A DNA stretch of 62,122 nt, counting the filler. It is 15 parts of 15 records of this genome, joined end to end, with 100 filler letters (N's around TTAATTAATTAA, not from the genome) between each part and the next. Parts side by side here need not be neighbours in the genome. Positions count along the whole stretch, not along the records: positions 53,510 to 58,575 come from SRR7504441_72125; 14 more parts are not named here. One strand, written 5' to 3'. The notes beneath the pieces were generated by a model that saw only the letters and a list, made by a program, of their open reading frames with translations, had not been told where the DNA came from and did no database searches. How positions within the stretch are numbered: position 1 is the first letter of the stretch; each line of letters starts with the position of its first letter. Made by a program: the position numbers and the translations under genes. Shown here piece after piece: positions 1-62,122 of this stretch.

Positions 1-144
1 CCGGGTCCGAGGCATTTGATGTCCGTTGCTCCACGGAAACCCGACCGGACGTCGAGGAGAACGCACATAGAACATGCTGCTATCTAGCCTACATTGAAAG
101 TATGAATAGAAGAGCCGATCCTGATGAATTATTTTAACGTACTT

Positions 145-999
145 TTAACCGCCGACAACTAGCACCGATGTAAGAGTTCTCAACGTGGCAATCGCCGACA
201 GCGGTGTCAGAAGCCCTGTGGCCGGATTTTCCGGGCTCGGCACACCCTCGATCGACATCTCAAACCTGGACGCCTCCGCATCCACCGCAATGGTGTGCGT
301 ATTACGCTCTACGGTCGGGTCTGCCCAAAGTTCGTAGTGGGTCTTGTCGGGGCCCACTCCTGCGAGCGCCAGCGCCACCGCCACATTCACATTCGCCGGG
401 AACTTCCCGGCCGCCTCGCGCACCGAGCCCGAATACAGCAAGACCGCCGGGTCCTCCGCCTCCAGACTGAGTAAGTCGATTCCTTGTTCCAACACGAAGG
501 GCGCCCGGGCCAGACCGGCCGGCGGCTTGCGTGTGCGCATCACCACAGACCTCACCTCGCCCTCAGCCGCCGCCCGTACCGCGTCGAGGCCCACCAGCGC
601 GCCGGTCGGCACCACCAGCCGCCCACCGCCTGCCCCAGCCACCCGGAGCAGCTGTTCGTAGTGCGCGAGCACCTGCGTGCCAGTCAGCGCCACCAGCGTC
701 CGCCCAGCGCGCAGCGCCGGCTCCGCAAGGGGCAAGAACAGCTCTGGCGGCAGCGCCTCGACCACCACGTCGGCCTGCTCCGGCAGCTGTTCCAGCGGCA
801 GTACTGGCGCGGCGAAGCCTGCGACCTGCATGCGGCCGGTGGCCCGTGCGGGGTCGGAGGCGGACACGGCGGCCAAGCTGAGCCCGGGGATGCCGGTGAC
901 GGCGAGCGAGCGGGCCACATGCATCCCCACCGCGCCCAATCCGGCCACTGCCACCCGCAGCGATCCTGGGACCGCCCCAGCCTGCCTCCAGACCACCAT
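145..999 (-). CDS. nadX: L-aspartate dehydrogenase (NadX family), intronless
   Basis: Rossmann motif RVAVAGLGAVG, then PTGALVGLDAV, RTRKPP, FPANVNVAVALALAG, NTHTI and ENPATG typical of NadX. ATG at 999 chosen because the upstream part of the ORF is antisense to the neighbouring gene. Confidence 0.9.
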   Translation of the reverse strand: MVVWRQAGAVPGSLRVAVAGLGAVGMHVARSLAVTGIPGLSLAAVSASDPARATGRMQVAGFAAPVLPLEQLPEQADVVVEALPPELFLPLAEPALRAGRTLVALTGTQVLAHYEQLLRVAGAGGGRLVVPTGALVGLDAVRAAAEGEVRSVVMRTRKPPAGLARAPFVLEQGIDLLSLEAEDPAVLLYSGSVREAAGKFPANVNVAVALALAGVGPDKTHYELWADPTVERNTHTIAVDAEASRFEMSIEGVPSPENPATGLLTPLSAIATLRTLTSVLVVGG

Positions 1000-1074
1000 T
1001 TGGCCTGGAGCGAATGCCGTTAGATCTGGAATATCGGAAATAGACCCGCAGTGGGCACCGCAGGCGGCGCCGGG

Positions 1075-1730
1075 ATGGGGATGCAGGCGTACTCGATCGA
1101 CATCGACGCGGTGCTCCACCGAGAGCGCGGTGCCCGCCGCCCGCCGCCCGGCCCACCCCGCCGGCAGATACAGTCTACCATTGGAATACCATCCATATAG
1201 GCCGCACCGGCAGGTACGCCGCAGCCCGCGCCGCAGGTCTGATCCGGGCCACAGCGTCGCAGACCCCAAGCCGCGGCTGGGATACGCCTGCGTCTATCGG
1301 CCGGCCAACCACTCTGTGTACATGTACGGTGGGAGCGACCACTCGTGCTTTAACGACCTATGGCGTCTGGACCTGGGTGCCAGAGCTGTCGGGGCCCCCT
1401 GAGCCGTGGTGTCGACAGGCAGCAGAGTGTGGGAGTGCATCCACCCCGGGCTGGAGAAGATACTCTGCGAAGAGCGTAACTACCCGCTTCCCAGGCGCCG
1501 CTGAGGGCCTTAGCGCGCGGTGAGTCGAGAGGCAGGCACGGGCACTCGCTGATCATCCCAACTGAGAAAGAGGGCGGGCTTTTTAACGACAATATGGTGC
1601 TGTTCGGGGGCAAGGGCGAGGACGGCCCACTGGCAGACTGCTGGAGCTACAATTTCGAGAGTGCGGAGGTGCTGGCAATGGGCGGGTTTGGATTGAGGGG
1701 CTGGGGCAGTGGGCTGTGATTGTCACGCCG
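1075..1730 (+). CDS. Kelch-repeat protein, 5 short introns, 3' end apparently lost at a chimeric junction
   Basis: Spliced translation PKPRLGYACVY..VYMYGGSDHSCFNDLWRLDL..PLPRHGHSL..MVLFGGKGEDGPLADCWSYNF..W gives kelch blades. Includes a GC-AG intron at 1495-1535. Confidence 0.7.
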
Positions 1731-1734
1731 AAAG

Positions 1735-1830
1735 TGACCGGACAGCTTCGAGACCATAGGTCGTGGATCCACCACCGAAGTGCCAAACGCGTGTACCAGC
1801 TCTCGGAATCCACACACCGCCGCAGCAATG
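1735..1830 (-). CDS. Short exon fragment resembling a TOG/HEAT repeat of XMAP215/ch-TOG
   Basis: VIAAAVCGFRELVHAFGTSVVDPRPMVSKLSGHF follows an intron-like 3' end (tgatccagcatttccag). Resemblance judged by eye only. Confidence 0.3.
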
Positions 1831-2621
1831 ACCTGGAAATGCTGGATCACAAACCACAGCACGCAGCACAGCTATGCGGGCTGATGCTGTTTGCGATACT
1901 ACAGAGGGTCAGGGTGACACAATCCCAGAGAGGCCCTACTCAAAGGACGGAACAACTAGACTGCAAGAGAGGCTGGAGCAACTAGATTTGAGCTTCAATT
2001 TGGAATACCCGACCAGCACAGAACCAGCACCCAGCGCAATTAATCAGGCGGGAGGCCAGACCCAGGCGCCTCACGTGGAGGATGTGATCATCATTGGGAC
2101 ACCCAAGACCAAGCTGGTGCGACGGCTTTGCCCTGTTCACATGAATGCTTGGTCCAGGTTGAGCTCAAGCTGCTTGACACTCAGAGCGGTGCTTCCACAG
2201 GCACTTCTGAAGTCACTTATGAGGTCTTTGCCTATGCTAGCACTGCTTGAATTGACGAAATGGTTTGCTGCTAAAGGTCCGTGATCCAAATGCTGCATCG
2301 TCAAATGGAGCATCCACCGTACGAGTACCAACCTCTGCTTTCACCTTGGTTGTGCTCTTGCTTGGAGCAGCATATCTAAATCTAACCTAAATCGGCACTA
2401 GCGCACTTGTCGACTTGTACAGTCACGCAGTAGGAAGTACTTGTACCCGCCGCGCCAAATATAAAAAGCTTCGAACTCTAGATATATATTATTTTTGCCT
2501 ACTCTCTACCGATGATGGGTCATTGTCCAGACATCAATTATGTTGAACGCGCATGCTACGCGCATGCAATATAGGTACAATCATGCAATACACATGCAAT
2601 ACAAGCACGAGCTGCAAGCCA

Positions 2622-3285
2622 TCACCAGTCAGAATCCGGCCACTGCTGCTCAGCCTTGGGTGGCGCCACTGCGGCCTGCTGCACCGCGGCGAACTCGACT
2701 TCCGGCCTCGGATGCTCATCGAATATCTCCGCAAATATATCCTGCAACACTATCAACACACACTCTGGCCTACAATCAAACACACCTCAACACTCTGCTC
2801 ACCGCAGCTCGAGTGGTCGTCCATCAAAAGCTCGTCCCCGCTGTGCGGCAGCTTATCCGTTATATGCTCGGCCAGCCGTCCTGTATCCAGCGGCACCTCC
2901 GTGAGCAGCAACTGGTACACGGCCCGGTCCTTCTCGGGGACCTAAACCTAACTGTCAGATCCAACCGACATCGCCAAGCACCGAGTCCCGGACCGTTGCC
3001 AGCTCGCCGGTCAGCGCGCTGGGCTGTGCTAGGTACTGCCTCATGCTAGCGGTAAGCTGAGTCATGCTCTTAGTGGAGACAGTTTCCAACATCCCCATCT
3101 GCTCTAACAGCGCCCCTGACAGCCCAATCAGCCGGCAGCGGGCACCGGCGGGCACCGGCGTACGCCTTGACCCCCCGCTGGATCGCAGTGCCCGACCCGG
3201 GCCGTTCGGAGTCGTCCGCGTCGGCGTACTGGCGCGACTCGTCCAAGAACTTGGCCAATCCGGCCGTGTCGTCGCGGGGCAGCCT
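2622..3285 (-). CDS. Hypothetical protein, 5'-truncated, 3 introns
   Basis: Three GT-AG introns (40, 40 and 44 nt) join ORF pieces into one frame ending ...AEQQWPDSDW-TGA. Confidence 0.6.
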
Positions 3286-3385
3286 NNNNNNNNNNNNNNN
3301 NNNNNNNNNNNNNNNNNNNNNNNNNNNNNTTAATTAATTAANNNNNNNNNNNNNNNNNNNNNNNNNNNNNNNNNNNNNNNNNNNN
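3286..3385. other. Artificial contig spacer (first of 14)
   Basis: 100-bp N run with a central TTAATTAATTAA (stops in all frames). Identical spacers at 7228-7327, 10984-11083, 14442-14541, 17615-17714, 22095-22194, 25350-25449, 29357-29456, 36153-36252, 40565-40664, 45226-45325, 49304-49403, 53410-53509 and 58576-58675. Confidence 0.98.
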
Positions 3386-3451
3386 GTGCTACCGTTGCAA
3401 TTGCCGTTAAAAACCCGCTGGGAGATCATGGCAGGGGATGGTAGGTGGTAG

Positions 3452-4735
3452 GTGATGGCAGGTTCTGGTGGTGTTTGCATCATCGACAATGGGTCCTACA
3501 CCACCAAGGCCGGAAGATCCGGGGGCGAGGCGCCCGCTCCCACCTCTGTCTTCAGCTGCAGCGTGCGCAGGCCCAAAACTCTCACCATGGCGCTGCTTTC
3601 GCGCGCACCCACGGGAGGCGAGGATGATCAGAGCTTGGCGCATTGGGGACCGTTGCTGCCTCGATGGGTCGGGGAGGACACACAGCCCATAGTCGGGGAC
3701 CGCTGGCCGCGTTGCAAGGCCGGGCTGCTGCGCTGCCACCGGCCGATAGTGGACGGGCGGATCAGCAATCGCGACGACATGCAGCTGATCTGGGGCCACG
3801 CACTCGCCGAGCTGGGCTGGGGCGGGCCGGCCGGCAGTGTGCTGCTGACAGACGTGCACTCGCCTACTAAATCCTCGCGGGAGTGGACCGCTGAGGTCAT
3901 GTTTGAGCGGTTCGAAGCCGAACAGTTATCACTGGCCGACCCGGCCCTAATGGCGCTGTTCAGTGTGGGGAGGGCCAACGGGCTCGTTCTCAGCAGCGGG
4001 TTTGAGCTGACGCGAGCGACCGTAGTGTACGAGGGCTACCCGATGCGCTGCAGCTACAGCCAGTTCGGACCGGCGGGCGGCGCCATTACTCGAGCACTCG
4101 CCGAGAGCCTCTCTGCGCAGGGATGCGAGGTGGATTCGCACACAGCGAATGAAATCAAGGCGCGTCTGTGCTATATGCCAGCCGTGGGCGATCCTGTAGA
4201 CGAGGGGGCGGCTTTCAGCATGCCTGATGGCCGCACAGTCACGATATCTGCGGCGGAGCGGGCTCTTCCGGACGTTATGTTCAATCGAAACGTGACTAAG
4301 TTGCTCGAGCCGGGCAGCGGGCAGGGACCAGAGTGGTCTGAACTGCAAAGGACGATGCCAAGGACGACCAGCGGGCTGACAGAAATGGCCTGGTGGTCGA
4401 TTGAGCAGGACATCGAGACGAGACGAGACCTATGCAACAACATCTTTCTGTCCGGAGGAAACATGCTGCTTCGTGGGCTGCAAACGAGGTTGCAGGCCGA
4501 GCTTCAGTACATCTACTCAGGCCGCATACGCTGCAAGGTGGATATTTTGAATAGTTCGTCCCCGGACAGACAAGGTGTCGTGAATCCTATGTCCTCGAGC
4601 TGGATCGGTGCGAGCGTGGTGGCTGAGCTCTCTGTCTATTCGACCGACCTCTGCATTGCTCGTTCGAAATATAACGAGATTGGTCCACGCAGCATTCACC
4701 AAGTCGGGACTGGCTGCATGCTAGCTCCAGTATAG
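3452..4735 (+). CDS. Divergent actin-related protein, intronless
   Basis: IIDNGSYTTKAG, RPIVDGRI, SVLLTD, EVMFERF, FSMPDGRTV, DIETRRDLCNNIFLSGG, SSWIGASV and YNEIGP match the actin fold. Confidence 0.9.
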   Translation: MMAGSGGVCIIDNGSYTTKAGRSGGEAPAPTSVFSCSVRRPKTLTMALLSRAPTGGEDDQSLAHWGPLLPRWVGEDTQPIVGDRWPRCKAGLLRCHRPIVDGRISNRDDMQLIWGHALAELGWGGPAGSVLLTDVHSPTKSSREWTAEVMFERFEAEQLSLADPALMALFSVGRANGLVLSSGFELTRATVVYEGYPMRCSYSQFGPAGGAITRALAESLSAQGCEVDSHTANEIKARLCYMPAVGDPVDEGAAFSMPDGRTVTISAAERALPDVMFNRNVTKLLEPGSGQGPEWSELQRTMPRTTSGLTEMAWWSIEQDIETRRDLCNNIFLSGGNMLLRGLQTRLQAELQYIYSGRIRCKVDILNSSSPDRQGVVNPMSSSWIGASVVAELSVYSTDLCIARSKYNEIGPRSIHQVGTGCMLAPV

Positions 4736-4740
4736 CATAT

Positions 4741-4789
4741 CGGTGTCTATTACGCCAATATCGGCGTAATATAGGCGTAATAGACACCG
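4741..4789. repeat. Perfect 16-bp inverted repeat (hairpin) just after the actin-related stop codon
   Basis: cggtgtctattacgcc (4741-4756) and ggcgtaatagacaccg (4774-4789). Confidence 0.9.
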
Positions 4790-5048
4790 GTATCAGTGCC
4801 TCTCCGGGTATGTCGTATGATCACCAGCCGAGTTATAAGGCTCATTTAATTATAATTATATCAAACCCTAACATTTTACATAGTCGAGCACCATACAATT
4901 ACTGCGTCGATGGACTGCAGCCGATTGCTAGCGCACAACGATGACTAACACAATTATGCATGGCATTGTACTCTTGAGGGGTACGCGTGGCGTGGGGAGC
5001 TTGTGCTTGCATATGTGATGCACACGCCGACGCTAGGCCTACGTTCAC

Positions 5049-6030
5049 TCAAATAGATCCTGGTTCACCAGTGAGCTGCCGGCGTCGAGCCAGCAACTGC
5101 TCGAGCCGCTCTCGATGATGCTCGGCACCCGTCAGCACCTTGCCAATCACAGTGTGTCGAATGACTTTCTCTTCGCCTGTCCCTTCGTACTTTTCAAACT
5201 TCTTGTCCTTTGAGTCCTTGGCTGCGGTGGCGGCGCCCCATTCCTCACCCGCGCCCATGTCATCGTGCATCATCACCTTTGACTCGACCACGCGCTCTCG
5301 CTCCTCCCATTTCTCGTCTCGAATAATCAGTTTCTCCACCTCCGCAATCTCGGATTCCACCTCCCTGAGTGCTTCTTGAAGGGCCTGTTGGGTGGCTGCG
5401 GCAGTGTTCTGCACCCGACTGCACTGTTCTCCAAATCTCATGGACTGTATGGACTCGACAGCATGCCGATCCTCACTGGATACTGTCACAATCACGCTCG
5501 TCTTGGCATCACCACCCAGAGATTGGGACAGCAGCATTGTCAGCTTGCTGTCTTGGTAAGGGATTCTGGGCACCGGTCTATTGGCTTCGATTGCGTCTCG
5601 CCTGGCATTCAGGGCGCCTATGCACTTTTTGAGGGCAAAAAGCCCCTCATTGATGTGCACGGCCTCTTTGAGTCTGCCTCGGGCAGCATAATACTCGGTC
5701 CAGGCCTCCGGGTTGGCCTTGGTGGGCGGCGCTTTGACCTCGGCGTTGGCTCGAGACTTGTTGAGACGCTCCGAGCCCCCAAGATCACACAGGAAGAGTT
5801 TGGACACCACAGACACCCCGTGGGCGTTCTCCTGTGAAAGCGAGAGCACAAAAACGCTGTGTGCCCGTGTACTCCGCTCGTTCATCGCAGTGGCAGCTCG
5901 GCGCTTCTGAGCATTCCCTTCGAGCAGCAGCTCGGTGGCCCTGGCTGTCGAGCTGAGCTCCATCTCGGCGTTGCCATCAAGCACGTACCGATGCCCGACC
6001 CTGTCGCTAGCTCGGACCACAGCACCACCC
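5049..6030 (-). CDS. Kinesin, C-terminal half of motor plus tail; N-terminal half absent
   Basis: ATAMNERSTRAHSVF (switch I), LFLCDLGGSE (switch II), IPYQDSKLTMLL and SLGGDAKT. No P-loop upstream. Confidence 0.85.
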
Positions 6031-6489
6031 TCGACGAGGACGAGGAGGAGCCCATTTGGTGTCGGGACGACGACCTGGTTCTTTTCTTTGAGTGGAAATC
6101 GGCCTCCAAGATTATTAACGGCTTTTGCTTTCCGAGAGCGTGACGGAGAGGCCAAAAACCAGCCAAGCTCGACATTAATGGAACATGTGCTTGTACTTTT
6201 AAACGGATTAACTTAGTTCGACGATCGTAGGAAAGCACCGCTATCCATGACCAGTCGAAGATACTAGCTACGGTAATTGCCTAGAGGTCCCACAAAGTAC
6301 GTACGGAGCGTTGCACTGCTCACTTGGACTTGGATCGCCACATTGCGTAAAGCCCTCCGATCGCCGCCAGCGCCCTGCCCACGATCATCTGAGCAGCCCA
6401 GGGGCAAGCACTCACGTGATCCCAGCCGCTAGGTACCCCAGGCCCGACCAGTCATCTGCCAGCCAACAGTCAGTGCCAGCTCGACGCAT

Positions 6490-7227
6490 CTATCCACCCT
6501 CGTCCTCGAAGTCTGGATCTGATGCGTTTGCTGCTGCTGTCTTCTGGGCGACAGCGGTGGCCTTCTTGGTCTTGGCCTGCTGCTTCTTCTGCTGCTTGGC
6601 TTCTTGGGTCTTCTGCATGGTCGCGCGCAGCTTCTCACCCGCCAGCCGTTCCTCCTCCCTGAGCGCCTGCTCCTTGGCCTTGTACAAGCTCTGCACAATC
6701 AGCCCGGTGAGCCGCGCTTGGGCTCAGTTGGCACCTCTACTTTTTCGTAGAATGCGAGCGATTTCTTGTCGTCCTTGATCATCGACCTTGCAGTCTTTAG
6801 CATCTTGTGCAGGCCCTCCTTCTTGAAGGCGTCCAGCTCGTCCGCCATCGCAGTCACCACCTGCCCCCGGGCGCCTCAACAGACCGACCACTGGCCACAC
6901 ACCTGGGCCCGGTACAAGTATGCCTTCACTCTCCAGCCGTTGACCTGCGACGGCTTGACCCCCGGCACTTCCTCCGCCTCCGAGCCGTCCGCAGCTGACT
7001 TGGCACACGAATCTGCACTGACCGCGCAGGTCTTGGTCAGCTGCGCCCCAAGGCTCAGTCGGCCGCATGCACCCAACGCACATTATCAAGGAATCCCTTG
7101 GTCATCCCGAGCGTGGCCCTATCCGGCTCGCCCTCGGTCGGCCTGCTCGAGTAGACTCGTTCGGTCATCCCGAGCACTTCCAGCCGACCGATTAGGTTAT
7201 TAACCGCCTTCATAATCGCATAGGTCT
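6490..7227 (-). CDS. Hypothetical Lys/Glu-rich coiled-coil protein, 3 introns, possibly 5'-truncated
   Basis: GT-AG introns of 41, 42 and 44 nt join the frames. Frame is open to the contig edge and ends DPDFEDEGG-TAG. Confidence 0.6.
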
Positions 7228-7483
7228 NNNNNNNNNNNNNNNNNNNNNNNNNNNNNNNNNNNNNNNNNNNNTTAATTAATTAANNNNNNNNNNNNNNNNN
7301 NNNNNNNNNNNNNNNNNNNNNNNNNNNCCTTCAGACCCAGACAGACCCTATACACTTCGGACTGCATGGCCTAGAAGCGTTTATTAAAAAAGTTATCCTG
7401 ACAGCAAAATTCGGTTTTCACCGGCCTGCCAGAGTCCACGTAGATCTAGCAGAATCGATGAAGCAGCAACTTGTGTATTTTAA

Positions 7484-10400
7484 TTAAGCTTTTCCTTGTA
7501 CAACCACGTCAAAGATCTTCGAAGCACTGAGCAGCTCATTCAAAGCATGACATATGCTTTTGGATCGCGTTTCCTCGACCTTCAAGGCATTCAAGCAATC
7601 TCCATATGTCTTACCCCAAATAGACTACAAACTCAAGTCAAAACACTCACAATCTAGTGGCGCCCCACACCTGCTCGCGTCGGCACAAGCCAGCCTCTTG
7701 CTGCACAAAGCTAAGGGCAAGCGCAGCTTGATTTCTTTTCTCAATACAGCCAAGAGCATTGTACGCCCGTGCCTGCGCACTCGACCACCTCAGAGTCTGT
7801 CACCTGAAATTATAAGAGAGTGAGTTGACCAATAAGTAGATCGTCTCCTCCATCTCACGAAATGCTTGCACTTCACAGAATGCTTTGAGCGCTTCATTGA
7901 GCGCAAGCACCTGCTGCAAGTCATGCTGCGATCTCAAATAAGCAGGCTTCACCGCATCATGAACGCCATCCGGGCGACTCAAGTGACACTTGGCAACCAC
8001 CAGGTGGGCACCTTGAACACGTTACCAAACATGAATGCAAGGAAGCACGTGAGTCTGAGAAAGTTACCCCCACATAAAATTGTAGGACCGTCCCCAAGGA
8101 TCGTTGGCATCCATTTGTCAAGCACTTGTAGAGCTTCTTCCTGCAGCCCAAACATGAATGAGCACCACAACAATTCTTGACGACTAACAACTGAGACACT
8201 ACCTGCAGTCCGATGTCCAAAAGGGCCCCAGCAGTCACTAACACTACTGAAGCTGCTGCCATTTCTGCTTTGCATTTCTGGGCAAGGTTCATACAGCGCA
8301 ACGTATACACCAGTGTCGCGCATGTGTTACCGCAGTGCTGAGAGAGCACATAATTTTGAGCAGCAGGGTTAAACTGGGAGTGCCTGAAAAGCTTTGGTAG
8401 CCAGGTGCAGTGCCTTTATCTTTCCCCTTTCATGCTGTGTACATTGCGCCCAATGCAGTGCATTATGCGTCACCTCTACACACTGCCCTGCTCGGAGCTT
8501 CCACCCAAGTTGGATCAGCTCAGGCATAGCCTGACAAGCAGACTTTTGAGAATGCAGGTTTTGAGTATGACCTGGCTGCAGGAGTTTTGGTCCCAGACTG
8601 TGAGTCCGCAGATTTCAACCTACGGTCAGATTCTGCAGCTTAGCATGATGAATTTGTCACCAAGAGTGCTGAAGCCCGCAAAAGTTCTCCTCTTTGCAAT
8701 GCCCGTTCGTACAACAGCTGGGTCACCACTCGCTCCCAGTACCCCACAGCAGTCTGATCTATGTCGTAGTAGGCTTCCAACAGAAGGCACAGTGCATGCT
8801 GATGCCAGCTCTGGACAACACATCACACCACTGATGTATGAACAACGAGTTGGGTGTGCCTGCAAGGCACGGCGACATTGTAGCAGGCAGCTCTCATTCG
8901 ATGGCATTGCAACTGCTGAGGCATGTACCTAAAATGCAGAGCCATGCCTCAATAGAGGCCTCGGATGCTTACATGCCTCGACACCAAGGTTGGCATGTAG
9001 CTGAGCCAATCTCTGCGACCCGAGCGCATCCCAAGCTGCAAATCAACAGTCAGAAAACAAGAGCGTGCTTCAAAAATTCTGGTTACCAGCAGCCTGAGTG
9101 GCGTGAATTTGGCCCATCAAGTGGCTATGCCCGTGTTCTACCATCATGGCACTCCTCTGCGCAGCCGCCAAGTGATCCCAAAGTTTCTGCGCCAACAAAG
9201 AATCTGCCACAACGTCGAAATGCTCTCTCCAGAGGCAAGGACACGCACCATCATGTGCAAACTGATTTGCGCCTCCATTTTGCAGCAACAGTGCAGCCAG
9301 TGAAATGTGTCCAAGAGCAGCTACGCTTGGCTGGATTGAGCAAAGCAGATTCAGATTGGCGAGGCTTTCGCAAGGAACCGACCTGCTCGAGCTCAGTGGC
9401 TCCAGAAATGCACTGCTGAAGCATCTGGAGCCTCTGCTGTTTGTGCTCAATCGAGGTGCTTGGCTGTGAGCATGAGAGTCGGTGCATCCAGCCGAGCACA
9501 TGTACCTGTTAGATGACAGTGGTAACTCAACAACTGGCTGCCACAGCCACAGGCGCTTACAGGAAGACTTACCAGGCAGGTTGGATCGTTGTTCTGATGG
9601 GCAATGGACACCGTCTCGTCTACTGCCTGCATGAGTAGTCACAGTAGACCCACCTGCATGTTGCCTGTAGAGCAAGTTGCACATGCCCAAATCTATGGTG
9701 AAGCACTGCCAGGTTGAGCAGCCCATACGGCAGCACAGTAGCTGCTCGCTTGGACGAGGTCTGACCACTGCTAGTTGGTGCCTGTGGCCAGTTCGCCAGG
9801 GTAGGCGCCACCAGGACTGCCTGGGCACTGCCCATTGAATGATCAAAATAGAAGTGGAGACTCTCGATTGCCCCGACAAATTCTCGGTCTCGCAAGCACC
9901 GCAAAAACCGCAGGTAGTGCACCTTGGACACATGTGGTGCGAGGTTCACCATCTGCTCCACATGCGCAGCTGATGCAACTGCGAAACCAGAATCCGATGC
10001 ACCTGGGATAACCTATCGGTGAAAATTGTAAGCAGGCGAATACCCTCGGTTCGTTGGGCTTCTGCGTGCACAAACGCCTCGAGCTGAGAACAGAACAGCT
10101 TGCCTGGCAGTGCAGTCAGGCACATTAGCTGCTGGAGTCTGCACCCTGGACTGAAGTGTCTGGGTGCTTGAGGTAGAGCTCAAACTGTTCGAACAGTCCC
10201 GAGAGGCCCTGCAGTGCAACGGTGAACCTCACCGCTGGGCGAGCCGTGCACTGTAAACATCTTAGTCTCCGCTGCCAGAATGACGCGCCGGACAAAGATG
10301 CCAAAAACTGAGTTGCGATCCTGCCCACCTTCCTGCCTGCAGCACACAGGTCGCAGCGCGCGTCACCAGTCTCCCTGAAAACGCACTGCAATCCTCGACA

Positions 10401-10913
10401 TTCTGTGGCTGCTGCAGTAGCGTTTTCAGCCGGACATGCAACACTTGAAATAGATCGTCCGGGCTGCGAACGGCGGCAACCTGCCAGTCCTCCCATGTGC
10501 GCCGACACACGCTTCCCACCTCGTTGTTCAACCGCTCGATGATTACTTCACCTGTGTTTTCAAAGATGAGCCAGCGAGCCGGTAGTCCCAGACCGTGCGG
10601 CAGCGTAGTGAGCGCGCCATGCAGCTCCGAGAAGGTCTTCTCCAGGTGATGGCGAGGATTCTGCAGTCGTAAATGAGTGGACCGATTGTGTGGCGTTGAC
10701 CTTGATCTCGGCCAACAGGAATAGCGCGAGCTCCTCCCGAAGCTGAGCAGGGTGAAAGCCCGGCCATGCACTAACGGGACACCCGTGGAGGAACAGGCTG
10801 GTGACGATCAGCGTAGGTGAAGAGCAATACGCATAACGACACCTTGTGCGGCGTGACCTGGACTCATGGTTACCCCTAGCACGGTCATTTTGCCCAACCT
10901 CCTCACGATGCAT
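7484..10913 (-). CDS. ANAPC5: Anaphase-promoting complex subunit 5, more than 15 short introns
   Basis: Spliced MHREE|VTPHKVSLCVLL, SVFGIFVRRVIL, VHYLRFLRCLRDREFVGAIESLHFYFD, YGLLNLAVLHHRFGH, AVDETVSIAHQNND and YLL|ARAYNALG. Exons between about 8000 and 8900 not fully traced. Confidence 0.82.
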
Positions 10914-11083
10914 CGTGTTCCCACCTCACGTCCACAGCGCGATAAGCCGAGAGGCAAGCGTGTTTCAAACTACGGTACATGTANNNNNNNNNNNNNNNNN
11001 NNNNNNNNNNNNNNNNNNNNNNNNNNNTTAATTAATTAANNNNNNNNNNNNNNNNNNNNNNNNNNNNNNNNNNNNNNNNNNNN

Positions 11084-13422
11084 TTGCAACAGAAGCAGGA
11101 TTGAGGGCATCAAGTGGTCCATCAGCAGCTGGGTAATAGCTGGGAGCTCAGTCTCAACAAGCGCAATGCACACCTGGCCAGCCAAGCGATCAGTGGGCTG
11201 CCGACGCACCACAGGCAACAGTTAAGAGGCTCAGCTCGCCGGACCTTGAGTGCGAGGTGGGCCTGGTACAAGTCGCTCTCTGAAATCAGCGGGGCGAGCC
11301 CTTCGACCAGCTCGAGCATGACTTGCTCAGAGATCCGGGCCACATTCTTGCTGCGGATCAGCACCTCGAGAGTCTGCAGCGAAGATTGCTTCACAGCTGT
11401 CAGCTTCTTCCGGAAAAAGTCGACGAGCTGCTTGACTGCAGTCTCGACAGTCTCCCCAAGGTCGATATCATGCTGGGCCAGTGACCCGATCCCAATAATC
11501 CCGGGGGTGCGGGTGGTTTCGTTACCTAGGCGATCAGTCAATACCTCGAGTACCCCGCCCAGCTGAGATTTGAGACTGCTCTGTCCAAAGTGCGCCATCA
11601 GAGTGCACATGGCCTCGATCGCACACTCCTTGACCTCTTGGTCGATATCCTGGGTCAGGAAGCGGAGTGATACAGCGTCGTAGATCGGCTGCACATGCTG
11701 CACCAGGCTCTTGTCATCTGCCTGGGCGATGATGGTGGTCACTATCTTCAATACCCGCAGCGATTCTGCGGAGACCTTGAAGTACGTGTCTTGAGCCCCG
11801 TCCTTGCCCAGCACGCCATCCAGGATCTGTCCCAGGTGCGGCTCAAGCAGTGCGCTGTCGTGCCCCTTCAGGACGGTACACAGTAGCCGAAGCGCCTCGA
11901 GCTTCAGTGTCGTGGTGGTGGGCGCGACAAGGGAGCGCTTCAGCCCGCTGATCATCTGGCCAATGCCATCGGCAGAAAGTGCTGACGGCAGGACGTTGAG
12001 CACCTCTGACATCACTGCGATTGCGCCCACCCGAGTCTTGATCTTCTTCTGACGCTTATTGTTCAGATCTTTGGCAAGGATTTTCACCACCCTCGGCACA
12101 CGCGCCATCAGCGCTCCAATCGCCCCATCCTCTGGAGAGCCGCTGTCGATCTCCATTGCATCGGGCGAGCTCTCAGTGGCAATCGAATTGGCCACAAGCT
12201 TGGTCTGCTTCACGAGGGCCGCAAATGCGTTGAACACCTCCAATTTGACGGGCTCAAGCGGCTCCTTGAACCGGCCAATCAACGTGTCGGCCACAGTGTC
12301 GTAGAGCTGCGCCAGCTGGTCACTCCTGGTCGACGCAATTGACTTTACACACTTGGCCGCAGCCCGCCGGACCTTGTAGCTGGTGTCCTCATCAAAGTCC
12401 TCATCGTCCCATTCCTCCTCCTCCTCGTCCTCTTCCTCGTCGTCCTCCTCCTCATCGTCATCGTCGTCGTCCTCACAAAACGGATTGTAGTTGAGCAGTC
12501 GGAGCGAAACCTCCTGGATCTGGGCCAAGTGCCGGTTGGCGTCTCGCGGGCAGCGCAGCACAAATGCGTCGAACACCTGGATGATGTTCTCCATCAGCTC
12601 GAACACTGGGTCCTCTTGCTCCTCCTGCTCCTGCAGCGCCACGAGCACCTCAGAGAGCAACGGCACCATTCTGTCCATAAAGGGCCCCACCCTCGCCCCA
12701 CACTGCCGGGCGACTGATCCAATCGCCTGGATGGCCGTCCGCTGCTGCTCAATTGCGGCCCGGTTGCTGTCGACGTTTGAGATCAGGAATTCCATCAGGT
12801 GACTGAACAGCTGGTTCGACAGCGAGGGCGCCAGAAAGCCTATGCACTCCTTGGCTCGGCGTCGTATGGCCGGCTTGGAGGACATCAGGTGCGGCTGCAG
12901 CTCGTCCAGGAATGCCTGGTGCTCCTTGGCAAACAACTGCCCGAACCGCTGCGAGAGGTCCTTCGCCAGCTCCATGCACTCGCTGGCCACCTCCGGCGCG
13001 CCGTCCGCCATGCCACCAATCAGCCGCGGGATCAGGCACTTTGTAATGCGCTGGGCGCAGGAGCCCTCCGGCATCTCGGTGATCAGCACCTTGAGCGCAA
13101 GGCTGAACACAGAGCGGCGGTCCTCCTTCCCCTGTACCACTGCCGTGATCATCCGGGTGGCCAGCTCGTCGGCGTTGGCCTCGGAGATGCGGGTGACCAG
13201 GTGCTTGATGCAGGTGTTGCAGTTCTCCTGCACCGGCTTGGAGCTGTCCACCTCCAGCCGCTGCAGCACGAGGTTGCAGATCTTGCGCTCCTGGTCGCCA
13301 TCGAGCCTGAGCGAGCCCGCCTGGAGGCCCTTGTACAGGTCAGCAGTTGCCACGATCCGCAGGTCGGCGTCTGCATTGGTGACCTTCTCGACGATGCTCG
13401 CCAGGGTATAGCTCGACGTCAT
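11084..13422 (-). CDS. CAND1: Cullin-associated NEDD8-dissociated protein 1, 3'-truncated
   Basis: N-terminus EKVTNADADLRIVATADL, acidic tract followed by DTSYKVRRAAAKC, QDIDQEVKECAI and DRLGNETTR. One 71-nt intron at 11174-11244. Confidence 0.92.
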
Positions 13423-13585
13423 ACCGCTGAACCTGGCGCCAGTCCCGAAGCACTCACACCGAGCCTCGGTTGAGTTCCGTTGGAGCTCGCCGTGGCCACG
13501 CATCTGCCACGCCCCCTGAGAGAGTGCGCGACGGTCAGGCCTAGCCAGCTGCTCCGTGCCTGCGTCTGGTGCCAATCGTCCATCG

Positions 13586-14441
13586 ATGTCGAAGCGGAAG
13601 CGCGAGGGGGAGCGCTGGATCCCGCCCAAGCAGGCTTTCCTGCGCAAAGCCCACGAGCTGACCTTCACAGTCCGGGCGGAGCCGAAGAAGCTCGGCAAGG
13701 GCTTTGGCTGGAGCAAGGCCGGGGGGCGGTCCACTCAGCCTCTAGGGGATGACCTGGGCGGCAGTGCCCTGTGCTCGGGCCCCACATTCAACGGAAACGT
13801 GCTGAACTACAGGGACTGCGGTCTGGAGCTGGACGCGTTCATGAGCGGAGCCGAGCCGCTGGACTTTGAGATCCAAACGCTGCCGTATGAATTCAGCACG
13901 GGGTCGCTCGGATGGGAGGGCCACATGAAGCGGACAGTGACTGTGGCTGGAAAGACGCTGCAGCTTCAATGCAATCTAAACTGTCCGATCCTGGGCTCAA
14001 AGGGGGACGACACCGTGCCTCCTGCTGCTCCCGAGAACAAGAAGATACTCGAAGCGCTCGAGGTGATTGGGAAGGCGACTGCCACGGAGAAGGACGATCT
14101 GAAGAGAGTGAGCGGCATTGGGCCTTTCATCGAAGCCCGACTGCACGGGATCGGAATCTTCACCTTCCAGCAGATTGCTAACATGACCCCCGAGATTGAG
14201 GATGATGTGAATGAGGCGATTGAGTACTTTCCCGGGCGAGTGCGCCGCGACCAGTGGGTAGCACAATGTAAGGAGTTTGCCAGGAAGAAATCAGGCGACT
14301 CAAAAGGGAGGAAGAAGAAAGCGTCACTCACAAAGCAGAAGAAGAAGCTCGAGGGAGAAGACGAGGCGGAAGAAGAAGAGATGGACGATTTCATTGTGGA
14401 TAGCAACGATAGCAACGATGGACAAGCCGACTATGACGAGG
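13586..14441 (+). CDS. Putative DNA-binding protein: duplicated FSTGSxGW-type domain, bacterial-type helix-hairpin-helix domain, basic/acidic tail; 3'-truncated
   Basis: DDLKRVSGIGPFIEARLHGIGIFTFQQIA..RDQWVAQ is an HhH module. Internal repeat AFLRKAHEL..GFGW / AFMSGAEPL..FSTGSLGW. KRKR and KKK clusters look like nuclear localisation signals. Confidence 0.72.
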
Positions 14442-14714
14442 NNNNNNNNNNNNNNNNNNNNNNNNNNNNNNNNNNNNNNNNNNNNTTAATTAATTAANNN
14501 NNNNNNNNNNNNNNNNNNNNNNNNNNNNNNNNNNNNNNNNNTGCCCGATCACGCCGATGTTGACCGTGGCCAGGTTGTGTATCGGCGATTAAACGATTCA
14601 GTACAATTATCTCCGTATTTCGTTGAAGCCTGTACTGGTAATATTAAACGATGCCTAATGTAAGCTTAGTCATTACCGATCGAGCAAGATCTCGAGTATT
14701 AAAGTGACCGCTGG

Positions 14715-15926
14715 TTAGGCTGTGAAGTTCTGCGGGACGCGGGTGAACACAATATTGTTGGCGCTCCAGCTGGCCGGCACCCCACTCCCCGGCAGCACTG
14801 TCTCCCAGGCGAGCCCGACAAACTCCTCCGTCGGCATCCGAGACAGGCACGAGTAGCTGTAAGCATTGTGTCCGTTGAGCACCACGCTCTCCCAGCTCTT
14901 GCCGCCGTCCCGCGACCGGCGCACCGTGCCGGAGGCCCGTCCATTGGGCGGCGACTTGGACTCCTTATCTGTACCGTGCCCAGGATTGGCATGAAACATA
15001 GCCCCAGGCTGGCCTCCATTGATCATTGTCGCCATACACTCCGGCTCCACCAACGCTGGATCGAATCCGAGCTCACCAAATGAATCGGCCCCGTCTCGCG
15101 AGTGGGTAGTGGCTCGGCAGTCGCACTTGCCAGGTCCGTGGAAGATCCCGTTGCGGCTCGAGCTGAGCACGCCACCCTCGGGGGTCTCCGCAATTGCCGT
15201 CTCGGCGATGGCCGGTTCGCAGAACGGGTCGGTGCCCGAGGCGTTCTTGCTCATGTGGTACGTCTCACCGCCGTCGTCAGAATACCAGAACACGCCACAA
15301 CCATTCATCCGACCGGTGAAGACCAACCGATGCGGATGGAACCTGTTTGACGCGGACAGCTGCACCCCGGCCCCAGCCGAGGCCCAGAAGCTCACGCTGC
15401 CGTCGCCCTTGGGTCCCTCCTGGAACAGCATGGATAAGTTCCGGGGCGCGGTCCAGCTCTCGCCCAAGTCGTAGCTCTTGTGCTCCTGGATCGGGACCCC
15501 GGGCAGCCCGCTGGTCCAGTGCGCGATGAGCACCTTGTGTCGATCGTCCCATACCACTTGCCCGTTTTGGGACTCCCGAGACACCACCCGCAGTTGGGAC
15601 CAACTAGCCCCAAGGTCGTCGCTATGTTTGGCGCAAAGCGTGTTCCGGATGACAGGGTTGCCCCCGACCGGGGCGGCCAGATGCAGGCCGTTGCAGTCCT
15701 CCGGATGGGTGGTGCAGCTCCCGAAGGCGATCAGCCGGGAGTTGTTGGCCAACACCAGAGACGGAATGTATGTGCACGCAAAGACGGTGCCATCCGTGGC
15801 CTGGTCGTACGGCCAAAACACATTGAACGTGTCGAAGCCGGCTGCGATCTCCGGCCGAGGCGGCTCCGGCCGTGGCTGCTGGGCCGCGGCGGCGACCAAC
15901 AGTCCGAGGAGCGGCGCAACCTTCAT
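14715..15926 (-). CDS. Secreted BNR/Asp-box sialidase-like protein (GH33-like fold), intronless
   Basis: Signal peptide MKVAPLLGLLVAAAA. Asp-boxes SDDLGASW, SYDLGESW, SDDGGETY and SRDGGKSW, then YSYS. Confidence 0.85.
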   Translation of the reverse strand: MKVAPLLGLLVAAAAQQPRPEPPRPEIAAGFDTFNVFWPYDQATDGTVFACTYIPSLVLANNSRLIAFGSCTTHPEDCNGLHLAAPVGGNPVIRNTLCAKHSDDLGASWSQLRVVSRESQNGQVVWDDRHKVLIAHWTSGLPGVPIQEHKSYDLGESWTAPRNLSMLFQEGPKGDGSVSFWASAGAGVQLSASNRFHPHRLVFTGRMNGCGVFWYSDDGGETYHMSKNASGTDPFCEPAIAETAIAETPEGGVLSSSRNGIFHGPGKCDCRATTHSRDGADSFGELGFDPALVEPECMATMINGGQPGAMFHANPGHGTDKESKSPPNGRASGTVRRSRDGGKSWESVVLNGHNAYSYSCLSRMPTEEFVGLAWETVLPGSGVPASWSANNIVFTRVPQNFTA

Positions 15927-16004
15927 TCTCGGCGACGAGTTTTATTTATTTTTATTCACCTAAAAAGGCACGCGGCGCCGCTGTACCGGAGCGGTGACGG
16001 TGCG

Positions 16005-17367
16005 ATGTTCAGCCCACCGCGGCCGGCGTCGGGCGGCCCGGCGGCCGGCAGCTGCCCGCTCACGAGCGCCGAGCTGCAGTTTGTCCGGAGCTACAAGGCC
16101 CCGCCCCCGGCCCGGGCCCGGCCGGCGCACGCCCGGTGGTCCGGCGCGTCCAGGGACCCCGTGGCGCACCTGGAGCAGCTAGAACCGCTCGACTGGCCGC
16201 TCCAGCCGCTGCCGGCCGCCCGGATCGCCCGAGACAATCTGGCCAAGTGGCGCCGGCGCAGGGAAGCCGAGGAGCGGGAGATGCCTCGCCGACCCAAGAG
16301 CGCCCCAAGCCGGCAGTACGCGCCCAGGGCTCGGCTCGGGCTCGACTTTGATCAGTGGTGCCGGAAGAAGCGAGCCCAGGAGCTGGCTTGGCGGGAGAAG
16401 CTGCGGCGCGGGCAGGCGTCGATGCCAGAGCGGAAGCATAAGCGGATCGTGGACGGGGAGGATAAGAGGGTGTGGTCGGCTGGTGAGCTGTGGACCTGAT
16501 GTGTGGCCAGGACCAAGAATACGGGCTGCGGGGAGGGGAGGTGAACAGAGGGCGGAAGTTGCTCCCGAGCTACTTGATGCTGCTCAAGAGCGACAATCCC
16601 AAGGTCACCAAGTTGCGTGGTGAGCCGTTTGTGTTTGTGCTGTGGCATTGACACCGTGGTCGCTAGGGATGCGTTTCGAGATGATTCGATCCCAGATGCG
16701 GAACTATGGACTGGAGCTGGACCAGAGCTTTATATTGCAGGCGCGCAAGGCCTTCTCGATGCTGTGTAGGGTCGGGTCTGCCGATCTGAATCAGTTTGAT
16801 CAAGTGATGCGAAGGCTCGGACTCAAGGACGTGTACGTGAACGATCGGATCTTCAAGTGTTTCGACGTGGACGGCTCTGGGCTGGTGGACTTTGGCGAGT
16901 TCTGTCTCGGGCTGACAGCGGCGTGGGAGACCACGCTGGCGGACAAGATGGTCACATACTTCAGTGCAATAGACAAGGACGGCGATGGGTGACCCTCAGC
17001 TGTGACAACTGAGAGGAGCTGGTGGGGCAGGTCTCTGGGACGGGAGGAGATCGAAGCAATGCTGATAGGCTCCAAGCAGTGGCAGGACCAGAAGGAGATA
17101 CGGCAGATCGTGAACTTGATCTTTGATATGATAGATCCACTGAATCGAGGTGACATCTCTAGGGACGACTTCCTTGACGGAATGATCTCAAACCCTGAGT
17201 TGATCAGCATATTCGATAAGTGCTTCGGTACAAGTTCGTCTCAATCTTCGACGATTCGAGCTAGTAAGGAGCTTGACATTGTGAAGCGGGAGGTTGGTAT
17301 CTCAACTGACATCCACAGTGAGTCGGGGTACCAGAAGATTGCGCTTCAAGATCAAAAGTGTTGGTGA
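16005..17367 (+). CDS. EF-hand protein (calcineurin B / neuronal calcium sensor-like C-terminus), 3 introns
   Basis: DVDGSGLVDFGE, DKDGDG|SLGREE and DPLNRGDISRDD loops. Introns of 41, 47 and 42 nt. Confidence 0.8.
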
Positions 17368-17454
17368 ATGCTAGTTAACATAAAAACAATGATCATGCAC
17401 TGTATTTCGTTTGACTATACTAGTATTCACCAAAGATCTTTTTATGGTTTATTT

Positions 17455-17614
17455 TTAAGCTCCGATGACATCACAGAAGAAGCTGCCGCTGTAATCAGTC
17501 TCATAAGCGATTTCATAAATGGTCGAGGCTAGTATGGCAAGCGTGAGCCCGACGCCCACTATTATCGCCACCCCCAAGAACGCTTTGCCAAGGGACGTCT
17601 CAGCAACCTCTCCG
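17455..17614 (-). CDS. C-terminal fragment of a membrane protein
   Basis: Open frame from the contig edge: ...KAFLGVAIIVGVGLTLAILASTIYEIAYE...GA-TAA, containing one TM helix. Confidence 0.45.
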
Positions 17615-17714
17615 NNNNNNNNNNNNNNNNNNNNNNNNNNNNNNNNNNNNNNNNNNNNTTAATTAATTAANNNNNNNNNNNNNNNNNNNNNNNNNNNNNN
17701 NNNNNNNNNNNNNN

Positions 17715-20098
17715 GTAGGGAGAGGAGGACACTTGTTCAGATTTTGGTTTCCGCGAGCAACGGAGTTCTGAATGAATGCTGTTTTCGGGTTTGAAATGCT
17801 CGGCAAGTCGTTTGAACAACCAGCCCGTGCTCCCGCGCCACAGCCCTTAGTCGGGTCGGGACTGCAGCAGGAATAAGCTGTATTGCGCTCTGAAACCGAA
17901 TTCTCAGATACCACCCCAATGTTGGCGCCGAAGCCTCCCGTATTGCGTCGCAATACCCAGTAAGACATCATTGTGCAGTTCCCACTGCCGCAATTTCCAC
18001 CGGCGTCGATAAACCCGTTACTGCCCCAGTGAGACTCGACGTAGGTATCTGTGATCTCAATACGGTGATTTGGTTCAAACCAGGGACCACCCCCCTCGCC
18101 CATGATCCCACCCAGTCGTTTGTGCACCATCTTGGAAACCACCCAATCGTGTGCCACACCATACAATTGGAAGTGCCCGCCGTCCTGCTGCGTGTTGTTG
18201 TGCCAAATAATCCGGCCGCGAAACGGACTGACAGTGACAAACGACGTGCGGTCTAAGGCCGGCTCGAACATGGAGTCGAGCTGGACTGTCGAACATAGAG
18301 ACCGGTTGTTAACTCCACAGGTTTGAGGCCACGAGACAATTCGTCTCATCTGTCCGGCACCCGTACCGTTCATGACTGTCACTGCCCCTCCTAGGACATC
18401 TTGCCCACCGGTGGTTAAGACGCAAGGGTCGACGCCAGCCGCCTGTCCCTCAGCGCACGGTGCCAGAGTAACTGTCGGTTGAGTGAGGCTTGAGCTTTGG
18501 ACAGGCCCGAAGAAGTAGGCTTGCAAGGTGTCGAGCGTCATCATCTCTCTATCGCCACCGTATGCAAACTGGTAGCTGTTTCGGCCAAAATACAGATTCT
18601 GAGAGAAGCCTCCTTGATACGTGTCGATGTTGGAGCCAAAAGCTTGCATCGCCACTCCGACCCAGTTGTTGTCCTCAAACGCCACCTGATGCACTTGATT
18701 GAACCAATGCGCGGCGTTCCCACTCCACAGCTTGTTCCGTGCAACAAGCCCATACGAAGCGTTAGTGGCAAAGTGCCCATTACCGATGGAAATCCACGCC
18801 GAGTAAATGTCGCTGTCTGACACCTCAAAGTTGGTGACCCCATCGATCAGCACAGCGGGCGATCTTCCGCCGAACCAGGTGAAATTGCACACTTGTGGTG
18901 GGTGGGCCCGGCCGCTCACGCAGAAAGACTCCTGGCAACGGGCGCTCAATCAACAGCGTGACAAGCATGGGACCTGGCTAGAGAACGGCTGCGCCCGCAC
19001 TATCACCCGCCGTATGGTCACCCCCGAGTGGAAGCGCTGCAGATTGAAGATCGAATAGTAGTAGCCGGCGCTGGCTGTGTAGATAGTGAGGTCCTCTACC
19101 CCCCACCCGCCTGTCATGTTGGACGTTATGTAACCACTGGCCGGAGCATCAGCCATGCTTTGCGCTGAAAAGGTCAGCCAAGTTGAGGCCGCTCCGGCCC
19201 CTTTCAGGATTGTGTTAGCGGGCAGGTTGATTTGTCCTGTGTAGCTGTATACACCAGGAGGCAGGTACACCACGCCACCTCCCGCAGCGCCAGCCGCGTC
19301 GAGCCCTGCCTGGGTGGCCTGCTGCACCTGCTGGGCGGAGGGGGCAGGCCGGTCCGGCAGCTGGGTGATGCGGACCGGAAACACTCGCTGCGGCCACCTC
19401 GCCCGAGCCGGCGGTCGCACAGTCAGCTCGCCGCGCCTCGCCGGGGCCACGCTGCTTTCGAAGAAGGGACGCATAGGGACGAACAGCGACGGACTGAGTC
19501 CGTTGGAGCTCCACACTTGGTAGCTGCCGGGGGCGAGCTGCGGCGGGATCCGGAACCTGGCGGTGTACGGGTCGTTGGGAAAGGTCGGGTCCATTTCGAC
19601 GCGCGCGGCCACCTTGCCTGACTGATCCCGCAGCTCCAGCAACGAGGGGTCGCCTCGGCCTGAAGGCAGGTGGATGGACCGGCCAAATAGCCGCACCCAC
19701 CCGCCAGGTGTGCTGAAATCGCCGGCGTCGCCCAGGAGCCACCAGATTTCAGCAGTGTTTACAGTGATGGCCGGCCCGGCGCCCGGCGTGACTCTGTAAG
19801 CTGTCCACAGCTGCTCAGACGGGGGAAGCACGAGCGTCAGGCCCGAGCTGCTGGCGTTGGCAGGTGCGACCGTCCGGCCTGCCGACCAGCCCCGCCGCGT
19901 CTCATTCCACTGCTGCAGCAGCACTGGGGTGCGCAGGTCGGCGCCGTACGTCTGCAGAACCAGCGTCTCGTTGGATCCCACCGGGTGCGAAGCCCAGGCG
20001 GTGACAGGCGTGCCTGCGGCCCTCCCAATGACCGTAGCCGCCACAACCAGCGCACTCAACACGCGCGACCGCTCGGACCTGGACGGCGTCGAGCTCAT
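17715..20098 (-). CDS. Secreted parallel beta-helix (pectate-lyase-superfamily-like) carbohydrate-active protein, 3'-truncated
   Basis: Hydrophobic leader, then AAGAAGGGVVYLPPGVY and NTILKGAG, and Asn/Gly-rich coils. A 42-nt intron at 18932-18973 joins two ORFs. Confidence 0.75.
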
Positions 20099-20286
20099 TC
20101 GTTCCGTTTCCGTTGCGCGGAGTGAGCGTCTGCCAGCGACGTAATTGATAGCCTTGCTACACAATGATGGTGTTTTGTGGACATTGATTTAAATGTGATT
20201 TAATTCAGTTCATGATTCATGCTTAAAATTCATGCAACGATGATTGTTCAATGCGGATTTCAAGATGACAAAATCAAAATCAAAAT

Positions 20287-21894
20287 TTACGACGTGTATG
20301 CCTCTGATAGCGTTGGCCCCACTGCACTAAGCCAGAAGCCTAGCACATCCTCCACCTTTCCCAGCTGGCTGTGGTCTGACGTGTCCCACCCGCTGAGTCC
20401 TAGTGTACCCGTAACGACGCAAGCTGCCGCGCTTCCGTCAGGCAGCACGACCGCCACGGCACCGTTACTACCACCATGACCAAATATCATACCTCCGTCG
20501 CGTGTGAATCCATAGGGCATGATGTTGAGCCCACACGGGTGACCGGGCGGCGAGACCTCAAATGCCGCATCAATTGTCTCCTTCATGAGCACTTTGGAGT
20601 TTTGGCGGTTGCTGTCGCCTCCAAAGGCTTGCATGGCGCGCGCCACGCCAAGGGTTGTGCCAGTGAAGCCACTCGCACCGTAGCTCCAGCCCCGTCTCAC
20701 ATTGAAGTTGTTGTAGTGCGCAATTTCCTTGCATGTCGTCTCACCGTCGTTGTTCGTCACCACCGTGTATCCGCGTGCCAAACGACCCCTCTCGGCCCCC
20801 ACATCTGCCATGGAGGGCATGCGTGCGTCGCCCATCCAACACACGTCGTCCGCTGCGCCAACCTTGGCAAGCACCCGCGTCTCGATGAACTTAGGGATAT
20901 TGGATGCTTCCTCCGTCCGACCACCGCGCTGCAGCGCCGCACCAATCACCAGGTGCAGCACGCTGTAGATGTTGTCGCAGTATTCGTACTTGCTGCCTGC
21001 AGCGTGTGCCCGCTTGCCATTGTTCAACATCGATCTGGGCGCGTCGCCACCTGTATCTACCAATGGAAGCGAGTCTGGTGCATCGGTGAAGCCAGTCGTG
21101 TGCTGCAGGCACTGGCGAATTGTAGTCGTGTATGCGTCGCAGCCCTCGTCAATCCCAAAGAGGCTACCTAGCGTGTCATCCAGGGACAGCAACCCGTCGT
21201 CGACCAGGGCTAAAAGGCAGGCGGTGTGGATCGTCTTGCCAATGCTGCCGATACCGACTCCATGCGTTGGGAGCATAGGCGTCTGTGTCTCCAGGTCAGA
21301 GAAGCCAAACGCGCGCTGCAGGACTGGCTCGCCGCCCGGCCCAATGATACAAAGCGAGGCACCTGGGACGCGCGTTTTGACCAGCCAGTCCACAAGAACT
21401 TCCTCCACCCGGCTGTATTTGTGGTCCTTCACGTCACCCGCGCGCGGAATATTAATAGCAGTCCAGGCCGGCGTAGTTTGCACAAGGGTGCTAGTGATAG
21501 CGTACTGCTCCCGAACTCGCGCAATATCATCCTGTAGGAATTCAGTGGTTGACTGCACGTGCGCTGACGCTGTGTTGCCAAACTCCAGTTCCACACGGTC
21601 GAGCATCAGGTTGACAGTTCCCGGCGGTACCGGGACATCAGGCTGCGGTACAACGTGCTGCGCACCCACCATAACGTTACACTTTGGACAGTAGATGCAC
21701 CGCACTCCATTCTCCGACTCTTCAACGATCATCACCTTGTGCTTGCTGCCGTCTTGGAGCTCCGCCACGTCCGGCGCAAAGTACCAACATGGTTGACTAC
21801 ACCAGGTGAAGATCCAGGCCTCGTTGATGCGTTCGCCAGACATGAGCCTAGCACCACACGCCTTGCAGGCAGCGGAACAAGGGCCTGTGGACAT
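20287..21894 (-). CDS. Yippee/Mis18-like zinc domain fused to a beta-lactamase-family serine hydrolase, intronless
   Basis: N-terminal CKAC...CPKC pair. C-terminal VPGASL, AFGFSDLE, GSIGK (SxxK), TIRQCLQHTTG, YEYCD and FGHGG. Confidence 0.8.
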   Translation of the reverse strand: MSTGPCSAACKACGARLMSGERINEAWIFTWCSQPCWYFAPDVAELQDGSKHKVMIVEESENGVRCIYCPKCNVMVGAQHVVPQPDVPVPPGTVNLMLDRVELEFGNTASAHVQSTTEFLQDDIARVREQYAITSTLVQTTPAWTAINIPRAGDVKDHKYSRVEEVLVDWLVKTRVPGASLCIIGPGGEPVLQRAFGFSDLETQTPMLPTHGVGIGSIGKTIHTACLLALVDDGLLSLDDTLGSLFGIDEGCDAYTTTIRQCLQHTTGFTDAPDSLPLVDTGGDAPRSMLNNGKRAHAAGSKYEYCDNIYSVLHLVIGAALQRGGRTEEASNIPKFIETRVLAKVGAADDVCWMGDARMPSMADVGAERGRLARGYTVVTNNDGETTCKEIAHYNNFNVRRGWSYGASGFTGTTLGVARAMQAFGGDSNRQNSKVLMKETIDAAFEVSPPGHPCGLNIMPYGFTRDGGMIFGHGGSNGAVAVVLPDGSAAACVVTGTLGLSGWDTSDHSQLGKVEDVLGFWLSAVGPTLSEAYTS

Positions 21895-21939
21895 TACTGT
21901 ACCTCTGGTGCCGTTTGCCCCGTTTCCGTTGAGCCGGCC

Positions 21940-22094
21940 ATGCCGCAGCGGCTCCTGCGCTTTGCAGTGGCGCAGGACGGAGTCCAGCTGGCCGCGGCCG
22001 GCGGCTCAGTGCCGTACGGCGCTGTGGACCAGCTGCTCGGCACCGACATACAGACCGGGCTGACCGCGGGCGAGGCTGCGGCCCGGCTCGCACA
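21940..22094 (+). CDS. Probable P-type cation ATPase N-terminus (truncated)
   Basis: LGTDIQTGLTAGEAAARLA matches the GLTxxEAxxRL motif of the cation-ATPase N-terminal domain. Confidence 0.55.
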
Positions 22095-22194
22095 NNNNNN
22101 NNNNNNNNNNNNNNNNNNNNNNNNNNNNNNNNNNNNNNTTAATTAATTAANNNNNNNNNNNNNNNNNNNNNNNNNNNNNNNNNNNNNNNNNNNN

Positions 22195-25100
22195 GTGTGC
22201 TGCTGCACCTCCGCCGAGCCCAGCTGCGCCCTGATCGCCTCCGGCACTGACAGCTCCAGCAGCACACGTCCGTGCTCCTGCAGGATGGCCTGCTCCTCCG
22301 CCGATGCCAAGTACACCTGCTCACTCGAGTCCACACATCCAAACTTGCCCACGCTCCCGTCCGACAAAGGCACCAGCGGCGCGCCCGCCAGCTCGCCCAC
22401 TGCCTCGCTGTCAGACAGACACAGCTCCAACAATGCATACAGCTGTCCCCGGTCCTCAAGCGCCGTGTGCTCTATCCCAGGCTTCTTCAGCCACTGCAGC
22501 ACCCAGCTCCCCGTCAGCTGCTGCACCGGCGCCACCAGCTCGCGAAACATCCCCGCCACAAACCCTGGTGGGCTCACTATAGGCATCTGCTCCGCCAGCA
22601 GCGCTTCCTTCAGCGCGCCCTCCTGCTGGGCAGCGCTAGCAGGATCCACAAACACCGCATCCTGTGGCGCCACCACTCCGCCCCCCGCTGCCTCCAGGAA
22701 CAGCACCGCGCTCCCATACAGCCGCTGATACACCTGCTCAACCACTATCGACCACGGATCGGCCACTTGCTTGGCCGGCCACAGCCTGTAGTACTCCTCT
22801 CTGTCTATTGCCATTTCCGCAGCCGCCTGCAGCACCCGTGCGTATGTCTCGCTCACCACGTCCATCAGCAGCGCCCGGTTCCAGTCCGAGCGCAGCTTGC
22901 CATCCCCAGCCATGTCGTCCCCGATCCAGATGTCCCGTCGGTTGGCGCTCAGCTCAAAGTAGCCATTCACGTGCACCGGCAGCCCTGTGTACGCCGGCAG
23001 CGGCAGGAAGCAGAACGCCCGGCCTGTAATCTGAGGTGGCTCGTTTGCCTGCTGGACAGTAAGTCGAGCGGCCACTCCTGCCCATGGAATGAAGTTCATT
23101 CGCCGGCCATCGTCGCAAGTGGCCAGTTCATGAGCCATCCCTGACCCAATGCTGTCGCACACCACCCAGGTTTCCTTGCTGCTGCTACCATCGGACGCCT
23201 GGCCTGTGATCTCCAGCATCTGTCCCAACTCAGGTCAGCACACACAGGCTTATGCAACGCAGCTCACCCAGCTCGAGCGTGGCAGCTGCGGCTCGGCAGT
23301 GCTGCACAGCCGCGACTGAAATGCGTTGAGTGTAATAGGGTGCTCGGGTGTGCCTGTGACAAAGGTTGTGACAGCCTGCTGGGCTTGCTTGAAGTTTTCG
23401 CCAATGCCAGATGCCGCGGCGCTATACAAAAGCTGCATCTCTGAGCTTGGACCATCCTTTGTATAAACATCAAACTGCTTAACTCCACGCAGAAACAGCA
23501 AAGTCTGGGGTGCAAACGAGATAAACGACTTCAAAAGTGCATCGAGCGACTCCTCAGAGTACCGCTCATTCTTGATCTCCGAGAGCGGCGCAGTCACATG
23601 CGATCGAAGTGGAAATCGGAACAGCGTCCCGTTGAAATGATTCCGAAAGTCGCACCCAAACAGTTGATACGGAGCAAACTGGTCAGGGAACTGGTCCGCC
23701 ATGTTTTGATTTGTAAATTGAATCCGCAGCCCTGGCTGCTGGGGTGTCGCACCAGGGAGGTATGCAGTGTGCGGATCTGGCAACAGAGCAATCAGTTGCC
23801 CGCACACAGACCAAGCAAGGCGCACCAAATACGACCAAGTAATCGCCAGAAACAAAGCTCGGGCAATCTGTGAAGTGATACACTGCATTGAAGCCCAGCC
23901 CGAATCGCCCAGTAGTATTCAGCTTGTCCAACTTGCTGCCCTGTCCAATTTTCGCCAGATTCTTGAAGTCTACCAAACGCCAAATCAACCAGAGCAAGCA
24001 TGCGGGCGACTCACCCCTGTCAGAGAACTTGCTGTCGTTGTACACGTAGAGCGCTGGTCCCTGCCACTCAGCCATCTTGGCGCTCATGATCGACGTGGTC
24101 CCGTAGTGGCCCTTGTCGAACAAGATTGACACCTTGGATGCACCGGCATCATCAGCATTCTGGATCATTTCGTTTATAATCCCTGGGCCGTCAGGGTACA
24201 TCTCAAGCACACTCCGGAGCCTGCTGGTGAGAGACTCTGACTGGCCGTAAGCCTCCATGCCGTCCAGTTCGAGCCCAATCGCATTCGACCCCATGTCTAA
24301 CAGCATTCTCCGCCTCGAGCGTGCCCCAAGCTTTGCAGCAACCGCATTGGAGATATGTGCATGTACAAACGCACAGCTGGTGTTTGATTGGCCTGGCGCG
24401 TTCCCCATCCAAGGTGCATCGTCGTACACGAGATCAGATGCAAGCATCAGCATGCCGTGCGCATCTGGTATGAATGGCACCTCGTTCAGGATTGAATCAG
24501 CCAGCACTTGCACCAAAGTCAACGCAGTCCGGAGCAACTCCGCCGGAAGCTCTTGATCAGCGTAGTCGTCAGACATCGAGGCCAGCACATTAGCATAATC
24601 GGTTGCCACAAACTTGTCCCGAACGCCAATTTCGGTGAACAATCGCTGAAACGGGAGAAGCGCGGCAGGAAGATTCCACAAATACGGCTGCGCATCGATA
24701 GATCGCTGGAACGACACGTTGGAAGGCTTGACGAATCGAGTATCGTCTACCAGTACGCTGTTCGAAGCTGCTAGCTCAGCTTTGCAGGTAGTGAACTCTT
24801 GGCTTGGAATCGACCTCGAAATCAGTTGGTAAATCGCTGGTACTGTTGTTGCCAGTTTGTCCCTGAGCACATCCTGGTCTTCAGTGGTGTTTGAAAGCAG
24901 TTTGCTGTAGGCAGCCAGCTGGCTGCACAGGGCAGAGAGAGGGATCTCACGATCCCATCCCAGCAGCTGGCGCAGATGCATCGACCTCACCTCGCCATCG
25001 AGTAGGTTCATTGAGTGCGATACAAGCCACATATCCTCCTGTGGCCGTGTCATCAGCGCAGCTCCAAATGGCGGACAGTCGGCCAGTCGGTCTGCATCCC

Positions 25101-25349
25101 ATGGCAGTCCTTGTTCTGGGGGTTCAGCCAACACAGGCAGCCACATCAGCCCAGAGATGAGCGAGCCGAAGTCATCGACCTCATGAGGCTTCGCAATCGT
25201 GCCCGAGTGCAGGTCCAAGTAGCGAAGCAAGTTCTTTGAACGTCCCACTGCCTGAGATTTGGTCTCTTCTGTGCCCCAGAGCTTCGTGACCGACTGGGCT
25301 GCTGCAACTGCGCCTGTCACGTCAAGCGAGGTGCGCAGCCCCAGCTGGG
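22195..25349 (-). CDS. SACS: Sacsin-like protein, internal fragment
   Basis: YGQSESLTSRL, EMIQNADDAGA, GRFGLGFNAVYHFTD, GTLFRFPLR and FCFLPLP..GLPVHVNGYFELSANRR. Three introns of 45, 49 and 48 nt. Confidence 0.9.
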
Positions 25350-25449
25350 NNNNNNNNNNNNNNNNNNNNNNNNNNNNNNNNNNNNNNNNNNNNTTAATTA
25401 ATTAANNNNNNNNNNNNNNNNNNNNNNNNNNNNNNNNNNNNNNNNNNNN

Positions 25450-28400
25450 GAATGGCTGGTTGGAAATATTGATCATGATGTCGCCACAAAACGGACACTC
25501 GTTTGCGATCAGCTTGTCCAATTCAGCTTTGAGCGCCTGCCGGAGCTTTGTGCTAACATTTGCAGGCTTGCGCTGCTTCTGCTGCTTGCGCTTCTCACTA
25601 TTTATCTTCTTTTGCAGCTCGTCAATCCGATCCACAACTCGTTGCGGTGCATGCCGCTTGACCTCTGTGGCAAGACAGTCGTCGTGGAACACGTGCTGGC
25701 ATGGGAACAGATAGAACTGGCGTATTAGCGTCGGCTGGCCACACAAATCGCACTGCTGGTCGGATGCTACAAATCCGTAACGGTTTCTCAAATCGCGGAT
25801 GTCGTTCTGAATTGTCTCAGCCGAGCGGGTTGCCTCCTGCATCTCGTGCTGGAGCTCTTCGATGGACGAGTTGAAGTGCTCCAAAGAGTCGCAAATCTCC
25901 TGCCAGCCACCAGCGTTCGACAGGTGGCCTAGGCGCGAGGCCACCTCTTTGAAGTCGTCAATGTGTGTGTCCTCTGGGAAGAAAGGCAAAATGTCTTCGA
26001 TCTTCACTAGCTCGCACTGTCGTACAAACTGCGCCCCCCTTGCTCAAGCCTAGGCCTACGACTGCGCACCTTGATGGCCGAGCGGATATCTGTGATGGCA
26101 AATTCAGCGGGAGGGTGCCCGTTCGCAACTGTTGCCCACCCAGTCAACGTCCGCCCGTGGACAGCCGTACGAGTTGTGGTGGCAGCGGCTGGATTGGGTA
26201 CGTCCTCTCCAGCAGGCAGCTCCTCAGCACTCGAATCGGTCAAGGGCTCCGCACTACTGCCACACTTGCTGAAGACATGCTCGGCTATACGCAGCCAAAG
26301 CTTCTTGCGCCGATGCAGCGCCTCCTCCTCCGCAGTGGCTGCACGGCCACCACTCAACAGGCCAGGTCGGCAAGGGCTTGCCTTGTGCCAGCTGCATCGG
26401 TGCCAGGGCATCGGTGCCGGCAGCATCCGCATTGAGCTTGGCAAGGTACAAATTGCCCCATTCTAGCGCCAAATCCACAGCCTCCTCGTACATGCCCATG
26501 TAGTTGTAGACCTGGATCGCGGCCTCGGTCTTCTTCAATGGGATACACAGCCGCAGAGCGTGCTTCAAGTCGTAATGCTTGACTTCCACTCGAAGGAACT
26601 GGAGCAGCTTGGCCTCGGAGGTCTCTGAGGCATACAAGGACAGCAAGTAGTTGTGGATCACCGGGTCGGTGTTCCCAAATTCCGTTACACAGTGCTGCAG
26701 GTACCGAATCGCCTGATTCTCGCTGATGTTGGGCGGGTTGAGGCTCACGTTATACCTGCACCAGAAGGTAAAGCCGCGCAGCTGGCCTGCTCACCGCATG
26801 GTGGCCGGGATCAGCCGGCGCGGGTCCAACATCTTCATCTGCATCCACGCATCCACAGCCAGCACTGGTTCGTGTCTCATCAGCTGGGGCGAGTGCCGGT
26901 ACACCAGCTCTGGATCGTCCTGCTGACAGAGGCACACCAGCGCCGACTGCCAGTCCTTGCGCTCCATGTGGTACTTGATCACCCTCACATGATCGCCCAG
27001 CAGCGTTGCAAAGAATAGAAAGTCCTCCATCCGGCCGTGCGACGAGATGAGTTTGAACGTAGTGGCTGGGTCCATGTCGTCCTTGTACTGCTCCATGAAC
27101 CCGCGGAACTCGTCCAGCAGCCGATTCACCTCGGCGTCAGGCCCGCCTGTCGTTTCTACGTCCCCAAAATGCATCTGCTCAGCTGCGGGCTCAGCTGCGT
27201 CCCCTGACTCAGAGTTTGCAGCCGGCTCGGCCTGAGGACTCAGATCGCCCCCGTTCACCTGCTGAGACATGATCAGCGCCCGGCCGGGCATTGTCGGACA
27301 CCTTGATCACGTGCGTGCGCTGACAGCAGCGGTTGAGCCTTTCGAGCTGGATCTCCGTCAGCCAAGTGATCAGCAACATCCGCTGCGCCCGCGCATTCGG
27401 TCTGAGCGTTTCTAATTTCTTCATCAGGAAGGTCTGGAGTGCCAGCCGTTCGTTCCTATTCACGAAAGAGAGCACAACCTCCTCGAACGACTTGTTAGTC
27501 TGCGCAAAGATGTTGGCCGCCCTCTCGAAATCGCCGTTATCAAAAAAGTGCTCCGCCTGCGCTGTGAGCACGGTGTCGCGCTGCGAGGCCGTATGGCAGA
27601 ACTCTAGAGATGTTTCAAATGACTGCTCGGCCAGGTAGAGCCGCCACATGTCGCGGTCCTCCCCGTCGATAAGCACCTGGGTCGCCCTGCTCACCCCAGC
27701 ACCGCCAGGCCCTCGCCTCTAGTATAGTCGAGTCTGAGTAGATCCAGACCGTATGTTTCACCGGGTCTCTCACCAGCCCGCGGAGCCTACCGACCAGCCG
27801 CGAAGCCCCGAAACTCTTCTGATACACTGTCTCCCTGCTGAGCTTGTTGAGCACTCGGATGTAATCAGGGTACAGCAGCACGAAATGAAACTCAGTTAAA
27901 TTAACTCCGAGCGGCTGCCGGTTCCCGCCCATCGGATCGGCCTCGTGATACGGAATCTGCCATGCCGAGCTCGCCAGGCCCGCCGGGGCGCGCGCACCAG
28001 CGACTGGTTCTGCACAATGTCCTTGGTCGGCCGTTCCCTCTCATCGTTGCAGTCACCAAGCGCCACGTCGCCGTAGCAGATCCCGGATCCAGCCATCCAA
28101 ACAAAGCTGCGCACCCGGTCGGTGCTCATCTTGCGGAACAGGTGCAGCTCAGAGAACGGGATCTCTCCGGGAAGGTCGACAATGTTCAGCGCAAGCTCAG
28201 TCTTAAACATATCGCCCAAGCTCGGGCCGCCCATAAACTGTCCGGCGGGCTCAGCCTGGCCTAGGCGGAGCGAGGCTGGCCTGGTAGTATCGGGTGGAGG
28301 TGGAGATCATCGAGAAGTACATGACTGGAGTCAGCTGCTCTAAATAAATCCCTAACCCCGCACCCTCAGCTGACCGCAGGCAGGGCCCAACCCGCCTGTG

Positions 28401-29274
28401 ATGCCCATCGATACCATGTCAGACAGCGTCACGTCATACACTTGCGTGAGGGTTTTATCCTAGCCCCGGCTTAGCCAGTGGGCGCACAGCACTCACCCGC
28501 CCAGCGTCCATTTCCATGATGAGCTCGTACACCTTCCCGTCCGAAGTGCCTACCAACAGACACTTTGGCGTCCAGGCCACCGCAGAGACCTGCCCGCCCG
28601 ATCGGCCGGGGCTCCTGGTCGGGCAAACCATGAACCCTTTGAGCTTGGACAGCGGCTTTGGCTTGACAGCGGACGCGGCCAAGTAATAAGTCTCACCGTG
28701 GCTGAACGAGATGAGCAGGTGAAGTCCTGGCCCTCGCTCGCAGCCAGTGGCAGGGGCGGTCACCGGATGGGTCAAGGAATATATCGTAGATCGAGTCCTC
28801 AGGCCGGCGAGATATCTCCACCTGGCCTGGATCAGCGCTGAGCTGCTCTGGGCGCAGCACCTCGCGCCAGGATTGGTTCCCTCCTAGGTCGAGCCTGATG
28901 ATATACGAGTTCTCCGTAGCCACCACCAGCGTATGCGACGAGACCTGCGCGCCCTGATCACCCCCCGGCCGGGACTCCTGCTACCGCCACCCGCTTGAAA
29001 GCCCCGAACTCACGGCTGCGCCCCCGAGGTGGGCCAGCGGCCTGGGCCGGCTCACCGGTAGGGGTAGTCCAGCTTGGCCAGCTCGAACACTGGGGCCCGG
29101 TCCTGCTCATCGGTGGTCGCCTCCCCCTGCCCGCCAGGCTGGGCCGCGGCCGGGGCGCGAGGTGGCCTGCTCGTCGTCCTGGTCGCCGGTTGAGACTGTG
29201 TAAGCCTCGGTGTAGAGCTCGGACGGCTGGAACTCGTCGGGCGTGCCCTTGTTCCAGTCGTCCACCAGCGACAT
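25450..29274 (-). CDS. VPS18: Vacuolar protein sorting 18 (HOPS/CORVET), 16 introns, extreme 3' end truncated
   Basis: IFLDPSG|LHLLI, PTRYYQ|F, LTEFHFVLLY, EDRDMWRLYL, KSFEEVVL, KIEDILPFFP, and the RING-H2 CDLC..FPCQHVFH..ECPFCG. Confidence 0.93.
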
Positions 29275-29456
29275 CCCCCCGCTCTACGCCTCCCCCCAGC
29301 CCCACTGCAGGCTCATCCCCTGCGGCGATACGCAGCCGCTGCCTGTGCCACTGGGTNNNNNNNNNNNNNNNNNNNNNNNNNNNNNNNNNNNNNNNNNNNN
29401 TTAATTAATTAANNNNNNNNNNNNNNNNNNNNNNNNNNNNNNNNNNNNNNNNNNNN

Positions 29457-30030
29457 CGCTCGGCCGGGGCTGGCGTGGCTGACCGAGATGCTGGTGGCCT
29501 GGCCCCTCTACATCTCTCACGGGCTCCTGATCCACCTGGCGCTGCACCAACTTGCCGAATGGATGGACTGCGGCCCATTGGAGGCCCTCGGTTGGACGGT
29601 GCTCTCATTCTTGCTGCTGCTGCTAGAGTACAGGATTCTCCTTCGGCTCGACCCGATCTGGGGCTCGCTCTACCGGCGGGTGGTGTGCGCCTGCTCCGCG
29701 GCCACAGCGGTTTCCGTTGCCTGGCTGGTGGCGCTCTGCGCGTCTGAGTCGGTTCAAAGGACGGCGATCAGTTGGTGGGTCAACAACCTTGGAATACCAA
29801 TCCTGTACCTGGCACCGGTTCTGTGGATCTTGCATTGCTCGACAGTGGTTCCTGAGGCTGACGACCAGCCGCTGGCCGGCGATGCACTGGTTCTTGAGAT
29901 CTGCGCCGTGCAGGCCACAGGCACCACCGATGTTTCGGAGCCCACAACTAATGATGATACGAAGCCCACAACTAAGGTCGAGCCCAAGGATCCAGAGCTA
30001 ACGATGGGGGCCGAGCACTTAGCGTTATAA
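29457..30030 (+). CDS. Multi-pass membrane protein, 5'-truncated, family unknown
   Basis: Three to four hydrophobic helices followed by a polar tail and TAA. Confidence 0.5.
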
Positions 30031-30216
30031 CGCTTCGCAGTAGCTTCGCAGGGTATTGGGTCATTTTGTACAACGATCTATATTACATCTATATGGCTGC
30101 ACACGTAACAAAGCTGGGCTTTAGCTGGGTTTTACTAACCTCATTTCAAATCAGATGCAAACTTGTTACAATCATGTATTAATAGCCACTTAGTAGCCCA
30201 CTTAATTAGACTAAAA

Positions 30217-33200
30217 TCAAAGAGTCATGGGGTCCATCGAATCCCTTTGACGTAATTTTTCTTTCAGTAAAGCAACTTCTTCGAGCAATTGCGAATTCTC
30301 CCTTCGCAAAGCGTGATTACTAGCCGCGAGCTCTTCATCGCTAGTCCCCGGTTCCCTCGGAGTCCCAATCGAGATGATGATCCTCCTGCCATCATGCGAA
30401 TCCGACAGCCTAATTTCAGAGATTTGATGCTCCACTTGTTCGCCTCCAAGGTCCCATGTCTCAAGGTGTTTATATATCAGATCAGTCTCGCTTAGGGCGA
30501 GCTGTCTATGCCGCCGCCAATCTGCATTCACCTAAATACACACCCAGTGAGGTTGTCCCAGCACGCGCGGCCTACCTTCCTGGAATCAAACCTGCCTGTC
30601 ATTTCGTGTGGCAACTTCCCAAACTGAGCAGCCCTGCAATTCACGCGTCAGCCGCTGTTTATGTAGCCTCTGTTGATACCAGGAACAGTTGCAGTGCAGA
30701 TATTGGCCATTCTCGTGACGCAATGCCACAGCCACAGGCATCAGCTCTAGTGTCTCCGCAAACAGGAGCAAATTGGCCTCAAGTTCCGCCTGGACCTTGC
30801 TGGTCATGAACGCATTGTCTTCCTTGAAGTATCTGTGCCGGTCGACCTTCTGCTTGATATACCATAGTGGTACATCAGGATACACCCCATCGCTCTTTAA
30901 GACAAGCTCTGGCAGCGTACTGGTAGGACCACCCGTAGCCATCTCACATGGCTCAAACGACGAAGTTCGGTTCAAGTCCACTGACCGCCGTGGCCAGTCC
31001 ATCACTAGTGGTTGCAGCCCCCTGCCCTCGTCCAGAGCCATTACTGACAACATATCAAGCCGCGCCTGGATTGGTCTAAAGACTGAATTGATTTGAGACG
31101 TAGTCTGGAGCGCAGCGGAATCTGGTGTTTCGGGTGTTGGCGTAAGTGCACTTCTCCATGAGTTTGAAGAGCCAGAAGAGCTGAATGGTGGCGACCTTGG
31201 AGGCGTTTTCCCCGGTGCTATGCTGGCTCTGAACGCATCTGCATACTCTCTGATATTGGCCATTTCAACCTTGGTTGCTTCAAGTACAAGCGAGTACATG
31301 CCAATCATGATACTGACTAAGATGTTCACCACAACAATCGAGGTCAGAAAGTTGAACACAAAGAAGTAAATCCGGATAGACTTGCCGTATGAGCTGGCCA
31401 ACACGTGCCCTTCGACGATGCACATCCAGTTATTCACAATCATCCTACAAGACACCACAGATTAGCCACCCAAAGAAAGATCTACGCAGTGCTCACAGCT
31501 CAAAAAGTGTGACCAGCGCTCGCCCATAGTTGTCAAAATTGTTGTCGGCATAAAAGGCATCTGTATATTCGCCAACATAGAGGGCCCTGCTATACTCGGG
31601 GTCGTTCCAATCAACCTGGCTCACAGTGTCCTTCAGAAGCACAATTCCGATGGAAGCAAAGAAGAAATAGAGCGCATAGAGGACCTACAAGGTATCAGCC
31701 CTGAACAAAAGCGGCACCCACCATTGCCCATGGAATCAAGTTCTTTGCCATCCGGAATGTGGCGCTCATCATCCCTTTCATGGCCTTGCTTCGTTGGACA
31801 AATCGAAGCACACGAATGATGCGGACCAGTCCGACTAGTGAGCCGTAGTAGGTGTCCTGTTCCTCGGTAGAACAATCCGCTGCGGCAAGATGAGTGCATT
31901 GAATTGAAAAGAAGGTAAAAACAATCGCAACCACGTCTACACAGCATGAAAACTGAAAAATATAATTGGTATACCCTCGGACCCTGTATTGCCATTCTGC
32001 ACCGAGCCACCACACGTACACCTTCTTCTTCATGTACGCTATGAAAAGAATAACAGCTTCGACCGTGAATATCAATGCAGCAAACAAATCGATATCCTCG
32101 TTTGTCCGGCTGGGTCTCCCATGCCCGGAAGTGAGAACCGTATTCAACAGCTGGATAACCAAGACTGTATCCATGATAGTTGAAAATCGGATGTTCATGA
32201 AGTAAGCGTCGTCAAGCTCAGGTTCCGATACTAGAAACGGATTTTCAAGTTTGATGAAAGGCATGCTTCTGTCGAATTTCAGCCGCTGAAGTAGGCCTGG
32301 TAGCCCTGCATGGTGAATCGTTTTGGTGTTCATTGGCCAAATTCTGACGAGAACACCATGGAACATCATATTCTTAATCCTAGGAAACACCGGCTCGTCT
32401 TCGGGTTTGGGGAATTCCGCTCTCTCAAAAGGGCATGTCGCAATATCAACCAGCCTAAGATACTCGCAGAGCTCAATCGAGCCATCGTTCGAGACATCCA
32501 GAATGCTAAACCAGAGCTTTGCCTCCTCGTGGTCAAACTTGTGTGAGGGCGGATGGCGCCAGCACGACAGTCTGCCTATCACTCCGCGATCCTTGTGACG
32601 GTAGCACGGCTGCCACGGAGAGGGGAAGGCAAGTTCAGAGCACATGGCGGTAAAGGCAGTGCCGTTACATCTTGGCTCTTCCTCTAGCGTATCAGAAGTG
32701 TCACGTTTATCGATATGAACGACAGAATCACCAAGACTCGAGTGCCGTTGGCCTCTGATCAACCACCGAAAGGACTCCTGCAAGATGACCCTCCGGGTGC
32801 TCTCCAGGTGGTCGTACGATCGCTTCATCAGGTCGCCATACTCCGACTGAATCACAGCCAATACCACATTCAACAGAAAATAAAAGTTGATAGTCATGAA
32901 GCTGATGAACGGCAGGCATGAGGCAGGAGAAATGGCGTAGTTTGGCATCATCACCTGCATTCAGCAGTAAGGCACTGCCGTGGAAGGCACACCCACATCC
33001 GGAAAATTGGCTGTTGTGAGACACACGTAGAGGTTCCACACTGCGTCGAATGGCTCATCAAAGTACATGTGTCGTTTCATCTCGAGCACTTCGAAAAGCA
33101 CGAAATGGATGAGAAAGAAGTGCCCCAAGAAAGAGATGACCATCAGCCCAAAGATGTCGCCCATGCTGAACAGCATCCTGAATGAGTTGTACCCAAACGG

Positions 33201-34126
33201 CCGGAGCCGGTAATTCAGATAAAACATGCAGTATATCCGGAGGACGCCGGTGTGCAGATGGTAGTCCTTGCGTCCATCGTGCTGTTGCACCTCAAAGATC
33301 ATCATTTCGACCAGCATCCAGATCACTGACAGCAAGAATACTAAGTCGAGCCTGACCTCCATGCAATTGAGCATCGCCTGCTTGAACCGGCCGGCCCTGA
33401 TTATGTGTGGCCATGTAGACCGCAGTTTCATGTATGCTACGGCCGAGTAAATTAAGAGTACGGCGCTGTTCAGCACGGGAGCCACCCACGAGCTGGTCTC
33501 AATTGTCTGCGGCTCGCAAATGAAGTACATAGACATCTGAAACAGCGGGACGTAGTTCAGACCCACCCGCACATGGCCGTTGGCGAGCAGCTTGGCATAC
33601 ATCAGCGAGTAAGCGTCGGTCCCCCAGCAGCACTGCAGCTCCTGCCTCCCCGATGGCGCCGGCCTCCGCCAGCCGAGCCACCATTTGGCCGATGCTGTCA
33701 AAGCTGTGATTGGCCAGTACTTCCATCCCACAGCACGGCCCCTCCTCGCTGCTCAGATACTGCCCCGCACTCAGCCCCGCCCCGCCCGTCCTCGCACGTA
33801 GTATTTGTCCAGGCTCCGGATCGCATTCCGAGCGTGAAAGGCTGCAATTCCGATCCTGGCCCGCCCGGCATCCCGCCGGCCCGCGGGGCACGCCGCACTT
33901 ATCGAAGTCCAGGTTGGTGCGCTGCTCGGCGTCCGACTGCACACGGAAGTCCGACGGCAGCTCCGGCAGGCTCGGCAGGCCTGGCATCAGCTCCAGGCGA
34001 TGTGCCGGCTCCTGTTCTTCGCCTTCCAGCAGTGGCGCGCTGGGGGGCAGCTGCTCAGATTGGCGCTGGGCGGTGCAGCCACCTGGCCGTGTGGAGGAAC
34101 CCCTCCCCAAGGTCCAGCTTTGCCAT
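30217..34126 (-). CDS. TPC: Two-pore channel (TPC), about 9 introns
   Basis: Filter I LTTANFPD|VMMP, filter II LFEL|MIVNNW, linker EF-hand DVSNDGSIELCE, S4 LVRIIRVLRF, and a C-terminal coiled coil. Confidence 0.88.
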
Positions 34127-34300
34127 CCTGTCGCCGCAGGCCTGCGGGATGGGTCAGGCCAGCGCCGGGCCGAGTGAGTACCTTGCGGCAGAGCTTGCAC
34201 CAGCGGCCGGCCCGGCAGGGCGCACGGCCTCTCGCCCAGCGGGGGACACTCTGGTGACCGCCCAGGTGGCCGGTGCTGCTCTCCACAACCGACTCGGAAG

Positions 34301-36152
34301 ATGCAGTCGCTGCGCCAAGGGGTGCTGCTGCTGATCGTGGCCGGGCTGCTGCGCAATTCTGCGGCCGGCGATTGCCAAGACCGATGCGTGGCCGCTGGGC
34401 ACTGCTGCGTCGGCCTGGTCTCGGCCTGTCAGCGCCCGAGCTGCGCGATGGGCTGCCGGGCCGGGCAGGTGCTCCCTTCCGAAGCCCGTTGCAACCAGAC
34501 CTGCCAGGAGGCCGGGGGACCGCCCCCGCCGGCCAGCCCGGTCTGGTGGTACCGCCCGCACTGGATGGCCAGCCAGCGCGCCACTCGGTGCACATACACC
34601 GTACCCGGCTTCAACGTCAGCTTCAACATGTGCGAGACATGCCCCGCGGAGCCCGCCCCCCGCTGGTGGCCTGCAGCCGCCCGGCCGGCCGCGGGCCAGG
34701 ACCCGGGTTGGTGGCCGCCGGGGTACAGCCTCCATCACTGCGACAGCTGCGGGATGGTGGACGGAGATCCCAACGGCGAGTGCAAGCTCGGATGCATGCT
34801 CGCATTCAGGCCGGGATTCAAACCGCCCCAGCCGCCAGCCCCACCCAAGCCGCCGCCACCGCTGGGCGACCCGCCGCTATGCGGGGTGTTCCCTTCGCAG
34901 CATGCCCAGACGCCCCAGCTCTCGGGGTGCCGGATCGGCAACAGGCTCAACTTTTCGTCCGTGTTCTCAGACTGGGCCGTGCTCCAGATGGCCCCAGCCA
35001 GGGCGGCGGTCTACGGCTACACTGGCTCCAACGAGACGGCAGCCGTCACCGTGACGGTTTCATCCAGCCTCCTGGGCGACTACAGCTACAATGCAACGGT
35101 CACGGCGAATAATGGGAAGTGGAAGGCATTTCTCGAGCCCAGGGCAGCTGGCGGCGACTACACCGTGACTGCTCGATGCTCCTACGGCTGCGAGGGCCAG
35201 GCGCGCCTGCAGCATGTCACATTTGGCAACGTGTGGTACTGCGCAGGCCAGTCAAATATGGCTCTGCCTGTGCAATATACATACGCTCGAAATGACACAA
35301 TTAGTGCGATCAAAGCCCTTGCGTTCAAGAATGACGTGCGCATCACGGGACTGGCTGGCAACATGAACATGGACCAGACCTGGCTTCCTCTGACAGAGGC
35401 TGTTGGCGGCACAACAAACAAGACTATCCCGAGCTTTGGCGAGGTGCCGCTGGACAAATTCTCGAGCACGTGCCTTTACTTTGGCACAGCGCTGTATGGG
35501 CTTACAGATAAGACGCCCATAGGGTTGATTCATACGGCGTGGGGCGGCTCCACGATAGAGGAGTGGCTGCCAAGCGACGAGATCGCCAAGTGCCAGGCCG
35601 CCCAAACCACCGACTTGACCCATCCAGTATCATCGCTGTTTGATTCTGCTGTCAAGCCGTACATCGACATGACCACCAAAGGATGGGTCTTCTACCAAGG
35701 CGAGAACAACTGCGGCGGGCTTCATGGCAACTCTGGCACGCCTGACCAGCCTAGCTCCGGCTACGCCTGCATGATGCCTCGACTGGTGAGTCTGTGGCGC
35801 CGGCTTTGGTCTCAGTCAGCGAACACCACCGAGCCACAAGCGGCGTTCGGAATCGTGTCACTATCGGCGCACGACTCTGAAGGAAACCACGATATGGCAT
35901 CGGTGCCCTAGTGCAGTTGAGGCTGGGCTGAGCGGGGAGTGCAGTTTCGTTGGGCTCAGCAGGGATCTTACGGGACTCTGCCAAACACACTCATGCCCAA
36001 CACTTTTATGGTACCAGAGCTATTAGCAGCGCGTGGCCTAGGCTTGATGGTGTGGTGCAGGCACACGGCTTCGATATGCAGGACCCATGGAATAGCAACA
36101 ACGGCCCGTGTGCGGCCAGCACAGCGCTGCCTGAGATGGTGTGCACAACGCC
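34301..36152 (+). CDS. Secreted sialate O-acetylesterase (SASA/SGNH) with Cys-rich N-terminal module; 3'-truncated
   Basis: Signal peptide, FSDWAVLQ, GNVWYCAGQSNM, PIGLIHTAWGGSTIEEW and FYQGENN. Two introns near the end. Confidence 0.85.
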
Positions 36153-36252
36153 NNNNNNNNNNNNNNNNNNNNNNNNNNNNNNNNNNNNNNNNNNNNTTAA
36201 TTAATTAANNNNNNNNNNNNNNNNNNNNNNNNNNNNNNNNNNNNNNNNNNNN

Positions 36253-37921
36253 CCAGAGTTGTGAAGCATGCGGCAATTCATTCACACTCGCGCAAGTGCG
36301 GTGTGAGACGGAAGAGGGACGACTACGAGTTCATATGCACATGTCAGCCCGTAAGAGTGCCGAGTATGGTGTGCAGTGTGAGGTTGGCGATTGGATCTGT
36401 GTCCGCCCATTGACTCTCGAAGCCGGCATTCACGGACGGGCAGCTCATGGTGAAGTGGTGTCTATCCGAATCGAAGAGGGTGATGATTGTTGTGCTGAAT
36501 GCGGTGTGGTTGTATGTGATGCGCAAGGGGTGGTCTCGTCCATACTGTGCGAGCTTCACTCGCCAGTCGCCACAAACAGTCACTTGGACGTAGAGATTTT
36601 CCCTCTAGCCCCGCATCACCGTGCAATGCGGCGGGCTTTGACAACCATCGATACGAGCCAGGACCAGCTACTGTCTCCATCCTCGGTACAGTTGATGCAA
36701 GCGCTGTGTACCGCAACCAGTTCAGCTCCTGTCTCAGCCAACCCGCTCCTGCAGGCTGCTCTGACATCACTGCCACCACAACTCGAGTCCGCAGCCTTGC
36801 ATTGCATTTGGAATTCACTCAGCTTCGTAGTCGGTCCGACTGGATCCGGCAAGACAGAGCTTGCGGTGCAGCTGGCAATTCAGTTTGCAATGGAGACACA
36901 GCAGGATGGCCAACATAGTGTAGTGCTGTGCTGTGCCGATACTACACAAGGAGCGGACGAGCTGGCGGCACGACTGGCAAAGAGCACCACACTGCGGACC
37001 GTGAGGATGGGGCCACACATTGCAGCAGAGGTTAGTGACCCAAGGCGCTGGCTTCAGAAAAACGCACAGCTTCGGGGCGTTATTCAGGACCCAGTATCAA
37101 TGGATGTCTTGATTCGGAGTTCATGCGCTTATGCGCAGCAGATTCTCGAAATCGAAGCTTTTGTGGCAGCCAAGGATGGCTCAATTGAGGTTGGGGGAGC
37201 CCAAAAGACATTTCAACAATGGCTCGAAAACATGAGGGGCTCAATTGAAGTCGGAGGTGCAAAGATATTCAAGCAATGGCGTGAAAACATGAGGCTTGAA
37301 AATGGCTTGAAAATATTTCGACAGTGGCTTGACAATATGAGGAATCTGCCCAGCACAGAGGAAATAGAGCCGGACGAAAACAGCGAAGCTGACTTGCTCC
37401 GACAACATGGCTGTGAATCGGATGCGGCAGTTGTGCAGAAAAGTTTGCAATGTGCCAAGACGCTGCAGGAAGGCGGGCTACCGGATATCGATGTCGCCAT
37501 GTTTTATCAACAAATGGTGGCAGAGGCTGAAAGTCAGATTCTGCAGGCTGCTGATATCGTTTGTTGCACTGTTGAGGAGGCCCGGTGGACTCAGCTGGTT
37601 ACCCATACGGTAGTCACGCACTGTATATTTGATGAGCTGGGCGCTCAGAACTTGCCAGAGCCGGCCTATTTAGTGCCACTGCACAACGCGTGCCACGTGG
37701 TGATGCTGAGCGATCTTCTCAAATCTCAAGCAAGTGCTAGTCACGGATCTGCTGAAAGCACAAGTTCTCCCAAGAATCTCTTTTTCGATCGACACTGGGA
37801 TGAAATTCATTGGCTGGAAGGGCGGGTCGACACGGTCGACAGTTCCCAGCCGCGCCAAGAGGGCTGTTCCGACCAGGTAGCTATAGGAGATCTGGATCTA
37901 GATGCACCTTGCCAGGACTAG
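36253..37921 (+). CDS. UPF1/DNA2-like SF1 helicase fragment (first RecA domain only, apparently degenerate)
   Basis: Walker A VGPTGSGKT, ADIVCCT and Walker B CIFDE..PEP..LVPL. Motif III and the second RecA domain are not recognisable. 3' end uncertain. Confidence 0.68.
37178..37342 (+). repeat. Three imperfect in-frame tandem repeats (K.F.QW..NMR)
   Basis: GSIEVGGAQKTFQQWLENMR / GSIEVGGAKIFKQWRENMR / LENGLKIFRQWLDNMR, also visible at DNA level (aacatgagg / aatatgagg). Confidence 0.85.
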
Positions 37922-38110
37922 AAACTATTTTTCATAAATATGGGCAGCGCAGCTACTTGCCAGGACTAGTCGCATGCATTGCAACATGGCTGGAGGTAGG
38001 CTAGAGGTCGCAATAGTTATATACATATACAATCATACATGTACATGTACGTACAGTATCGAGAGAGCTTGCTCTCTATTAGGTTCGCTACATTCAATCA
38101 TTTAATACGG

Positions 38111-39217
38111 CTATAACGCATGCACCGCCGTGACCACCACCGCGAAGACCACCACCGCCACCACCACTGCCCACCCTGGCGGCCAGGAGGACAGCCGCCG
38201 CCGCCAAGGCCGCACAAGGGCACTTCCCGCCGAAGCCACCCGGACACAAGCGTCCAACACCGCACCGTCCATTCCGCCTCCGTACTTGGTTCCCCTGCCA
38301 GCCGCGTACTGCCCGATGGCTGGCTCCCAGCCCAGCATCCGGACCAGCTCCTCCCGGTACTCGTGTACGCCCAGCGGAGGGTCTGCAAGGCCGGCGAGCT
38401 CCTCCAGCTCTGCCTGCGTGCCAGTCCACTCCTCCCTGAGAACACCCCTCCGGAGGTACATCATCAGGCACGCAGGGCTGCCATACAGTAGGGAGGACAC
38501 TCGCGCGAGCGTCCACCGCGGGTGGGGGCGGGCGGCCAGTCGGATCGTGTCGCCCTCCATCACAGTCCCGCCACCGGCCAGCACCCGGAGGAAGAAGCCG
38601 GCGTGGCCTGTCTGTACACAGTGGCTCCGGACGCCATGCCGTGTGTACGTCTGCCCCCACCGCATGTCGACCTTGCTGCACGGGCAGCGCGGCATCGACA
38701 CTTGGACAGTCAGCACCGGCGCCTGCCCGCTGCCGCGGAAAACGGCAAACTCGTCCCCGACGCAGATGTTCCCGGCGTGGAACCGGGCGCCGCCGTCGAG
38801 GTGCAGGTTCTCACCCCAGCTGCCGGGCGGCATCGCATCCAGAGGCCGCTTCAACTCCCGGCCCGCCGCAGCCTCCGACTCGGCGTGCTGCACAACCCGC
38901 CGGTAGTGCTCAGCCGTCTGCACTGACAGCGCCCGTTCCCCGGCGCCCTGGGCGGGCAGGTTTTCGAAGCCCTGGGCGGCGGTGCTGTACACGGACCGTG
39001 CGGCGCGGTGCCACTCCACGCTGTCGGCGATGCCGAGGCTGGACACGGCAACCGGGCCCTCGGCCGACTCCACGCGCCTCCGGCTGAACGTGGTGTGGCC
39101 CCTGGCTGTGGCGGTGGCGTAGCAGGCGGGCTTGGGCAGATGGTCGCCCAGGTCCGTGCGCCGCCGGAACACGGCGGCGACCGTGGCCTCGAGCACAGGC
39201 GGACCAGGTGGCGACAT
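38111..39217 (-). CDS. YiiM-type MOSC domain protein with C-terminal TM helix, apparently intronless
   Basis: PGSWGENL, ICVGD, VSMPRCPCSKV, GFFLRVL..G.V..GD and RPHPRWTL. Hydrophobic tail WAVVVAVVVFAVVVTAV. Confidence 0.85.
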   Translation of the reverse strand: MSPPGPPVLEATVAAVFRRRTDLGDHLPKPACYATATARGHTTFSRRRVESAEGPVAVSSLGIADSVEWHRAARSVYSTAAQGFENLPAQGAGERALSVQTAEHYRRVVQHAESEAAAGRELKRPLDAMPPGSWGENLHLDGGARFHAGNICVGDEFAVFRGSGQAPVLTVQVSMPRCPCSKVDMRWGQTYTRHGVRSHCVQTGHAGFFLRVLAGGGTVMEGDTIRLAARPHPRWTLARVSSLLYGSPACLMMYLRRGVLREEWTGTQAELEELAGLADPPLGVHEYREELVRMLGWEPAIGQYAAGRGTKYGGGMDGAVLDACVRVASAGSALVRPWRRRLSSWPPGWAVVVAVVVFAVVVTAVHAL

Positions 39218-39331
39218 TGTCTAGGACGCACGGCGGCAAGGCAGGCACGCTGCGTCGGCCGGCGTTTTTTCCGGTCGATCGATTCGCCGGGAGCTTATCT
39301 CTTCACGTTGCCAACCGGCTGGACCACCAGG

Positions 39332-40462
39332 ATGCCGGAGAAGGCAAAGAAGGCGACACAGACCGATATCACTGACCGGGTGGGGCTGGCGGCTCAGCTG
39401 GCGGTGTCCGGGGTCCTCGCCGGGAGCTGGGCGCTCGGTCCCGGCTCGATCCCGGCCCGGATGACCAGCCTGGCCTATGGGGAGGGCAACCAGTATGGAT
39501 CCGGCCCGGAGGATCTGCTGCTGGTGGCAACGCTGGTGCTGAGCTTCCTCGGGCTTCGACCCCTGCTGGCCCAACTGATCTTCAGACCGATGGCCGACCG
39601 GTGCGCCGCCGACCCGAGAAAATTCGAGCTGCAAGGTGCCAGCAATCGTCCAGCCGGCTCCGACCGACCGGCGGGGCAGGCTGGCAGTTTGTCTACTACG
39701 TCTGCGCCTGGGTGTGGGGCTGGCTGGAATACTGCAACGCCGAGTATTTTCTGGACAACAAGCCGCTGTGGGAGGGGTACACCTACCCTGGCACGTTCAG
39801 TGCGAGCTTCAAGATGTATTACCTGGTCCAGACCGCCTTCTGGGTTCAAATGGTGTTTGTGACCCTGGTTGAGCCGTGGGAGAAGGACTTCATCCCGATG
39901 ATGGCGCATCACTTCATCACGATCGGTGCGCATCCGGCAGCGGACGCGGCTGAACTCCGGTGCGCAGGGATGCTCCTGTGCAGCTACTACATGGGGCTGG
40001 CCAAGATCGGGCACGTGATCCTGGTCGAGCAAGACTTCGCCGACATCTTGCTCCCTCTGGCCAAGATGTTCCGGTATGCCAAGTGGACCGCGCTCTGCGA
40101 CCTCACGTTTGCGCTGTTTGCCTTGGCTTGGATCCCGACCAGGCATGGCGTGTTCTTCTGGATCTACGCGTCGATCTGGAACGACTCAATCTCCACCTTC
40201 AAGAGGGAGGGCACGTACGGCACCGGGTTCGCCACAGACTCGGCGATCAACGGCTTTTTGCTGGCGCTCGGAGTGTTCCAATGCCTGTTGCTCTTCTGGC
40301 TGAAGGCACTCCTGGGGGCTGTCTGGGGGGTCAGTTGATCCGCATTATGTGTGCGGAGTGCGTCTGAGGTGTGTGGGATAGGTGATTGCGGGTGGCAAAA
40401 CCGCCAACGACGTGGATATCACTACCGACGTGGATCTTGGCCAAGACAAGAAGCACGATTAG
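39332..40462 (+). CDS. LAG1: Ceramide synthase (LAG1/TLC domain), 3 introns
   Basis: KFELQG|WQFVYY, KMYYLVQTAFW, Lag1p motif KDFIPMMAHHFITI..QDFADILLPLAK, and a C-terminal KKHD (KKxx). Confidence 0.9.
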
Positions 40463-40936
40463 ATCTATTGCGATCACGCGTGATCGAAGAGACTCAATTC
40501 ACTACGAGTATCAATTCAATTTATTAGATACAAGTAGTTTAATTTAGGCAATACTCTTGTGTTANNNNNNNNNNNNNNNNNNNNNNNNNNNNNNNNNNNN
40601 NNNNNNNNTTAATTAATTAANNNNNNNNNNNNNNNNNNNNNNNNNNNNNNNNNNNNNNNNNNNNGGGCCAATGAGTCCAAGAGTAAATCCTTTATTACGC
40701 TTGTAGAATATCAGATTGTGCTTGAATTGGCAATTGTACGAGTACATGGTCTTTTACTAGTGTTATAATTATATCACCCCAAAGCTGTTGGAAGCGCGAA
40801 AATTCACCCCTAATATCACCCTTGCTTTTATTGCTCCTATCGTGCATTTTAAAGGTAAAAATACATGTACTGCGGCTAGCGCTTGGACGGCTCGAAATGC
40901 TCCGCTTGGTCGTTGGCAGGTCCTGTCACTGCAAGT

Positions 40937-43250
40937 ATGGACCATAGGATGCATCGGCTACTTGGGCTGCTCAAGTGGCTGGTGGTACTGGCCTGGCCCG
41001 GCCCAAGCAGTGGCCAGACCGAGACCAGCTGCTCGACGTGGGACTTCGAGCCCGTGCCGTCGGCCATGGTGCACCGAGTCGGCACCGCCAGCTGCAGTGC
41101 TGCAGGCCAAACCGGAAGTTTCATGTTCGGAGGCATATCCGCCGCGGACGACGGGAGCAGGGTGCTGAATGACTTCTGGCAGCGCGAGCTGGGCGGCGGC
41201 TGGGTCCCAGTAACGTTCCGCGGAGACCCGCCCCCGGCCCGGCATGGGCACACTCTCACTCGAACACGAGAGGACGCGCTGGTGTTGATCGGAGGCATCA
41301 ACGACCGGGGCCAGGTGCTGGACGACTGCTGGGTGTACTCAGAGCCGAGCGCGACCTGGACTCGCCTGGAGATGAAAGGGGACCACCCGCACAGACTCAC
41401 GGGACACGCAGCCGTCTCCGCCCCATCGTCGATGGGGGCCGAGTTCGATGTGGTCGTGTTCGGTGGCAACACCGACGGCCAGGAGACAGATCAGCTCTGG
41501 CTTCTCACCCTGAATGGCACTAGCTCTATTAGCTGGGAGAACCGTGCGCCGCCCAAGACAGGCGATTGGCCAACCGCTAGGCAGCAGCACTCTGCGACGG
41601 TGTGTCGACTAGGAGAAACAGTGTCGATAACTATTCGGGGGACAGCTGGTCGAGCTGGAGGGGCTGAATTTGCCGGCGATCCTGCTATTCGGCGGCTGCA
41701 GCCAGGCCGGCTGCGACCAGGATCCTTGTACCGGGGTGCCGCCCCTCAATGACCTGTGGAAGCTGGACCTGAGCAGCTGGAAATGGTCCGAGTATCGGCG
41801 TACCGACACCTGGCCGTCCCCACGGTGCAGGCCCGGGGCCAGTTCTGCGGCTAGCTGGTGGGCTAGGTTTGGGCATTCTTCACTAGCGCTCGACTCAGGC
41901 GAGCTAGTGCTTGCTGCTGGGGCTTCGTGCGCCACTGCAAACGACTCTTTGCCCGTACAGGCAGTGAACAGCCCGGCGACTGAGGTGCGCCAGTGCACAT
42001 CCACGCCGGTGAGTCGCGTGGCCAGGTGTGGGTGTTGGGTCCTGATGCACTCGATCGAGCGGCCACGTGGACGTTATCTGTCAACATGAAGTGCGACCTG
42101 CAGGCTGCCGCCGGCGCTGATCAGCTGGCAGGTGCATGGGCCCCGTGGCGACGCACCTGACCCACCCGTTGCTGTCGGCCGTACCGGAGACTCCAGGATC
42201 GGCTGTGTTGTTTGGCGCTGACCAGGTGTAGAGTCTGGCGTATTGGCTCTCTGAGTTCATTGCTGTAGGTCTATTGGGAACAAGAGGGGCATGCGTCACC
42301 GGTGGCGTGGCAAATGGCGCTGGTAGGCCAGCAGTGCAAGGCTCAGTGCAGCGATCGGGGCATTTGCGTGCCTACAGACGATCACGATCTGATGAAGGTG
42401 CTGGCTGCTGGTTGGGATCGCCAACTTGGCGGCTGCAGTGCCAGTGCTACCCGTTCTCGGACACCGACGGCACAGGCTGCGGCGGCAATGACTATAACTT
42501 TCAGTGGTGCGGCGGTCATCTAGCCTGCTCTGATAGGCCGCTGCAGGTACCTACTTTATTCGGCCTTTGGAGTGACGGTGCTCTTGCTGTGCTTCTTCCT
42601 CCGTCGGGTGCCCTGCCGGTCCGGAACGGGCCCAGACTTGGCACGCCAGGTGTACGCGTGCATGGCCCGTCGGAACCGCCGGATGCGGTGGGCTGAGAAC
42701 GGACTGTTGGATGCTCAAGCGCTCGGTGTTATGCATGGCTGCGAGTTGGCTTAGCCTGAGGGCAGATGAGGACGAGGTGTGGAGTCCAGAGGATCTTGAA
42801 GAGTTCATCGGGAAAGAGCCGAGCGCTAGGGTGGGTGGGCTGCGCGGGACTGGGCTTGACAGCATGCTCAGGCCAGCAAACTGAGTGATTGCGACATCTG
42901 CATGGACGCGCCAGCCGACCTGCAGCTGATGCCATGCGACCACCTGATGTGCTCCGAATGTGTGTTACGAGTACTAGCTGTCAGGCAGGAGTGCCCGTTT
43001 TGCCGGGGCGAGGTGAGCGCGCACAGGCGCCGGCGGGGTTTAGTGCTTGCAGGTGACTAAAGCGCGGAGGCTGGTGGTCGGACCGTGTGCTGGCGATCCT
43101 GAGGAGGAAATCAAGATCGAGGGGATGGAATCGGACGCAGAGACCAACGAGACTACCCCTTGTGTCCACCGCACGGAGGCAGTCGGCAATCACGATCCAG
43201 ATGCCAAGGATTTGGCACCCGTGGAAGGGGAAAAGTCAGCGTGGGTGTAA
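40937..43250 (+). CDS. Receptor-like E3 ligase: signal peptide, kelch propeller, EGF-like, TM, C3HC4 RING; 11 introns
   Basis: Kelch blades (FMFGG..LNDFW, PPARHGH, LLFGG..LNDLW), CSDRGIC..CQC, TM WYLLYSAFGVTVLLLCFFL, and CDIC..PCDHLMCSEC..CPFCR. Continuous frame after removing 40-46 nt GT-AG introns. Confidence 0.82.
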
Positions 43251-43564
43251 ACATATGTGGAGTATTCAAAGGGCGTACTCGACCAAGCATGTCTTGAGCA
43301 TCACGCATACTGTAATGATGTAGCTCAGTTTAATAGTGATTAATAAATTATCGTATGTTTATTGAAGCCTATTTGAAGCGGCAGAGTCTTAAGGTCACCA
43401 GCCGCATCGATTGCTGCCTCTACTACTATGTAGATCTAAAATTTCTAAATGCAACGACAAACGATGCAAGTGTAAGTGCTGCTTAGTGCACCACCTGATT
43501 GAAGAAGCATCTTGCCGTTGACTAGCAGTGACGATCGAGCACCGACTGACTGATCAGTCCGCAT

Positions 43565-44970
43565 TCACCAGTCAAGACTCTTCTTACTGAGCTCATCCGA
43601 GCTTTCAGAGTAGAATTGGCCGTACCATCGTATGAAGGCTGGGAAAGGGCCGTCACCACTCACCCAGGTCGGTTTTGTCCTATACATTTTGTTCTCCCAG
43701 ACACTCCGGTCCTGCTCGAGGGCTCCCCACGCAATCATGGAGAAGAAGCAGGCCAGCGGTCGAGGCACAGTCCATTCGGCGTACAGCCGAGACTCGACGA
43801 ATTGTTTGAAAGGCTCCACAGGCAGGAGCGTTTTCACCTGCCGCAGCTTGCCAAACGGCGTCTTGATGGTGAAGTGCACGATAGTCGGGCCCTCAAACGT
43901 GATCCGTGCCTCCACTTTGGCGGCAGCCCAGGCGGAGAGCGGTACGGGCAGCCAGCGCTGCCCAAACAGGAAGAGCTGCCTGGTTCGCTCCACAACTGTA
44001 GAGAGCTCTGGCTTCTGCACAATCTCTCCGTCCACCTCTCCGGAGCCCTGCCCCCCGGTGAGCGACTGCCCCCCAGCCGACTCACATAGTCCTGCGTGAT
44101 CGAGTGGTACGCGGTGATCATCTGGTCTAGGAGCGGTAGCGGCAGCGGCGCATGCATCGTGTTAAAGTGGTGAGGGTCGGCGGAATTCATGTGCATCTCG
44201 CACGAGTGCATGTCGAACTCAAGCGTGCGCACAGTGGCTAGGTACATCTGGCCGGCGTCCAGGTCCTTCTCCACGTCCCGATGGCACTCCAGCTCCCACT
44301 GCGGCGGAAGCCCTTCCGCGTGGAACCAGACGAAGACCCGATCAAGCACCTCTCGCACTTCGTACGCCTTGGTGTGCGACCGGTCCGGGACGCATTTCCC
44401 CGCCGCATAAGGGATGGTCACGCACTTGCCCGCGGCGTCAAAGCTCCAGCCGTGGAACGGGCAGCGCAGGCTGTCTCCCACTACTTTCCCCCCCGTGCCA
44501 AGATGGGCCCCCATGTGCGGGCAAAAGGCATCCAAGACGCCCACCGCGCCCGTCTCCCCCCGAAACGCCACCATGTGAGTGCCGAGCGCGCTGATGGATT
44601 TCACCCGTCCGCCTTCAAGGTCGGTCGTGTTGCACACCGCGTGCCAGCCGTTCGGGAAGCCGGGTGGGAAGGCCGCCGCCCGCAGGGCCTTGTACCGGGC
44701 AGAGGTGTTGTCGTGGTAGTCTTTGGTCCGCCGGCGAGTTGGCACCATCGCGAGCTGGTACGCCGCAACCATCACCAGGAGGAGCCCGCCAACCAGGCTC
44801 GGGCTGGCCTGCTCGGTCTGCAGCGCCTCCCACAGCCAGGGGCCGACCTCTGGCACGCGGGCACCGACCTCGCGGCACGTGAGCACACAGCCTGTTACCA
44901 GCAGCGCCAGCCAGCCAGCCCGCGGGACTGATGGCAAGCCCGACGCCGCACGGTATGGCGCTCGCGACAT
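43565..44970 (-). CDS. nvd: Rieske sterol 7-desaturase (Neverland/DAF-36 family), one 38-nt intron
   Basis: N-terminal TM segments, PNGW, CPHMG...CPFHGW Rieske ligands, NSADPHHFNTMH iron motif, EQD..VWENK, GDGP..WY.QFYSE and terminal LDW. Confidence 0.88.
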
Positions 44971-45066
44971 CGTGCGAACTGAATCTTGTGGCGCTTGCAG
45001 AGCGGCGGTCAGTTATTTATTCTGGGAACAATTATGGCGCCGAGGCAGAGGGCCGAGTGATCGTCG

Positions 45067-45225
45067 ATGGGCTACTTCCCGGAGTACCAGATCCCGGGGT
45101 ACACGGGTGGGGCTGCCGGGCCGCCCCCGGGGCCGAGAGCGCGGCCCAGGCTACGTGCCCAAAGTGGACCGCAAGCCGGAGCTGAGCGGGGCGTTCAAGA
45201 CGGCGTGCATCAAGATCCAGCACGA
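45067..45225 (+). CDS. IPGYxGYVP-motif protein (FAM166/CIMIP2-like ciliary microtubule inner protein), truncated
   Basis: After a 43-nt intron the frame reads MGYFPEYQIPGYTG|YVPK. Confidence 0.5.
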
Positions 45226-45325
45226 NNNNNNNNNNNNNNNNNNNNNNNNNNNNNNNNNNNNNNNNNNNNTTAATTAATTAANNNNNNNNNNNNNNNNNNN
45301 NNNNNNNNNNNNNNNNNNNNNNNNN

Positions 45326-45349
45326 TTCAGACGTGTGCTCTTCCGATCT
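45326..45349 (+). other. Illumina TruSeq adapter remnant
   Basis: TTCAGACGTGTGCTCTTCCGATCT at the contig start. Confidence 0.97.
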
Positions 45350-45859
45350 CTCCCCGCACAGCCGCGCAGGCAGCCCACCGGGCACCTCAGGTGGCACTTG
45401 AATCTGCCGGTCGAGGCCGCCAGCGCCGCGGTGGCGCTCGAGCTCGACCGTTGCCGGGGCGATCCGGAAATTCCACAGTTCCGGGACCAGCTCCTGGCCG
45501 ATAGCGAGCACCCCCGGTCGCTCAGCCGGCTGATCTTCACCCCCACGGCCCGCTGGCTGGACGTGATCGAGGCAACGGCTGGACCGGGGGAGGGCTGGGC
45601 GAGCGAGGGGCGGCAGGTGCGCTGCCGGGAGGTGGAGGAGGCCGGCCACTCAGAGGTGACGCTCAAGTCGTACTCGAGCGGGTTCGTGCCGCTGTGCGTC
45701 CCGCTGGCCCCGCTGCTCAATGTGTGCCTGTTCTTTATACCGTTTGGCGGGATCGGAGACAAACGCATCGACTTGCTGCGTGAGAAAGTCGAGGCAAGTA
45801 TCAAACCAGATGGTGGCTGGATAGAGGAGCATAGTGCGTGCTGCGTCTGCTGCTCGTAG
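45350..45859 (+). CDS. Hypothetical protein, 5'-truncated, Cys-rich C-terminus
   Basis: Open frame with a hydrophobic segment, ending SACCVCCS-TAG. Possible in-frame 45-nt GC-AG intron. Confidence 0.5.
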   Translation, partial: LPAQPRRQPTGHLRWHLNLPVEAASAAVALELDRCRGDPEIPQFRDQLLADSEHPRSLSRLIFTPTARWLDVIEATAGPGEGWASEGRQVRCREVEEAGHSEVTLKSYSSGFVPLCVPLAPLLNVCLFFIPFGGIGDKRIDLLREKVEASIKPDGGWIEEHSACCVCCS

Positions 45860-46309
45860 GGCCGTCCAGCGGTGGTGCTGTATTGTCCAGAACTCCCTAG
45901 ACTTATTTAGTTGATCACGCGAGTACTCGTACTCGTACAGTAAGTGAATTGTTTAATCCGATGACGTATCTCTGGGGTGAATTTTTTATCTAATTCTGCC
46001 GAAACAAATGCACAGCATGTCCCTGCTGGTTGATGGTCAAACGGGAACACCGGTGCCCGTGCGCTATGTCAATACGTTTTTATTTGCTATTAGGTTGGCA
46101 CAACCCTCCGGGCTCCATTAAAATTGCACTCGCACCCGGTGCATGAAGCACTATTAAAGCCTTCCACGCGAATTAGTTAAGTCTGTCCTAAGTTCTGCTG
46201 CCACGCTGCTATGTGACCGTCCGGCCGCCATGCCGCTCGCTCGCCCCGCCCCCTGGCGCTGTGCCCTCTCCCCCAGCACACAGCGCTGCCCTGCTGGGCT
46301 CCGCCCTGC

Positions 46310-46903
46310 TTATATCTGGGCGCCGTAGACCGCCACTATGGCGTACATGTGGTCGCCCTCCCATCTGCAGGTGGCGTAATCTGGCCACACGCCATCCGTC
46401 AGTCGGGCGCCCCGTCGCAGGCCTACGACACACAACGACTGTGCGACACGGCGGCACACCGTCGTGGTTCGGGTCCCAGTGTGTCGACGTGGCCATGTGA
46501 ATCCCCATCCCCGCCCGCTGCGTTATCGTGCATGTCACTGACATCCCCCGGGCTCGCCACCGGCCGCACCCGCCAGTGGGCACCGACGTATTTGAAGGGC
46601 TTCCGCTGGTCAGCAAGCCGCTTGAGGACCTCCTCGATGACCGCGGAGGTGTGCTCCTCTATCATCTCCGCCTCGAACGCCGACTCCTTCTTAATCAGGC
46701 TGTCGCACACCTGCCAGTGGCTCGCGGCCCCGCCGACCGGCCGCGGCACCTCGCGGATCATTTCGCGCACATCGTCGCCGATGAAGGAAGTCTGGCACCC
46801 AAGCCAGGTGAGTCGGAGCCCGCTGGTCGGCCACGGCCGGCCTGGTCGGGGGCGTGGCGGGCAGGAGGGGCGCACGCACATCCTCGCCGCCCAATTCCTC
46901 CAT
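46310..46903 (-). CDS. DYNLT1: Dynein light chain Tctex-type 1, 4 introns
   Basis: Spliced MEELGGED|TSFIGDDVREMIRE|VCDSL...KPFKYV|VTCTITQRAGMGIHMATSTHWDPNHD|DYATCRWEGDHMYAIVAVYGAQI. Confidence 0.9.
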
Positions 46904-46948
46904 GTGTTGTCGGGATGAAGTCCAAAAATACTGATGCTGGCCTCGAGA

Positions 46949-48122
46949 ATGGCGGGAAGGCTGCCATTCGACGCGTGCACCGTCGCGATGGGCTCGTTTG
47001 ACGAGTTTGCCGCCGAGCTGGTGCACAGCGCCAGCACCACCGAGCCGCCGTCCTCCCCCTCCTCCACCGCCTCGTCCTCCTCCAGCGCCAGCTCCGAGCC
47101 GCCCGACGGCTCGCTGTCAGCCCGCGAGGTGGCGCGCCTCACTGTGCAACACTTCGGGCAGGGCGGTCCGCTGGGGGCGGCTGAGCCCTCCCCACCGCCC
47201 AGCGCCCGGCTCAGCTCGTATGATCAGTTCACGCAGTGGCGAGACCAGGTGAGCAACCCTCCGGTGCGAGCTCCGGCCAGCCTGGGCAGGTGTGCAGCCA
47301 AATGCAACTAGACCCGCTTCGCCGACCGCCAACCGACCGGCGCTCGCCCGTGGGCAGGCTGATTCAGACTCTCAACTCCGATATGGTGCATCAACTGGTG
47401 CTCGGCCAGTACAAGGGCCAGCCGGGCTCGCCCACCAGCACTGCCAGCCACCGCCCCAGACGCAAGTCACGGCGACGCCAGCGGCCGGCTTCGTGCATGG
47501 AACGCCGGCCAGCAGCTGACGCGGTCACAATTGCTCCACGTCGGCGCGTGGAGGGCTGGCATCGGTTGTATAAAGACATGCAGCCTGGCCTGGTGCCATC
47601 GTCTGTGCCCAAGCCAACTGCTGCACAGCTGCATGAGATAGGCTACCAGGGAGACTTTGCGCCGCTTCCGCTCGAGCAGCGGTCGGTCCACCCTCTGTGC
47701 AGTGTCTAATCAGGCCTTGGGGGTGCAGGCTCGCGGCGCTGATGCATTTCCTAGGGAAGCTACGCATTGTAGATATCTGGCGAGACCTACAGGAGGTGGC
47801 TGTGCAGCACCAGCCGAGAATCGCACCCCACCCGAGGCAGTCCCTGCACAATGGCAGCTTGGGCTACACTCAAATGAAGATGGGACTTTCGTTTTTCTTG
47901 CCTACATTCCCAGGAGAGATTGAGTGAGCTTCCGTTGGACAAGCCCTCCCTAATTGTGGTGTGCTAGGGCGTCATGTAAAGTCATGGACCATGACCAAGA
48001 CGGGCTCATCTCTCTGTCCGATTTCCAGAGATGGATGCACGAGCCCCTCAAGGCTTTACGGCCTAATCTCACCAAGGCAAGCGCATGTCGTACAGCATGA
48101 AATTATCTCGTGTTGCAGGTGA
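46949..48122 (+). CDS. Hypothetical protein with a C-terminal EF-hand, 3-5 introns
   Basis: Spliced frame reaches DHDQDGLISLSDF. Start may be 46934; last exon uncertain. Confidence 0.55.
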
Positions 48123-48304
48123 TCCCTCAGAAGGCGCCGTCACATGTGGCGAGCAATGCCCTGCATCGATTGCATCTTAAGGTCGAGTGCTGCCAGGTAG
48201 CGATGTTTATCTCACTGTGTTGCACAACAGGCTAAGACTGCTGTCAAGTTTGCAAAGGCGAAATTGTTAGCCTTGAACGGAAAGGAGTCCATCTTCCCAG
48301 GGTG

Positions 48305-48665
48305 ATGCCGCAGTGGGGGCTCAGGCAACGCTGCGGAGGGGTGCTGCTCATCCCCGGATGGGGGGCGCCGGCGCTAGGGCGGGCTGAGGCAGCCGAGGAC
48401 CGTCATGAGCGCGACAAGATCAGCCGGCGCCAGATTGAAGTCGTCGCTGGAGCCGGCGGCTCGTTGCTCGTAACCTGCGTCGGCCGCCACGCGTCGGCTG
48501 TGCACCCGGCGGGTGGCGGCCAGGCGCGCAGGCTGGCTTCTGGGGAGGCCCGAGAGCTGGCTCCAGGAGACGCGATCGCTTTTTTGGACACCGGGCCAGA
48601 GAGCCCGCCGGATTTCACGGTGGAGTACTGGCCCGAGTACACCCTCCAGCTGGCCGCCGACGATA
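48305..48665 (+). CDS. FHA domain (PNKP/APTX/TDP1-type) N-terminus, truncated at an apparent chimeric junction
   Basis: LGR......DKISRRQ..V....VG.H.S.V.....L.PGD.I pattern. Confidence 0.55.
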
Positions 48666-49149
48666 GCTCCTTGAGCTCATCGTCTTTGTGTACTTGGTCA
48701 AACACGTCCCCCACTTGCTCGAGTCCAGAATCTTTCGCATTCTTGAAAGAAGTCAGCATGGTTGCCTTTGAAAGTTTGCCTCCATACGATGCCACGAGCG
48801 ATTGAACTGCGACTAAATTCTCTTGTTCGACCAATATCCGAGCTTCTTTCTGAGATGAAGTCAGCTCCTCAGAGTCCGAATCATTCGCGACAGGTGGATC
48901 ATTCGCGAAATCGATGAGGGGCACTGCACTGACACGCTTTCGTTTGCCTCCACTGGCAACGGCCACCGCTTGACTCATGGTCTGTATGAGCTGCTCCGCC
49001 TGTATCAGCGCCTTTTCTTTGGAGCCGACTTGATTGGACGCCGACTCCATGCCGGCCCGCTTCTGTGTTGTTTTGCGGCCTGTTTTTCCTTCCACCCACT
49101 GAACTTGCGTCTGTGTGACGCCTGTCATAGCTAGGGGTTGAGCCAGCAT
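48660..49149 (-). CDS. Hypothetical protein fragment colliding with the FHA gene
   Basis: Lower-GC ORF with protein-like composition (KRKR, acidic patch) up to ..DDELKELS, after which it reads the FHA antisense strand. Confidence 0.35.
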
Positions 49150-49403
49150 GGTCGGCCTTCCCGAATTGGTCGGCTGTCTGCGACCGCGGTCATGCTGGCA
49201 AGCTTAAGCTTTGGAGCATGCGTCGAGCTGTTATGGCCACACGACAGGCCGAGTACCTGCTAATCCCAAAGCATATGCCTACACACGCATGCAACGAGCA
49301 TGCNNNNNNNNNNNNNNNNNNNNNNNNNNNNNNNNNNNNNNNNNNNNTTAATTAATTAANNNNNNNNNNNNNNNNNNNNNNNNNNNNNNNNNNNNNNNNN
49401 NNN

Positions 49404-49899
49404 GGTGGTATGGAGGCTGGCAGCCAAGGATGACAAGACGATGCGCGACGAGGCACGGCAGATCATCAAGAGAATGGTACTGCGTGATGAGGCCCGGCAG
49501 CAAAAGACTCAAGTCGGTGTTTGGGGATTTGTCAATTCAGAATTATGTTGCGATTTCGTGTGGTTTTCATTCGTCACATGGAAAGCAACAGTCAAGCAAG
49601 AATCCCGAGCAGCCCTGTCTGATCAAGTACAGTCTGCCCAGCAGAGCCTCGAGTCATGGGTGAATAGAAGCCTTCAGCTTGTACGCACGGAAGGTCCAAG
49701 CATATTAGGGGCAGTTGCAGAGCTGAGGAGGCTGGATATCAGTGCCTACACCCTTGAAGCAGATGTGAAGTTGGTCACACTTGAGAGAGAAGTATCTTTT
49801 GCTTGGATTAGCCGTAAGTGGGCACGTGCGTCCGAGTCTCTTGGCTCGCAGAATGAGCTATGCTCGTGGAAAGCGCTACAAACTCACATGGGACGTTGA
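49404..49899 (+). CDS. Hypothetical protein fragment
   Basis: 164-codon frame open from the contig edge; no motif recognised. Confidence 0.35.
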
Positions 49900-50219
49900 T
49901 ACTCGACAGGAATCACAGGATTGGATCCGTTGCTTTAATAAAAATTAAATACATGATTGTACTTGTAGTACCGTACAGTACCGCACGAGTACATGACATA
50001 ATTTGTATACGTGCAGATCAAAATTACATGTATTCATTTTGAATCAACTTTCGAACTTTTAAACGTGTGATATAACTTGTAAACTTGTCACTCGTTTCAG
50101 AGTTCGTGCTTAGCACTTGCTTGTCGAGTGCCAAGTACACAGAAGCCATCACATGCGATTGATCTACACGCCAAACATACGCAGTACGAGTATCCACGTG
50201 CAGATTGAGATCACAATCA

Positions 50220-52368
50220 TTATCTGTTCTTCTTGCTTGAGCGCTTCTTGTTTGTGGCTTGAGTATCTGGAATGCTCTTTTCTAGGAGCTCAGAGCCAAA
50301 ATGAGCCAAGAAAACATGAGCTGCTGCCAAAAACAGGAAGCCTGCAGCAGCATTCCAAAGCGAGTCCACTTTCTTCCGGCCAGCCAGCACAAACTGCACC
50401 ACAACGACCAAACGGATGGCAATCCCCAAGTGGATTACAGCAAAGATTCCCTTCAGCAGGCCACGTCCGAATTGTTGCAGCATGCGAAAGAAGAGGGACA
50501 GCAGCAGCAAACCACACAGCGCATTGATGGTCCATAGGAAGTATTGAGTAGCGACAGCCACACCAAACCATTCAGGCCGCACCGCATTGAAAAGTGCAAA
50601 ACAACTCAGCGCGCCCGCAAGCCCAGCCTCAATGGCCATGAATGTTGCGCGGTAAGAGAATCGGAAGTCGGCAGGCACGCCGAAGAGAGTGAGCGCAGCA
50701 AGTGCTACAAAGAAAGTTGAGTACTCAAAGTATGATGGCTTGCCATCCGAGCTGTACATGAGCTGCACTGTCACATCTGGTTTGCTATAAACCAGCCAGT
50801 AATAGTGAGCAAAGACGACCACCACCAATACGGCTGCGATCATCGATGAAAACTGTGCCTTGAGTGTCTTTGAGCCATTGTCTTTTGTCAACAGAGTGAT
50901 GAAGTGCAGCAAAGACATGACAACAGCCACTGAAGCAAGCACGTGGTGGAGACTTGAGTGCAGAGCGGCGTCAGATACCCGGAGCTGTTGCATTGGGTCG
51001 CTCTCTGTCATGACTGCTAAGGTGTGGACAGCGAGCACTGCCCCCAGCATGAAGCAGACTCCGACGTACTGAAGCTTGTGCATAACCAGCGAAAGCAATG
51101 ACATGACCACTTTCATCAATACGTAAACAACAAAAACCACAGGAAGCGAAGCAGTTCCGAGCACCAGGCACGAGGCCGCTGGTGCGGCGTACGGTTGTAC
51201 AAACTCCACCTGTGAGCGGCTAGTTCAAGCAGCCACCGGGGGCAGTCACCTGCTCGAGGGTTTCTTTGAGGCTGCCCGTTGCAGTGGTCAGCGTCTCGTT
51301 GATCCTCACTGAAGCATCTGTGATGACTGGGGTAGCCTGCTCGATGACTTCTTGGTACTTCTCGGCGACCACTGGCGTCGCCTTGCTCATCATTCGCTCG
51401 GATTGGAACCAGGCTTCTTCATAGTTCTCGTGGGCTTGCTGAGAGGCTTGCTCAGTGTAGCTGGCTGCCACTTCCAGCATCTCGGCCGTAGCGTTGTAGG
51501 CCACTTCTGAGCCATGCAGGGTCGCTTCACGCACTTGCAGGAATGTCTGCAGCACAGATCAGCCGACTACCTGCCCTGCGTGGTGCACCTGCGCAGCCTC
51601 CAGCTGCTGCTCGAGCGCCTTCTTCTCATCGGAGGCCTTCCCCAGCTTCTCCAGGGCCTTGACAAGGTCCTGCTGGGCCGCCTCGGTCTCCTTCTTGGCC
51701 GCATCCAGTTTAGCCTGAAAAGTGCCCTCGATCTCGCTCGTGATGCTCGCCGCGCCCTCCTTGGCGACTTTCAAATCAGACTCCAGCCCGCTCTTCTCGG
51801 TCCGCAGCTCCTGCAGCTTCTCGTTCAGCGAGGTGGTCTGCTCCCGGTACTTGTTGGCGTTCGATTCGGTTTTCTCGAGCTGGGACCTGAACACAGAGCG
51901 CCTCGTTAACCCAACCGCAGCTCGGACTAGGCACATCCGGGCGACATGGGCAGTCAACAGCCAGGGGGCAGGGCATGAGGGGCCGGCGCACCGGAGCTGT
52001 TTGAAGTTCTCCTTGGCTGTCTCGCAGGTCTCCTTGTACGCCTGGTGGCTGGCCTTCTGCTGCTCGGCCTCGGTCGATGCGCTCTCGGACTGTGCTTTCA
52101 ACGCGTCGAGTTCGCCCTGGAGTTTTGTGCGTTCTGCGCTGCCGTCTGAGGCAGCCTTGGCCGCCTCGGTCTGGGCGGCCTGCAGCGAAGCCTCCAGGCT
52201 TGCCACTTTGGCCTGGGCAGCCTGCAATTGCTGCGCCAGGTCGGCACCCGCAGCTGGCTGACCCGGACTTTCAGGTTTTGCGGCTGGCTTTGGCGGCGCA
52301 TCATCGGCCACAGCGCCTGTCGCGACTAGAAGCAGCACGCACAACCCCGCCGTGTAGAGAGACGGCAT
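50220..52368 (-). CDS. Signal peptide, long coiled coil and multi-pass TM domain; 3 introns; ER-retrieval-like KKNR end
   Basis: Introns of 105, 42 and 40 nt link three ORFs. About 9-10 hydrophobic segments in the C-terminal 330 aa. Confidence 0.75.
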
Positions 52369-52832
52369 CGCGCTCGGTTCTCGAGCGTCACCCAAATCGC
52401 GAGTGATCATCAGCTATCGATGACGTCGCCTCTTTTTCAAGAGCTGACACATTGAATACATGTAATTGAAGCCGCAATTAAGTACCGGTACGAGTACAAG
52501 TAATGAAGTCATGATGTACAAGTCATGTACCTGGTACCCGGAGCGGCAGCCTTGGTTGATTTTTCGCGATAGTATATGCTGTGTGGACTCGAGTCCACTC
52601 TTTAATTATTACGAGTATTGCGTACTCAATTTTAATTAATCGTTTCGATAGCGGAGGAGCAAATCCGGCAAATCGTGGTCTTGCCACATCAATCCATCGG
52701 ATGCGCGAGTGCAGTACGGCTGAGTGGGTGTACACCAATGCTAGCTCGATGCTAGCTGATGCACCGGGTCGGCGCTCTCGGATTGAGTGTGACTGGAGGC
52801 TGAGCAGCGCCCGCGGTCTGTCCACCGTAGAT

Positions 52833-53264
52833 CTACGGCTTCGTCGCCGCCCCGGACCAATGCATTGACCATGCCCGTGCGCCGATGGCGAAGGTGGCTA
52901 CGGCCTGCCAGGCCAACTCAGCCAGTGACGCGCCGCGGAGTGCAGACGACGGACAAAGAGCCCCGTGCCACTCGTATCGAGCCCACAGGCAGCACGCTGG
53001 CCGTACAGGCCTCGCCTCTCAGCCTCGCGCCGGCGGGGACTGACTCGGGCGTCGCTGCGTCAGCCAGCGCAGCAGCGCAGGCACCCACGGAGCGGCCAGC
53101 GCGATGAGCAGGCACAGTCCGGCGAACAGCAGGCTCTCGAGGCCAGGGTGCGCCGTCCCGCCGGAGCGCCGGTCCAGCTCAGCTCCCAGCCGCATCATCG
53201 CATCCAGCTGATGCGCGTCGTGCTCCTCCCGAGCCACAGCCTCTGCTTGGAGTGCTTGCTCCAT
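52833..53264 (-). CDS. Small hypothetical membrane protein; exon structure uncertain
   Basis: MEQALQ.. followed by the helix LLFAGLCLLIALAAPW and intron-like segments. Confidence 0.3.
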
Positions 53265-53898
53265 GGTTGCGAGCGTCCGCCTGTGCTGTCCGTTATTTTT
53301 GATACGGTACGCAGTACATCCGAAGTTCCGAATGACGAACACACACCCGAGTTCGCGAAGAGACGTTTTTTAAAAAGCATACCATTAGAGGAGACAAAAT
53401 TAATGCTTTNNNNNNNNNNNNNNNNNNNNNNNNNNNNNNNNNNNNNNNNNNNNTTAATTAATTAANNNNNNNNNNNNNNNNNNNNNNNNNNNNNNNNNNN
53501 NNNNNNNNNCCAGGGCGCAGTGCCGCTGAGGATAACGAGCTGACTGACTCAAGTATGCAACTCTGAGCAGTGGGCGCTCAAAATTAAATCTATAGCCGCG
53601 CGAGGAACCTCAAAATACCGGCGCGCGCGATTTTTTCAGTTCAGTTCATACCTGATTGCAGATAATGAACATCTAAAGGCTTCGAGTAGGCTTCAGAGCA
53701 CTCATACCGAAGCGCGCGAATGGGCCAGACTTAGAAATAGAAATCGTCTCGCCTCATTCTTCTATCATTCTTCAGTCATTTCTGTATACGCCCCTTTGGT
53801 TTTGACCAGAGTCCAAGGTCGGCGTGTGGATTATTGATTCCAGCAGCTGAGCTGATCCGTTCAAGGGTGCACGCATCCCGGAGCAAAGACTTGGCGCC

Positions 53899-55396
53899 AT
53901 GACATCCGAGCCGACGCCCCCCGGCGAGCTGCCTCCGCCCGGGACTGTGCCAGACGACGACAACGACCCGCGCCGGCCCCGGCAGCTCCCGCAGAGCATG
54001 GCCTTCGCCCAGCAGATGGCCGAGGCCGAGGCTGAGCGGCTCGCCAGCGAGCGTGCTCTTGCCCCGCCCAAGCCCGCCTCGCCCGAGAGTGGCCGCCGCT
54101 CCCCGCTCAAGAAAACCGAGGTGCGCGGCCCGGGGGGTCGATCGGGTCTGAGCCGGGGAGGCAGATGTGCCGGTATGTCCTCGAGTGCAAGCCGTGCCCG
54201 TTCGGCGTCGACTGCTTGTTCGCGCACTCTGAAGGAGAGCTCCGGTGCTGGGTCGGCCGGTCGGGGCTGAGCGGGCGGGTAGGACCGTCTCCAAGAACCC
54301 CAACTACAAGTCGGTCCCCTGCCGCCATTTCTTCGGCAAGGCCTGCTACTGCCCCTTCGGCACTCGCTGCGACTATCTGCACGATCCCCGTGTGAGCGCC
54401 GCCCGCCGGGTGGTCACGATCCCCCGTCGAACCGGTCGCCGGGGCAAGCCCGAGTTCCCGCCGGCCAGCCCCGGGACGATGGTAGTCCCCAGTCCGAGCT
54501 CCGGCTCTGCGGGTTGGCGGCACGCGTGGCAGCCTGGTTCACCTGCTAGGAGTGAGAGCGACTGGAGCGACGGCGAGAGCGGCGAGTCGACCGGGCTCAG
54601 CTGCGACAGCTGGGAGAACAGTTCGTTGAGCAGCCACGGCAGCTCGGGGCTGGGCTCGCCGGAGCTGTCGGCTGTCGACTTGGCGATCGAGCTTTGTCGG
54701 AGTGATGCGATCAAGATCAATCCGACCGGCCCGAACGGCCCGACCCGGCTCCGGTACAGCGGCGCCGAGTGGCACCCGGCGCTCGGGCTTCTGGTCAAGG
54801 ACCCGCAGTCTCATTCCGTGTCGCGGTGGCCTGGCCGGCTCGACGGAAGCATTCTGAGCAAGATCCTCTCCAAGCCCGACCAGACCGCTCCACCCGGCTG
54901 CGGCCAGCTGATCGAGCCGCCCGGGCCCGGGTTCCCGGTGTTCAAGCCGTCGTGCCCCAAGATCCGGCCCGGCGCGCACGACGCTGCGACCCTCGCGCCT
55001 CACTCAGGCGGGCTGACTCCCATCGCCGAGGGTACCGCCGGGGTAATCCAAGACCCTGGCACTGGTCACTGCCACCCCCGGCCGGCTGGGCCCGGCTGCT
55101 ACTGCCCGGACGACTCAGGGCTCCACTGGGTGGGCCCGGCGCCCGGCCTGCTCGGGTGGGTGCAGCCCGCTCTGAGCATTTTCGACGTGCTTCCCAACAG
55201 CATGGCGGTGCCCAACAGCTGCGGGCAGTCCAGTCGGTCGAGTGCGGACGGGCCGCCGCTCTGGGCGGAGCATGAGGAGCTTCTGGCTCGAGAGATGGAA
55301 GGCACGCTCGAGCTGCTCACACTCGAGGCGCAGCTGGAGCTCAGCGAGGAGCTGGACCTTGACTCTATCACCAACCTGTGCCTGGACGGCTGGTAG
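53899..55396 (+). CDS. Tandem CCCH zinc-finger protein (TIS11/tristetraprolin-like), 2 introns
   Basis: KKTE|MCRY..CPFG..C.FAHS..ELR|..NPNYKSVPCRHF...YCPFGTRCDYLH. Confidence 0.82.
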
Positions 55397-55889
55397 ACTG
55401 AGCAGGTGCACTGGATGCGCAGTGGTATTATATCGTGCGCACTGGATGTTGAGGCATTTGGCCGTACGGAATGAGGTTGTGAAGCGACGCTTACAAGTGT
55501 CGTCTGTTCAGGGCGAAAGTGGACCCGAGGAGATGAGCACGGCGTGCTGCGAGGGGACTGCTGGCAGATGCATGCCTGCAGCTGGAGTGGTCTCCTCGGC
55601 GTGAGGATATAGATCGATATTCTATCGATGAATCGTGATCGATCCGGCGGCGAGTGCTAGTATTAAGGATATGCAATTAAAGATTAATCAAGACGCGAAT
55701 ATAATGAACGGTCTATGGCCCGCAATGACTCATCACATGCGAATCGTTGTAATCAGGACAACTACATGTAGCGAACGCTGATATACGATAAGGACAAGTA
55801 TTGTGCGACGAATAATCGAATGCCACCCACCCTAGCCGCTCTCGCTACCAACGGACAGCACCACGACCCCTGCCCAGCAAACTCTCCGG

Positions 55890-56318
55890 TCATCGCTTAA
55901 ATATCCCCGGGTTGGGTCTACATGTGGACTCCCGCTCGCCCGCTGCCACTATACCGTACAGCGTCGCCCCGTCGCTGATCCCGAGCTCGCTCAGGCTTCC
56001 TTCCCCCATCGGCTGCAGCTCACGCCTCCCGCCCGGCCCAGCCGTTGCGCAGATCAGCCGGCGTAGCTCCAGCCCGTGCTCAGCCTGGATCTTGCCGATC
56101 AGCGAAGCTTGCGTGTCAGTGGCGCCAGCCGAGATCGACACCAACCGGCTGTGGCCCTGCCGCTGCCGGAAGCCCGAGCGCCAGCCAAACTCGTCCGCCG
56201 CGTCCAGCCCAGCTGTCGGCACCCAGCCGCCATGGACCGCGTGCGTCCCGACCACCGGCACTTGCACCGAGAGCCTCATCAGCTCTCCAGCCTGTGCTGG
56301 TGCGGAGACAGCCGCCAT
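55890..56318 (-). CDS. Small protein with ubiquitin-like C-terminal domain
   Basis: TDTQASLIGKIQAEHGL..RRLI.....SLSELGISDGATL pattern. Confidence 0.5.
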   Translation of the reverse strand: MAAVSAPAQAGELMRLSVQVPVVGTHAVHGGWVPTAGLDAADEFGWRSGFRQRQGHSRLVSISAGATDTQASLIGKIQAEHGLELRRLICATAGPGGRRELQPMGEGSLSELGISDGATLYGIVAAGERESTCRPNPGIFKR

Positions 56319-56379
56319 TTTGGCGGGAACGGCACTTTTTCTTCGTCCAGGTCGCATCCGATCCATCACTGCAGTCTCG

Positions 56380-58416
56380 ATGAAGGTCGACGCGGTGTCG
56401 GAGCTGCGCGCCAGGTTGGCGGGCGACCAGCCGAGCCACGGCCTGTGGGTAGCGCTGCGAGACACGGCGGTCACCGAGGCGGCCGTCGGGCTGGGGCTGG
56501 ACTGGGTGGTGGTCGACGCCGAGCACGGCTCACTTGACTGGGCTGACATCTCCCATCACGTGCTTGCCACCGCCCGGAGCAAGACTTGCTGCATCGTCCG
56601 AGTGTCGAGCTCGGCATGCATCGACCTGCCCGGGGCCGCGGCCCAGGTCAAGCGCGCGCTCGACATCGGCGCCGACGGCGTGATGATCCCAAACGTCGAG
56701 ACCGCAGACCAGCTGCGCACTCTGGTGGGGTACGCCAGGTATCCGACGGCCGGGGTGCGCGGGATCGGGGCCGACCGGGCGACGGCCTGGGGCGAGGCGA
56801 TTCCGGAGCATGCCGCTAACTGCGCCCGCGTGCCCCCGCTGGTGGTGGGGCTGCTCGAGAGCTTCAGGGCGTACCAGAACAGGGCTGCCCTTGCAGCGGC
56901 CGGGGACTTTTTCTATCTGGGCCCCGCGGACTACAGCGCGACCAAGGGGTTCGCAGGGCAGTGGGAAGCCCCGGGGGCGGCAGAGGAGCTCAAGTCGATG
57001 GCCGAGGCGATCCGGGCGGAGGGCAAGCCTGTGGGCGTGATGTGCTCGAGCGTGCAAGACATGGCGGCCCGGGCCGGGCAGGGGTTTAACATGCTCGGGA
57101 TCGGGTTCGATATGGGCCTGATGCTCCGCTCGGCCCACTCGATGCTCCACGCAGCAGGTCGAGACTGCAAGCTGAACAGCTCGGTCACACCACCAGCGCC
57201 GAGCCTCGAAACTGCCCAGAGCCGCAGGTTTGAGGTCGACCGGTCGGAGGAGCTCAAGCTGCTGTTCATGGGGGCTGGGGCGGTCGGGGGCTACACGGCG
57301 GGAATGCTGGCACGAGCAGGGTTTAACGTGACGTGCGTGGATCAATACATCGAGCACGTCGAGAGGATCAACCAGTCGGGGCTGCGAGTGGCCACCCCTG
57401 AAGGCAACTACACGGTGGCCGCAGTCAAGGCGTTGCACTTGCACCAGCTCCAGCAGCTGCCCCGGGCGGCGTACCACTGCATCTTCATCGCGGTCAAGTC
57501 TTACGACACGGAATGGGTCACTCAGATGGCTTTGCCTTACCTGCACCCATCGGGCGCGTTCATCTCGCTCCAAAACGGTATCAACGACCACCGGATGGCC
57601 GCCCAGATCCCCAACGGCAGCAAGCACGCCCTCGGGGCCGTTGTGACCGCCGCTGTCGGGTGCCTGGCTGCTGGGAAGGTCGAACGTTGGGATTCGAACC
57701 CGCAGTGCTACGCGTTTGGCGAGCACGACGGGGCCGACAGCCCGCGGATTCGGCAGCTGGTCGGGCTGTTCGACAAGGCCGGCGTGGGCGGGGCTAAACT
57801 CAGCTTTAACTTGTGGGGCGCGCGCTGGTCGAAGCTTGCGCTGAACTGCTTCATCAACGTCATGGCCGGGCTCACTGGGCTCTCCTCCCAGGGGGTGCGC
57901 ACTGGGAGCACTACGGTGCCCATGGGCACGCTGATGGCCGCCGAGACTATCCGTGTGGCCCAGGCCAAACAGGTTGCTGTCGAGCCTCTTATGGGGATTG
58001 CACCCGAGATGTTCCTCGAAGCTGCAAGCGGTGGCGCGCTGGCTCCGCTTGTAACTGCTCTCCGGCAGCAGGCTAAGTGGAACGAGAACGGCAAGGCCTC
58101 GTTCCTGCAGGACGTGATCAAAGGCCGCCGGACCGAGATCGAGTATCTGAACAAACTAGTGGTCGATGAGGCGGCCAGGCTCGGGATCGATACCCCGTTC
58201 TGCAAGGCGGCCACCGAGTGGGTTTTGGCGAACGAAGGGTTTAACCCGGACCCGGTCAACGTCCAGGCGGTGAGCGAGCTGCTGCCGGCCGTCCAGAGGG
58301 AGCAGCTGCGCCGGCTGACGGCTCAAGTGGCCGGGATGGAAGATCACTCACGTGCGGCTGAGCCGGAACCGAAGCCGCCAACGTACAGCTTCCAAGTGGC
58401 TGGACGCATCCTGTGA
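56380..58416 (+). CDS. HpcH/HpaI-family aldolase fused to 2-dehydropantoate 2-reductase (PanE/ApbA family), intronless
   Basis: Aldolase: DWVVVDAEHG, IVRV, KRALDIGA.GVMIPNV, LLES, GPADYS. Reductase: MGAGAVGG, IAVKSYD, LQNGI, WSKLALN, KASFLQDV..GRRTEIEYLN. Confidence 0.92.
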   Translation: MKVDAVSELRARLAGDQPSHGLWVALRDTAVTEAAVGLGLDWVVVDAEHGSLDWADISHHVLATARSKTCCIVRVSSSACIDLPGAAAQVKRALDIGADGVMIPNVETADQLRTLVGYARYPTAGVRGIGADRATAWGEAIPEHAANCARVPPLVVGLLESFRAYQNRAALAAAGDFFYLGPADYSATKGFAGQWEAPGAAEELKSMAEAIRAEGKPVGVMCSSVQDMAARAGQGFNMLGIGFDMGLMLRSAHSMLHAAGRDCKLNSSVTPPAPSLETAQSRRFEVDRSEELKLLFMGAGAVGGYTAGMLARAGFNVTCVDQYIEHVERINQSGLRVATPEGNYTVAAVKALHLHQLQQLPRAAYHCIFIAVKSYDTEWVTQMALPYLHPSGAFISLQNGINDHRMAAQIPNGSKHALGAVVTAAVGCLAAGKVERWDSNPQCYAFGEHDGADSPRIRQLVGLFDKAGVGGAKLSFNLWGARWSKLALNCFINVMAGLTGLSSQGVRTGSTTVPMGTLMAAETIRVAQAKQVAVEPLMGIAPEMFLEAASGGALAPLVTALRQQAKWNENGKASFLQDVIKGRRTEIEYLNKLVVDEAARLGIDTPFCKAATEWVLANEGFNPDPVNVQAVSELLPAVQREQLRRLTAQVAGMEDHSRAAEPEPKPPTYSFQVAGRIL

Positions 58417-58675
58417 TTATAAGTGATGGCCGACGACGTTTAAACTAATTGCAATCCAGTGGCCATGCACATGCATGCAAGGTTGCGGCGGCAAGTTTCA
58501 TACATGACGTTGTAAGCTCGTAAGCTTGCCTAGGTTCCATGGTATGAAGCTTCAACCTTAATTAACTCCCATTCGNNNNNNNNNNNNNNNNNNNNNNNNN
58601 NNNNNNNNNNNNNNNNNNNTTAATTAATTAANNNNNNNNNNNNNNNNNNNNNNNNNNNNNNNNNNNNNNNNNNNN

Positions 58676-59795
58676 GCGTCCCGTTGCCATTCAAAAACTC
58701 CCGGTGGAAAACACCCGGGGCGACTTCGGCGCCGTTTGCGGTCGGGGGGCCAGGGACCAGGTCAAAGAGAGGTGACCAGGGCGGCGTCGGCCAGTTGTAG
58801 GGGCACCCCACGCATGTTGAGAGTCTTAGCAACGAGTTGCCATTGGCGCTCCGTGCGATGAGGAAGGCGGCCACGCTCGCATTGATGTGCTGGCCTGCCG
58901 AGAAGCGGCCACCAAAGCCGTGCAGCATTATCATGGTCGACTCCTTGGAGGCATTCCTGCCGAATTCAATAAAGTACCGCATCGGCTCCGCGCAGTGCTC
59001 CTGTGAGACCTGAGGCTTGTCACACGCAGCCGTGGGACCGTTGGGCTTATACGCGGTGAGGAACTTGCCGCTTGCCGCGGCGGCGGCGCTGACTCTCTCG
59101 ACCGCGCCGTGCAGCGCGACGTTGTTTGCCCTGCGCTGGTCGTCGGGGAGCACAGAGTCACACGCGCAGTCGAAATACACGCCTGCTATATTAGGCTCGG
59201 CCAGCGCGCCACCAACGAACGTGTCGGCCCACCAGGCACGGGCCGCCGGTTCCGAGAAGTTGAGCCAATACTGCTTGACAGGGCCCGAGAGTAGCGGTTG
59301 GGCCTCGGATCCGCGCCACTCGGGCCCGGCTATCGGCCCGCTGGCGTTGCGTAGGAAGAACGCTGCCGACCGCGGGTCCTGCATCCGGGCGCGCGCGCAA
59401 TCCCATAGAGGGCTGACTACCTGGTCGTTCCGGAGGGCCAGCACCTTTACCGCCGGGTCGATCGCTTTGAGCGCGGCGGCCAGCTGCCGCTCGACACGCT
59501 CGATGTGCCCGATGTGAGAGTTAGGCTCGCTACCGGTTAGCTGCCAGCCAATCCCCACGTGGCCGAACCTGGCCAGCTGGGCGTTGAGTGCCGGGCTGTT
59601 GAGGCCCGAGTTGTTGCCGGTGAAGAAAAGGGCCAGCGACGCCGATACGGGCCGCGCGAGCAGCGATCGGCCCCATGGCAGCGCCGGCGCCTGGCGCCAG
59701 CTCGAAGGCGGGGTTGCGAACATCCAGTTGGGCTGCTCGCCGCAGTCGTCGGAGAGGACAGCCGCCACCAGAAGCATCCAGCAGTGGCATCGCAT
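58676..59795 (-). CDS. Secreted putative glycoside hydrolase (TIM-barrel, GHL15-like), 3'-truncated
   Basis: Signal peptide, YWLNFSEPAARAWW, GVYFD, AAFLIA and GPP..PGVFHREF.NG. Confidence 0.62.
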
Positions 59796-59893
59796 CTTGG
59801 TCAGGCACCCGTTCGGCACCAACCGGCCAGCTGCAGGTCCGTTGCAGTCATCAGCCGCACCGGGCGAAGCACCGGCAAGCCCAGCCTAAGGCC

Positions 59894-61830
59894 ATGGAAC
59901 TTCCGCCGCTGCCGGATGAGCCGCCGCCGCTGCCGGATGAGCCGCCGCCGCCGTCGATGTTTGACGAGCCGCCGCCGCTGCCGACCGAGCCGCCCCCGGC
60001 CATGCCGGACGAGCCGCCCCCGCTACCGACCGAGCCGCCGCCGCCGTCGATGCTGGACGGCCCGTCTGGTGACCAGCGGGGCAAGCCGGCGATGCCGGCA
60101 GCGTTCATGCCCGCGTCGCTGCGGGTGAAGCGCGGGGGGGGCAAGCCCAGCCAGGCCAAGGCGAAGCTTCGCCGGGGCGGCTCGGAGGGGGATGTACGAG
60201 TAGAGGCAGGCGGGCCGGTGGTGGCAGACCCGCCAGCAGCGCCGATGGTGATGGAGGAGGAGGAGCCGGCCCCGATGCCGGCGCACACGGTGCCGTGCCG
60301 GGAGTGCAGGTCGGCAGAGGAATACTTCAACAACCTGAAGCCGATCCAGGAGGGCAGGTACGGGGTGGTATACAAGGCCAAGGACAAACAGACCGGCGAG
60401 GTTGTGGCGCTGAAGAACATGAAAAACTCCAAAGATAAGGAGCCCGGCGGGTTTTCGATGGTGTTTCTGAGAGAAGTGAACATCCTGTGGGCAATCCAGC
60501 ACCCGAACATAGTCTCACTCAGGGAGGTAGTTCATGTAAGTCAGGAGGACGATGAGGAGTGCGAGGATGCCAACTGGTTCCTGGTGATGGAGTTCGTTGA
60601 GCACGACCTCAAGGACATCATTATGACCATGAAGACCCCGTTCTCTGAGGCGCAGGTCAAACATCTGATGCTGCAAATGGTTCGCGCAGTCGCGGCGCTC
60701 CACGAGGCCTGGGTGGTCCACCGGGACTTAAAGACCGCCAACCTGCTGCTCGATGGGCAGGGCAACCTTAAGGTCGCCGCAACTGCCCCCCCGCGTGGCT
60801 GAATCTGGGCAGGTCTGTGACCTCGGGATGGCTCGACACTTTGGCGAGGGCCGCCGGCCGGAGCGGCTGTTCACAGAGGAGGCGAGCGGCCACGGCCACG
60901 GCCGAGCTGAGTGGTGGGGCGCAGGTTATTAGCAGGTGGTACAGACCACCCGAGATTCTGCTAGGCCAGAAGAAGTACAACGAGAATGTGGACGTTTGGT
61001 CGCTCGGTGCAGCGCCAGCGGGTGAGCGGTGTGAGCAAGCGGGGCAGGGTGCATATTTGGAGAGTTGCTCCAACGGGCTGTGCTGCTACCAGGCGACTCA
61101 GAGATAGATCAGCTGCACAAGACGTTCACACTAGTTGGGACGCCCACTCCGGAGAGCTGGCTGGAGTTTACGGAACTAGCCTCCTCCAAGGCATTGCCCG
61201 CATGGGCTGCATGGTGATGGTCGGGGCAGAAACTCGTGTTTAAGAATTGCCCTAACACTCTCCGGACCAAATTCCCCCGCATGGGGTACGACCCCGACTA
61301 TGTGCATGGCGAACAATGCAAGACGACTTCATTCAGCGACGCCGGACTCACGTTACTCAGCCTGATGCTTAGTGCCAACCCCAAAAGCCGGCTCGGGGCG
61401 GTCGGATGCCTGGCCCAGAGTTACTTTAGTGAGAGCCCTCGGCCGGAGCCGTTGTCTGTTGAGCTGCTCGTTGAGCTGCGGAACGGCAAGGCGGCGGCGC
61501 TTGCGAAGGCAAAGGAGGACGCCAAGCAAGAGGCGGCGCTGAAAAAGCAGCAGGTGTGTTCAGAGGGCAGGGGGGGTTGAATCGGGGCAGGCGAATGTGG
61601 CGAAGCTGTTCTCTGGGGGGAGCGGGTTCTCTGGCGGGACCGGGTTGAATCAGTCACAGCTGCTGCAGCAGATGATGGCAACCCAGCGGCTCAATTTGAT
61701 GCAAAATATGAACATGGGCAATGTGCCAGCCAGTCACCAGCTGAACATGCTCTCCACCGGATTCTCCGGGGTCAACCAGTCGCAACTGCTACAGCAGATG
61801 ATGGCACTTCAGAACAATTCAAGCAAGTAA
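59894..61830 (+). CDS. CDK11: CDK11/CDK10-like cyclin-dependent kinase with Pro-rich N-terminus and Q/N/M-rich tail, 5 introns (2 GC-AG)
   Basis: CRSAEEY..EGRYGVVYKAKDK.TGEVVALK, MEFVEHDLK, HRDLKTANLL, K|VCDLGMAR, E|VISRWYRPPEILLG and DVWSLG|CIFGELL. Confidence 0.86.
59903..60047 (+). repeat. Proline-rich coding tandem repeat (PPLP[D/T]EP)
   Basis: About six copies of ccgccgctgccg(gat/acc)gag. Confidence 0.85.
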
Positions 61831-62122
61831 AGTTGAAACCTGATCATAAATTGATGCAACAAAGCTGCGTGCTGAGAAGCACAAGTAGGTATGTTGGTGG
61901 TGTCTCCTATAGAATTGTACAATCTTGAATGATAGTCTCAGGTGTTGTCACTAGTGGTATACTGGTGGTGCACAAAGAATATACATAGTATAGCAATACG
62001 AGTGTATGTCTATCATCAAAGTTTGATTTGCTTTAGCTTTGCTTACATGTAGCTTAGTGTAGCGTACATGTACTTTTTTTTTATCTACTTTTTTTATTCA
62101 CATTCACCTACTTATTAGGCTG

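Follow-up and report, generated by a model that had tools for sequence, protein, structure and literature searches.

The window, a stretch of 62,122 nucleotides, carries at 56380–58416 on the plus strand what is almost certainly a genuine two-domain fusion gene, in which a class II 2-oxoacid aldolase of the HpcH/HpaI family is followed by a reductase of the ketopantoate reductase (KPR) family. Both folds are present with their catalytic residues intact, the same fusion recurs in other environmental sequences, and each half has bacterial affinity. The HpcH-ApbA fusion is a real and rare domain architecture without a characterised member, built from known kinds of enzyme, and the gene belongs to the nuclear genome of a marine eukaryote that has not been cultured. 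The chances are about even that its two domains share a 4-hydroxy-2-oxoacid intermediate within one bifunctional enzyme.

The gene is a single stop-free frame of 678 amino acids plus stop (protein P0001). Its first in-frame ATG is at 56380, and the frame is open upstream as far as 55912. GC content by codon position was 0.67/0.49/0.83 in the ORF and 0.57/0.70/0.74 in the upstream open stretch, which is non-coding-like, and with the start at 56380 residue 1 of the fusion pairs with residue 1 of its bacterial homologues. Long spurious frames do arise in GC-rich DNA here, such as an antisense ORF of 398 aa at 56530–57726; the fusion ORF is beyond chance, since its domains are detected at E-values of 1e-22 to 1e-23, its relatives are 50–61% identical and AlphaFold2 folds both domains. 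A preliminary description of this DNA had claimed one intronless ORF with both domains, and the single open frame, in which Pfam detects HpcH_HpaI, ApbA and ApbA_C, bears out the ORF; the word intronless fits the copy in the window and fails for the relative L081, which has a 68-nt GT..AG insert. The coding sequence at 56380–58416 is taken as complete from its single frame, first ATG, Pfam domains and colinearity with the environmental protein P0002, to which it is 60% identical.

The metal-dependent aldolase domain occupies residues 1–258 (56380–57153, plus strand). Pfam PF03328 (HpcH_HpaI) matched residues 21–249 with 80 bits against a cut-off of 25, covering profile positions 3–219 of 221, while a PDB search retrieved HpaI (2v5j) at E=2e-26. 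In the AlphaFold2 model the pLDDT of this domain is mostly 84–97, and Foldseek placed it at TM(target) 0.82–0.85 to HpaI, HpcH, YfaU and GarL. When aligned to HpaI chain 4b5s, H49 (56524–56526), R74 (56599–56601), E160 (56857–56859) and D184 (56929–56931) stand opposite H45, R70, E149 and D175, which we take to be the catalytic His and Arg and the Glu and Asp metal ligands, respectively; P0002 shares E160 and D184. HpaI/HpcH, YfaU/RhmA and GarL thus belong to the same Pfam family and fold as the fused aldolase, with about 27–29% identity and aligned H, R, E and D residues. It differs from them in a 7-residue insertion after R74, which sequence comparison found in the eukaryotic fusion copies only, in a C-terminal GRD(C/R)K extension, and in the attached reductase, whereas the solved HpaI/YfaU/GarL-type enzymes are stand-alone chains of about 250–290 aa. 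The aldolase half scored far below the NCBIfam equivalog cut-offs for HpaI (129 vs 368.8 bits), GarL (102 vs 406.75), RhmA (89 vs 441) and another aldolase model (108 vs 393).

The two domains are joined by a linker of residues 259–290 (57154–57249, plus strand), delimited by pLDDT, conservation and GC3. Its start (AAGRDCKLNSS...) is common to bacterial fused aldolases and the remainder is variable; it is poorly conserved, its length differs in P0002, P0052 and P0067, and its GC3 is 0.57 vs 0.82–0.87 in the domains. Block-mean pLDDT across residues 250–290 is 40–73, with residues 265–279 below 50, and the linker previously placed near 57150–57255 agrees with this low-confidence stretch. The whole model has a mean pLDDT of 87.6, with both domains mostly above 90, and a pTM of 0.64, which together with the low-confidence linker means that the model holds no fixed inter-domain pose.

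A complete PanE/ApbA-type reductase spans residues 291–659. Its NAD(P)-binding Rossmann domain, residues 291–437 (57250–57690, plus strand; PF02558, TIGR00745, pLDDT >90), contains the GAGAVG motif (57271–57288) and N399 (57574–57576), and Pfam ApbA matched residues 296–437 with 83 bits against a cut-off of 22.2. The helical substrate-binding domain ApbA_C, residues 477–615 (57808–58224, plus strand; PF08546, 68 bits vs 22.7), contains K485 (57832–57834), N489, N493, S574 (58099–58101), D578 and E586 (58135–58137). Across 16 clade members these residues, along with G298-x-G300-x-x-G303 and N399, vary little or not at all (G298/G300/G303, N399, K485, S574 and E586 each show no variation or at least 90% conservation in the clade alignment), and all of them are identical in P0002. 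The reductase residues are presumably equivalent to N98, K176, S244 and E256 of E. coli PanE. With the alignment of the aldolase to HpaI, this conservation upholds the earlier observation that the catalytic motifs of both halves are present.

The fused reductase shares with PanE/ApbA and the KPR-family D-mandelate dehydrogenases the same two-domain fold, the GxGxxG motif and the K/N/S/E residues, at 19–25% identity to solved members. Unlike solved KPRs, it belongs to a bacterial clade of about 350 aa with an extra C-terminal helical extension, residues 616–659, which is followed by a disordered tail, residues 660–678 (together 58225–58413, plus strand; from pLDDT and alignments). Within the extension, helices 626–632 and 637–651 are confidently predicted and helix 656–660 lies where the block-mean pLDDT is 73; the tail has pLDDT below 50 and is missing from P0002. 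In the ESM Atlas only generic KPR clusters were matched (0.81), which is below the level of evidence. Both halves nest within bacterial clades in trees that were quick searches with SH-aLRT support only.

The architecture is found repeatedly, at four levels of divergence. The combination of HpcH and ApbA, for which the preliminary description had proposed a domain-architecture search, recurs in P0002, P0052, P0067 and contig L081: among 200 retrieved proteins, blastp identified these three as truly spanning the junction, and the three environmental sequences and the metagenome contig L081, 50–61% identical, all read through the same junction. In a search of 5.8 billion clusters, both domains were present in one of 50 matches (P0002). 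The fourth further fusion, L081, yields a 439-aa frame over query residues 222–650 after removal of its insert, and also bears two other genes, one with an EF-hand and one acidic and of low complexity. Every relative that covers the catalytic residues of either half keeps them. That the fusion was not known as characterised still holds, as literature searches for the HpcH-ApbA architecture gave no paper.

It is highly improbable that the fusion is an artefact, whether two genes joined into a chimera during assembly or a contig of bacterial origin wrongly binned among eukaryotic ones. Such an origin might be suggested by the make-up of the window, which consists of 15 short contigs joined by 14 identical artificial linkers (N44-TTAATTAATTAA-N44) and has an adapter-like end at 45326. 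It might also be suggested by the fusion contig, which is just 5066 bp long, has as its only other ORF one with a weak CCCH zinc-finger signal (E=0.02–0.08), and encodes two halves whose nearest relatives are bacterial. Against this, the same junction occurs in independent JGI and ENA assemblies, and L081 combines its GT..AG insert with an EF-hand and an acidic low-complexity gene. Moreover, the fusion contig has low coding density and an AT-rich 3' flank, and poly(A)/oligo-dT metatranscriptome contigs match 56415–56994 and 58053–58458 at 95–99% identity, extending 42 nt beyond the stop codon. These matches to both halves speak for an expressed eukaryotic gene. Among the four RNA runs compared, in which only short contigs matched, none bridged the linker or lay across 57011–58052; a 35-nt RNA piece (X11, 56976–57010) was disregarded because it is less than 90% alike and continues into unlike sequence. 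The sequence sources with matches are marine metagenomes and metatranscriptomes. The GC3 of the fusion, 0.83, resembles that of the assembly genes for CAND1 (0.79) and a kinase (0.79). The CAND1 ORF of the window is itself 73% identical to a EukProt transcript and at most 34% identical to named organisms, while an actin-like ORF gave no match at a strict threshold.

As the window is a concatenation of unlinked contigs, its gene neighbourhood is uninformative. The fusion contig is bounded by artificial linkers on the left (53410–53509) and on the right (58576–58675, beginning 160 nt after the stop codon), and the latter rules out the GHL15-like gene at 58620–59822 as a neighbour of the fusion gene.

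The N-terminal domain would act as a divalent-metal-dependent class II aldolase that reversibly combines pyruvate, or a different 2-oxoacid, and an aldehyde into a 4-hydroxy-2-oxoacid, and the flexible linker of about 30 residues would tether it to the NAD(P)H-dependent reductase, which would interconvert this product with a (2R)-2,4-dihydroxyacid. Characterised members of the KPR family reduce 2-oxoacids to D-(R)-2-hydroxyacids. We infer that the reactions are consecutive, and likewise their stereochemistry and the cofactor. The net role might be to make a 2,4-dihydroxyacid (or the corresponding lactone), or to degrade an acid of the 3-deoxy-aldonic type. A man-made precedent exists in the cascade of Moreno et al. 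2023 (PMC10127515), where E. coli KPR acts after a YfaU or KPHMT aldolase and gives 2-hydroxy-4-butyrolactones in vitro. It uses the same two enzyme families in the same order as proposed here, with aldol addition before 2-oxo reduction to 2-hydroxy-4-butyrolactones or 2,4-dihydroxyacids. That cascade consists of separate enzymes acting on non-natural substrates, whereas the fusion is one polypeptide of a wild organism and known from its sequence. The two-step aldol and 2-oxo reduction put forward in the preliminary description is the best supported reading, favoured by the intact active sites, the recurrent fusion, the man-made precedent and the parallel fusion P0055.

P0055 is a 629-aa protein from an environmental contig in which an N-terminal aldolase of the same clade (about 50–52% identity) is followed by a 2-Hacid_dh domain, so that both proteins pair an N-terminal aldolase with a C-terminal NAD-dependent 2-oxoacid reductase. 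The dehydrogenase of P0055 belongs to an unrelated fold family, and P0055 is a single, uncharacterised and presumably bacterial representative; as a parallel fusion with a non-homologous D-2-hydroxyacid dehydrogenase, it supports the idea that 2-oxoacid reduction is coupled to the aldol reaction. The same aldolase clade is also fused to PhyH and, in bacteria, to single cupin and bicupin domains. Bicupin rather than reductase is the commonest of them, which means that the chemistry of the clade need not involve 2-oxo reduction. The fused bicupin gave weak PDB and NCBIfam matches only (KdgF, DddK and dioxygenases, E 0.003–0.4; mandelonitrile lyase model, 39 bits vs 140), too little for an assignment.

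This variety of partners, together with the lack of a consistent aldolase-reductase linkage in bacterial neighbourhoods, would suit a fusion whose domains serve unrelated reactions, or of which one is idle and serves oligomerisation or regulation. We consider this improbable, as copies just 50–60% identical have retained all catalytic residues in both halves and the architecture is kept in at least four diverged sequences.

No conserved operon context was found for the bacterial relatives of the reductase half, which counts against the shared-intermediate reading. An HpcH gene lay within 6 kb at 3 of 80 loci, and the 128 nearest-neighbour ORFs (19 of 147 neighbour ORFs, each longer than 640 aa, were left out of the family count) fell into 103 Pfam families, none of them in more than three ORFs and HpcH in two. 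At two loci, L041 and L048, the KPR-like gene has an HpcH gene as its neighbour, in a context of SDR and DUF2961 genes in the former and of a BNR sialidase in the latter. The aldolase clade is rare in Planctomycetota, where 4 of 301 genomes match any part, and its contexts there are mixed or uninformative (Rieske, ABC and cyclase genes; Ldh_2 and lactonase). One relative of the fused bicupin that stands alone adjoins an Ldh_2 dehydrogenase and an SMP-30/gluconolactonase gene.

Some of these contexts fit a cleavage role, in which the aldolase splits a 2-keto-3-deoxy acid (sugar or dicarboxylic) and the reductase then reduces one of the products, namely glyoxylate, tartronate semialdehyde, lactaldehyde or glycolaldehyde, or pyruvate to D-lactate, in a manner that resembles the E. 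coli GarL/GarR pair. The carbohydrate-type contexts of L041 and L048 and the Ldh_2 and SMP-30/gluconolactonase genes beside the bicupin relative point in this direction. So does the dehydrogenase half of P0055, which is nearest to PGDH and glyoxylate-reductase models, and glyoxylate counts as a 2-oxoacid as well as an aldehyde. However, the characterised substrates of the KPR family, ketopantoate and benzoylformate according to structure entry titles, are larger than glyoxylate, and the KPR-like genes at L041 and L048 belong to another clade than the fusion and adjoin aldolases just 22–27% identical to its own. Cleavage followed by reduction of a product is accordingly a tentative alternative, possible but on the unlikely side.

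The preliminary description had further suggested a folate-independent pantoate synthase, which would condense 2-oxoisovalerate with formaldehyde to ketopantoate and reduce this to pantoate, thus bypassing PanB. Formally, the chemistry of canonical PanB and PanE, 2-oxoacid hydroxymethylation and then 2-oxo reduction, is conceivable for the fusion. With 151 bits vs a cut-off of 141.35, the reductase half lies above the threshold of TIGR00745, the apbA_panE subfamily model, and it retains the KPR residues K, N, S and E; the lactones made in vitro by a 2-oxoacid aldolase and KPR, in the cascade above, also speak for the idea. The reductase nevertheless reached none of the PanE equivalog cut-offs (best NF005091, 98 bits vs 252; others lower relative to cut-off). 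By Foldseek, its fold is equally near to D-mandelate dehydrogenases and to true ketopantoate reductases, with TM(target) of 0.86–0.88 to the KPRs of T. kodakarensis and P. aeruginosa and to D-mandelate dehydrogenase. HpaI-type aldolases, moreover, normally use pyruvate. The PanB family PF02548 was absent among the six Pfam families matched in the fusion protein at E≤0.01, and the aldolase half is not a PanB, with no folate-binding role implied. The genomes of L041 and L048 both retain canonical PanB and PanC. Among five bacterial genomes, which are MAGs and may be incomplete, KPR-family paralogues numbered 1–10 per genome, and PanB and PanC matches over the cut-off were both absent in two of the five; these counts suggest that most KPR-family members are not pantothenate enzymes. 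The PanB bypass is unsupported and weakly disfavoured, and a pantoate synthase seems quite improbable here.

Gene fusion is among the strongest hints available from sequence that two enzymes share a pathway. A C–C bond-forming aldolase joined by nature to a stereoselective ketoreductase is the very pair that chemists combine by hand for chiral 2-hydroxy-4-butyrolactones, and a natural single-chain version, possibly with channelling, could be a useful biocatalyst. The fusion also flags a wider, unstudied set of aldolase fusions with bicupin, 2-Hacid_dh and PhyH partners. It shows bacterial-type metabolic domains joined into a new architecture in a eukaryote. The fusion may also indicate that uncultured marine eukaryotes have a pathway for 2,4-dihydroxyacids or 3-deoxy-sugar acids that has gone unrecognised. 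Pantoate synthesis, if true, would give a lineage of marine protists a new way of making vitamin B5 in place of PanB and PanE; more broadly, the fusion might be a synthase devoted to a (2R)-2,4-dihydroxyacid or lactone metabolite that is new to plankton.

The fusion gene is one open frame of 678 codons at 56380-58416 (+), and the frame stays open upstream to 55912, with 56380 as its first in-frame ATG. Residue 1 of the protein aligns with residue 1 in bacterial aldolases, and GC by codon position in the 468 nt upstream (0.57/0.70/0.74) is unlike that of the ORF (0.67/0.49/0.83). Pfam assigns HpcH_HpaI to residues 21-249, ApbA to 296-437 and ApbA_C to 477-615. In the 4b5s alignment, H49, R74, E160 and D184 of the fusion stand opposite H45, R70, E149 and D175 of HpaI, the catalytic and metal-binding residues of that enzyme. 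The reductase GxGxxG motif and N399, K485, N489, N493, S574, D578 and E586 show little or no variation among 16 clade members, and all are identical in P0002, a relative sharing 60% identity. The AlphaFold2 model, built from a 56-row alignment, has a mean pLDDT of 87.6, with both domains mostly above 90 and three segments of at least three residues below 50 (loop 131-139, linker core 265-279 and tail 660-678); its pTM is 0.64, and therefore no fixed inter-domain orientation is predicted. Foldseek matched the N-terminal half to HpaI, HpcH, YfaU and GarL (TM by target 0.82-0.85) and the C-terminal half to ketopantoate reductases and D-mandelate dehydrogenases (0.86-0.88), and no chain covering both halves was among the matches listed. 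The single ORF with both domains, as given in the preliminary description, is borne out by the Pfam domains, the conserved residues and these structural results, and the linker placed there near 57150-57255 matches the low-pLDDT core.

The window contains 14 identical spacers, N44-TTAATTAATTAA-N44, one per 3-7 kb (3286-3385, 7228-7327, 10984-11083, 14442-14541, 17615-17714, 22095-22194, 25350-25449, 29357-29456, 36153-36252, 40565-40664, 45226-45325, 49304-49403, 53410-53509 and 58576-58675). Spacers that carry stop codons in all six frames are commonly used to join contigs, as they presumably were here; the window thus comprises 15 unlinked contigs, and gene order across spacers is meaningless. 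One contig start (45326-45349) resembles an Illumina adapter (...AGACGTGTGCTCTTCCGATCT), which suggests untrimmed reads in the assembly. The contig of the fusion gene spans 53510-58575 (5066 bp), and its sole other sizeable ORF, at 54245-55396 (+), encodes 383 aa with weak CCCH zinc-finger similarity (E 0.02-0.08) from a single motif near the N-terminus, the remainder being low-complexity and Ser/Pro-rich. A GHL15-like gene downstream was rejected as a neighbour, as it sits on another contig. Plainly eukaryotic proteins, namely CAND1, an actin-like protein, sacsin and a CDK-like kinase, are encoded on other contigs of the assembly. The CAND1-like ORF at 11122-13734 (-) shares 73% identity with a EukProt transcript and at most 34% with any named organism, and the source apparently belongs to a thinly sampled lineage of protists.

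Among 5.8 billion clusters, one of 50 matches had both domains (P0002, 574 aa, N-terminally cut), and an exhaustive HMMER search gave 14,008 matches at E<=0.001, from which the best 150 of 14,008 were taken. By blastp of 200 retrieved proteins, the junction is truly spanned by P0002, P0052 and P0067; P0007 was rejected as a fourth, being an aldolase-bicupin whose alignment merely continues. P0053, P0129, P0091 and P0064 are one-domain fragments of about 48-70% identity, and the metagenome contig L081 matches query residues 222-650 at 61%. HpcH plus ApbA, first noticed in the single ORF, recurs in these three proteins and on L081. Environmental assemblies are the source of all fusion relatives and fragments, and their linkers vary in sequence and length with the frame kept. 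L081, which also encodes an EF-hand protein, carries a 68-nt insert inside the reductase domain (425-492) that starts with GT, ends with AG and is built from a telomere-like (AACCCT)n run between copies of a 27-nt direct repeat. Its removal gives a single 439-aa frame, which shares 80.5% identity with P0002 and 57.7% with the query. In P0052, which comes from another contig, this insert recurs but is shorter by one repeat unit, and it resembles an intron gained recently through break repair.

Poly(A)/oligo-dT marine metatranscriptome contigs match 56415-56994 and 58053-58458 at 95-99%, extending 42 nt beyond the stop codon; none of the matching RNA contigs crosses 57011-58052, so that the support for a single transcript is indirect. 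GC3 of the ORF (0.83) is close to the values for its fellow genes in the assembly (0.79). Given also the recurrence and the GT..AG insert, a chimeric assembly or bacterial contamination is therefore unlikely, and the fusion is a genuine, rare bifunctional architecture from two well-known enzyme families. No publication on an HpcH-ketopantoate reductase fusion was found among the matches listed, including under phytoplankton, pantothenate/algae and KPR-family topics, in searches of non-subscription literature judged by titles and abstract openings, which agrees with its earlier description as not known to be characterised.

For the aldolase, in a quick ML tree of 34 domains, the four eukaryotic copies form one clade (SH-aLRT 100) nested within a larger clade of bacterial aldolases (SH-aLRT 99, 45-52% identity), nearly all of which are fused C-terminally to one or two cupin domains; a Planctomycetota MAG protein is the sole named member among these relatives. 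The GRD(C/R)K motif opening the eukaryotic linker is common to the cupin-fused aldolases, and a 7-residue insertion after the catalytic Arg occurs in eukaryotic copies only. For the reductase, in a quick tree of 44 domains, the six fusion-type sequences form one clade (support 100) inside a 25-row clade (99) of KPR-like proteins of about 350 aa (33-45% identity) from bacteria that include Chloroflexota, Rokubacteria and Methylomirabilota. With both halves nested in bacterial clades, both look bacterial in origin, and the HpcH-ApbA architecture itself is seen in eukaryote-type sequences only.

Other unusual relatives were also observed. The bacterial HpcH-cupin family (P0003-P0013, P0056-P0058, P0060, P0063 and L087:10-1668 (-)) occurs in 1 of 301 sampled Planctomycetota genomes, and no clear characterised relative of its bicupin was found. 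P0136 (854 aa) has an odd architecture that pairs a Trefoil (P-type) domain with a C-terminal KPR-like reductase. The KPR-like genes of L002 (Verrucomicrobiia MAG) and L006 (Nitrosotalea archaeal MAG) are near-identical, with end branches of 0.07-0.09 in a tree leaving out L014, another contig of the latter MAG, suggesting recent transfer or binning error.

The family-level assignment of both halves is secure, in contrast to any more specific one. The sole model passed by the reductase is the broad apbA_panE subfamily (151 bits vs cut-off 141.35), and its fold is equally near D-mandelate dehydrogenases and true ketopantoate reductases by Foldseek; the aldolase scores below the equivalog cut-offs for HpaI (129 vs 369 bits), GarL (102 vs 407) and RhmA (89 vs 441). 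The best argument for coupled aldolase-reductase chemistry is the parallel fusion P0055 (629 aa, on a 31.9-kb contig), in which an aldolase of the same clade (about 50-52% identity) is joined to a D-isomer-specific 2-hydroxyacid dehydrogenase, unrelated in fold to the fusion's reductase but of the same reaction kind. P0193, with HpcH and a PhyH-type dioxygenase, is a further uncharacterised aldolase fusion. In an in-vitro cascade (PMC10127515), YfaU or KPHMT aldolases acted first and E. coli KPR second to yield 2-hydroxy-4-butyrolactones, a precedent for the proposed reaction order. On the P0055 parallel and this precedent, the scheme favoured is one in which the aldolase domain would interconvert pyruvate plus aldehyde and a 4-hydroxy-2-oxoacid, and the reductase domain would interconvert the latter and a (2R)-2,4-dihydroxyacid.

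The reductase might instead act on a product of aldolase cleavage, a reading kept alive by the carbohydrate-type contexts of adjacent KPR-like/HpcH pairs. In L041:5092-7810 (Spirochaetia MAG), SDR and DUF2961 genes precede a KPR-like gene with an HpcH aldolase directly downstream; in L048:5827-9733 (Planctomycetaceae MAG), a KPR-like gene lies directly upstream of an HpcH aldolase, then a BNR sialidase. A stand-alone bicupin likewise adjoins an Ldh_2 dehydrogenase and a lactonase gene. However, the L041 and L048 KPR-like genes belong to a KPR-like clade other than that of the fusion in the 44-domain tree. Caution over the favoured scheme, too, comes from the bacterial reductase relatives, which have no conserved context, with an HpcH gene within 6 kb in 3 of 80 loci and 103 Pfam families among 128 nearest-neighbour ORFs, each in at most three, in a count leaving out 19 ORFs above 640 aa.

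Pantoate synthesis bypassing PanB, as raised in the preliminary description, seems from sequence comparisons a very improbable role, with indirect, weakly negative evidence. The reductase reaches no PanE equivalog cut-off (best 98 vs 252 bits), and canonical PanB and PanC are present in the L041 and L048 genomes. KPR-family paralogues number 1-10 per genome in the five bacterial genomes checked, in two of which PanB and PanC matches over cut-off are absent, although MAGs may be incomplete. While there is so far no evidence of a new pathway, the fusion offers a clear hypothesis for biochemistry and could serve as a biocatalyst.
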